Both the position numbers and the translations under genes were made by a program. Below, piece by piece: positions 1-64,000 of a stretch of 64,000 bases of DNA; position 1 is the stretch's first letter, and each line of letters begins with the position of its first letter. Below the pieces are notes generated by a model that did no database searches, had not been told where the DNA came from, and saw nothing but the letters and a program-made list of their open reading frames with translations. Origin of the DNA: Eledone cirrhosa (Eukaryota); the NCBI GenBank assembly GCA_964016885.1, contig OZ024745.1, positions 106,454,001 to 106,518,000 of the forward strand, given 5' to 3'.

Positions 1-349
1 AATGTGTGTGTTTGTGTACGCTTGAGTGTTTGTGTGCATCTCTGTGTTGCCTGCGTGTGTGTTTATTTTTTGTATTTGTATCTTTCACACATACCACCTT
101 TCCATCTTTCTTTGTATAATATTACAACTTATTTTATTTGTTGAAACGTTGGCTGGCGAAACTTCAATGATGTCAATGAAACGCCTGGGTGCTACTGGGT
201 GTGTACAGCAGATTTATATATGGATAACATAAATAATGGCATAGTTATGTTATGCTTCATCATATAGAAATGGAATATAAATGGAGAGATATGCACATGA
301 TGGACAGACAGATGTATGTTATATATGTATGTATATATATATACATATA

Positions 350-428
<79 letters not shown>

Positions 429-430
<2 letters not shown>

Positions 431-648
431 CGAAGGAAATGTGGTAAGGAACCAGGTGGACCATAACGCACCAAAGTAAAGTACTCAATACTTAGGGTAG
501 TAGAGTGGGTAATAGGAACGAGTAGGACCCCGACGGCTGAGCTCAAGCCGTTTCGACGGATAATTCTGGACTAAATGAAAATTTTCATTTAGTCCAGAAT
601 TATCCGTCGAAACGGCTTGAGCTCAGCCGTCGGGGTCCTACTCGTTCC

Positions 649-651
<3 letters not shown>
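429..651 (-). mobile_element. TA-inserted element end (family G) with a 140-bp fold-back palindrome and the 3' half of a hammerhead
   Basis: Flanked by (TA)n. 512-651 is a perfect palindrome centred at 581/582. Contains GAAA-cggct..agccg-UC-ggggtcc (609-638). Homologous copies at 34186-34325 and 60178-60312. Confidence 0.75.
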
Positions 652-674
<23 letters not shown>

Positions 675-679
<5 letters not shown>

Positions 680-1180
680 TTTGAATTTGTTTTGCAAGAT
701 TTCTTATGCGAAAACGTGTGCTGAAACAGATATTGTTGTACTTTGGGTGGGTCATGCTGCCAATAAAAACACTCGCATTTGTTGGTTTTCACTTCAATTT
801 ATTACAAATGTCCGGTTGGTTGGTTCAATAACTGGATGGTTATCTATTCATTGTTAAAGCACTTTCGTCACATACTCTGTGACCTCCTCAGTGACTCATT
901 TGTTATTCTATGTCTCTCCTTTGTTGTGACATACACCATCTTGTTATTGTTTTTACGAAAGAGCTCTGACAATAAATAAAATGTTAGTTTCGCTTTATTC
1001 ATTTTTCAAGATTCCTTTATTGCTAACATTGTGACGTCCACGAAAATGTGAAGGTATTTTCAAACTTTATATTTGTAGAAATAAATCACGCTATGTTAGA
1101 CAAGCAGTTTGTTTTATGTTTACATTTGTCAGAGATTTCCTCAGGACATAAATAAATGGCATGGAAAGAAAATATCGTGA
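675..1180 (-). mobile_element. Decayed Penelope-like element 3' end (family E) with HHR-like motif
   Basis: Tail abuts (TA)n and is homologous to 32670-32855. Minus strand 853-895 reads CTGAGGA-g-gtcaca/tgtgac-GAAA-gtgc-TT, with weak stem I. Upstream is only faintly GIY-YIG C-terminus-like. Confidence 0.5.
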
Positions 1181-1260
1181 ATCTCTCATCCACACATAGA
1201 CTCATGCATTCCTTACTAACCATTACATTATAAACCTCAACAACCGTACACGTTAAAAGT

Positions 1261-1455
1261 GCAGACTTGTCAACTCTCTCCGTCGGTCGGGGAGACCTGC
1301 CACCCATTTTGGGGTGTGTGAGAGATGTTTTCTGTTGTAAAAATGGATATAGCACTCATTATGTAAAATCTCCCCATTTTGCCTCATTTCTCCTCGTTTT
1401 GGGCTACTTTTTTCATGGTAATGCCCGTTTGGGTTTTTAGAGATTGGCATGTCTG
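1261..1455. mobile_element. MITE (~195 bp, hAT-like)
   Basis: Imperfect TIRs cagacttgtcaa / ttggcatgtctg. Homologous copies at 24225-24394 and 41431-41825. Confidence 0.6.
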
Positions 1456-2193
1456 AAAGTGTGACTCCATTCATTAGAAAATAAGCACGCAGCCTTCTTT
1501 CTTTCGCCAATATGGTAACTGCAAAACTTCTCCCTGAAACAGAAAAAAGAACAAATTCTGATACCGACAAAATATGCTGCAACAAAAGCAATTCAACAAT
1601 AACAACTACGATAGCTCTGGATTTTTTTTACCAGCACACAACACCATATATAGACATAACAAAGAGACAATCTTTAATTTTCATGCTTTGTTTTTTTCTC
1701 TCATGTCAATTTATTAATGTTTCTCAGTTTGAACATTCACATGATTTTTTCCTCACTATGTTTTTATATATTGAATTCGCCTTATTTACACACGCTTCAT
1801 ACATTTTACATCCTATATAGATATATTTGAGCAAAATGTCAATATAGCTTCTTTAATGTATCTGTCGTGTGATTCTGGGGCTATTCCATTTATATTTCTT
1901 TCGATTTTCAAGTGATTTTTTATAACGTACGGACTAGTGCAGAACCGTTGAAATTGAACTGGACGTACACTATAGCATATCGAAGATTCACTTACTGAGG
2001 CATTTGAATACTATATGGCCACAGATAAATTTCTCAAATTACAGCCAACAGCTCAGGCTAAATATATCACAATTAAAACTACGAATAATTATGTTATGCT
2101 CCATGTTTTCAGAAAGCCAACTTCTGAATCCCAGTAAAACAATCCATAAGTTAACATCACTAACATAACTCTTTCGTTAACCTTTCATTTTAC

Positions 2194-2305
<112 letters not shown>

Positions 2306-2468
2306 CAGACGAACTGACGCGAAACACACACGCATATATACATATGTAGATTATACATTATGTTTGTTTATATAACCATGCAAACAAATTATTGATATAA
2401 ATGCCTATGAATATATTTTATATGTGTACACGCACATATATCTATGTTTTCAAACACACACACACACA

Positions 2469-2818
<350 letters not shown>

Positions 2819-3356
2819 GCATGTCTATATGTATATATATATGTATTTATATACATGCACGAATATACATACTGATATGCAAACATTCACACATGTTTGT
2901 GTATGAATGTGTTTGTGTTATTATGCATACATAAACTACTAAGAAATAATTTATCACCCTCAAATACAAAAGTAGATCTCAAAAGAAACAAGTTTAAAAT
3001 ATTGATATTACAAAAAGAGACGCAAACAAAACGAAATGAACTAAACTTCATTGAAATGTAAATGTATTTTAAAATATATATATAAAAGGAATCTAAGAAA
3101 AATGAATTATTTACATCGAGATGACTTTACAGTTAATCATTCTTTGAGAAATTTATCTGTTAGCTTTCAAAGTTTTGTTTTGTCAATCCAAAGATGCTTG
3201 TAACAAAATCATATTTTTTTCACTTTGAGCTGTTTCATCTTTTCCTGTATAGTTTCCCTATGAAAGATTTTGCAAATATATATTTCTTCATCAGTACAGG
3301 AGTTGCAGCAAATTACTCAACACAGTGCCTTAATCTTTATATATATTATTATTGTT

Positions 3357-3535
3357 TTGGCAGTATCGGTAGAGGGTCGGACGCCATGCTTTCCTTCATA
3401 GTTACGTCCCTTTACGATCTGAGTTCAAATCCCGCCGAGGTTGACTTTGCCTTTCATCCTTACGGGGTCGATAAAATAAAGTACCAGTAATGAACTGGGT
3501 ATTTGCTGGCCTTGTGCCTAAAGTAGAAACAATTA
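3357..3535 (+). mobile_element. tRNA-derived SINE, family S1
   Basis: A-box-like tggcagtatcggtag, B-box-like gagttcaaatccc, conserved body gcctttcatccttacggggtcgataaaataaagtaccag, tail gccttgtgcctaaagtagaaacaatta. Confidence 0.9.
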
Positions 3536-3698
3536 TTGTTTTTCATACTTAACCATCAGTTAACCCTTATAGATCGCATGTATCATTAAAGACATTCCCA
3601 CTGTGACTACCCCGAATTATTGTATAACATCCGTAACAATAATCTACGCCATCTTCATAGTTTAGGCTGGTTGCATGTACTTTGTGTGAGATTTCGCT

Positions 3699-3912
3699 TG
3701 GATTGGCAGTATCGGTAGAGCATCAGACACCATGCTTTGCAGCATAGAGTTATAGCCCTTTGCGTTCAGAGTTGAAATCCCGCCGAGGTTAGCTTTGCCT
3801 TTCATCCTTAGCGGGGACGATAAAATAAAGCACCAGTAATGCACTGGGGTCGATTTAATCGACTTTCCCCTCCCCCCGAATTGCTGGCCTTGTGCCTATA
3901 TTTGAAATCGTT
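3699..3912 (+). mobile_element. SINE S1 (longer variant)
   Basis: Same head, body and tail, with an extra gtcgatttaatcgac palindromic segment. Confidence 0.88.
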
Positions 3913-4244
3913 ATTTCTAGAATGGCTCTGGAAACGCTCGGCTCAATGAATCGTTCATATTTATTGTTGTGCTTCATGGATGCCTGTGCTGTGTCAAAGA
4001 AAACTATTTGAAACTTTCTCGGTATCTAACATATACAATGATATGCAGCATTCGCTTACTATTTGATTTGAATTTTCTTATTCAACCTGTGACTGGCCTA
4101 ACTGAAAAGTTAACTATTGCCAATAATGAAACAAAAGTTAATCTATTAACCCAGACTTCGGTGGATAAGTGTAATAAACTATCAAAAAACAAACTTAAAA
4201 CTTTACAATATTTTCAATAAAACAAAAAATTCTACTAAATAACC

Positions 4245-4606
4245 ATCAGTCGCACGCAATGCTTTCTTGCATAGTTACGTCCCTTTACAGTCTAAGTTCA
4301 AATCCCGTCGAGGTTAACTTTGCCTTTCATCCTTACGGGGTCGATAAAATAAACTACCAGTAATGTACTGGGTTATTGCTGACCTTGTGAAACAATTATT
4401 TCAACTAGGGCGGTGGATTGGCAGTATTAGTAGAGGGTCGGACGCAATGCTTTGCAGCAAAGAGTTAGGGCCCTTTATGATCTGAATTCAAATCACACCA
4501 AGTTTAACTTTGCCTTTCATCCTTACGAGGTCGATAAAATAAAGTACCAGTAATACACTAGGATAATTGCTGGCCTTGTGCCAAAAGTAGAAACAATTAT
4601 TTCAAC
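4245..4606 (+). mobile_element. Two tandem SINE S1 copies
   Basis: Copies at ~4245-4400 and 4408-4600. aacaattatttcaact is repeated either side of the second copy (TSD-like). Confidence 0.85.
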
Positions 4607-5247
4607 TTTGGGTGGTTTTCTGCTAGCATGTGTAGTGTGGATATTGATATTATACGCACATATATATGCATGTAGATATGATACATCAAATAAAATCGTA
4701 ATTGACAATATACACAGAAATTGAACGAAGTCTATGTTACACAGTCTTCTGCAACCAGTAAAGTAATCCATGATATATTTAAAAAAGACGATATTATATA
4801 TAAACTGCATTAGGAGAAAATTAGCAACGGGAATATACGAACGTTTATATAAACGATGTAATAAATATTATAATAAAACGGCCACTAACCGGAAGTGTTG
4901 ACATTTGAAAATTTTAAAGAAGTGAATCTTTAAATAAGCAATAACGTATATTTAATCAAGAGTTACGAAATTTAGCACATAAATCGCACTAATTTCTTCA
5001 TACTCCACTTGAAGAGTAAAATGAATGTGACTAGTGATGTGCTGTCCCCTATGAATTTTATGGAAAATAGGTCTGGGGTGAGAATAGCATAGAACATGCT
5101 TCAATAGGAAAGAGAAAATGGGTAGGAAAACGAACCTGCTCTTGATTTTATGTGAAATCATAGATCTATGGTGTTTTTAATCGGTTCTATTTAGACACCT
5201 TATTTCATTCATTTTCTGTACTTTTCTTTCTGTGCTCTTCTTTTCAG

Positions 5248-5279
5248 GGTAGTTTATGCGGGAACTGACAATGTTTGTG
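5248..5279 (+). other. Candidate 32-nt host micro-exon
   Basis: Long polypyrimidine tract plus ttttcag acceptor and gtg|gtacgt donor. One frame reads VVYAGTDNVC. No homology support. Confidence 0.25.
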
Positions 5280-5619
5280 GTACGTTTTATTGTAATTTTT
5301 TTCTCGTTCGTCCCTTAGCTAGAGAAGAAAAATAAAAATAATGTTTATGATCATAAATACAATATATGAATATATATCTATGAATAAGATTACAGTTTTC
5401 AATTTTGAATCAGCGGACTTGAATTGTATATAGAGGCTCTAGTTTCCGGGAATTTTAGTCGATTACATCAATCCCCAAACTTCTTTAAATCTGGTACATA
5501 TTTTATTGATCTACCATAATATTTCAAGATATACATGGACACACACATATAAAGGCACATTCATATGACAAACATACATACAAACACATTCACATCACAC
5601 AAACACACAGACACAGACA

Positions 5620-5815
5620 CAAACATGAATGGACCTGTTATTTTTATCTAAAGACATTTTTTCCAAATCCATCCCGCCCGTACCCTCAAACTTATTTCTC
5701 ATTCTTTCTTCTGATGAAGGACTAGCGTCCGAAACGTTATGACCCTCTTCCTGCTATATTAAGCGTTAACCTAATATATCCCTTCCATATACTGTACCGA
5801 TTGAGTTCTTATTTC
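5620..5815 (+). mobile_element. Solo Penelope-like pLTR with minimal HHR motif
   Basis: CTGATGA-a-ggac/gtcc-GAAA-cgtt at 5711-5740. Homologous to 59010-59210, which lies downstream of a GIY-YIG fragment. Confidence 0.75.
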
Positions 5816-5863
5816 GGTTTACCTATATATATATATATATATGTGTGTGCGTTTGTGAATGTG

Positions 5864-5911
<48 letters not shown>

Positions 5912-5925
5912 CACACACACGCACG

Positions 5926-5992
<67 letters not shown>

Positions 5993-6081
5993 GTAGAACA
6001 CTGGAAGGTAATATCCGTAGTGGTAGACCACTCAGTCCATGGGACGAGTTAGGTAGAAGTGGTTACACAACAGTTAGTTAA

Positions 6082-6131
6082 CCATACCGAGAACAATTGT
6101 TTCACCTTAGGGAATCCTCAGCTCGTAATGG
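6082..6131 (-). ncRNA. Minimal hammerhead ribozyme (family A)
   Basis: ccattacgag-CTGAGGA-ttccctaaggt-GAAA-caattg-TT-ctcggtatgg; palindromic stem III. Confidence 0.75.
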
Positions 6132-6890
6132 ACATGGTTATACGGAACAGGAAAGACAACCGTACGAACGCGCATGCGCAGAAACGGTCACTTCACTCAG
6201 GCAATACTAAATTGCGTGCGAGAGGTGTAAGGGAGATAACTGCGAAAGTCCGAAAGTTTTTAGTTGATAAGAAAATTAGGATGTTGTTGTAGTTCAATCC
6301 GGAGCTTTGTAGCTATGTAAGAGGTGTTTCCAGACGTGTGGACAAAGTGTGAAGAATTCATTTCATGAGTTTAGGCAAACGCTATTGCACAATCTCTTTA
6401 GAATATTTATTCATTCATCAATACATAGTCTACACGACGGATTGCCCCTTGCGTATGGCTTGGACTTAGTGATGGCTTTCCATTGAATGGAGTGGTCTAT
6501 ACTTTAGTCCTTGACGGACCATACGGGGCTCGCGAGTTTCGTGGATGAACGTCTTTCCGGGTACCTAAAGGTCGACTGGTGGTTCAGGAAGCGTTCCTTA
6601 AATCAGTCCTCTGCATTACCCACATAGGATTTGACCTCTTGTGGTTGATTTGGTCGGTTGGAAGGGACCACAGCTTCATAAACTACAACGGGTGTGTTAC
6701 ATTGCTGTTGAAGGAGACAAGCTTCGGGCTTACGGCAAAAGCACCCTGGTGGGTGTTTCTCTTAGGGCTGTTGGTGATGTGGGCCTTCATGTTCTTAGTG
6801 CACGAGTATCCAAGTTTTACTTTGTGTCGGTTAAAGACTGAGCGGTATTTATTACCTATGGGAAAGTGTTTATCTAAGAGGGCTAGAAAT

Positions 6891-7500
6891 TTGTTCTCAC
6901 TCCACGTTAAAACCAATGTAGGCAAAACATTTCTGGCCCTCTTAGATAGACAGTTTCTCATAGGTTATAAATACCGCTCCATCTTTAACCGACACAAAGT
7001 AAAACTAGGATACTCTGGCGCTAAGAACATGAAGGCCCACATCACCAACAGCCCTAAGAGCAACACCCCACCAGGGTGCTTTTGCCGTAAGCCCGAAGCT
7101 TCTCCCCATCAACAGCAATGCAACACACCCGCTGTAGTTTATGAAGCTGTGATCACTTCCAACCGACCAAATCAAGCACAGGAGGTCAAATCCTATGTGG
7201 GTATAGCAGAGGACCGATTTATTGAACGCTCTGTACCACCAGTCGACCTTTAGGTACCCGGACAGACATTCATCCACGAAACTCGCGAGCCACGTATGGT
7301 CCCTCAAGGACACATGTATAGACTACTCCATTCAATGGAAAGCCATCACTAAGTCCAAGCCATATGCAAGGGGCAATCCGTGTTGTAGACTATGTAGTGA
7401 TGAATGAATAAATATTCTAAAGAGATTACGTAATAGCAATTGCCTAAACGCAAGATATGAATTCTTCACACGTTACCCACACGTCTGGAAACACCTCTTA
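6891..7500 (+). pseudogene. Penelope-like RT C-terminal/GIY-YIG endonuclease remnant
   Basis: ORFs 6579-7253 (3' part) and 7222-7407 join by frameshift into the VVY..YVG..RF..H..LC..E GIY-YIG pattern. Confidence 0.88.
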
Positions 7501-7683
7501 CATAGCTACAAAGCTCTTGATTGAACTACAACATCCTAATGTTCTTATCAACTAGAAACTTTCGGACTTTCGCAGTTATCTCCCTTACACCTCTCGCACA
7601 CAATTTAGTATTGCCTGAGTGAACTGGTCGTTTCTGCGCATGCGCGTTCGTACGGTTGTCCTTCCTGTTCCGTATGACCATGT

Positions 7684-7733
7684 CCATTACGAGCTGAAGA
7701 TCCGCTAAGGTGAAACAATTCTTCTCGGTATGG
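7684..7733 (+). ncRNA. Minimal hammerhead ribozyme (family A), stem III mutated
   Basis: ccattacgag-CTGAAGA-tccgctaaggt-GAAA-caattc-TT-ctcggtatgg. Confidence 0.65.
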
Positions 7734-7771
7734 TGAACTAGCTGTTGTCTAACCACTTCTCTCTCTCTCTC

Positions 7772-7823
<52 letters not shown>

Positions 7824-7890
7824 CAAACAACGAAACGAAATTAAATTTCGTTTCGTTTGTAACTCACTTTTGTATGACTGACGCTTAAAC

Positions 7891-8144
7891 AATTAAGTTA
7901 AGTTAAAAATGTACATCTACATATGCATATTGAAATACTAGTATGCATATGAATACACACACGTATACATATGTAGATGTACCAAGTCTTTCACTGGTTA
8001 CTTTACTGTGAGTATCCAGCTATTCTGTATCACAGTAAAGTAACCAGTGAAAGACTTGGTACATCTACATATGTATACGTGTGTGTATTCATATGCATAC
8101 TAGTATTTCAATATGCATATGTAGATGTACATTTTTAACTTAAC

Positions 8145-8150
<6 letters not shown>
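7891..8150. repeat. Fold-back inverted repeat, ~120-bp arms
   Basis: aattaagttaag...actgtga / tcacagt...cttaacttaatt with ~18-bp spacer; ends in (TA)n. Confidence 0.92.
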
Positions 8151-8196
<46 letters not shown>

Positions 8197-8199
<3 letters not shown>

Positions 8200-8705
8200 A
8201 TAATAAAGTATATATCCCCACACAAAAAAAGCGTATAGGGACACATGTATTGTCCAACCATATGCCACATTGGCATATGGTTGGACAATACATGTGTCCC
8301 TATACGCTTTTTGTGTGTAGGGATATATACTTTATTATTATTATTCTCCTCTTGGTCGGGATAAAATTTGGTCGTTCTGACTGCTGCTATTTATAGTGGT
8401 AGTAGACTGACCTCCCTGCCTCTGCTTCTATCTTTACACACGGCACTTGAAGGAATTGCTTCCACATCATTCATTCTCATCTCGGGAACAATTTTGAATA
8501 GCGCCAGTTCGTAATTTGAAATCGGGAATTTTATATTCTCCGAGTGAAAAGAACCTTCTGACGAGAGTTTATCTTTTCAATGGAAGGCCGCAAGAACTGT
8601 CCATTTATTTTTGAGACTCGAAACCGATTCGGTAAAGGTAACAATAGTAAGTACAGTGAATTTTTGAAATTTATTTTGAAACTTTTTCTTATTTGCTAAA
8701 CCTTG

Positions 8706-8710
<5 letters not shown>
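8197..8710 (+). mobile_element. ~510-bp TA-flanked non-coding insert with 5' fold-back and type I HHR
   Basis: (TA)n on both sides, palindrome 8197-8341, HHR at 8553-8639. Confidence 0.8.
8553..8639 (+). ncRNA. Type I hammerhead ribozyme with long stem II
   Basis: Stem I acctt/aaggt; CTGACGA 8558-8564; stem II gagttt/agactc; GAAA 8620-8623; stem III ccg/cgg; GUA site, predicted cut after 8634. Confidence 0.9.
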
Positions 8711-8789
<79 letters not shown>

Positions 8790-8832
8790 TATATTTATAT
8801 ATCTATGTATATATATGTATATATATATAAAC

Positions 8833-8864
<32 letters not shown>

Positions 8865-8959
8865 TTATATATTTATATATGTATGTATATATATATATAT
8901 ATAAACATATATATAAATATACATAGATACATATATATATATTTATATATATATATATA

Positions 8960-9002
<43 letters not shown>

Positions 9003-9061
9003 GTATGTATATATATATATATATAAAAATATATATCAATATACATAGATACATATATATA

Positions 9062-9186
<125 letters not shown>

Positions 9187-9334
9187 GTATGTATATATAT
9201 ATATATATATATATATACAGTCTAAAATTGTCTCTCTAAAACATCGGATTATTCAAAACCATCAACCACATGTGAAGTCATTCTTCTCGTTTTTCATATA
9301 TATCTTACTCTACCAAGGATTTTCCTCGTTTTTC

Positions 9335-9368
<34 letters not shown>

Positions 9369-9636
9369 CTGTTTCTGAGTCTATATGTATGTGTGTGCGT
9401 AGGCGCGTGTAGTTGTGTGAGAGTGTGTGTATGTGTACGACTGTATATGTGTTCGCCCTTAATAGTGTAAGCCTGTATGTCGAGTTATTTATTTTTAAGT
9501 CAAATATGTAAGCAAATCGATAAATAGAGGTCGATAAATGTATGACTAAAATAAAGCCTGGAGTCGATGTAATCGACTAAAACGTATACATGTACATACA
9601 TATATCTATATATATATATACATATACATATATATG

Positions 9637-9671
<35 letters not shown>

Positions 9672-9807
9672 GTGAGTGTGTATTTATATATATAAAAATA
9701 TATATATATATGTATATATATATATGTATATATACATATATATATATATTTATATATATATATACACACTCACATATAGAGAGAGAGAGATATCATATAT
9801 ATATATA

Positions 9808-9997
9808 TAATTGTTTCTACTTTTGGCACAAGGCCAGTAATTACCAAGTACATGACTGGTACTTTATTTTATCGACCCCGTAAGGATGAAAGGCAAAGTT
9901 AACCTCGGGGAGATTTGAACTCAGAATGGAAAGGACCGTAACTCTATGCGTCAAAGCATGGCGTCCGACCCTCTACCGATACTACCAAACCACCTCC
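9808..9997 (-). mobile_element. SINE S1
   Basis: Reverse complement of the S1 consensus. Confidence 0.9.
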
Positions 9998-10156
9998 TTT
10001 AATATATACATATATAATATATATATATATATATGTGCGTGCGTGTGTGTGTATGTATGTGTATGTGTGCATGGATATATATATATATATATATAAATAC
10101 ATGTGATTATGTGAGTGTGTGTGTGTGTGTGTGTGATTATATATATATATATATAA

Positions 10157-10244
<88 letters not shown>

Positions 10245-10848
10245 GCCTGTGTATACTGCTGTGTACTTCTATCTGTTACTATGAGTTATCGGCGAAATTA
10301 TGTTTTACAGTCGATGTTAGCGTTTCTAGTTGTTTCTTTTGTTGTTCATATTGATCTTATTTGAACTGTTCTCTTTAGTTAATTTTTCCAACAATTTTAG
10401 ACTTTTTAACGTCTGTACATAATATTATATATCGTTTTATTCATTAATATTTTCGTCTAAATATTTTCAATCTTTCAATAATTATTTCGTTCTGACACCA
10501 TCTTATATTCCTTAGGACCAGCAACACCACCACTTTGCGTCTAAATCAGTAGTGCTAGAATCACCACCAATTACCTTCCTCACTATTAGCTCCAACACCA
10601 TCAGCATCACCACCACACCTAATTCTCATCGATTGATGTCCCTGTCTTTTTTTTTTTTTCTATTTATCTTTATGCCAAAGACTTTTCTAAACAATTCCAG
10701 TCACGATTGGTTTCGCTCGAATGGTGCCAGCGTTTCCATTGATTTTGCTGACCTGTTTCATTGGAAATTCAACGCAGTGCCAACGAGTGTCATGTTTGAA
10801 ATTAATGAAAGAGTCGAATAAATGAATAAATTACTAGCGAAGAACTAG

Positions 10849-10861
10849 TAATAATAATAAC

Positions 10862-10905
<44 letters not shown>

Positions 10906-11041
10906 CAACAACAACAGAGCGAAGAAGAAGAAGAAGAAGAAGAAGAAGAAGAAGAAGAAGAAGAAGAAGAAGAAGAAGAAGAAGAAGAAGAAGAAGAAGA
11001 AGAAGAAGAAGAAGAAGAAGAAGAAGAAGAAGAAGAAGAAA
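10849..11041. repeat. Compound (AAT)n-(AAC)n-(AAG)n microsatellite
   Basis: Directly visible; explains the poly-L/poly-I ORF. Confidence 0.97.
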
Positions 11042-12299
11042 GATAACGTACAAAAGAATAACGAAAGAAAAATAAGAAAACAAGAAATTATAGGAAAAAC
11101 AAGTGATTTGTGAAAATGGTGGATGTAAAATTAAAAAGATATGAAAGATGAGCAAAAAGAAAAGTAAGCGAAGAACTACTTAAAACGAAGAAGTTGTGTC
11201 AGGAAAGGAAGACGGAATGGATATAGAAAAGAAAGAGAAAATGCTTATCATGATGAAAAGGGCGAAGAGGATAAAGTGAGAGAGGTGAATTAAGGGTAGG
11301 ATTGCCTTAAGATAATTCCCTTTTCACAGAAGCTAATGTAAAATACGAAAGTGAAATAGAAGGCTGGGTGTTAACATAAATTAATATAAAGGAAGAAAAA
11401 TATACTTCAGAAATACCTGGTCATATTTGCTATTTAAATCTTATGAATATTTAGAACATTCCATAGAAAAAAATAAAACATGAGTTGATGGTGAGATTTT
11501 AACATTGCTGTGGTTGTTGTTATTGGTGATTGTGTTGTCTATCAGTCCCAGGTCAACCAATGATCAAAGAAAACGCAACAATGCACCTGTTATTTGCCAG
11601 GCAATACATGTAAGGCGAATATAATGAAATCTTAAATCCTGTGGTAAAACAAAAAATAGCAACAAAGGTCAGAAACATAACAAAAATATATACAAAAACT
11701 CACCAAGATGATAATATCAATATAATAACGAGGTGGTGAAAATGAAAGTGTTAGGTCGACGATTCGGACAGTATTCCTTTGTCAAAAAACAAAACAAAAC
11801 AAAACAAAAAATAAACATGATTTGGTTTGAACGGTACAACACAGTAAACAGGACCTGTCTGAAGCTAAAAATGTGTTTTAGTGCGTAGAAAAGAATGAGC
11901 TGAAAGCAATGGAAATATGCGTAGCAAATGTGGGGGATGTAGTAAAATGAAATACACTATGTGTGAAATGTGTCTATGTGATGTGCGTGTATAAGCCCGT
12001 AGGGTGTCAAATGTGCAAATGTGGTTTTCTGTGAATGATTGTGTATGCAATTGTATGACATAAACATGTGATAATATGCATAATGTCTGATGTTTAATGT
12101 GGTATCACATGGCTTTAGTGTGTGGGTGTCTATCGATGTGAAATACAGGGGGTGAAATGTATGTAGAATTTTCAGTAGAGAATCGGGGTAATGCTAAGTG
12201 CATACATGAGTCTGCCAATGTATGTGATTGTAGAGAATAAATACATGGTGCCATGACATTCAGTGCAGTCTGGTGGTTTGAGTAAAGTGTAATATTAAG

Positions 12300-12640
12300 G
12301 CTATATAACAGGTGATCAATTCCCTGGAAACGGAAGTAGCCCCGATATATTTTTTATCTAATGACCTTGAGGCCGTTGGAAAAGGCGAAAATGTGTGAAT
12401 ATAATCAGCAAACAGAACAGAGTGTTTGCGACAAAACCTAAAGCCCATGGCCATTCCAGATATCTGATGATAGAACTCGCCATGACATGAGGAACAGAAA
12501 AGAATGCGAATGGGTGATGTTCTCCAGTGATGTTCTCCAGTGGTTGGGGAAGGCGTTGACTGATAGGGGCCCGTCGTTGACGTAAGGTAACAGTATTGTG
12601 AAGGGATGAGACAAGAGGGAAGATAAAATTGAAGAGGTAC
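12300..12640 (-). pseudogene. Decayed Penelope-like reverse transcriptase fragment
   Basis: SCHGEFYHQISGMAMG..SVLFADY matches the PLE RT motif F.G..Y.Q..G.AMG. Confidence 0.65.
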
Positions 12641-12703
12641 CACAGATGCATGTGTGCATGTGTATGTATGTGTATGTGTGTATATGTGTGTGTGTATGTC
12701 TGT

Positions 12704-12735
<32 letters not shown>

Positions 12736-13221
12736 ACGCTGGAATACGCACAGTCAATTATGAGAGTAGGACATGCTGAAAAACTATAAAAGAGAAGAAA
12801 TATGAAAGGGTAAAATTTACTATTTACATACAAGCCTACAAACAGTCTGGTTTCTAAATGTAGCTCAAATGCCAACATCAACACTGCCATCAATAATATC
12901 AAAGAACAACAGTTAACAAACAATAACAACAAATACTGCAACGAAAATAACAAAAGCAAGCAACAAAGGAAAAGGAAACAACAAAAACCTGATCGGTCGA
13001 ACTGGCTTTCTATGATATCTTTCTGTGGCTCACCTTCTCCAGAATTACGACATTCACTTCTAGTCAAGCGCAAAGCAATAACTTCTTTATATACGATTCC
13101 GCATACGGTGTGCTCTCTGAAAGGCGGACGCATTAGTTTTTATATAGCATTTACATGCTTCAGTAATGCTTTATAAAGATATCGAATCCAATTGTGAGGA
13201 AGCAGAACTACATATTGCTTT

Positions 13222-13312
<91 letters not shown>

Positions 13313-13444
13313 ACACATAGACATAGACATGACATAGATACATACACACACACACATATATATATATATATACATATAGATATATACATATATATTATAT
13401 ATATATAAATATATATACATATTTTATATATATATGTATATATG

Positions 13445-13511
<67 letters not shown>

Positions 13512-13540
13512 ATATATATATGTATATGTGTATATATATA

Positions 13541-13637
<97 letters not shown>

Positions 13638-14058
13638 GTATATATAAATGGAAAAAATGAAATTTCATTTCTCACTCTTAGTACGGCCGATACTTAAATA
13701 TAAGTATGTATACGTACATACATACATATATGTATACAGACGTACAGTAGTATGTATATATATATACATACATGCACACATATATATATGTACGTATGGA
13801 TTCACCGAACATTTATTATAATGCTCGGTGTGTTTGTAAACAAACATCCCGTATTAAGCCGTAGTGTCTAGCAACCATCGTTGCTCGTTTGATCAAGACT
13901 GACAAAGGAACGCTGTACTAGTTTCAAGCTTATTAGCTATTGTCAGCAACGTATACCTTCCTGCCAGATTGTTGAACGTATATACTTACCTTATGCATAT
14001 TAACGGCTGAGTAGCCCAATTTGCATATCGAGTGGGTTATATATATATATATATATAT

Positions 14059-14374
14059 GATATTCAGAACAACGAACAGCGGAGGACGCATTTCGCACCT
14101 TTCCGACAGAAAACCTATCCCCACCCCGGAAAAACCCCCAGTTGATGGATGTGAATCCGAAATATATAGGGACAATTAAATCTCTTCCAAGGTAACTCTC
14201 TCTCGTGTTGTTATTTTTATTTTATCCTTTATGCTCTTTCCTTCATTCCTCTACACGTCTTATACACGCCACGCATCTCAACGTACACCCACTTACATCT
14301 CTCTCTCTCCACCACCGGATCTTGTTACCCGGAGATTTACCCATTTGCTTTGTCGAGGCTTCCAAACGACTTAA

Positions 14375-14378
<4 letters not shown>
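14059..14378 (+). mobile_element. TA-flanked element end (family C) with variant HHR-like motif
   Basis: ccc-CAGTTGA-t-ggat/atcc-GAAA-tata-TA-ggg near 14136-14171. Homologous to both arms of 48735-49315. Confidence 0.65.
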
Positions 14379-14422
<44 letters not shown>

Positions 14423-14672
14423 GAGACGTATAGAGATTGTTTTAGCAAGAAGCTAACGGCATTCTATAACATATATGCGACTATAACGTCAAGATGGGAA
14501 AAGTAGTTAACGAAAGATTTAGGAAAAATAACTCAAACTCATCTCAAAAGAGAATCAGGATACAAATTCATCCACAGAATTTAGTAAAATCCATGGAAAA
14601 ATCTATAGACCTTTAACTCATGATAAAACAAAGTTTGAAACACTTATCCTTCAATTTGGAATAACATCAAAT

Positions 14673-14754
14673 GCTCTGTATAGTCTTAAAAGACTATTTC
14701 ATGAAAACTTTCAGTGGAGATGGTCACGGTTGGAATATCATTCATCAGCAGAGC
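14673..14754 (-). ncRNA. Type I hammerhead ribozyme, array copy 1
   Basis: gctctg-CTGATGA-atga..tcat-GAAA-tagtct(ttta)agacta-TA-cagagc; AUA site, predicted cut between 14679 and 14678. Confidence 0.92.
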
Positions 14755-15301
14755 TCAACAGAAAACCAGGGCTCTCACAGTAATATAGACCGAAAAAGGG
14801 AATTCTAAAACTGGCTAGTTCGCCTTCATGTGTATTTATGAAAAAGCACATGAGGAAAAAACGGGGCTAGTGACGTCAGGATGGAAGTGAATGTTTATTT
14901 ACAAGAAATAGCAGTCAAATACATTCTGAAAAAAACTCTACAAGGAGTTCAGCAAAATAGCAATAATTATCACAGTTTTTATGAAAAAAACCGGGATTAG
15001 TCACAGATAGTTTAAGCACTCTAGGAAAAGAATCCGAGTATAAATATAAATGAGACGTATAGAGATTGTTTTAGCAAGAAGCTAACGGCATTCTATAACA
15101 TATATGCGACTATAACGTCAAGATGGGAAAAGTAGTTAACGAAAGATTTAGGAAAAATAACTCAAACTCATCTCAAAAGAGAATCAGGATACAAATTCAT
15201 CCACAGAATTTAGTAAAATCCATGGAAAAATCTATAGACCTTTAACTCATGATAAAACAAAGTTTGAAACACTTATCCTTCAATTTGGAATAACATCAAA
15301 T

Positions 15302-15383
15302 GCTCTGTATAGTCTTAAAAGACTATTTCATGAAAACTTTCAGTGGAGATGGTCACGGTTGGAATATCATTCATCAGCAGAGC
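15302..15383 (-). ncRNA. Type I hammerhead ribozyme, array copy 2
   Basis: Same sequence as copy 1, offset by 629. Confidence 0.92.
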
Positions 15384-15930
15384 TCAACAGAAAACCAGGG
15401 CTCTCACAGTAATATAGTCCGAAAAATGGAATTCTAAAACTGGCTAGTTCGCCTTCATGTGTATTTATGAAAAAGCACATGAGGAAAAAACGGGGCTAGT
15501 GACGTCAGGATGGAAGTGAATGTTTATTTACAAGAAATAGCAGTCAAATACATTCTGAAAAAAACTCTACAAGGAGTTCAGCAAAATAGCAATAATTATC
15601 ACAGTTTTTATGAAAAAAACCGGGATTAGTCACAGATAGTTTAAGCACTCTAGGAAAAGAATCCGAGTATAAATATAAATGAGACGTATAGAGATTGTTT
15701 TAGCAAGAAGCTAACGGCATTCTATAACATATATGCGACTATAACGTCAAGATGGGAAAAGTAGTTAACGAAAGATTTAGGAAAAGTAACTCAAACTCAT
15801 CTCAAAAGAGAATCAGGATACAAATTCATCCACAGAATTTAGTAAAATCCATGGAAAAATCTATAGACCTTTAACTCATGATAAAACAAAGTTTGAAACA
15901 CTTATCCTTCAATTTGGAATAACATCAAAT

Positions 15931-16012
15931 GCTCTGTATAGTCTTAAAAGACTATTTCATGAAAACTTTCAGTGGAGATGGTCACGGTTGGAATATCATT
16001 CATCAGCAGAGC
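15931..16012 (-). ncRNA. Type I hammerhead ribozyme, array copy 3
   Basis: Same sequence as copy 1, offset by 1258. Confidence 0.92.
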
Positions 16013-16384
16013 TCAACAGAAAACCAGGGCTCTCACAGTAATATAGTCCGAAAAAGAGAATTCTAAAACTGGCTAGTTTGCCTTCATGTGTATTTATGAA
16101 AAAGCACATGAGGAAAAAACGGGGCTAGTGACGTCAGGATGGAAGTGAATGTTTATTTACAAGAAATAGCAGTCAAATACATTCTGAAAAAAACTCTACA
16201 AGGAGTTCAGCAAAATAGCAATAATTATCACAGTTTATATATATATATATACGTTCAACAATCTGGCAGGAAGGTATACGTTGCTGACAATTTAGACATG
16301 ATAGTGTAGTTTGAAATCACTGGTAGTGCAGAGGTCATGATAAACTGTTTATATATATATATATATATATTTATATAAACTGTT

Positions 16385-16466
<82 letters not shown>

Positions 16467-16506
16467 GATATTAAATAAATGGAAACTATATTTATAAAAC
16501 CATATT

Positions 16507-16572
16507 TATTTCATTATATATATTTCAGGGATATCATATTAACAATATGTTATGCCTTCTTCAGACAAAATA
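16507..16572 (-). ncRNA. Hammerhead ribozyme (family B)
   Basis: Mirror copy of 18977-19042. Confidence 0.8.
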
Positions 16573-18976
16573 CAATATAGACAGTTTTATAGATAAATAG
16601 ATTTGACATACCGTTCAACATCGACTTGTATTTGAAAAAGTTGATTTGGCAGTGAAAAATTGTAAACAGAAAGAAAGAAAGAAAGAAAGAAGGAAAGAAA
16701 GAAAGAAAACGAAGGAAAGAAAGAAAGAAAACGAAGAAAAAGAAGAAAAAGAAGAAATGCATGCAACAAAATAGAGAGATGGAAAGATAGATAAAGAGAA
16801 GAACTTCATGTAAAGAAACAGAGAGAGATATATAGAGAGAGGAAATAGATAGAGATAGATATATATAGAGAAAAGTAGGTAGTTGAACGACGTATCAATG
16901 ATACATTTATTTATTTATTTATTTATTTAGCTCTAGTATTAATGTAAGGGAGATATATGTGGTTAGGAAAGAAACCAGCCGTTATATAGAGAGAAAAATG
17001 AAAAGTAACCAGACATAGGCGAGGCAGAATTTAAAAACCCTATGTTTTAATGTAGAAATATTAGTTCGTATAAAAACCAGGCACTATAATGTAAATATCA
17101 GTATTCCTGAATGAGACACGTATCTATAATGTGTGAAAAGTAATGATCTTATGTCTAGTTTTAAAAATTCATATGTTTATATGATAACTACAAACATCGA
17201 TGTGAATTTACGTGATCAACTCTGCAAACCCCTATTTCACACGGAGAACATTCTCATTGTGCTATAAAAATTTAAGTATACATATATGTGTATATATACA
17301 CATATATATAGAGTCTATATTAATTTTAACAATACTATTCTTGTCTTTACTCTACATGATTATCTATCAAGCAGAAATAGAGAACAGATTTCAATATATT
17401 AATAAAAATATCAGAAACAAAAACAAAAAATAATAATAATAATAATAATAATAAACAAATAAATAAAATAGAGAACTAAAAAATATTACATATTAAAAAT
17501 GAAAATATTAAAAATATTAAAAAATATTAAAATAATAAAAATAAAAACATAATATGCCACGCAAATCGACCACAAAGATCAACCCTTCAAAATTAATTGA
17601 CAATATATTGCCAAGTTCATTATAAGCATCAGAGTCGAAAACAGATAAAGCTAAAAAATTATTTACCAAATCGCGTCTAGCAGAAATCATTTCAAAAGTT
17701 TAGGATGCCCATTTGGTCTACATATGTTCTTATATTTAATATAGAAGTTTATCTAGTGTAACGTTTATTCGATATATTTGGAGCATCAACTTTTAGGGTA
17801 GTTTAAATATTAAATATAAGAACATATGTAGACCAAATGGGCATCCTAAACTTTTGAAATGATTTCTGCTAGACGCGATTTGGTAAATAATTTTTTAGCT
17901 TTATCTGTTTTCGACTCTGATGCTTATAATGAACTTGGCAATATATTGTCAATTAATTTTGAAGGGTTGATCTTTGTGGTCGATTTGCGTGGCATATTAT
18001 GTTTTTATTTTTATTATTTTAATATTTTTTAATATTTTTAATATTTTCATTTTTAATATGTAATATTTTTTAGTTCTCTATTTTATTTATTTGTTTATTA
18101 TTATTATTATTATTATTATTTTTTGTTTTTGTTTCTGATATTTTTATTAATATATTGAAATCTGTTCTCTATTTCTGCTTGATAGATAATCATGTAGAGT
18201 AAAGACAAGAATAGTATTGTTAAAATTAATATAGACTCTATATATATGTGTATATATACACATATATGTATACTTAAATTTTTATAGCACAATGAGAATG
18301 TTCTCCGTGTGAAATAGGGGTTTGCAGAGTTGATCACGTAAATTCACATCGATGTTTGTAGTTATCATATAAACATATGAATTTTTAAAACTAGACATAA
18401 GATCATTACTTTTCACACATTATAGATACGTGTCTCATTCAGGAATACTGATATTTACATTATAGTGCCTGGTTTTTATACGAACTAATATTTCTACATT
18501 AAAACATAGGGTTTTTAAATTCTGCCTCGCCTATGTCTGGTTACTTTTCATTTTTCTCTATATATAACGGCTGGTTTCTTTCCTAACCACATATATCTCC
18601 CTTACATTAATACTAGAGCTAAATAAATAAATAAATAAATAAATGTATCATTGATACGTCGTTCAACTACCTACTTTTCTCTATATATATCTATCTCTAT
18701 CTATTTCCTCTCTCTATATATCTCTCTCTGTTTCTTTACATGAAGTTCTTCTCTTTATCTATCTTTCCATCTCTCTATTTTGTTGCATGCATTTCTTCTT
18801 TTTCTTCTTTTTCTTCGTTTTCTTTCTTTCTTTCCTTCGTTTTCTTTCTTTCTTTCCTTCTTTCTTTCTTTCTTTCTTTCTGTTTACAATTTTTCACTGC
18901 CAAATCAACTTTTTCAAATACAAGTCGATGTTGAACGGTATGTCAAATCTATTTATCTATAAAACTGTCTATATTG

Positions 18977-19042
18977 TATTTTGTCTGAAGAAGGCATAAC
19001 ATATTGTTAATATGATATCCCTGAAATATATATAATGAAATA
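18977..19042 (+). ncRNA. Hammerhead ribozyme (family B), palindromic TATATA stem III
   Basis: tattttgt-CTGAAGA-agg..catatt/aatatg..cct-GAAA-tatata-TA-atgaaata. Confidence 0.8.
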
Positions 19043-19169
19043 AATATGGTTTTATAAATATAGTTTCCATTTATTTAATATCGTAAATATACTCCAAATA
19101 CTTGTTGAGTGCTTTTATATCAGTTATAAATATTTACTGGTTGTAACCCAACAATTTAAATATAACTTT

Positions 19170-19343
<174 letters not shown>

Positions 19344-21172
19344 AGTTTATCATGACATCTGCACTACCAATGATTTCAAACTACACTATCATGTCTAAAT
19401 TGTCAGGTCTACCTGATGATTTATATTGGTTTTCGCCATGAAACCGCTGGTACTGCGGAGAGAATTTAAACTTTTGATATAATAAATAGACACCTTATGC
19501 ATATGGTTTGATTTGATTTTTTTTGTTTCTATCTCTCGTTTGTATTCAGTATGTGTGTCTGTGTGTGTTGGTTTATATTATTTATTTATTTGTGGGAGTG
19601 AAGGTATTTGCGGCAATAAACTTCCCGATTTTGTACATATTAGCAAACTAAGTTTTTTGTATATTTGAGGAATACTCAATCGTTTTGTATGACAGCCCCT
19701 AACTCTATCCTGTCCGAATTGTTAGAATTAAACGTAAAATGAGGTAGAATAATTATGCCAAATCGAACTGGCATTTATGTCCCGGTATGCAACACATTAA
19801 GTATTTTATATGAAATATGTACGTCATAGGCATTAGATTTGTCCGAATAGAAGCACCATCATAGACAAAGACAGAAATGTTGGTATAGGGGGAGGGGGGT
19901 CTCAAATCGGTTTAATACACAAAAAACTTTAAAGCGTTTACTAAATTTGCAAGTAGAATCAGTACATGACAAGATACAACATCACTGTTCCAAACGAAAT
20001 ATCTCACTGATTGCAGAGGTAAACAAAAATGAGTAGAAATGCGCGCGTGGTTAAGTAATAAAGATATTAAACATGTACTGAATGAATGCCTCTTGTGCAA
20101 TTTATAGAGTAAATATTTTGATGTCAAATTTAGGCACAAAACCAGCAATTTGTGCGAGAAGAAATCACTCCCAGTACTTTATTTTGTAGATCCCAGAAAA
20201 ATTGACGGTAAAGTAGCCATGGTGGGATTTGAACTCGGGAATTGAAGAGTCAGTAAAAACTACTATGCGTTTATCACACACTAACAACTCTTGACAAATG
20301 TTTCCTTCAAATCTTCCCTGAAATACCCAGCTTTACCAAACACTGTTTTGAAAACACGGTAGTTTCAGTGAACTTAAGAAGTTAATACTCAATATTATAC
20401 AGGTCAACATCTACATGAGATTGTGTTAGATAAAACTAGCACTTTCAATTACTGATTTAGTCCATCTACTCAATTTTCCCCATAACTTTGCGTCGTTATG
20501 ACGTGCTGATTGTAAAGAGAGCTTTTTAACATTAGGGTTAATCGTGTGCATAGATTTAGATGTAATAGTTTGTGTAAACAGATATCTTATCACATGTATA
20601 TACATACAAACTGAAAACGACGTGCTTTAAGATGTGAAATTAGCAATATATTACTTGTATTTCACGGCAGAATACATGTTATATTAGTAACAGCAAGTTT
20701 AAATCTAAACAGTTGAGGACCTAAAATGATAACAATCGAGCGAAAAGGAATCCATTTGAATTCAAATGTTGATAGATTGTTATAGAGCCCTCTTCAAGTT
20801 AGGTCGTCCCCCTGTTGGAGTGCATTTAGCAGAAATCTAATCTGTGCCTGAAGAGAGATATATATGTTTATGTTAATGATATCAAACTAAATAACAATTA
20901 AGTAACGTGATAACATTAGTTTTCTTTCTTATTCTGTTGAAAGCTTTCTTGTCTCAAGTGGACTAATTCTTATCTATTTAGAGGCTTCCGTTCGATTGAA
21001 GTTTTTACAGCTTTGTCGGTACAGTAAAACACTTCTTTGAACCGTTAAAACACCTGTCGGAAACCGAGGGCAACTTCAAACAAGTGCTTTACGAGTATAC
21101 TTTATCTACACACGCACAAGTACACACACACAAATATATATATGTGTGTGTGTGTGTGTGTGTATGTCTGTC

Positions 21173-21206
<34 letters not shown>

Positions 21207-21332
21207 TGTGTGTGTGTGTGTGTATGTATACGTACGTACATATATATACATATTTATATATGCGTGTGAATATAACCACAGTAAGTTTTACGCTGATATA
21301 CTAGTTATATGAAATATATACGTACACAAGTA

Positions 21333-21385
<53 letters not shown>

Positions 21386-21683
21386 GCATGCATATATATA
21401 TATATAATTATATATTATGCCGTCTCATTTCAAGTCAATGTTTTTTTTTTTCATCCCTCATAAATCAAATATTTACCGAATTCTAAATTAAATATCTAAT
21501 AAACCGTGAAACTTGTTGCCTGATCCTCGATTATGTAGGCATGAATACTAAATCTAATTGGTATAATTATGATATTATCATTATCAAATTTGTAACGTAC
21601 TCAGTTTAAATGGAGAAAACTATTGTTAAATATTTTTCATGTGTATGTGTGAAGGTGGATCTGTGCTTCTGGATACATATAGG

Positions 21684-22326
21684 CACGCCGTGGGAATTGC
21701 AGTTTCAGTAGAGCGTCGGGTCAACATGCTTACTGAGTTAGAGCTACAGCTTTTTTCGTTCTGAGTTCAACTCCCATCGAGTTTATTTTTGCCTTTCATC
21801 CTTACGGGGTTGATAAAATAAAGTACCAGTAATGTACTGGAGTCGATTTAATCGACTTCACCCTTTCCCCCAAATTGTTGGCCTTGTGCCTAGATTAGAA
21901 ACCATTATTTATTTGTATATAAAAGAGCGGTGGATTGGCAGTATCGGTAGAGGGTCGGACGCCATGCTTTCCAGCATAGTTACGTCCCTTTACGATCTGA
22001 GTTCAAATCCCGCCGAGATTGACTTTGCCTTTCATCCTTACGAGGTCGATAAAATAAAGTACCAGTGATGCACTGGGTAATTGCTGGCCTTGTGCCTAAA
22101 GTAGAGACAATTATTTATTTGTATATAATTGCGGTGGATTGGCAGTATCGGTAGAGAGTCGGACGCCATGCTTTCCAGCATGTCCCTTTACGATCTGAGT
22201 TCAAATCCCGCCGAGGTTGACTTTGCCTTTCATCCTTACGGGGTCGATAAAATAAAGTACCAGTAATGCACTGGGTAATTGCTGGCCTTGTGCCTAAAGT
22301 AGAGACAATTATTTATTTGTATATAT
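21684..22326 (+). mobile_element. Three tandem SINE S1 copies
   Basis: ~21684-21908, 21927-22093 and 22131-22311, each followed by ttatttatttgtatata. Confidence 0.9.
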
Positions 22327-22338
22327 ATGTGCGCGCGC

Positions 22339-22410
<72 letters not shown>

Positions 22411-22939
22411 GTGTGTGTGTGTGTGTGCAAGTTTATGTGTAATTGAGTGTTTTATATTGTTTGTATGTGTGTGAAGTGGGCGATCAATTTCAGAGTTTAA
22501 GTGAATTCCACAACCTAATGAATCAATTATACATACTGTAGTATCTGTATGGCTACAGACATTTGACCCGCAACACTTGAAGAAATATCGTTGATAAATA
22601 CAACTTATCATTTGCTTTACATTCATGTGAATTCTAGTTCAAGTTTTAAATATGCCAAGTTGAGCATCTGTTTTTTCCACCGTAGCTAGGAACCTACATA
22701 AGGGTTGAAAGTGACACTAAGTAAAAGGACACTGTGCACTGAGTAATGTCAGGAAGAAAGTACTGCATGGTAAGTTTTATCCGGATCCATATTTAATACA
22801 ACCAAATTAAACCCTAGATTCAATGTACGGATTCCAGTTTGATGGATGTATTCAGATATCTTCATGCTTTTCTATCTATACACATGTATGGATACTCATA
22901 CATACACAATATATATATATATATATAATTTTATCCGCC

Positions 22940-22984
<45 letters not shown>

Positions 22985-22991
<7 letters not shown>

Positions 22992-23335
22992 GGCGGATAA
23001 AATTCCCGAGTTTTCTCCAGCGGTCTCTGTCCCTCATCATCACTGCCATGTCCTGCGCATCCAAGAGACCAGTGTCTGTCCTTAGCGCATCAACATATGT
23101 CAACTCCGGTCTTCCTCTTCTCGTATGTCCATGCAGGGGCTCCCACAGGAGCACTGAGTGTGGTGTCAACTCTGGATGTCGGTGAGCATGTCCAGCTAAC
23201 CTCAGTCTCCTCTGTGGTACTTTTGAGCTGATTTTTGTGAGGCTCTCGTACATCTCTGAGTTCTTCATCCTCACTGTATACTGATTAATGTTCAGAGCGA
23301 TCCTCAGCATTCTCGTGGAGCATCCATCCACCATC

Positions 23336-23338
<3 letters not shown>
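22985..23338 (-). mobile_element. RTE-clade LINE 3' fragment
   Basis: RMLRIALNI..RRLRLAGH..R..LLWEP..RRGRP..YVD..MRDRDRWR is the typical RTE ORF C-terminus. Confidence 0.88.
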
Positions 23339-23397
<59 letters not shown>

Positions 23398-23400
<3 letters not shown>

Positions 23401-23640
23401 AAAGTCTGTCTGAAGCCAGAAGGCTCATTTGGCCGGTGTTTCGTGACGTGAAGCGACTGAGGGTACAATACCCCCCCCCTCCCGGACAGAATGACAGTCC
23501 ATCGCAGAGTTAAAACCTCAGCTATTGCTGGTACTCATGTTCAGCTGAGTATACTGGAGCAACATGAAATGAAACGTGTTGGTCAAGAACACACCACGCA
23601 ACACAGGAAACGAACCCACGACATTATGATCGCAAGTCCA
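23398..23640 (-). mobile_element. tRNA-derived SINE, family S2 (CORE-like)
   Basis: Reverse-complement homolog of 60358-60648. Confidence 0.8.
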
Positions 23641-24029
23641 CATATATGTATAGAAAATGTGGGAAGAAAGGAGAAAATATTGAAAGGTATAGAGAAGAGT
23701 AGAAAGATCACATTGTCTGTGATTGCGAGTGTGAACGTGTAAGCGAGAATAAGAGATCAGTATTGTGGTTGTCATCTTCTTCGTCAAGTTTGTCATTCTA
23801 GTGGTCCGAATGAATGCTAATATAATTCAGACAAACAGACGTTCGTTGAGAAAAGACGATGGTGTCAACTTTAACGATAAAGTTGCCTATTCTATCATAA
23901 AACATTCAAATCTAATACATCAGAATTTCTGCATAATACTTTGAGAGAAAATATAAAAATACGTTATCTATAGATAATTTATTAAAACAAAATTTGGAGT
24001 GGGTGGGTTATATAAGGCCTTTAATAAAT

Positions 24030-24205
24030 AATTGTTTCTACTTTAGGCATAAGGCCTGCAATTACCCGGTGAATTACTGGTACTTTATTTTATCGACCCT
24101 GTAAGGATGAAAGGCAAAGTTAATCTCGGTGGGATTTGAACTCAGAATGGCAAGAGCCGTAACTCTATGCATCAAAACATAGCGCCCAACCCTCTAACGA
24201 TACGG
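24030..24205 (-). mobile_element. SINE S1
   Basis: Reverse complement of the S1 consensus; cctttaataaataat on both flanks. Confidence 0.88.
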
Positions 24206-24224
24206 CCTTTAATAAATAATATTT

Positions 24225-24394
24225 CAAATCTGTCAACTCTCCCCGGGGAGATTTGCAATAGCCTTTGGAGTGGGTGAGGGATGTCTTCTCTTTTATTATG
24301 CAAAATCTCCCCATTATGCTTCATTTCTCCTCCTTTTGGGGCACCTGTTTTCATGGTACTTCCCGTTTGGGGTTTTAGAGCTTGGCAGATCTGA
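24225..24394. mobile_element. MITE (same family as 1261-1455)
   Basis: Shared aaaatctccccatt..catttctcctc..tttcatggta body and TIRs. Confidence 0.6.
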
Positions 24395-25904
24395 TATTTA
24401 CCTGTTTCTATTATTTGATTGAAGCTATGATGGGAAACTCGTTCAATGTTTTAAAGCAATCATCTTAATCTCAATATATATTCTCGTCTGGTGTTATTCT
24501 ATATTTATTAAGTGGCTACATTATATATTTTTATGCCTAACTAGACGCAACGTTTTATCATGAATATGTTTAGAGTAGATCTTGCAATTAGATTTAAACC
24601 AATCTCTCTCCATATGCTTATCTTCACCAACTTAACGAAAGCTAATTTCTTAGGTATTCCACTAGCTCTCAAGACTTTACTCTAGTGGAAAGCCAAACAA
24701 AAGACTCTATATATTCATAATAACTTCAAGTGCCCCACCTCAGCTGTAATTTGGAACATATTCGCAGATATAAACAGGAGAGTCACCTATTTGTTGCCTG
24801 ATAGGGTTATGTATATTTGATAGGGGAGTTCTCTACTCTAATGTGGCTGAAACCAGAACCGAATTTAGTGAGAAACTAGTCTATATAGTGTATAAACACA
24901 TATCCATCCCGTAGTGATGAATATCGATAAACAATGTCTATCTCTCGACTACAAAAAAAGTAGCTTTTCAAGTACATAAACTTAAGGTGAGCTATTCTTG
25001 CCAAGACAATGAGTTCCACAATTGCAAACAAAACCGGAAGAGGAAAACTCACGTCTACGCTACCCACATCCCAAGTAACAACATGCAATGCTCGAAACCG
25101 AGCCAGCTGCAAATGAGCGGATGTGTCCCTCCCAAATATGTTCTATATAATGCTACACACACACTCGGCCAGATGGCATCCAGTAGATTTATACGAATCT
25201 TCAGGCCAATAACTTCAAAAAACAGATAGTACATATTGATACTTGTTTCTACTTTAGGCACAAGGCCAGCAAATACCCAGTGCATTACTGGTACTTTATT
25301 TTATCGACCCCTTTAAGTTCAGATAGGGAAGAAACTAATTATTTGTCCCGTTTTATCTGGAAGGTTTTAGAGCAACATCACTGCACAAATAGATGTTCCG
25401 TTTAGATATTCTGTTTGCTTTATGATATACTGTTATTCAGATAGAAAATTCCGTCAGTTGCGTAATCCACTGAAGTCTAACGAAGCTCTACCAGAGTTAC
25501 TCCATATTATATTGACGCTAATCTGTTCCTATATAGGTACTTGGATTTTTTTCTGTATATGGATTTAAATAAAACTGACGTCCATTGATGTTTGGCAAGA
25601 TTGAACACACTTCCAAAGGTGTTCTATATCTAATTTAATAGATTAACACTTTAGAAATTATTTCATCCATTTTCTTTTTTTTTTTTACCATTTCGATAAC
25701 GATATTTTCTCACACAATGTGAAAGATACATTATTTGAAATCTCTTAGCTTTAACATCAAGAATATTAGTGGATACTTTAACATGATGGTTTCTTTCAAC
25801 AAGGGTCCATTGCTATTTTTCCCATCGTATTTATGTAAACATACCCAGGCTTAAGCTTATATTTCGCCCTTTAACAGTAGTGTGCAACGCCATTTATCTG
25901 ATGG

Positions 25905-26643
25905 TTGTTTTCTCCAGCCTCACGGCAACTGGCTACAATGCTCCTCCATCTTTCTCTGTCTCTGGCAAGGGTTGGTGCTTGAAGACAGTTTTTGCCACTC
26001 CTATGCAGGTCATTTCTAGGTCTACCATTTGGAGTTTTTCCACCAGCTGTCACCCAAGGCATTGCAGTTCTTGTTGGAATATTATACCCAATTCATAGGA
26101 CATGTCCTGCCAGCTGAATTCTTCTGGTCTTGAGGGCAAGACTCGGGCATGTGGAATGTGCTCTTTAAAGCACTTCTTCGTTTGTGATCTTGTTTTGACA
26201 TCTAATGTCCAGTTCTTTCGGAGGTATCTTTGTTGGAAATTATCAAGCTGTTTTTCAGTTCTGGCGCTACACGTCCATGTATCAGCAGCATATGTTGTTG
26301 TTGAGATAACAATTGACAAAAAAAATCTCAACTTCGTTGATTTCCATGTTGATTGGTGTTTGTTGAGTACAGCACCACTTTTGTCTATCTTTTGTTTTAT
26401 GTCAGCTTCAGTATGGCCATCTGCTGTCTGAAAGCTACTAAGATATGTGAAGAAGTGTTGAACCTCTTCTATGTTTTTCCCAATGACTGAATTTTCATAT
26501 GCTTCACTGAGGGCAACATTCCGTATTATTGTTGTTGATATATTTACTCTCAAGTCAACCAATAAAGCTGTTTCAACCAGATTATTTGTCATTGCCTACA
26601 TTTCTATGCAATTGTTGGTGAGAAGGGCTAAATCGTCAGCAAA
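25905..26643 (-). mobile_element. 5'-truncated degenerate RTE-clade LINE
   Basis: FADDLALL RT motif at ~26620-26643, then IEEVQHF.YLSS, TYAADTW, FQQRYLRK and ARDRERWRSIV, with frameshifts. Confidence 0.88.
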
Positions 26644-26742
26644 TTGTATATACATGTACACGTCTAGATATTTCCTCGTTTACATCTAGCTTAGTCCATA
26701 TGCATCTCTCTATTAACTTATTTATCTATATATATATATATA

Positions 26743-27258
26743 TCCTACAGGATGATCATCTTACGGATGAGCTTGAACATAATTATATTCTGACAATCTG
26801 CTGAAAATTATGAATGTTGGATTCTTATAGAATTCCAGTAATAATCAGGAACTGAAATGCTTTTAATTAAGCATACAGTGTATTGCAAAATACACTATAT
26901 ATACATTCATAATTATATCGCTATTTCAGAGCACCAATTCTATTTTTCAATTTTTGCTGGACCGGCAACCGCTCTGTATAATCAGTTCTTGATTATTACT
27001 GGAATTCTATAAGAATCCAACATACATAATTTTCAGCAGGCAATGGGAGTGGTAAGCTCTGAGGAGTACCAACAGTACGAAACAGAGATCTGTCAGCTTA
27101 TCTCCCTTTGTTTGCTGAAAAATGAAGTAAGTGACATAGTCACTACTTTAAAACAATAGCGTAAGGTCTTCAAAATGCTTTTAATTAAGCATACAGTGTA
27201 TTGCAAAATACACTATATATACATTCATATATATATCGCTATTTCAGAGCACCAATTC

Positions 27259-27265
<7 letters not shown>
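26743..27265 (+). mobile_element. 318-bp-unit non-LTR retrozyme-like insert
   Basis: Direct repeat 26855-26942 = 27173-27260 (period 318); inverted segment 26798-26855 vs 26983-27039; TA flanks; HHR inside. Confidence 0.88.
27045..27106 (+). ncRNA. Canonical type I hammerhead ribozyme
   Basis: gggag-tgg-taagct-CTGAGGA-gtac(caaca)gtac-GAAA-cag(agat)ctg-TC-agctta-t-ctccc; GUC site, predicted cut after 27094. Confidence 0.95.
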
Positions 27266-27309
<44 letters not shown>

Positions 27310-27352
27310 CAAAATATTAATACATGAAAAATATTCTCATAACTAAAGTATA

Positions 27353-27415
27353 TATTATATTATACATATTTCAAAGGTACAATGGTGTTTAAGTCCGTTT
27401 TCATCAGATAAAATA
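27353..27415 (-). ncRNA. Hammerhead ribozyme (family B-like, diverged)
   Basis: tattttat-CTGATGA-aaa..ttt-GAAA-tatgta-TA-atataata. Confidence 0.65.
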
Positions 27416-27475
27416 TATGAGTGATTGGATATGCGACATACCGCTACGGTTTTGATTATTCAATTCCAGTATATG

Positions 27476-27507
<32 letters not shown>

Positions 27508-27638
27508 CGTGTGTGTGTATATATATATATATATGAAATTTAAAAAACGTTAATCCCCCTTTCCTTGACAATATGTTTTCAAGGCCATATGATTAAACAC
27601 GTATCACTTTGTGTACTTCTCTCTATATACTGATTTAT

Positions 27639-27672
<34 letters not shown>

Positions 27673-27678
27673 TTATAT

Positions 27679-27900
27679 ATATTTATTAAAATAACAGATT
27701 AAAGTTTAAGCAAAGAATCGCTGCTTTCACTCTTAACGGGATCTTAAGATCCCGTTGAGAGTGAAAGCAGCGATTCTTTGCTTAAACTTTAATCTGTTAT
27801 TTTAATAAATATTTGCTCTACGTTTCTTATATATCTGATATATATTTATCCTTATCGAGCCCCCTTTGGATTTTAGTCTTCAAATTTATTATTATTACTA
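27679..27900 (+). mobile_element. Family D element end with fold-back palindrome (27679-27812)
   Basis: Palindrome centred on CTTAAG (27745/27746), followed by tcccgttgagagt-GAAA. Tail homologs at 34075-34115, 39527-39610 and 40206-40316. Confidence 0.75.
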
Positions 27901-27909
27901 TATATATAT

Positions 27910-28930
<1,021 letters not shown>

Positions 28931-28968
28931 TAAAGTGTTAAACAATATTCAATGATTATGTTAATATT

Positions 28969-29023
28969 CAATAATTATGATGAGGACGTACAGTTGTACA
29001 TCCGAAATATCTATAATAAAATG
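28969..29023 (+). ncRNA. Degenerate hammerhead motif (B-like)
   Basis: aTGATGA-ggacgtaca/tgtacatcc-GAAA-tatcta-TA-ataaaat; C3 mutated and stem I poor. Confidence 0.5.
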
Positions 29024-29102
29024 TAATTGATCAAAAGAACATCTATTTTATCATATTTATATTTTAATATAATTGGCAGTATCGGTGGAGGGTCGGACGC
29101 CA

Positions 29103-29302
29103 NNNNNNNNNNNNNNNNNNNNNNNNNNNNNNNNNNNNNNNNNNNNNNNNNNNNNNNNNNNNNNNNNNNNNNNNNNNNNNNNNNNNNNNNNNNNNNNNNN
29201 NNNNNNNNNNNNNNNNNNNNNNNNNNNNNNNNNNNNNNNNNNNNNNNNNNNNNNNNNNNNNNNNNNNNNNNNNNNNNNNNNNNNNNNNNNNNNNNNNNNN
29301 NN
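29103..29302. other. Assembly gap (200 N)
   Basis: Run of N interrupting a SINE S1 head at 29073-29102. Confidence 0.99.
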
Positions 29303-29395
<93 letters not shown>

Positions 29396-29659
29396 TGTGC
29401 GAGCGACGACAGAAGAAGTGTATGGGATACATACATTATTATATTTGTCTGTATTTTCGTTCTGCAACCATTATATTATGATATTTGTATCCAAATGATT
29501 TTAGATGTATGTATTACCTTCTTGCCCGTCCCTCTGTTTCTCCTTCCCTGTCTCTCTCTCTCCTCTCTCTCTCATTAGATGTGTGTGTGTGTGTGTGTGT
29601 GTGTAGGATACATACATAATACACACGACACTCAGCTTTATAATATTATATATATATAT

Positions 29660-30596
29660 ATACTATAAAGAAGAGCAAGTCCCTAGAATTATTTGATAAT
29701 ATATATACATCATTTCTTCTCCCAATTAGCATAATCAACCACACAAAAATCAATTAGACCAGTCTATAAGATTAAAAGGCACCTATGAAGAATCAGTAAA
29801 TAAATATACCATAGCAGCGTCTTCGCGGCCAACCGCTATAGAATACCTACCCAACATTTCAACAGCACGTGGAAATTAATTAAATATACGATCAACTATA
29901 CACAATTAGGTATAAAATTAAAGTTAGAAATGCTTATATACATACCAGGATTAAATCACTAAATCCCGACCCATGGGTTCGTTCTCATTTTGAGATATCC
30001 TATTAAGGATAAATCTCGAGTTTCGAACTCTTCTGGGGACAAAGTCGCTAGGACAGATTTTTTCTGAAGTGGCCCCCGCCAAACACGAATTCAAAATGGC
30101 TGAGACTGTGGCGTGGCAGAAAGAGTGTGCTTACGGCGAGTGGGCTGGTTGCTAGAAAGCGCAGCCCAATTTTGCCCAAATTGTGTCTCAGCCTTACGGG
30201 AGATTATTAAATATAAATATTTACACATACACCAATTAAACAAAGTCACAGATATATATTTGTTTTGGCAACCATTCACGATGTGTCTCAATGAAGAATT
30301 AATAAATTAAATAATCAGAGCAAAATACTATAAAGTAAAGCAAGTCCATAGAATTATTTGATAATATATATACATATTCTGGTCTAATTGATTTTTTGTG
30401 TGGTTAATTGTGCTAATTGGGAGAAGAAATGATGATTATATATTATCAAATAATTCTATGCACTTGCTTTACATTATAGTATTTTTCTCTGATTATTTAA
30501 TTTATTAATTCTTCATTGAACCACATCGTGAATGGTTGCCAAAACACATATATATCTGTGACTTTCTTTAATTGGTGTGTGTGTAAATATTTATAT
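29660..30596 (-). mobile_element. 665-bp-unit TA-flanked insert with terminal redundancy, fold-back and decayed HHR
   Basis: ctataaag..agcaagtcc.tagaattatttg at 29663 and 30328. 30378-30596 is an inverted copy spanning the unit junction. Confidence 0.8.
29963..30040 (-). ncRNA. Decayed type I hammerhead with long stem II
   Basis: gtccc-CAGAAGA-gttc..gaac-GAA-cccatggg-TC-gggat; all three stems intact, core has U4A and lacks one A. Confidence 0.7.
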
Positions 30597-31862
30597 ATAT
30601 ATATATATATATATATTCGCCTTTAGGCCAACTCACTAACGTATTACACTGAAGTTTCCTTGACGTTTAATTGTTTCCTCAAACAGAAAAAATGTTCGAC
30701 CTGCTTCAAGAGGCGATTACATGTGGATATTCTGGAGTGATAGGCTACTGGATCAGCATAAATAATAAAATACGACACTATTATAGAATTGAGCACTCTT
30801 TCACCCGTTTGTTAAAACAAGCGGATATACATTTTATCATATTACATACATAGTCCATCTGTGTGTATTTATTTATATATAAGTTTGTGGCTGTGCGTTT
30901 GTGTGTATATCAGTGTGCAGGAGGGAGAGTGAAATAGCTAAATACGTAGAAAAAAAGAGAAAGAAATAGTTTTAGAGAGAAACAGGCGAAGTATTATATT
31001 GAAAGAAAGAAATATAAAGGAAAGAAAGAAACGTAAGATCTAATTTTATAGTGACTGAAATCCAGGTGAAATATCGTCGAATGTTGACCTAGTTTATATA
31101 TATTCTATCTAACCACTGTTGCTTGAAGTATGAAAGAAAAAAAAGAAAAACAAGTAAGAAATGTGCCCGCCATCGACAACACTACCATCGACATTGATTT
31201 GAAATAAAGGACAAAAAAAATAATAAATAGGCATAAAAAGAAACTGTGATAACCACCACCGTCATAAATGCAAAGCTTACCCGCGATACGTTCTTTCTCG
31301 CCTACGAAATATCCTGCTGTTCTCAATCTCACAGATCGTGAACAGATAATCACTGTGAAATTAGTGATGTTGTAATACAGTTGAGTTGACTGATGAGCAA
31401 TAAAACAATTTAAAACATTTTACGTGAAAGACTTATCAGGTTATGTCTATCATTGAACACAAATAAATAAATAAACTGTCCGCCATTTTGCTCTTGTTGT
31501 TTTGTAATTCACAGATATTAATGATGCGATGTTTGATTGGTCATTTACATTTTCATTTCGTAATTATATTCATGAATATATTTCTTTGAGAGGTTGTGAA
31601 TTTAATAATTTATTTATTTATTTATTCATTTATGCATTAACTTACTTGTTTGTTTGAGAATGTATAGCTGTATATTTAAGTGAATGAACGGGTTGCACGG
31701 GTTTAGAAATCGATGGAGGTGTTGGTAAAGATAGGAGTGAAAAGGTAATGTACCGGTAAATGTATCTATGTATATGAGGAGAGATATGTGCATGTGTAGA
31801 GATGAAGAGATAGAGAGCGAATAAATATTGCAGCATGTTTACATTTGAATGAAATATGCATC

Positions 31863-31942
<80 letters not shown>

Positions 31943-32502
31943 ATATACTATTTATAGTTGTGTATATACTATACTATAAATAACTCTAAACAGGAAAGGT
32001 CAGTAATTTATTACTACCTTATTACCAGTAAGAGAAATAGCTCAATGTAAGAACATCAGGTGAATATGAGGTTAACTATATGTACAAACATTGATAATGT
32101 TCCGATGATTCCAAACTAAAGTTTGGAAGAAACAATTGTCAGCGATTAAATGATTTGAACATAACTTTGATACTTGTGTAATTTATATATATATATATAT
32201 TTAAACCCTCTCTTATATCTCTAATTCGCTCCACCTCCTTTTCTTCTTTAAGTTTTATCATATTATTATTTGTGGTATATAAATGTTGAGATTTGATGAA
32301 ATAAATCACTGCCAATACTGGAATTGAAATATCAAGACCGTAGCGGTATGTCATATATCAAATCATATATTTTATCTGACGAGAACTTACTGAAAAAACA
32401 ACACAGTACCTTTGAAATATATATAATAAAACATATATTTTGATTATGTGAATATTTCATTTGTTAATATTTTGAATAATATATATATATATGTGTATGT
32501 GT

Positions 32503-32540
<38 letters not shown>

Positions 32541-32548
32541 GCGTGTGT

Positions 32549-32586
<38 letters not shown>

Positions 32587-32615
32587 GCGTGTGTGTGTAT
32601 GTGTGTGTGTGTGTA

Positions 32616-32646
<31 letters not shown>

Positions 32647-32669
32647 ATATATATACATATATATATACT

Positions 32670-32856
32670 TCGTTTTTGAATTTGTTTTACAAGATTTCTT
32701 ATCTGAAAGCGTGTGTTGAAACATATATTGTTATACTTTGGGACGGCCATATTGCCAATAAAAACACACCAACCGGAAATTTGTTATAAATTGAAGTGAA
32801 AAGCAGGTGCATGTGTTTTATTGGCTGCATGTCCCTCCCTAAGAATAACAATATAT
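32670..32856. mobile_element. Family E element end with fold-back
   Basis: Homologous to 675-815; second half inverted; TA flanks. Confidence 0.7.
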
Positions 32857-32885
32857 ATATTTATATGTATGTATGTATGGGGGGG

Positions 32886-32960
<75 letters not shown>

Positions 32961-34185
32961 GATGTGTGTGTTTTGGTGAATTAATATATACGTGTGCACG
33001 TAAAATATTCGGTGGGTAGTTTGTATTTGTATCTTTGAACTACTACGAATATAAAAAAAATCCAGGTTTGTCCGATCCAATTCATTACGTTAGCTGTAAA
33101 CCCACCTAATACTCATTTAACGTTGTCTTGTCAACGGTAGTGTGATGTTTAGTGAGGGAAGTAACCAATATCACATAACATTTATATGTTATGAAATTAT
33201 AGCAAAGGAATATATATTCGACCTATGTTTCATATTGGCTATTGCAGCCGAAACGTCATCGAGAAGATGTAGACATATTCTCTGGAACTTTCTTTCTGTA
33301 TAACAATAATATCTGAATAGATATTGTTTGGAATGAATGCACAGCTCTGTCAGATACTATTATATTTCTTTCATTGAGAATAAGGCTTACAATCCGAATA
33401 TATTACAGCATATTAACAAATGTTATAGCTTTACCACGTGAAGACGTACTGTAAAAGAATAACATTATAGATTATGTCTTCGATATCGGTCCATCGTTAA
33501 GATTCTTTACTTCCTAATATAGGGATAAACATAATAGATAATAATAGTCTATCTAGAAAAGATTGCATGTGCGTAACAGAAAGAAGAATTTTAAAAGATA
33601 TTCTCTCTTAAACTCCACTTTCATTATTACCCACATGGTTTTCACGCTATCTCAAGAATCATTGGCTCCAGAAAGATATACAATTTCAGAAATATGCAAT
33701 TCATGATTTTATATAAATATCCGACCGCCTTCCTCTTTTCGAAGGAAGGGTGAAATTTCCACGGGTACTGCTAGTTATTATATAATTATTAAATATGAGC
33801 TCGGTATTTAGACGTGTTATGTTACTGCGAAAATTATATTTGTTGTATTCCTGGATCAAAATATGTACTTCATATGTAGCAATTTGCTGACATCTGGAAA
33901 AGGGTTTAAATATCTATGTGAAGTGGATAGAATAAGAGTGGCAATACAGATATGTTAATATATGCACATGAATGCTTTACATAAAAATGATATACTACTA
34001 TTAATGTTGTGTATAGGTTTAATATAGTCTATACTAGCAGAATGGCCCGGCGTTGCTCGGGATTTGCTCCAGGGTTCATATATATTTGATATATGTTTAT
34101 CCTTAACGAGCCTCGTGAAATAAATAAGTTTGTTTATATTTTGTTATTGTGTATGCAAAAATATCTGTACACGAATATATATATA

Positions 34186-34325
34186 TATAGGAACAAGTAT
34201 TACCCCGACGGCAGTATGACAAGTATGACTCTGCCGTCGGGGTCATACTTGTTCCTATTATCATAGTATTGAGTACTTTGGTGCGTTATGGTCCATCTGG
34301 TTCCTTACCACATTTCCTTCGTTAT
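34186..34325 (+). mobile_element. Family G end with fold-back
   Basis: ggaacaagtat.accccgacggcag...ctgccgtcggggtcatacttgttcc, followed by the same tail as 429-511 in opposite orientation. Confidence 0.75.
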
Positions 34326-34346
34326 AAATATATATATATATATATA

Positions 34347-34717
34347 AGAATAAACGTGCTGCGTGGTTGCAAATGGGTTACATATGAATAAAGTTAGTCC
34401 TTCATCAGTGATCTTCCAACCATCATTGGTATTTCATCGCTTTAAAGACCATATACCTCCGGTTGGTGCGAGCAACGGCTAAAAAAAGTCGTTGGGACAC
34501 GTAAATAAAGGGGACACGAGAGTGTAAACAAACAAAGATGGTGAAGCAACGAAGAGTGAGGAAGAACGAGTCAAGTCCCAAATTTCCATGAATATAAGGA
34601 GAGGTTGTAACAGAGAGTGAGTGAGTGAAGGATGAGGAAGAGGGTAACAGGGAGAGTGACTGTTAGAGAGGGTAAAGATACAGAGAAAGAGGAAGCAGTA
34701 AGAACGAAATAGACGGG

Positions 34718-34720
<3 letters not shown>
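34347..34720 (-). mobile_element. TA-flanked element (family F)
   Basis: Homologous to 60908-61650; carries CTGATGAaggact. Confidence 0.65.
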
Positions 34721-34774
<54 letters not shown>

Positions 34775-35404
34775 AAGAATCGCTGTTTTCCCCCTTAACG
34801 GGATGTTCTGAAACTAAAAAATTCAATCTGTGATCGCAGAAGTAAGTAAATATTTCGAAAAACGTTACACTATATATATATATACATACACACTATATAT
34901 ACATATATACACACACACATATATATAGCAACGTCAGAATGTCGTAATGCAGACAGCCAGGCATACAGACAGATATTATAAGGGCGCAACGTTATATCTA
35001 TGTTTCTATCTAAAAAGAAAGACTAAGAATTATAGAGAGTGATCGCTAAATCGCCTAATACGGTCCCTAGGGCATGAAAATTTGAAATCTTTTTGCTCAA
35101 AACACTCACAGGACAATAAGTATTACATGTGTAAAGTTTGAAAACAATCGGTTGGGTGGTTCTCGAGTTTTAGGGAATCAGACAGACAGACGTTCTCTGT
35201 TTTAGATATATAGGTTAAAATGTTTGCATATCTTTATTATAATGGATGTGTGGATTTTATGTTTGACCAAAGCGCCAAATTCTGAAACGATAGATTTACT
35301 TACAATACACTGCATCACGTCCTTCTACCACGTGGATTCCAGTCGTGTTTATGAACTGTTTAAACTCATAAGCAAAAATTAAAGCAAATTTCAAAACACC
35401 AATA

Positions 35405-35439
<35 letters not shown>

Positions 35440-35441
<2 letters not shown>

Positions 35442-35591
35442 TTATTTTTAGACCGAGCTGAGGATCCGAATAAGGTGAAACATTTGTTCTCGGTATGGTT
35501 AACGAACTGTTGTGGAACTACTGCTACCGAACTCGTCCCATGGACTGAGTGATCTACTACTACGGATATAACCCACCATGGTTCTACTACG

Positions 35592-35596
<5 letters not shown>
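35440..35596 (+). mobile_element. Family A end with minimal HHR (35452-35494)
   Basis: accgag-CTGAGGA-tccgaataaggt-GAAA-catttg-TT-ctcggt; perfect 6-bp stem I. Confidence 0.8.
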
Positions 35597-35651
<55 letters not shown>

Positions 35652-35656
<5 letters not shown>

Positions 35657-35853
35657 GTGGTTACACAACAGTTAGTTCACCATACCGAGAACAATTGTTT
35701 CACCTTAGCAGATCCTCAGCTGAGGATCCGCTAAGGTGAAACAATTGTTCTCGGTATGGTGAACTAACTATTGTGTAACCACTTCTATCAAACTCGTCCC
35801 ATGGACTGAGTGCTCTACCACTACGGATATTACCTTCCAGTGTTCTACCACTA
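35652..35853. mobile_element. Family A end folded back at the HHR core
   Basis: Palindrome centre tcctcag|ctgagga at 35719/35720; TA flanks. Confidence 0.88.
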
Positions 35854-36603
35854 TATATATATATATATATATATACATACAGAGTCTGTCCAAGGGTATT
35901 TCTTTAGCTGAAAACAAAGCAGAACGTATGTGAAATTACACGGCAATTATTTTCTTTCTCATTTTCTCAGAATTACCATTTTCGAATGTAATGTGTAACC
36001 GTTTGGTGAAAATCTGGGTAAACGACTGCTCCAATAATTTATCTATACAAATTTTACACTTCATCTACGTCACACGTTCTCTCTCCTTGCTCCATATATT
36101 TCATATTATATACATGTATATATATAAATCGTATAATTATACAGAAAATCAAGCCTATCATTAAACATTAGTTATTTATATATTCATTTATCTACTTATC
36201 TGTTAAATTCTAAACAGATAATTAACCTTTGCTATTTTGTGCAATACACAGGTTCCAATTCAATTCTTCCTGTAAGGGGTTTTATTCGGTCGAAAATTAG
36301 TCGTTGTATTCTAAATACTGGGGTTGTGTATTAACCCTAAAATTTTGGGCTATTGGAAGGGCGGTTTGAATTATTTATCTCTTTATTAATTCACCGATTC
36401 ATTTCAACAAGTTCCAGCTGTAGACATGACGTCACTTTTTTTCTTTTGCTCCTTTATGTTAATGTTTTATTTACTCCTCTTCTCTTTTTTTTATTATACG
36501 CACCTGTTTTTCCCCTTTTTTTTCAAAATAACTTTTCTTTGATGATACACTCCCCGCAACATATATATGAATATGTCCACATTTATATATGTATGTATAT
36601 AAA

Positions 36604-36719
<116 letters not shown>

Positions 36720-36724
36720 CACAC

Positions 36725-36776
<52 letters not shown>

Positions 36777-36784
36777 ATACACAC

Positions 36785-36856
<72 letters not shown>

Positions 36857-37400
36857 CGTAAATGTAGATTACATATGAATGTGTGTGTAGGTAAATGTGT
36901 GTGTAGGTAAATGTGTGTGTAGGGACACCCTAATCTGCAAGGACTATAATTTTGTATAACCATGTTTTATTTCTTCTCACATAACATCAATGGATATCGT
37001 GACAGGAGTAAAATAAAAATAACAATACTAAAATACAAAAACAAATATGAAAAAAATATGAAAATAAGTCTCTAAGAAATATGCCGCTAACGACATGCGG
37101 GCCGGTTTCAAAGAACACTGAAGCAATAATCTTTTGTCCTCCAACTCCACACCACATCACAAATCCTGTCTCGCTATTACTTACCGTGCTAACTTTCCAT
37201 GATCCTCTCTCTCTCTCTCTCTCTCTCTACCTATATTTGCCAAATACAGCCCCCTCCCCCCTATATATATATATTTATATATATATAATTATATATACAG
37301 ATATATGTGTTTTTGTGTGGCCTGCTGCATTATATGTATTCATTCACAATCACACACACATACATATACGCACACAATGACACAGACACACACACATACC

Positions 37401-37463
<63 letters not shown>

Positions 37464-37560
37464 TCGAGAGACCCTTGTTAACCAAGACGTTCGGAAAAAT
37501 TATTCGTGAGCTGATTTGTTCGAGATGAGAGGCGTTCGTAAAGCAAGGTTCCACAGCATA

Positions 37561-37610
<50 letters not shown>

Positions 37611-37624
37611 TAGAGAGAGATATG

Positions 37625-37923
37625 CTGTGGAACCTTGCTTTACGAACGCCTCTCATCTCGAACAAATCAGCTCGCGAATAATTTTTCCGAACGTCTTGGT
37701 TAACAAACGGTCTCTCCAGTAACGAACACGTAAGCTGGCATCAACAGCTGGCGACACGCTGGGAGTATCGAAAGGAAAGCGTCACTTGCTGTGCAGTTAC
37801 TCTCTATGGTGCTATCTAACTGTCTTTCAGATATCACTGAAAAGAATAGTTTCGGCTTACGAAAATTTAGGATGACGAACAGCCTTCAAGAACCACCTAA
37901 GTTCATGAACTGAGGTTTCAATG
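37625..37923. mobile_element. Tigger/pogo-like MITE
   Basis: Ends ctgtggaaccttgctttacgaac ... gttcatgaactgaggtttcaatg resemble Tigger TIRs; left end inverted-duplicated at 37461-37560. Confidence 0.65.
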
Positions 37924-38307
37924 AATATACATTTCAGAAAAAGTAACCAAAGGATTTACTTATTTAAAACCATTTATTTCGACAAAATAAATTTTTAACA
38001 GAGTAAAGGATGTTAACTAAGTAAAAACTTTGGTTACTTCTTCTGAAATGAATATTTATGCTGTGTACTTTGCACGGACAGATTTAGAGACCTGCTGGAT
38101 TTGACCTGTATGACGCACCTTGTCAAAACACGAGTGAATTTATCTATTTTCAATTATTCTCTTTTATATATATATAGTTTAGGGATTGTAACATCTGTTA
38201 CGGTAGATTCACTAAAGTGATCGTAGTTTCCATTAGGTATATTGCGTAGTACTAAATGCGAAGTTTCCAGTAGGTATATTGTTGTAGTACTACCAGAGTG
38301 TAATAAT

Positions 38308-38438
38308 AATTGTTTCTACTTTAGGCACAAGGCCAGCAATTATCAGTGCATTACTGGTACTTTATTTTATCGACCCCGTAAGGATGAAAGGCAAAGTCAA
38401 CCTCGGCGGGATTTGAACTCAGATTGTAAAGCGACGTG
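38308..38438 (-). mobile_element. SINE S1, 5'-truncated
   Basis: S1 body and tail. Confidence 0.85.
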
Positions 38439-38818
38439 TAATAAAAAGAGAATAATTGAAAGTAGATAAATTCAATCGTGTTTTGACAATAATGATAATA
38501 AAAATACAGATCGAGCCTTGAGCTGATAATTCCTTCACCTTTTCATTGTATCCCTCCTACTCACTTTTCACGTGAAAACTGTTTTCTTTTTTAAAGTTGA
38601 TGGATCATCGATGAAACCGAGTACTTCGGTGCTCAGTCAAATATTTGTAAATTATAGTTTAATAAATGCTATACATTCGAAACTCTGGTGCTCTCCAACC
38701 TTAAGATTTTCAACATGTAATTATACTGTATATATATATATATATATATATCCAGAGAACCTTCAACCGTCAAGGTTGTTTTTCCTCGAGTATGTCAACA
38801 TTTATAAAGCAAATTTTG

Positions 38819-38884
38819 TATTTTATCTGATGAAAGCGCACCAAAATTTGCCTTGGTTGCCCTTGAAATATATATAATAAAATA
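38819..38884 (+). ncRNA. Hammerhead ribozyme (family B, subfamily 2)
   Basis: tattttat-CTGATGA-aag.gca.ccaa/ttgg.tgc.ctt-GAAA-tatata-TA-ataaaata; perfect 8-bp stem I; lies in TA-flanked insert 38751-38928. Confidence 0.85.
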
Positions 38885-38922
38885 ATTATGGTTTTATAAA
38901 TATAGTTTCCATTTATTAATAT

Positions 38923-38995
<73 letters not shown>

Positions 38996-39129
38996 AGGAG
39001 GTGAGTTTTATTGTAGCAACAATAAAACAATGCAAATAACGGATAAGTAGCACTCCACAGTTTATAGGACTGGAGTATAAATAATATAAGATCAAAAGAT
39101 GGTTAAAAGAGTTCCCCATCTTTTGATCT

Positions 39130-39166
<37 letters not shown>

Positions 39167-39204
39167 ATTAAATAAATGGAAAACTATATTTATAAAACCA
39201 TATT

Positions 39205-39270
39205 TATTTCATTATATATATTTCGGGGATATCATATTAACAATATGCTATGCCTTCATCAGACAAAATA
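39205..39270 (-). ncRNA. Hammerhead ribozyme (family B)
   Basis: tattttgt-CTGATGA-agg..ccc-GAAA-tatata-TA-atgaaata; within inverted insert 39161-39478. Confidence 0.75.
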
Positions 39271-39470
39271 CAATATAAACAGTTTTATAGATAAATATAT
39301 TCGACATACCGTAATAAACATCAACTTCATTTGAAGAGGTTTACGCTGGTTTTATAAATATAGTTTTCCATTTATTTAATATTGTAAATATACTCCAAAT
39401 ATTTGTCGAGTGCTTTTATATCAGTTATAAATATTTACTAGTTGTAACCCAACAATTTTAAATATAACTT

Positions 39471-39524
<54 letters not shown>

Positions 39525-39754
39525 GTAATAATAATAAATTTAAACACTAAAATCCAAAGAGGGCTCTATAAGGATAAATATATATCAAATATATAAGAAC
39601 CGTATAGCAGGACCAGTTATGGAAAAACGCATCGTTTCTGATTTGCATTTGAAAAGAGGTTGCTAATCCTGAAATATCATGATGAAACGTGTGGGTAAAA
39701 AACATTATTTTGTTTTGTCTTATTTGTCTTCCTTTGTCGATTTTATATTCCATC

Positions 39755-40200
39755 GATTGATTGGCATTATCGGTAGAGCGTCAGACAGCATTCTTTGCGG
39801 CACAGAGTTACTGTTCTTTACGTACTTAGTTCAAATCCTGTCGAGATTAGCTTTGCTTTTCATCCATACGGGTTCCATACGGGTTCGATGAAAAGTACCA
39901 GTCATGCACTGGGTCAATTCAATCGACTTGGCCCATCCACCAAAATTGCTGGCCTTGTGCCGAAATCAAAAACCATTATTATATACATATATATAGGCGG
40001 TGGATTGGCAGTATCGGTAGAGGGTCGGACGCCATGCTTTCCAGCATAGTTACGTCCCTTTACGATCTGAGTTCAAATCCCGCCGAGGTTGACTTTGCCT
40101 TTTATCCTTACGGGGTCGATAAAATAAAGTACCAGTAATGCACTGGGTAATTGCTGGCCTTGTGCCTAAAGTAGAAAAAATTATTATATACATATATATA
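39755..40200 (+). mobile_element. Two tandem SINE S1 copies
   Basis: Older copy ~39755-39980. Younger copy 39996-40180 is flanked by attattatatacatatata duplication. Confidence 0.88.
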
Positions 40201-40312
40201 TATATAGTAATAATAAATTTGAAGACTAAAATCCAAAGAGGGCTCGATAAGGATAAATATATATCAAATATATATGAACCGTAGAGCAAATATTAATCTG
40301 TTATTTTAATAA

Positions 40313-40343
<31 letters not shown>

Positions 40344-40346
40344 CGC

Positions 40347-40440
<94 letters not shown>

Positions 40441-40458
40441 TGGGTGTATGTATGTATG

Positions 40459-40490
<32 letters not shown>

Positions 40491-41318
40491 TTGATAGAAG
40501 CACATAACTATATACATAAACACACGTATACACACTACATACGTCTGTATGTGTGAGTATTGATGTTTATTTGTGTGTGCATTTGTGTGTATATGTGTAT
40601 GCATTTGTGTGTATATGTGTGTGTATTATGATCGTTATAACGAAGGAAACAAAGACGGTTGAACTGTCAAGGTGTACTGTTTTACATCTTGCTATAGATA
40701 CGTCTCAGTTCAATGCTACCTGACCGTAAACAAATATTGTGACACGTGATACAACAGGGTGGTGGTAAAGGCGAACGTTGAGACCAATACAAAATTCTAT
40801 ACCCCACCTTGTAAATATCAAGAAAAAGAAGCTTCATCTGTTCGGGTTCAATTATATCAAGTTTACACGTGAAAAACAAATTGGACATTTTAGTAAATTT
40901 CTCGGCTAGATACATTTTATTTTATTTTATTTTATTTTATTTTATTACTATTTTCTTTATTTACTACGTTTCTTCTTTTATTCTTGTTATGTAGCTGCAA
41001 ATCATCCTTGATAAAAACAGACCTATAATATATGACGTCCCAGCTGTGACCAGGTTTTATTTTCAGGGTTGTAGTGACTAAACAACAATAGCGACGACTA
41101 TGACGAAGGCCAAGGAGGAGTAGCAGAAGAATGACACAAAAGTATGTAGTTAGAACAGTGAAGAAATTGTCGAAGGACATGAGAGTCCTTGAAAACTAGA
41201 AAGGGGTTTATAGAAGGGTATAAATCTATATACATCATAAATGTGAAAGTCATTGTAGCAAAAAAATAAAGATCTTTCGAAAACCAGAAATTTCAGTGGC
41301 TGTTTAATTATATATTCA

Positions 41319-41402
<84 letters not shown>

Positions 41403-41430
41403 TATACATATTTGTATGCAAATCTTTAAA

Positions 41431-41825
41431 GCAGACCTACCAACCTCTAAAATCCCAAACGAGGAGTATCATGAAAAACGTGCCCCAAAACTGCAAGAAA
41501 TGAGGCAAAATGGGGAGATTTTACATAATTGTTTCTACTTTAGGCACAAGGCCAGCAATTACCCAGTGCATTACTGGTACTTTATTTTATCGACCCCGTA
41601 AGGATGAAAGGCAAAGTCAACCTCGGCGGGATTTGAACTCAGATCGTAAAGGGACGTAACTATGCTGGAAAGCATGGCGTCTGACCCTCCACCGATACTG
41701 CCAATCCACCGCCTGGATTTTACATAATGAAAGCTATACCCATTTTCACTAGAGACGATATCTCTCACCCACCCCAAAGTGGGTGGGTGGTCTCCCCGTC
41801 GGACGGGCTGAGTTGACAGGTATGT
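41431..41825. mobile_element. MITE interrupted by SINE S1 (41527-41713, minus)
   Basis: TSD gattttacataat at 41517-41529 and 41716-41728. Confidence 0.85.
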
Positions 41826-42139
41826 TTAGATGACACCGAGTCTCATGTTCACGATGTCAAGCCTGTTCAGCGAAAAATATAAATTGGATCATAAAATCGT
41901 TCTTTTCTCGTAAGAGTATAGGGGCGGTAACCAAATAATCCTCCTCATGAACCGACGTGACATCGAGGAAGCTCCAATGTGACAGTCAAATGGATCAACC
42001 CAAAATATACTCTAGCAGAGTATCGAATGTATTGTCTGTCCTTTATTAACCCTAAGTCATTCTGTGCTGGTTTCATGGAGAATGCATTAAGTTAGCATGC
42101 GCACTTACAAACACCTCGCACTAACAATAATGAAAATAC

Positions 42140-42325
42140 GGCGGTGGATTGGCAGTATCGGTAGAGGGTCGGACGCCATGCTTTCCAGCATAGTTACGTC
42201 CCTTTACGATCTGAGTTCAAATCCCGCCGAGGTTGACTTTGCTTTTCATCCTTACGGGGTCGATAAAATAAAGTACCAGTAATGAACTGGGTAATTGCTG
42301 GCCTTGTGCCTAAAGTAGAAACAAC
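42140..42325 (+). mobile_element. SINE S1, full length
   Basis: Consensus-like copy; TSD taatgaaaata. Confidence 0.92.
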
Positions 42326-43018
42326 TAATGAAAATAATGAATATAACAGAAGCACACACATTCGCACATACACACATTCACAAACTCACACTCACACACA
42401 GAAAACTAAACACACAGAAATATATATACTTGCGTATGTCTTTCTATTTACATGTTTGTTTGTATGTATTAGGACGATTTGATCTCATTTTAGTGTATGA
42501 ATGTTTGTGTACGAACATTGAATTATTTGAATGTCATATGTGTGTGTGAGTGTGTGTTTGTGTGAGAGAGTGTGTGTGTTGTGTGTGTGTGTGTGTCTGT
42601 GTGTGTGTGTGTGTGTGTGCGTGCGTGTGTGTGTGTACGTGTTTGTGTGTGTGTGTGCACAAATAAATTAGTTATCTTGTCGTGATAACTCTCAGGATGA
42701 ATAGTCACCTGAATATTTCTTGTCAAAGATTCAAAGAATGAATTTTCGAGTAGTAAGTAGCATTAGCGTGACTTCCTATTTAGAGAATAAAATCTAAGTG
42801 GTGAAATCGGTACTTACATACTGAATGTAATGAAACAAAGTGAGGACAAACATACATTTATCCAACTGACTTTGGTCAGTGAACGCAGGGGACTTAACTC
42901 TAATTCTAATTTATTAATAAATAATTGATAAATAATTAAGAATAGTATGAAGTGTAAGTTAGTATATTACATATATTTCGACTCCAATGGTATTTTTTTG
43001 AGAGAATCATCATAAAAT

Positions 43019-43195
43019 AATTGTTTCTACTTTTGGCACAAGGCCAGCAATTATCCCAGTGTATTACTGCTACTTTATTTTATCGACCCCGTAAGGATAA
43101 AAGGCAAAGATAACCTTGGCGAAATTTGAACTCGGTTCATAAAGGGACGTAACTTTATGCTTGAAAGCGTCCGACTCTGTACTGATACTGCCAAT
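43019..43195 (-). mobile_element. SINE S1
   Basis: Reverse complement of the S1 consensus. Confidence 0.88.
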
Positions 43196-44231
43196 GCAGT
43201 AAAGTTGACCACAGCTGGATTTGAACTCGTAATATAATGCTGACCCAATTAAAACGCTAGTAGAGTCCATTGAAGGAGCTCTCACACACTGCCCGTCTAC
43301 ATAATATGACTCACTTAATTTCAGTCGGATCCTGGCTATGATAGAATCAACATCATGGCTGCAATTCTTAGCAATAAGACTTGAACACACAACCTCACAA
43401 TTGTTAAGCGAATTTATATACCATTTGGGCATATTGAACTACAATCAAATGAGACTACAATTTCCTGACATATAATACAGGAGTTCGAGAAATATATCGG
43501 TCAACACCTCTCAATTTTCAGAATCCTAATGATATCCTCTTACATGATATCACTCTATACATGTATTAATACATCCATACCAATCATTCTCCCCCCCCCT
43601 CTCTCTCTCTCTCTCAAGTATACACATGTGTACCTGTGTACCTGTGTACATATGTATCTATATCTATTTCTTTCTTTCTCTCTCTCTCTATATATATACA
43701 TATATATATATATAGGGAGAGAGAGAGAGAAAGAGCGATAGATATATAGATACAGCGATCTTCGTTAATAGTGTTATATATATATATATGTGTGTGTGTG
43801 TGTATGTGTGTGAGTGTATAAACATATATGTGTGTATGCGTATGTGGGTGTGAGCTTTATATAAAAAAGTCAGAAACAAAGAAAAAGAATGTAAAGTACT
43901 AAAAAACTAGATAAAAAATATATTTTCATAAAAAAAAGTAATTATGAAACATTTTCCAAAACTACTTACTATTGATATTTGAAATTCTGTAAAACCCCAA
44001 AAGCTAAAAAGTCTACGTTTACATAGTAATGTTCTCATCATTCTTAGTATAAATACTTGTTTCTACTTTAGGCACAAGGCCAGCAAATTACCCAGTGCAT
44101 TACTGGTACTTTATTTTATCGACCCCGTAAGGATGAAAGGTATAAATACGATGAAGGTTAAACACCGTTGAGATAATCTCATAAGACCGAAACAATCTCC
44201 AAGTTTTTATATCAAACTTGCCTAAAGAATC

Positions 44232-44600
44232 TTCTTCTTCTTCTTCTTCTTCTTCTTCTTCTTCTTCTTCTTCTTCTTCTTCTTCTCGTTTTCTTTTCTT
44301 CGCCCACTTATTCCTGAGAGGGACGTGGGGGAAGAATCCTCAAACACTCCTGCCAATGAGTCCTGTCAGAAACAACCCTCTCTAACTGATCCGCCTGGAT
44401 CCACAAGCGTGACCAGCGAAGCTCATGGATGTTATCCAACCATCTTGAGCTGGGGGTCTACCCCAGGTCTCCTACCTGCTGGTCTTGCCCGTAAAATCTG
44501 TCCAGCGATTCTTTCCTGAGACATTCTAACCACATGCCGTGCTCTCTCAATTAGGAGAAGTAGCAGCTCTACCTGAAGTGACTCTCTGATCGCATATGTT
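44232..44600 (-). mobile_element. 5'-truncated RTE LINE with (AAG)n tail
   Basis: IRESLQVELLLLIER..HVVRMSQERIA..RPAGRRPG RTE C-terminus; TSD cctaaagaatc at 44221-44231 and 44601-44611. Confidence 0.85.
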
Positions 44601-45460
44601 CCTAAAGAATCAAGATACTATTTGTCAATGACTAATATAATTCTTTCCTCGACGCTGTATAGGTATTTCTAGTTATGTATTTGATGTTCGTTGCATTAAA
44701 ATATTAACCTCTTAACAGATACAAATGCAATCTTCAGCCCTCTACATTCGACAAAGTTACAGATTATACAGGGGCGAAGGAAGCATTTTTGAAGAGGGTT
44801 GGGAGCCAAATTTGATCAATTTAGTTGTAGTGATTAATTTAGCTGTTATTACCAAATATCAACCAAGATATAAAGAAGTTCGATATGAGATAAACATAAC
44901 ATATACATAAACTGTAGCGTATATACAAAACAAATAGATGTGTTTGGGTAGTTTGGGGGAAGAATATAGTTATTGGGGGTGTGGGTGGGGGGGTATTGAA
45001 CCCCCCCCCCCCCCGTTCCACCGTCCCTGTTATACAAGCTATTAATTTTATTATGTAAACCTTAGATCTTTATTTCAAATATACTTATACGGTGTTCAGA
45101 ATTGAGACATACAATTGGGAACATATATATAAATCATAGTATGATAACAATCAAACAATTCATTCTATAATTGATAAACGCTACACTTGTGCTACTTTAC
45201 TTAAAATGCTGATGATGATGGCCCTGTTCCAGTTTCACACTACTTCTGTCACTAGTCTCTTAACATGCCAAAGTATATGATGCCTACACAGCTGTCAAAC
45301 ACCTGGTATACTTGATGTTACTATAAGTTAAGATAAAGAATAACATTCTTCTCAAGAAAGAAATTGAAAAATTCATCTGAGGTAAATAGTGGCGGTGTGT
45401 GTCACAAAAGAGGCATTTAATAAAATTTCCATTTAAATAGTCTAGGTTATGATGTTCCAG

Positions 45461-45851
45461 ATTTTATTCGAATAAATGTGAATTGTATTTGAGGACTGTG
45501 TTAGGTGACTGTACGAAATTTCACTTTTCGAGAGACATAGCAATGTGTTATTTTATGATACGAAATGATACGAAATCTTTATCGAATTACAAAACTACGT
45601 GTTCCATGGTAGTTTCTTTTGTTTCAGATAAGGGTTATTTTTCATGGATTTTCTTGGAGAAAAGCTGTATTCCCCTCATAGCATACAGATTGATGTTGTT
45701 TTACTAATCTTACAGAACATGGGAAGAATGTTATAACTTGCAAATAAGTGATGGCATTGAATATATTAAGAATCGTTATAAAGTGTATATGAGTTTAAAT
45801 TTACCATCCATAAGATTACATGAATTTACAATTCTCATTTTAGACATGGGT
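45461..45851 (+). other. Candidate host exon(s) or pseudo-exon, Cys-rich
   Basis: One frame stays open for about 150 codons apart from a single TAA at 45705-45707. Acceptors ttccag (45460) and tactaatcttacag (45715); donor-like gtacgt at 45852. Confidence 0.3.
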
Positions 45852-46521
45852 GTACGTACATCACCTGTGTTTAATTTGTTTTGTTTTTATTTTATTTTAA
45901 TTCTTGTTTAATGTCAAATGAAGCTAGGGGGCGTCGTCTATCAGATCCTGTGAATGCTATACCTTCATTATATCCTGCCTGGGGGATTATGTTCAACGAC
46001 ACCGAATAGTAGCCACGTGACATGCATTGGAGATTCGTGTTTTATTCTACTTCCAATGTTCAGTGTGAAATTCGATCTAGCTACCGTGAGGCTAAATTTA
46101 TACCAAGCATATAAAAAATACACTTAAACACAAATACAGACAGACACACTCACGCACGAAAGTATACAAACACACATACACTCCCCGCCACAACACACAC
46201 ACATTCAAAAGCATTGAGATTCAAATATTTATTTTAAGTGTTTTGAGGTTTCGTCTACTTTTGGGTTGCATATACTTTACGCTGCACACAAAAATAGAAT
46301 TTGGTAAAGCAAAATCGAAATGGGGTGGGCTGGTTTCACTGGGAACTTTGATTAAAATGTCTTGTCTACCTTTGTTATTTTAATGTGATATCTATATTCA
46401 TCGCACTCTTGTCCTTGTCTTCTGCACAGCAGCTAATAACTATTATATTTCCAGAATATTTCTTGTCACCTCCACTGCTTTTCTCCCCTTCAACACTACT
46501 GTTTAGGCTCCACGAATAATG

Positions 46522-46740
46522 GTTTCTGTTTTAGACCCAAGACCAGCAATTTGGGGGGAGGAGAAATGTCGATTAAATCGATCCCAGTGTATGACAGGTA
46601 CTTTATGTTATCGACCCCGTAAGGATGAAAGGCAAAGCTAACCTCGGTGGTATTTGAACTCAGAATGTAAAGGGCTGTAACTCTATGCCACGAAGCAGGG
46701 TGTCCGATGCTCTACCGATACTGCCAATCCACTGTCCTAA
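46522..46740 (-). mobile_element. SINE S1 (long variant)
   Basis: Reverse complement of the S1 consensus. Confidence 0.88.
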
Positions 46741-46899
46741 GGCTTCACGAATAATAAAATCCACTGAAATTCATAGTATTATATGGTAAAGAATTTTTTC
46801 TAGTTTAAGGTCCTTTACTATTAGTGTCAAAGTCAGCTGGAAAAATGTTTTATCACTATACATCCCAATTATCATAAAGTTTGGTGGAAAACAAATCTA

Positions 46900-48420
46900 C
46901 CATAGGGGGATATTAGTAAATATGTTCGTTCTGTCTACTCTAACCAAAAGTATTCCTCACACTTGTATAGGGCACATAAAAACCTAGACATAACATCCAA
47001 ATTGGTAACACCATACGTTAAACATGCCAAAGCGCTATTGTCAATGGAAGTTAGGCCCTGTTCTGTATTGTCCGCAATCTCAATACCCTTCTTGGCATCA
47101 TTTGGATATACTGCACAAATAGGCCAACGAAAAAGCCCTTGATCTGACTTCCCTTTATTGGCAGACTGCATTTTTTGTTATTTAGTCTACAGTTGGCAAT
47201 TCTGGAATAACTCACCCAGCCACTCAGAAAGCGATAATTTTCCCAGAAGGACTTTCACGCATATCCAAGCGTTTTCTTACACTCCTCACGACATGAACTA
47301 TAGCCATTCAAGCTTAGTTAATGTTCCTGCTAGCTATTCGTGCAGTTTTGAGGGTAAACATAACTAATCCAAATTGTCACATCAGAAGATATTTCACATA
47401 TCGGTTGGAGAAATGTCCAATATACAATAGACTAATCAACCTGAAGCTCCCATGATCCTGTTGTGGCATGCTGAATAGAACTCGCCTTAAATGGAGCACA
47501 CATGATTTCTCAAAGATCTTTATCCCTTCATGGCGGACAGTTCTCTATTTTCAGCGGTCAACAGCTAGGGCTTCAAAAGAAGTGAGAGTTATGTTCACAG
47601 ATTTAAAATTGTACAGTTTGTCTTTATATCTCAGTAATAATCTGCCTATATTACGTGCACCATTATGAATTTGAGTGTATAATAATACCTTGGATGTGCG
47701 GGCCTCAATCATCCGTAGGACATGGCCACTCTATTTAAGTTGGAATTGCAACATAAATGACACAATTTCACCCATTTTGAACCAAAGCGTAAGGTGTTTT
47801 GTTTTGTTTCGACCGCATATTTGGACACCCAGACCACCGTGGTTGACTGCCAAATCACAAGATTGAACAAGCATTTGTTTAGGGCTCCGTTTACCAACCC
47901 TCCCTGTATAAGGAAAACAGTGCAGTGTCTAAAAGACATACTTTATCTTTATCAGAGGTCACGAACAACACAATTTATTCATGGACAGCCATCACCAGAT
48001 AGTTTCCACTGTGTAGATCTCCAGCTAAGGAGTTCCTGTAATATCCTTTACTTGTCCCCATCACCTTGCCTCTCTTGCTCTCTTGCCAGTAGGTTTTGTG
48101 TTAACGGTGGTATATCAAATAGACAGAACGGGTATGGTTGTTATTCTATGCACACACACTGATTGTTTATAGTGGGGAAAGCTTGTGTTGGACCAGCCAC
48201 ATTTTTTGGAAATGTTGATAATAATGTATTGGTGCCGAATTTGCCATGAACCCAGTGAACAACACACCTCGGGGATTGTATGGCCATTGACACGCAAGAG
48301 TTCCTCCGCAATCACACTATGGGTTGAGGCAAGTTGTTGGGTTTATGTTTGGATCCTTGGAAATGGAATTTCATCTATGTAGTGGGATCCTTGGCGAACT
48401 AAAAAATCATCCATTGTTGA
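46900..48420 (-). pseudogene. Heavily decayed Gypsy-like pol remnant
   Basis: Higher-complexity block. Fragments resemble the RT start (R.TVF...LV..AL..C..WVS..AVETKQNTLRF) and RNase H (WPI.A..SALACLTYGV), in pol order. Confidence 0.5.
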
Positions 48421-48625
48421 AACGTGTCCAAGAAGAATAAAAAATATCTTAAATTAATTCTAAACTTCTAGCTTTATTCCCCTTCTCTGTATATATATAT
48501 ATATATAAATTGTTCACAGTGAAAAATAGTTTAATTAGGAATAAGTGAGAATTAGTAATAGTATTGGTTAGTATTCAGTTTTGGTTTTAAGTTTTACCGG
48601 TTGCGCATTTCTAATGCTTTTCAAA

Positions 48626-49354
<729 letters not shown>

Positions 49355-49357
<3 letters not shown>

Positions 49358-49538
49358 GTTATATCCGTAGTAGTAGAGCACTCAGTCCATGGGACGAGTT
49401 TGGTAGCAATGATTCCACAACATTTCCAAGAACAATTGTTTCACCTTAGTCGAATCATCAGCTCGGTTCAATCCGACGAACCTACTAAGGTGAAACAATT
49501 GTTCTCGGAATTTGAGAATTAACTGTTGTGGAACTACT

Positions 49539-49542
<4 letters not shown>
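49355..49542. mobile_element. Family A end with fold-back; minimal HHR at 49426-49466 (minus)
   Basis: ccgag-CTGATGA-ttcgactaaggt-GAAA-caattg-TT-cttgg. Confidence 0.75.
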
Positions 49543-49618
<76 letters not shown>

Positions 49619-50167
49619 GTTGTATTTGTTACAGAATATCCGAAGCTGAGAAAGCAATGGAGCTATGCTGGGTTAAGATCTGGGAAAAGCAATTTTACCT
49701 AAATAACACCATAGATATTCAAATATATATATATATATATATATACACATATGTGTGCGTGTGTGTGTGTGTGTGTGCGTGTGTATTTCTGTGGACGTGT
49801 ATGACTAGGTCCATATGAGTATTTGCATAAGCATAGAATAGTGTTATTTCTACTTTCAAAAGTTATAAATATAACGAAAACAGTATCGTCGAGAAAAAAA
49901 AAGAGAGGAGAAAATGCAAAATTCGAAAACGAAAATTTTTTTTTTTTTTTGTAATCATTTCAAATGTGAAATTAAAAACGTACTTTTAAAAAAACAGAAA
50001 AGATAGAAGGAAATTAGTTAAGCAATAGTGAAAAAAAAGAAAGTATTATTTAAAAGGAAGTTAAATTTATGTGATATTTGATCAGCTATTGCTCACCCTT
50101 TAAATAAACTACTTTTCACCTACAGCTGTTTCTGCCAATATATATATGTGTGTGTGTGTTATTATAT

Positions 50168-50281
<114 letters not shown>

Positions 50282-50927
50282 ACACACAGACACACACACA
50301 CACACACAACTTCAGCTTTTTTTTTTCAGTAGGCTGTGCTTGATGACATACATAGTCTAAAGTAGATGACATTTGAAGAAATGTTAGAACCAGGTGTTCG
50401 CTGTATGTTGAATGTTGTATGCGTGTTGATATTCGTCGTGGTTGAGGTGTAGGTAGGGTATTTTCATCAGATGATGGCGGTACTTTTGTGGTGGTAGTAG
50501 AGTAGCAAAAATGGTTTACTTTATATTTATTTTGGAAAGATGGTGATGATGGTAGTGAAGCTGGTTGCTCATGTGTCTGGTTTTGTTTGTCTGGTCTAAT
50601 AATGCCCTTATGATGCCCAGCTGCAATGATGATAACATTTTGTGATTTTGAAGTTTACAGTAAGGAGCGTTTCAATTATTATGAAGATAATAATTATGGA
50701 AATTTTGATAATGGTAATGATGGTGGTTATTTTTATTTAGACCACTAATATTTCAAAATAGTGAGAGATACGAAAAAGAACCATACTGCATCGTCCTTCT
50801 CGTGGGTTAACAAGGGATGCGTTTTGGCGTTAGGTAGAGGGGCCTGTTCGAAAGATATATTGCAGTTTCCATTTCCTGCCACATTATTGTAGAAATTTGC
50901 GGACAATAAAGAAACAATTATCATTAT

Positions 50928-51103
50928 TTGGCAGTATCGGTAGAGGGTCGGACGTCATGCTTTGACGCATAGAATTACGGCCCTTGCCATTCTGAGTTCA
51001 AATCCCGCCGAGGTTAACTTTGCCTTTCATCCTTACGGGGTCGATAAAATAAAGTACCAGTAATGCACCGGGGTGATTGCTGGCCTTGTGCCAAAAGTAG
51101 AAA

Positions 51104-51156
<53 letters not shown>

Positions 51157-51562
51157 GGGTGGGTATTGGCAGAATCGGTCGAGCGACATGCTTCTAGCAA
51201 ACATGCTTCGAGACATGGATTTTCGGCCCTTAACATCCTGAATTCAAATACCACCGAGATTAGATTTGCTTTTCATCCATACGGGTTCGATGAAATAAAT
51301 TACCAGTAATGCACTGCGGTAGATTTAATTGACTTGTCCCCTCCGTCAAAATTGCTGGCCTTGTGCCTAAATCAGAAACCCCGTAAAAAAGTAGAAACAA
51401 TTATTAGGGCGGTGGATGGTCAGAGCGTCAGACAACATGCTTTGTGGCATAGAGTTACGTCCCTTTACTTCTGAGTTCAAATCCCACCTTTCGTTTCTTA
51501 CTGTGTCGATAAAATAAAGTACAAATAACGCACTGGTGTTGATTTAATCGACTTCTCCCCAA
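50928..51562 (+). mobile_element. Three tandem SINE S1 copies
   Basis: ~50928-51105 with (TTA)n tail, 51157-51380 and 51407-51562. Confidence 0.85.
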
Positions 51563-52313
51563 AAACCTTTGGAAAAATATATTTTTTTATATATGATGAG
51601 GCAGGCGTGATGTGTGACCACTAAGACAGCTTTGGTAGAATTAAATCTATGGCTGTTCTATGTCTTAAAGTAAAGAGGAATATAACAAAAATATAGGTAG
51701 TAAATTTAACAGCTCTAGTAATGCTACGATATAACACAGCAATTATGCGGATGACGGAACTGGTATAAACAACATCAAATGGAAGAAACGCCACATACAT
51801 CATCAGAAATAACACTAAAAACAATGGCAACAACAAAAACAATATAATTAGTACAATAGAAGTTTGGAAAGTTAAAACTGTTAACATGGACATCAATCAA
51901 CAAACGCTTGAGTAAATCAGCGAAATGTCAAGCAAAGCAAATGACATAAACATCATCAACGATAACGAGAAAACAAAAACGAATAACATTAGCAGTAACA
52001 CCCGTAACAGTGGTAGAAATAACAATAAGAATACAGATGAATATAGAAACGATAAGAAAAACGACAATAATACCAACAAAAGTGATTAATTTGCAAGATC
52101 TATCAGCACCTGTACTGAACAATCATTTGACTTAGGAAATGAATCAGGTAAATCTCCTGAGACGATAGGGTTTCAAGGGGAGGAGTTGAATTGTTAACTG
52201 AGGAGGAAACTCAGGTACGGCTGCATACATACACAGAAAAATATAGAAGTATGAAAGAATACTCCTTTATGCAGACAGATAATAACTTGAACATTGTGCG
52301 GCGTGCATATAGA

Positions 52314-53111
52314 TCAAAGGTTCTCAAAGTGGACGCTACTGCTCCCCGGGAGGGGCGTTGATAAGGTCCAGGGGGTGCTGCAGCCTAAGGGGGTGTTGAT
52401 GGGCGGTAGAGTTGATATAATAGTATATTAAATATCAAATGCTACATATATATATAGTAAAATAAGAAAATATATATTTATTTAAAATATATATTTAATA
52501 TAGTAAAATAAGAAAATATTTATACATTGAATCCAGGGCATTTTCATTCCTACCGAGGAACCCCTCTATTTTCTGGTCATGTCAGGGGTTTAGCCGTACT
52601 CACCCCGATTTGCCAATTACGGGTGGGTGAGGCTATTTAACCTATAGCTGAGTAAACTCATTTCTGAGTGTACTGGAGCAACGTGAAATAAGATGCTTTG
52701 CTTAAGAACGCAACCACAGGATTGTAAGCCCGACGCTCTAGCCACTAAGCCATGCGCCTTCATTGTTTATACATGGTATATATTAAATTATTTATAATAT
52801 AATTGTTTCTACTTTTGGCACAAGGCCAGCAATTAACCAGTATATTACTGGTACTTTATTTTATAATATTATAATATGATACATATTTATTCATAGTATA
52901 CATTAAATTATTTATAATATAATATTATAATATATATTTACACATAGTATATATATTATTCATTATATATAAATTAACGATTTTATTTATTATATATCAT
53001 TTATAATTTGCGTGTAGGTAAGTTTCTCTGGAAATAGGATCGGGGGCACTAAAAGTAATTAAGTCGCCATGAGGGGAGACAGGGGTGGCCCAAAAAGTTT
53101 CCGAACCTCTA
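52314..53111. mobile_element. hAT-like MITE with nested SINE S2 (52530-52762) and S1 fragment
   Basis: Ends caaaggttctcaaagt ... aagtttccgaacctcta resemble Charlie-type TIRs; linkage of the ends is inferred. Confidence 0.45.
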
Positions 53112-53636
53112 ATATAGATGCTAATCGTAAAATTATTTTTTAAATGTTTAGAGTGTTTAATATTTGGCATAATATTTGAAATAAAAATAACAACTTTTAT
53201 AAAATTATTTAAAGATCTTGATGAGGCAAGCTCACTAAGGATCATTAAGAGAAAATTAGATTCCTTACTATTGTTGGTTTTATATTTTTCGGTATAACAG
53301 CTATGAAGGTTAATATAAACACAGCTACTACATTTCTCTCAAATCCCACTCTTACATGATGTAGAAGAAAACATTAAATAACCACGCCCTAGAAACATTA
53401 TGTCTGGAAAATGTAGGACGAGAAGGGAAAGTCAGGAATGTCTTCCATCATAGGTCTGATCGGTCATAACTGATCTGGAAATAAACGACAACGAAAACAA
53501 ATAACAACAGCAACATACCCACTGCCAAGAACAACAAAACATCACCATGGCCAATACCGCCACTAGTAGCAAAACATATAATACAACCACCACAAACAAT
53601 TCCAGCATCAGCTGCTAAATCAATTATGCTTTACAT

Positions 53637-53853
53637 CAAGCATGTCAAACTTAGGCTCCCCCGAGAGCAACATGGTTCACATATGTGCTGTCTGGGGGTC
53701 ACACATGACAACTAATTACGCACATTACAACTATTTTTTTAAATTTTATATTACGAAGATAAATCATGCACGCGCTGTAAAATCTTTGTGCGGGGTGCAG
53801 GTGTGCTTGTAACGAGCCGCATGTCACCCGCGGGCCGCATTTTTGACATCCTT
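53637..53853. mobile_element. hAT/Charlie-like MITE
   Basis: caagcatgtcaaac ... gcgggccgcatttttgacatc termini. Confidence 0.55.
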
Positions 53854-54677
53854 TCTTTACATCCTTCTGAACGTCAATAAAATAAGGGTAATGGTCATGT
53901 ATTGAGGAGAAGTGGGTCGATGTTTCTTTTTGGTGTGCCTATATTGGCAATCATTAAGTTTGGTAGCGATATACTGAATGTCATCCACACACACACACAC
54001 AAAATCCTAATTAATTGATATTTGCCTTTTAATTTGAGAAATAAATGAAAAACCTGACAGCAATTGTTAGTGTCACTCAAAGGAAGATAATTTAAAGAAA
54101 TTAAAAATTAATCTCTAAAAGTTATTATTTATATTTTTACGGGGAAATCTGATCTTTGTTTACAAACAAAAATTCATTTCCCTAAACATGTAAATTAAGA
54201 GTGATTAATTCTTAATTTCTCAAAATTATCTCCCCTTATCTGTCTGTGTCACTCACAATTGCTGTTAGACTTTTGCTTTATTTTTGAGCTACGTGATTTT
54301 TCGCTTTTTCATCAAAAGATTATTGTCTCATCAGAGGATGACTACTCTGATGATCTCACAATGGTCTTTCTATTTCAAGAATTGTAATTGTATCGATATT
54401 GATTTTACTTTAACAATTTAGTTACATGATATCTAAGTGAAATGAGTTATGTAGAGTTAAATGCTTTGCCCCAAGTTACAATTACAATCCTTTAACACTT
54501 TTGTTACCAAACTGCCCGAAACCACTTAAGGTTTTATGAATCAAAACTGTTGCCTTTGAAGTGTCTAAAAGTTTCTATTATAATTTTATGTAAGAACCTA
54601 GTATTAAGTTATGTTCTAAACAGCAGCTTAGTAACGAGAAAGATTTGTTATATTACTAAGTCCCCATATATTCAATA

Positions 54678-54736
<59 letters not shown>

Positions 54737-54847
54737 AAGAGGGAGAGAAAGAGACAGAGAATTTGTATATGTAAATATATACATACATAAATATATATAT
54801 GTATTTATATATAATAATGTACATGTTTATATATATATATGTGTGTG

Positions 54848-54932
<85 letters not shown>

Positions 54933-55017
54933 GTATATATATATATATATATATATATAAATTTATATATATACATGTATATATATATATATGCATGTAT
55001 GTATGTATATATATATG

Positions 55018-55622
55018 TCAGGTCACCAGTTGGTGCTACTGGTAACATGTATCCCAGTACAACCTGTCTCATAGTCGGACGTTGGCGACTAAACAGGCAA
55101 CCCCACCAAGGTTTCTTGGTGAGGAGGGTGACTTTGGACCTCCTGCAGGACTAAAAACAAAACCTGTAAAAGGGCAAAGGAGCTCTTAAGGGTCAATGGC
55201 CATCCAAAAATCACCGGGTTAGATGACCCCTTAGCCTTTGTCAAGGCAGAATCCGAGGAGAAGGAAAACTCTGATATAACACCTGCAACCCTGATGGTAT
55301 CCAATGATGTTGACTTGTTCTTCTTTTTGGTGAATATCATCTTGGTTAAGAGAGTGGGACTGGCTTTGTGCAGTGCCTTTTCTCACTATAAAAGCTTCAC
55401 CACACAGGCATTGCTTTATATCTGGAGATCTCTCTGCACTTGTCGTCACATGGTACCATGGGCCCAGCACTATGTGTCAATAATTGTCACAAGTGTAGTG
55501 TTTGTACCAGAGTTTTCAAGTCACTGGCTGGACTAAAAAGTCACACTCGTTCAACGCATCGGAAGGGGTTCTCCTACATGGATATAAAGTAGTGGTCGTA
55601 CTCGAAAACGAGTTGGCAGTCA

Positions 55623-55625
<3 letters not shown>
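55018..55625 (+). mobile_element. GC-balanced TA-flanked insert, possibly a LINE (RTE) 5' UTR fragment
   Basis: Sharp composition shift; hairpins cctgt..tagtcg/cgacta..acagg and caccaag/cttggtg; no credible ORF. Confidence 0.4.
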
Positions 55626-55676
<51 letters not shown>

Positions 55677-55764
55677 GCAGGTAGACATTATAAAAAGATA
55701 ATTTATTCTGTGTGCTTACAAATGTTTCCACGGTGGTTATACAGCCTAGTTATGTTATGTGCAA

Positions 55765-55825
<61 letters not shown>

Positions 55826-55855
55826 TTTTATCTATTAAACGTACACACTTGTATA

Positions 55856-55913
<58 letters not shown>

Positions 55914-56571
55914 CATATATATATACATATATATACAAGTGTGTACGTTTAATAGATAAAATTCCATATATTAGTAAAGCTGTAGCTACTGCTACTGGTT
56001 GTGATCATCATCACCATTGTAATCATCATCATCATTGTGATCATGATAGTAATGTTAATGGTGATGATGATGATGATGTTACTAGTAAAACTGAAGAGGC
56101 GTGCTTGTCATTATCGTGAGTCATGTCTCATGTGACTTCTGATTGAATACGAGACGTCCACCAAACAAGAACTTTGCCTTACTTCTCCTTAACCCGTTTC
56201 TCTTCCACTCGCTTTGTTTCCCCACCCCTCCCCATCGTCCACCTATCACCTTTAAAGAAATTTCACCTGAGTCCAGGTGTTCGGTCTCCAGCTGAGAACA
56301 GGTGTTCAACTGTCAACATTTTCTCGGTTTCTCTTATAATGTTCTTGTACTCTCTGTGAGATCCGGTGAACTGAATCGTACAGCATATTTTATGTATATG
56401 TACACACAGATACAAATATACATATATATGTATACACATTCTACAGACACACACACACATATAAATATATATATATGTGTGTGTATGTATACATATATAT
56501 ATATATATATGTATATCTCTCTCTCTCTTTTTCTCTCTCTATATATATATATGTATAGTATGTATATATAT

Positions 56572-56603
<32 letters not shown>

Positions 56604-56870
56604 TCATACATAAGTGTTGACATTCATTTTGGTATGAGTGGTAGGTGCAAATATATCTGTGTGTGGATGTGTGCGTGTGTGTGTGTGTGTGTACATGTGC
56701 TTCTGTGTCTGTGTTTTATCCTTGTTATTCCTATAGGTATCGGTTATTGTGGTGGTATGGTGATTCTAACATGTTTAATGATAAACATGGAGAGAAACTA
56801 GGTTAATATTAAACCAGAGAGTGCAGAAATAGAATAATAGATAGATAAATAGATAGATAGATAGATAGAT

Positions 56871-58846
56871 TTCTTTATTTGCCACAAGGGCGCACAAGAA
56901 AAGGGGACAATACAAAGACATGCCGGGGATTTTACATACAGTCATGTAAAAAAATATAAAACAAACAATTACAACAATCGAAATCCCCAATAGGGGGGAA
57001 GACGATTCTGCCTTGACGAAAGTTTTGCCCTCCGTCTCCACCTTGGGGTTTTGGGAGATTACCTCCATCAAACTCTTGTTGTTTGTGTTGATGTATGCGT
57101 ATTGTTGTTTGTGTTTTTGTTGTGTTGTTTTAGTTTGTTGTTCGTCCGGGAGTTTTCTTTTTATGGTGGGTGCTTGTGTTTGGGGTGGTGTTGGTGTTGG
57201 TTTTGCTGGTAGGGGGATGTTTGACTGTGGTGTTGTTTGTGTTGTTGTTTGTGTCTGCGGTTGTGTGTTGGTGTTGGTGATTGGAGTTTTGGGGGTTTTG
57301 TGGTGTCTCTTTTTTTGTTGTTTTTTTTAGATTTCCGCGGCTCTCCCTCTTTTTCACTTAAAGAAGGAGAAGAAGCTTCATCCGTCGATGAATAATCATC
57401 GTCAGAAGTGTGGGGTATGGGTATGTTGTGTGGAGGTGGTGTTTCGGTGTGTGTGTTTGTGGTAGTGTTTGATGGAGTGGGGTGGGGCTGTGTTCTTCAG
57501 GGCTGTTGTCTCTGTTTTTCTGTTGTTGTTAGTTGAGTGGCTGTTTGTTTTGGTGTGGTTGCTCGTTTCGTCTGTTGTTGTACTTGTGGTGGTGGTGGTT
57601 GTTTTGGTGTTGGTGTTGGTAATAGTGTTTTTTTAATGATGTTGTTGTGGTGTGTTTGTGAAGGACAGGAGGATTTTAGGTGTGCTGTGCTACCAAGACG
57701 AAAGAAATGAAGTTTTCGTCCTTCTACCGAAATGTTTATTTTGTTGTTGTCGTCGATGACGACTTTTTCGGGTATTTTGGAGATTCTCTCCGGCCTCATT
57801 TGCAACAGAATCTCCAAATCAGTACCCGCCCACCTTTGTTGAATAGACTTTCGTATTGAAAGAATCATATCAGTTTCTGGCTCTACGAAGCCAGCCAAGA
57901 TCCACCGGATGTTAATGTTTGGCGGTATATTTTTTTTTGTGTCCTTTTTCCCATGTATGTAGGGAAAAAGGTGAATGCTTTTGACACCATTGGTGTCACA
58001 GAATGTTTTGGGGCGAGTGCCTCGCTTTTAAACAGTACGGAAGCACTTCCGTACTGTTTCCTCGTTGGAGAACTTCCTTCAAGGTATCTTCTATATCTCC
58101 CTGACTAACAAATATCGGCTTTCTCATGGTATTGGATACAGTCCTAAAGGTCATTGTCCTTCGAACTGTGTCTTCTTTTATTTCGAGGGGTGAGTTTATT
58201 CTAAACACACCCTTCTCTTCGAAAGTTACAAATTTTCTCTCTTGCATTGGAGATATCTAGATTTATAAAATCTTGTTTTTTGTTCACTGTTTCAGCGAAA
58301 GACATTTGTTTTGTGTGGTGTTGCTGTTGTTGTTGTTGTTATTATCGTTGTTAGCCTCGGTGTTGGAAATCTCAGGTCCTTGACGAGGTGAAACTTTATG
58401 TGTAGATGTATCTGTGGAGTTGTTGATGTTTTTTTCATGTGTATGTATGTTAATAGGTTTAATTCCTGTGTTTTCATTTTCTCCGCTTCGACGGTAGAAA
58501 TTGTACAATCTTCAAGTGGTAATATTTTTTCCCCTTTGTTGACAGTCGTATCTATGGCGACGTCCATAGTAGCAGATATAACGTTAAAATCTTCCTCTTT
58601 CTCTCTCTTTTCTCTGTCGACGTTCTCTAGCGTTCTTTTGATATATTAAAACAAAGTTTGATATTTTAAAACAATTTTTAAATTAAGTTTTCGCCCCGAA
58701 AGAGGCGAAAAATGGGATTGCCACCCAGCTGACAATTCAGCTTGGCGGTTACTCTACAAAATAATTTGTTTTTTCAAACAATTTGTTCTGTTTTTCGTAT
58801 ATAAATTTACAAAAAATCTCACCGGCGATGTTCCACGCGTCAGGCA
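56871..58846 (-). mobile_element. ORF1-only Tx1/L1-like non-LTR element inside (GATA)n
   Basis: Frameshifted ORF1-like pieces with VEGRK..FRLGSTAHLKSSCP (decayed CCHC knuckle) and P/T/Q-rich tail; 3' end gcaaataaaga; (GATA)n on both sides. Confidence 0.65.
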
Positions 58847-58847
58847 A

Positions 58848-60140
<1,293 letters not shown>

Positions 60141-60177
60141 GTAGATACACGCACACACACACACACAAATATATATA

Positions 60178-60308
60178 TAACGAAGGAAATGTGGTAAGGA
60201 ACCAGGTGGACCATAACGCACCAAAGTACTCAATACTTAGGGTACTAGAGTGGGTAATAGGAACGAGTAGGACCCCAACGGCTGAGCTCAGCCGTCGGAG
60301 TCCTACTC

Positions 60309-60312
<4 letters not shown>
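60178..60312 (-). mobile_element. Family G end, folded back at stem III
   Basis: Same tail as 429-511; turns on the palindrome cggctgagctcagccg. Confidence 0.8.
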
Positions 60313-60356
<44 letters not shown>

Positions 60357-60357
60357 G

Positions 60358-60648
60358 TGTGGAGGCACGTGACCTAGTGGTAAGGGTGTCGGACTTACGA
60401 TAATAGTGTTGTAGGTTCGATTCTAAGGTTGCGTGTTGTGTTCTTGAGCAAAATACTTCATTTCACGTTGCTCCAGTGTATTCAGCTGAAAGTGAGTACC
60501 AACTATAGCTGGAGGTTTACCCCTGCGATGGACTGGCGCCCTTTTCAGGGGAGGGGGGAGTCTTGTACACTCAGTCGCTTCACACAATGAAACTGGGATA
60601 AGCACCGGCCAAATGAGCCTTCTGGCTTAAGACAGACTTAAGACTTTT
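60358..60648 (+). mobile_element. tRNA-derived SINE S2 (CORE-like), full length
   Basis: A box tgacctagtgg, B box ggttcgattc, CORE-like gtgttcttgagcaaaatacttcatttcac, cctgcgatggactggcg block, short repeat tail agactt. Confidence 0.85.
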
Positions 60649-60784
60649 TTAGATACACATATATACATATATATGTAGAGGTTATATTTAATTTGTTGGG
60701 ATACAACAAGCAAGAGATTCCAACCAGAATGGTTGCATTTTTTCAGGGTATGTCAATATTTATTTATAAAACTAACCTATATTA

Positions 60785-60850
60785 TATTTTATCTGATGAA
60801 AGCGCACCATAGTTTGCCTTGGTGGCCCTTGAAATATGTATAATGAAATA
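60785..60850 (+). ncRNA. Hammerhead ribozyme (family B, subfamily 2)
   Basis: tattttat-CTGATGA-aag..cca/tgg..ctt-GAAA-tatgta-TA-atgaaata. Confidence 0.75.
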
Positions 60851-60907
60851 AATCTGGTTTTATAAATATAGTTTCCATTTGTTAATATATTGTATATATA
60901 TATATAT

Positions 60908-61642
60908 TGTTTCTCTCCTTCTCACTTCCTCCCGTTTGGCTAGTAGTGGGTTCACTCGCTTTACGCGATTTACTTGTGTCCCAATAGCTTTTTTTAGTTA
61001 TTTCTCGCACCAACCTGAGGTATATGATTTTTAATGCGATGGAATATCAATGATGGTTGGCAAATCACTGATGAAGTACTATTTTTATCATATGTAACCC
61101 ATGTGCAACCACGCAGTATTCTTCTTTCTTCTCATGATTTTTATATATATTTACCTCGGCTGCGTTTGTCTGTTTTTCTCTTACTGCTTCCCCGTTCTCT
61201 CTGTTGCTCTCACCTTCTTTCGCCCCCTCTGTCAGTTACACTTTCTCTCGACTGACCTCTTCCGCGCACTTCCACTCACTCACTCTCTGTTTCTCCCCTT
61301 CTCACTTCCTCCCGTTTGGCTAGTAGTGTGTTCTCTTCTTGCTCACCTCTCACTCACGACGGACGGTCTGTGTCTTGAACGCTCATGAAATCCACCCAGC
61401 TTATGCTGACCGAAAAACCATGTTGCTTGTTTATTCCCATCTTTGCGTTGCTTTCATTCTTCTATGTTGTTTATTTGTCTCACTCGCTTTACGCGATTTA
61501 CTTGTGTCCCATTAGCTTTTTTTAGTTATTTCTCGCACCAACCTGATTTTTAATGCGATGAAATATCAATGATGGTTGGACGAAGGACTATTTTTATCAT
61601 ATGTAACCCATGTGCAACCACGCAGTATTCTTCTTTCTTGTC

Positions 61643-61650
<8 letters not shown>
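60908..61650 (+). mobile_element. Family F partial tandem (~530-bp period), TA-flanked
   Basis: cactcgctttacgcgatttac at ~60954 and ~61481; second shared block at 60908 and 61288. Confidence 0.75.
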
Positions 61651-61706
<56 letters not shown>

Positions 61707-63518
61707 CATACATATATATAGAGAGAGAGAGAGAAAGAGAGAAAGAGAAGGAAAGAGTTATATATGAATTTGTTTGTATGTATATACACACGATCTGTAT
61801 GTGTGCTGAAGTTTACTAATATAGCCCACTTTCTGACTTTATACGCCAATAAAAACCTTTAATCCTTAACCAATTTAATCCAATTAAGATGGCTAAAGTA
61901 CATTCCAATTTTTCCTAGCACATTTGGTTAATGTTTTTACGCGTTAATCTAGTATGGGTGGATAATAACTATTTTGAAAATGCATGCACTTTAAACATAA
62001 TCTGTCGAGCTATGTGCCGAAAATAAGTCGGACTTAATGAATTAAAACTACGTGTTTATATAATGAGAGAGTTTACGTAGTATGTTGCGAATTTATTAAA
62101 TATAATTACTTTTGTATTTATTTCTGTAATTATCATAATATTAATTGTAGTAATTAATTTAAATGTGTGGATAATTTAGTTAATCCCCACTAATCAAATA
62201 ATTACTATGAAACTTTACTGTAGTTAAGGCAACTGTATATTATTAAATATAAATGACAAAATATTTTACTGGCCAATCCGAAAGACTGTACTTGTTTGGT
62301 TTATCTCCTAGGAGTAACGGTCAGAACTTGTTTAAATACCCCCATATTAGTAGGGAATGATGTCCTATAAAACCTTTCAATGATATTCCTTCACAACTGG
62401 GATGCCTTCGATCAAGTCTATCCGACGTTCTAACGACTCTGCTAATTCGCCGCATGTTTTATCAGTTACTAGCATTTAAAAAGGGGATTCGATGAAATGA
62501 TCATACTGTTATGCTTGGCTGATTTTTATAGATGAAAACTGGACTTGTTTTGGTGCCAAATCTATACTATAAAGCTGACGGCTGCTGACTTGAGAGGACG
62601 TACGGTATCTTTGCACTGGAGTGTAGGTGGGATTCCTGAAAAGATAAAATGCCGGTATACCTAGCCGAGCGCCAGCCGGATGGGCCAGCTAGTTAATAAA
62701 TACGTCGCCAGGTGGACACTTGATTCCTCGGTGCTTTTATGACATATTTTGTGTAGCAAACAGTCAAACCAGGTAACCTGCTTGACAATAAAAAGAAAAC
62801 TTGATGTACTGCTTCGTACTGATGCAACGAGAGTTTTAGGTTCTTCCTCCCCTTCTTTCTAATACGCTAAGGATGTCATGTAAACAAAATCTATTTTTAA
62901 AAATTGAAACATTAGCAGTATCAATTTTTAAACTATTGAAATATATGCGTGGTTTAAATTGTAATAATTTAAAAAAATAATTTGTAGCTGAAGTACAGGA
63001 CACATATTCTGCTACTGAATGGTAGAGTGGATTTAATAGATTGCTACTTATTTTATCGAACACGAAATGCAGGGATGATCACCATGGGATATGAAATGAA
63101 AACGTAAAGAAACCTACTTAATGACCCTATAATATTTTATCCGAAGATTTACTGATTCAACGAATCTAACATACTTCGTCCATTATACACTCGCTATTTG
63201 ATTATAAAAACTAGTTTTAAAATATGTTTTGCAGACAAATGTATTACTTCAGATAATTAATCTATTTTTTTCGCTTTCAATTCTGAATATATAAACTAAT
63301 TATATATGCATGGTGCAATTAATTGCATGTAAATATGTAATAAGGGTATTATTTAAACCTCATTGATTTGTTTTTACTTCTATAACTTGCAAGACTGAGT
63401 GGCGACTGGTTTAAACATGACTCAGAACATAGGAAGCAGTTTTAAAGTGGTGGCCATATGAATAAAACATATATATATATATATATGTATATATATGTGT
63501 GTGTATGCGTGTGAGTAT

Positions 63519-63561
<43 letters not shown>

Positions 63562-63817
63562 TGTGTATGTGTAATTGTGTTTGTGTGTGATATTTATGCT
63601 ATTACACGGTGTATATTAGAAGAGTTAAGATAAATTAAACGAAGATATAACTATCTCGTAAATAGAGGAAGGTGACCAGAAACTAAATTATTAATTCCTC
63701 TTAACGGGATATTTAATAAATAAGACAGCACAACAGCTCGACATATACTCAATGCTATGACTTTATGTTTATGTGAATTAAACGGATGTTTGAACTTTAC
63801 ATTGACTACATAAAAAT

Positions 63818-64000
63818 AATTGTTTCTACTTTTGGCACAAGGCCAGCAATTACCCAGTGTATTACTGGTACTTTATTTTATCGACCCCGTAAGGATGAAA
63901 GGCAAAGTTAACCTCGGCGGGATTTGAACTCAGAATGGCAAGGGCCGTAACTCTGTGCGTCAAAGCATGGCGTCCGACCCTCTACCGATACTGCCAATCC
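63818..64000 (-). mobile_element. SINE S1 (runs to window end)
   Basis: Reverse complement of the S1 consensus. Confidence 0.9.

Follow-up and report, generated by a model that had tools for sequence, protein, structure and literature searches.

The window analysed here, a 64,000-nt stretch of the Eledone cirrhosa genome, contains an insertion of 1822 nt (14415-16236) that comprises 2.90 units of 629 nt and is bounded by (TA)n runs. At a period of 629 nt, 1074 of 1080 positions match, and neighbouring units differ at 2 sites (units 1 and 2) or 4 sites (units 2 and 3). The whole insertion consists of unit sequence between the TA runs, with no LTR/PBS/PPT layout. The circularised unit has a longest stop-free frame of only 83 aa on the plus strand and 51 aa on the minus strand, which rules out a hidden protein on a 629-nt circle. 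The first-pass annotation of this DNA, which had described an array of 2.9 x 629 nt at these positions, built of near-identical units without an open reading frame (ORF), is therefore borne out on both counts. The features of the locus are as follows.

14415..16236, minus strand (the RNA sense): whole insertion of 2.90 units (14415-15043, 15044-15672 and 15673-16236)
14415..14430, minus strand: the family's fixed end, which is 3′ in the RNA-sense copy; a TA-like motif, recurrent in arrays, at which cDNA synthesis primed from a (TA)n target would begin
16225..16236, minus strand: variable end (5′ truncation) at phase 564 of turn 3, joined to (TA)n
14377..14419, unstranded: (TA)n run at the fixed end, the target site
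16237..16251, unstranded: (TA)n run at the variable end
14673..14754, minus strand: first type I hammerhead motif (cleavage predicted at 14679/14678)
15302..15383, minus strand: second type I hammerhead motif (cleavage predicted at 15308/15307)
15931..16012, minus strand: third type I hammerhead motif (cleavage predicted at 15937/15936)
14679..15307, minus strand: predicted cut-to-cut monomer of 629 nt, deduced from the cut sites; a second at 15308-15936
15149..15280, minus strand: predicted long hairpin of the monomer, within which few copies stop
15500..15531, unstranded: TGACGTCA palindrome and TGTTT(A/G)TTTAC motif, a candidate internal promoter upstream of the hammerhead

The TGACGTCA palindrome, which we take to be a putative CRE, is retained in 12 of 15 diverged units, and the TGTTT(A/G)TTTAC motif, presumably a forkhead site, in 14 of 15. 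A Pol III promoter was sought by eye and found no support.

Several other repeats lie in the same window. Next to the array, 16458-19091 is an inverted repeat with arms of 1,285 nt (2 mismatches) and a 64-nt spacer, which is either an inverted insertion of the type made by Penelope-like elements (PLEs) or an assembly fold-back; at the start of each arm is a TA-flanked repeat of 185 nt that contains a minimal hammerhead-like motif (16564 on the minus strand, 18985 on the plus strand) and recurs in many loci, often as inverted pairs. The array is flanked by inverted ends of another TA-inserting short repeat (13939-13982 and 16248-16345), which are independent insertions rather than array termini, since they also occur at 19345-19406 and at other loci. 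A 198-nt tandem of 2.2 copies is located at 21873-22325. Further PLE-type CUGANGA/GAAA motifs occur at 5700-8600, 27059, 32376, 35458-35720, 38827, 49461, 59116 and 60793, two of which follow decayed PLE ORF ends in inverted orientation (6399-6889, minus strand; 7216-7419, plus strand).

Structure and conservation of the hammerhead motif

Each unit carries on its minus strand a complete type I hammerhead ribozyme (HHR) motif, as the first reading had proposed, and the A17 residues of the three motifs fall at 15937, 15308 and 14679. The motif is composed of stem I (GCTCTG/CAGAGC, 6 bp), the CTGATGA core, GAAA, an AUA site, and stem III (TAGTCT/AGACTA, 6 bp plus A15.1-U16.1). Stems I and III, core and site thus stand as originally laid out, to which must be added a weak stem II that had gone unmentioned: ATGA/TCAT, 4 bp enclosing a 33-nt loop. 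A search of the motif against Rfam gave no hit at the gathering score, none at E<=10, and no other family, and a loop II pseudoknot inspected by eye had no support.

ViennaRNA placed the active fold 2.7-3.4 kcal/mol above the ensemble in all nine contexts folded; it is predicted to make up ~1% of the ensemble, because the AUGA of the core can slip onto stem II and pair with its 3′ strand. This register slip may leave the HHR mostly off. Folded as a circle, the monomer has z scores of about -3.6 on the minus strand and -3.5 on the plus strand, so that its stability is not strand-specific.

Conservation was assessed in an alignment of 28 motifs, namely that of the window, one near relative, and 26 of 30 loci picked by their HHR (L186, L187, L189 and L205, being repeats of one array or truncated, were left out). 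Overall, 93.8% of cells are paired, with 97.6% in stem I and 98.5% in stem III. At two stem II pairs, both bases differ between motifs (CG in 15 and UA in 12 motifs; AU in 23 and UA in 2), and the covariation score is matched by 0 of 500 shuffles, with a significance that relatedness among the motifs inflates. Only 5 of 28 relatives have a standard pair at 10.1-11.1, the first pair of stem II. Diverged relatives vary at N7 of CUGANGA and in the length of the stem III loop while retaining the remaining core, and a commoner, older subfamily has a stem II of 6 bp. Relatives at 76-94% identity retain the HHR together with the stem II covariation, and three contig runs yielded diverged relatives that have the HHR region in common. 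Across 14 full diverged units, identity is 0.90 in the HHR region vs 0.84 elsewhere, a conservation that is inflated because a part of the core and loop was preset in the HHR patterns by which relatives were collected. A young copy, L225, has a 21-nt deletion across the HHR core.

A dispersed family with one fixed and one variable end

The first-pass annotation had named other genomic copies with permuted start points as a check on its reading, and the host assembly (3.0 Gb, 1,796 contigs) holds a dispersed family. With one unit as query, 2,329 candidates were obtained, and the 40 that were scored yielded at least 89 matches at 93-100% identity on many contigs. The exact 26-letter pattern of the young end occurs at 190 places and a degenerate end pattern at 1,150, mostly in (TA)n; genome-wide matches to two HHR patterns number 547 and 669. 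Young arrays were represented by the first 100 of the 190 young insertions and 19 more from the whole-unit search, and these 119 arrays, 67,866 nt in total, diverge by 0.23% on average (158 variant calls).

Start points are not permuted. Among 25 distinct arrays from 30 loci selected by whole-unit match, blind to their ends, all 25 have one end in common, within about 6 nt and adjoining (TA)n, which rules out permuted ends. The same end is found in 40 of 40 loci picked by HHR (one of which, L162, has an inverted 5′ part) and in 26 of 27 diverged arrays at 76-94% identity. It is the 3′ end on the HHR strand, lies 264 nt downstream of the predicted cut, and has a TA-like motif. The description of the window array as starting and stopping mid-unit at TA thus holds for its TA flanks and its variable right end, while its left end is the fixed end of the family. 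Fixed ends adjoining a reverse transcriptase (RT) ORF had been named as evidence against a retrozyme; here one end only is fixed, and 0 of 40 HHR-picked arrays continue into a PLE ORF.

From the fixed end, young copies form a length continuum of 25 to 2,315 nt, and older arrays extend to 5.8 units. Ends per kb at risk amount to 3.2-5.9 at phases 1-100, 0.4-1.2 at phases 101-300, where the cut and the long hairpin are predicted, 2.2-3.9 at phases 301-450, and 0-1.6 beyond, with L046 (at a locus edge) and L116 (ending in Ns) not scored. (TA)n adjoins the fixed end in 99 of 100 insertions and is present within 40 nt of the other end in 80 of 100; target-site duplications are unreadable in TA runs. 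In L059 (L136), L208 and L204, copying begins anew near the fixed end after the variable end, as from two priming events at one site. Additionally, short pieces of the few terminal bases are re-copied at the variable end of L031, L049, L073, L103, L111 and L127, as from repeated re-priming before joining.

Read-through of the cut and the nature of the template

Among the first 100 young insertions, 60 pass the first cut, 33 are longer than one unit, and 14 contain two HHRs. None of the 100 ends within 5 nt of the first cut and one ends near the second, and phases 255-275 are crossed by 60 of 60, 19 of 20 and 6 of 6 copies in turns 1, 2 and 3, respectively. A linear monomer cut at both HHRs would cap the cDNA at 264 nt, which 60 of the 100 exceed; the template was therefore continuous at this position, whether as a circle, as an uncut multimer, or through near-perfect jumping.

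Jumping would involve a linear cut monomer as template, with the RT passing from its 5′ end to the 3′ end of the same or sometimes another molecule. It would yield an all-turn pattern of variants identical to that of a circle, and two arrays are in keeping with it: L128, in which a switch between turns 2 and 3 spans the cut site, and the young copy L043, which has a 19-nt deletion spanning the first cut and ends 4 nt past the second. However, copies are not lost at the cut (85 of 86 crossings continue), and the junction has no added or missing bases in the other arrays, so that jumping would need to be near-perfect. We regard this explanation as quite unlikely.

Variants compared from turn to turn bear on the same question. 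At positions covered at least twice in the 119 young arrays, 16 calls are present in all turns (in 12 arrays), 1 is partial and 38 are single. Two of the 16 represent a common homopolymer insertion and 7 are private among the 119 arrays, while 2 of the 38 are one homopolymer site called two ways. The single partial variant is 156A>G in L128, present in turns 1-2 and absent in turn 3. All-turn variants occur in arrays of 1.x units (L019, L041, L048, L054 and L096) and reach the terminal partial turn of the 2.x-unit arrays L020, L059 and L083; they cannot have come from DNA-level duplication of one unit. Furthermore, L161 has a 30-nt deletion in both full turns. A-to-I editing of the template was rejected as a source of variants, T>C being in no excess over A>G (13 vs 14, p=0.43; in older arrays, p=0.38).

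Growth of roughly one-unit insertions in place, by DNA duplication or unequal exchange in the manner of a minisatellite, would fit the older long arrays L146, L147 and L156, which show alternating patterns (0101, 1010) and 22 private partial substitutions, and local amplification has been proposed in a preprint (10.64898/2026.07.22.740005). For the young arrays it is highly improbable: a partial pattern is seen in just 1 of 55 calls, duplication of less than one unit cannot give 1.x-unit arrays with a variant in both passes, and lengths are continuous from one fixed end. The alternating patterns imply that local DNA-level duplication acts later.

Two private variants were traced through the genome. 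All three matches to 432G>T are the three turns of L082, and 283T>G is found in the three turns of L083 and in one older copy of 93.5% identity; no longer donor array for either exists in this one assembly, from which donors could be absent. The 156A>G change occurs in three arrays genome-wide with patterns 111, 110 and 11, by which neither multi-turn carrier can be a linear copy of the other. In L083, the all-turn variant (283T>G) changes A15.1 of the core in each of the three turns, which makes self-cleavage of its template in cis improbable; the near-palindromic stem III might allow cutting in trans.

These variants weigh against a template consisting of the uncleaved multimeric transcript of an existing array, on which a PLE RT would prime at one of the repeated internal sites and proceed in the 5′ direction, with the HHR acting rarely or in some other step. 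Such a transcript would account for the fixed end and the lack of stops at the cut, agrees with the in vitro behaviour of a PLE (PMC11167929), and is in line with the weak stem II and with the A15.1 change in every turn of L083. Linear copying, however, cannot place a new variant in every turn, as seen in 16 all-turn calls vs 1 partial; it lacks a longer donor for 432G>T and 283T>G, cannot order the 156A>G carriers, and could only shorten daughter arrays relative to their donors. An uncleaved multimer is therefore, in our assessment, an unlikely template.

Given the excess of all-turn over partial variants and the lack of a donor for the two tested, one monomer was probably re-read, most simply as a circle. 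Of the rolling-circle reverse transcript originally proposed, more-than-unit copying of a re-read monomer is retained, with a circle as its simplest form, and permuted starts are discarded.

Proposed mechanism, relatives and significance

What the family shows directly is its dispersal, its one fixed and one variable end, its insertion at TA targets, the lack of any halt at the cut site, repeated private variants, and a conserved, covarying HHR. The explanation that we favour, with moderate confidence, is that the array was inserted by a Penelope-like RT that copied 2.9 times round an HHR-released circular RNA, with its fixed end in (TA)n. In this scheme, an internal promoter would probably drive minus-strand transcription of arrays of at least about 970 nt, which contain two HHRs, and these HHRs would excise a 629-nt monomer that is then ligated into a circle. 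A GIY-YIG endonuclease would nick (TA)n DNA, and the nicked end would prime at the fixed TA-like site in the RNA, 264 nt 3′ of the cut. The RT would pass the sealed junction and continue round the circle until it falls off at structure-dependent positions, whereupon the cDNA would be joined to the other TA end. Whether the family as a whole is a genome record of rolling-circle reverse transcription on a ribozyme-made circle, with a hammerhead tuned mostly off so that the circle stays closed, we consider evenly balanced.

An autonomous PLE is ruled out as the identity of the element, as the unit has no ORF and no HHR-picked array runs into one. The genome contains two young TA-flanked families with intact ORFs of 784 and 777 aa, carrying YxDD and GIY-YIG-like motifs and in part arranged in tandem, with which the 629-nt unit shares no sequence (66 loci of the two families). 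An HHR scan of their tandem copies found none except one flanking motif, and a survey of the sequence after TA runs gave no usable partner link among the matches listed. One 784-aa RT plus GIY-YIG-type element (L284-L285, G000:C1:437198500-437215500) forms four tandem copies with a period of 3,531 and no HHR found, and the 777-aa family has three alternative ends, 157, 240 and 302 nt past the ORF.

By its sequence, the element falls within the definition of animal non-LTR retrozymes, with putative HHR activity: it has tandem non-coding units, type I HHRs in consecutive units, and dispersed copies. It resembles them in its non-coding tandems with one type I HHR per unit, low GC, dispersal, and co-occurrence with PLEs. 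Repeats of such retrozymes are described as 150-450 bp, with circles in coral, mussel and axolotl (PMC7229834). The first-pass annotation had considered the unit unusually long, but 629 nt lies within the 51-972 bp given for animal families by Li et al. 2026 (10.64898/2026.07.22.740005). Unlike animal non-LTR retrozymes, which have a 4-bp stem II with a short loop and a stem III of 1-2 bp, this family has a long, stable stem III, a weak stem II with a 33-nt loop, and no identified contact between loops 1 and 2. A dimeric hammerhead form has been described (PMC4209133), and no cleavage was seen for 8 of 9 dimers of Xenopus retrozymes (10.64898/2026.07.22.740005). The fixed priming end, the read-through of the cut, and the all-turn variants are not described in the available text of PMC7229834 and 10.64898/2026.07.22.740005. 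Plant LTR retrozymes (PMC4918200) are likewise non-autonomous and HHR-bearing, with a proposed circRNA intermediate, but their architecture of type III HHRs in LTRs, PBS, PPT and a 4-bp target-site duplication, as described in 10.64898/2026.07.22.740005 and PMC7229834, is absent here.

The fixed 3′ end, 5′ truncation, partial tandems, and microsatellite targets also characterize a non-autonomous PLE. PLEs are reported to have a fixed 3′ end, 5′ truncation, partial tandems, inversions and a (TA)n bias (Craig et al. 2021, 10.1101/2021.04.23.441226), all of which recur here, including the inverted 5′ part of L162. Internal RT initiation has been demonstrated for an anole PLE (PMC11167929, Frangieh et al. 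2024), and initiation downstream of the HHR is suggested here as well. Unlike PLEs, the family has no ORF, no autonomous parent sharing its sequence among the two young families examined, and a single start site, vs two sites with a 30-40 bp tail in PLEs. Its start site is TA-like and resembles the target, whereas the anole element, as reported, starts at a non-homologous site.

In the literature searched, no paper on this family or on a turn-by-turn test was found; as far as this literature extends, the family is a new member of the animal non-LTR retrozymes, and it may already be catalogued. Reports differ on the origin of more-than-unit insertions in retrozymes and PLEs. A circular template was proposed in 2014 (PMC4209133) and 2020 (PMC7229834), the latter suggesting, without a test, that primed circles are copied to tandem cDNA by PLE RTs, while the in vitro study of the anole PLE identified uncleaved RNA as the main template, with HHR mutants having no effect on insertion (PMC11167929). 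Population-level evidence of a circular-template origin was not found in the literature searched. The present family is young, numerous and short, which allows each turn to be examined for ends and variants; both favour the re-reading of one monomer. With its template, start site and target all defined, the element makes a test case for the circular-template model, and the turn-by-turn analysis is transferable to other families. If the proposed explanation is true, the family would provide population-level evidence for a circular-template origin of retrozyme arrays and of the partial tandems of PLEs.
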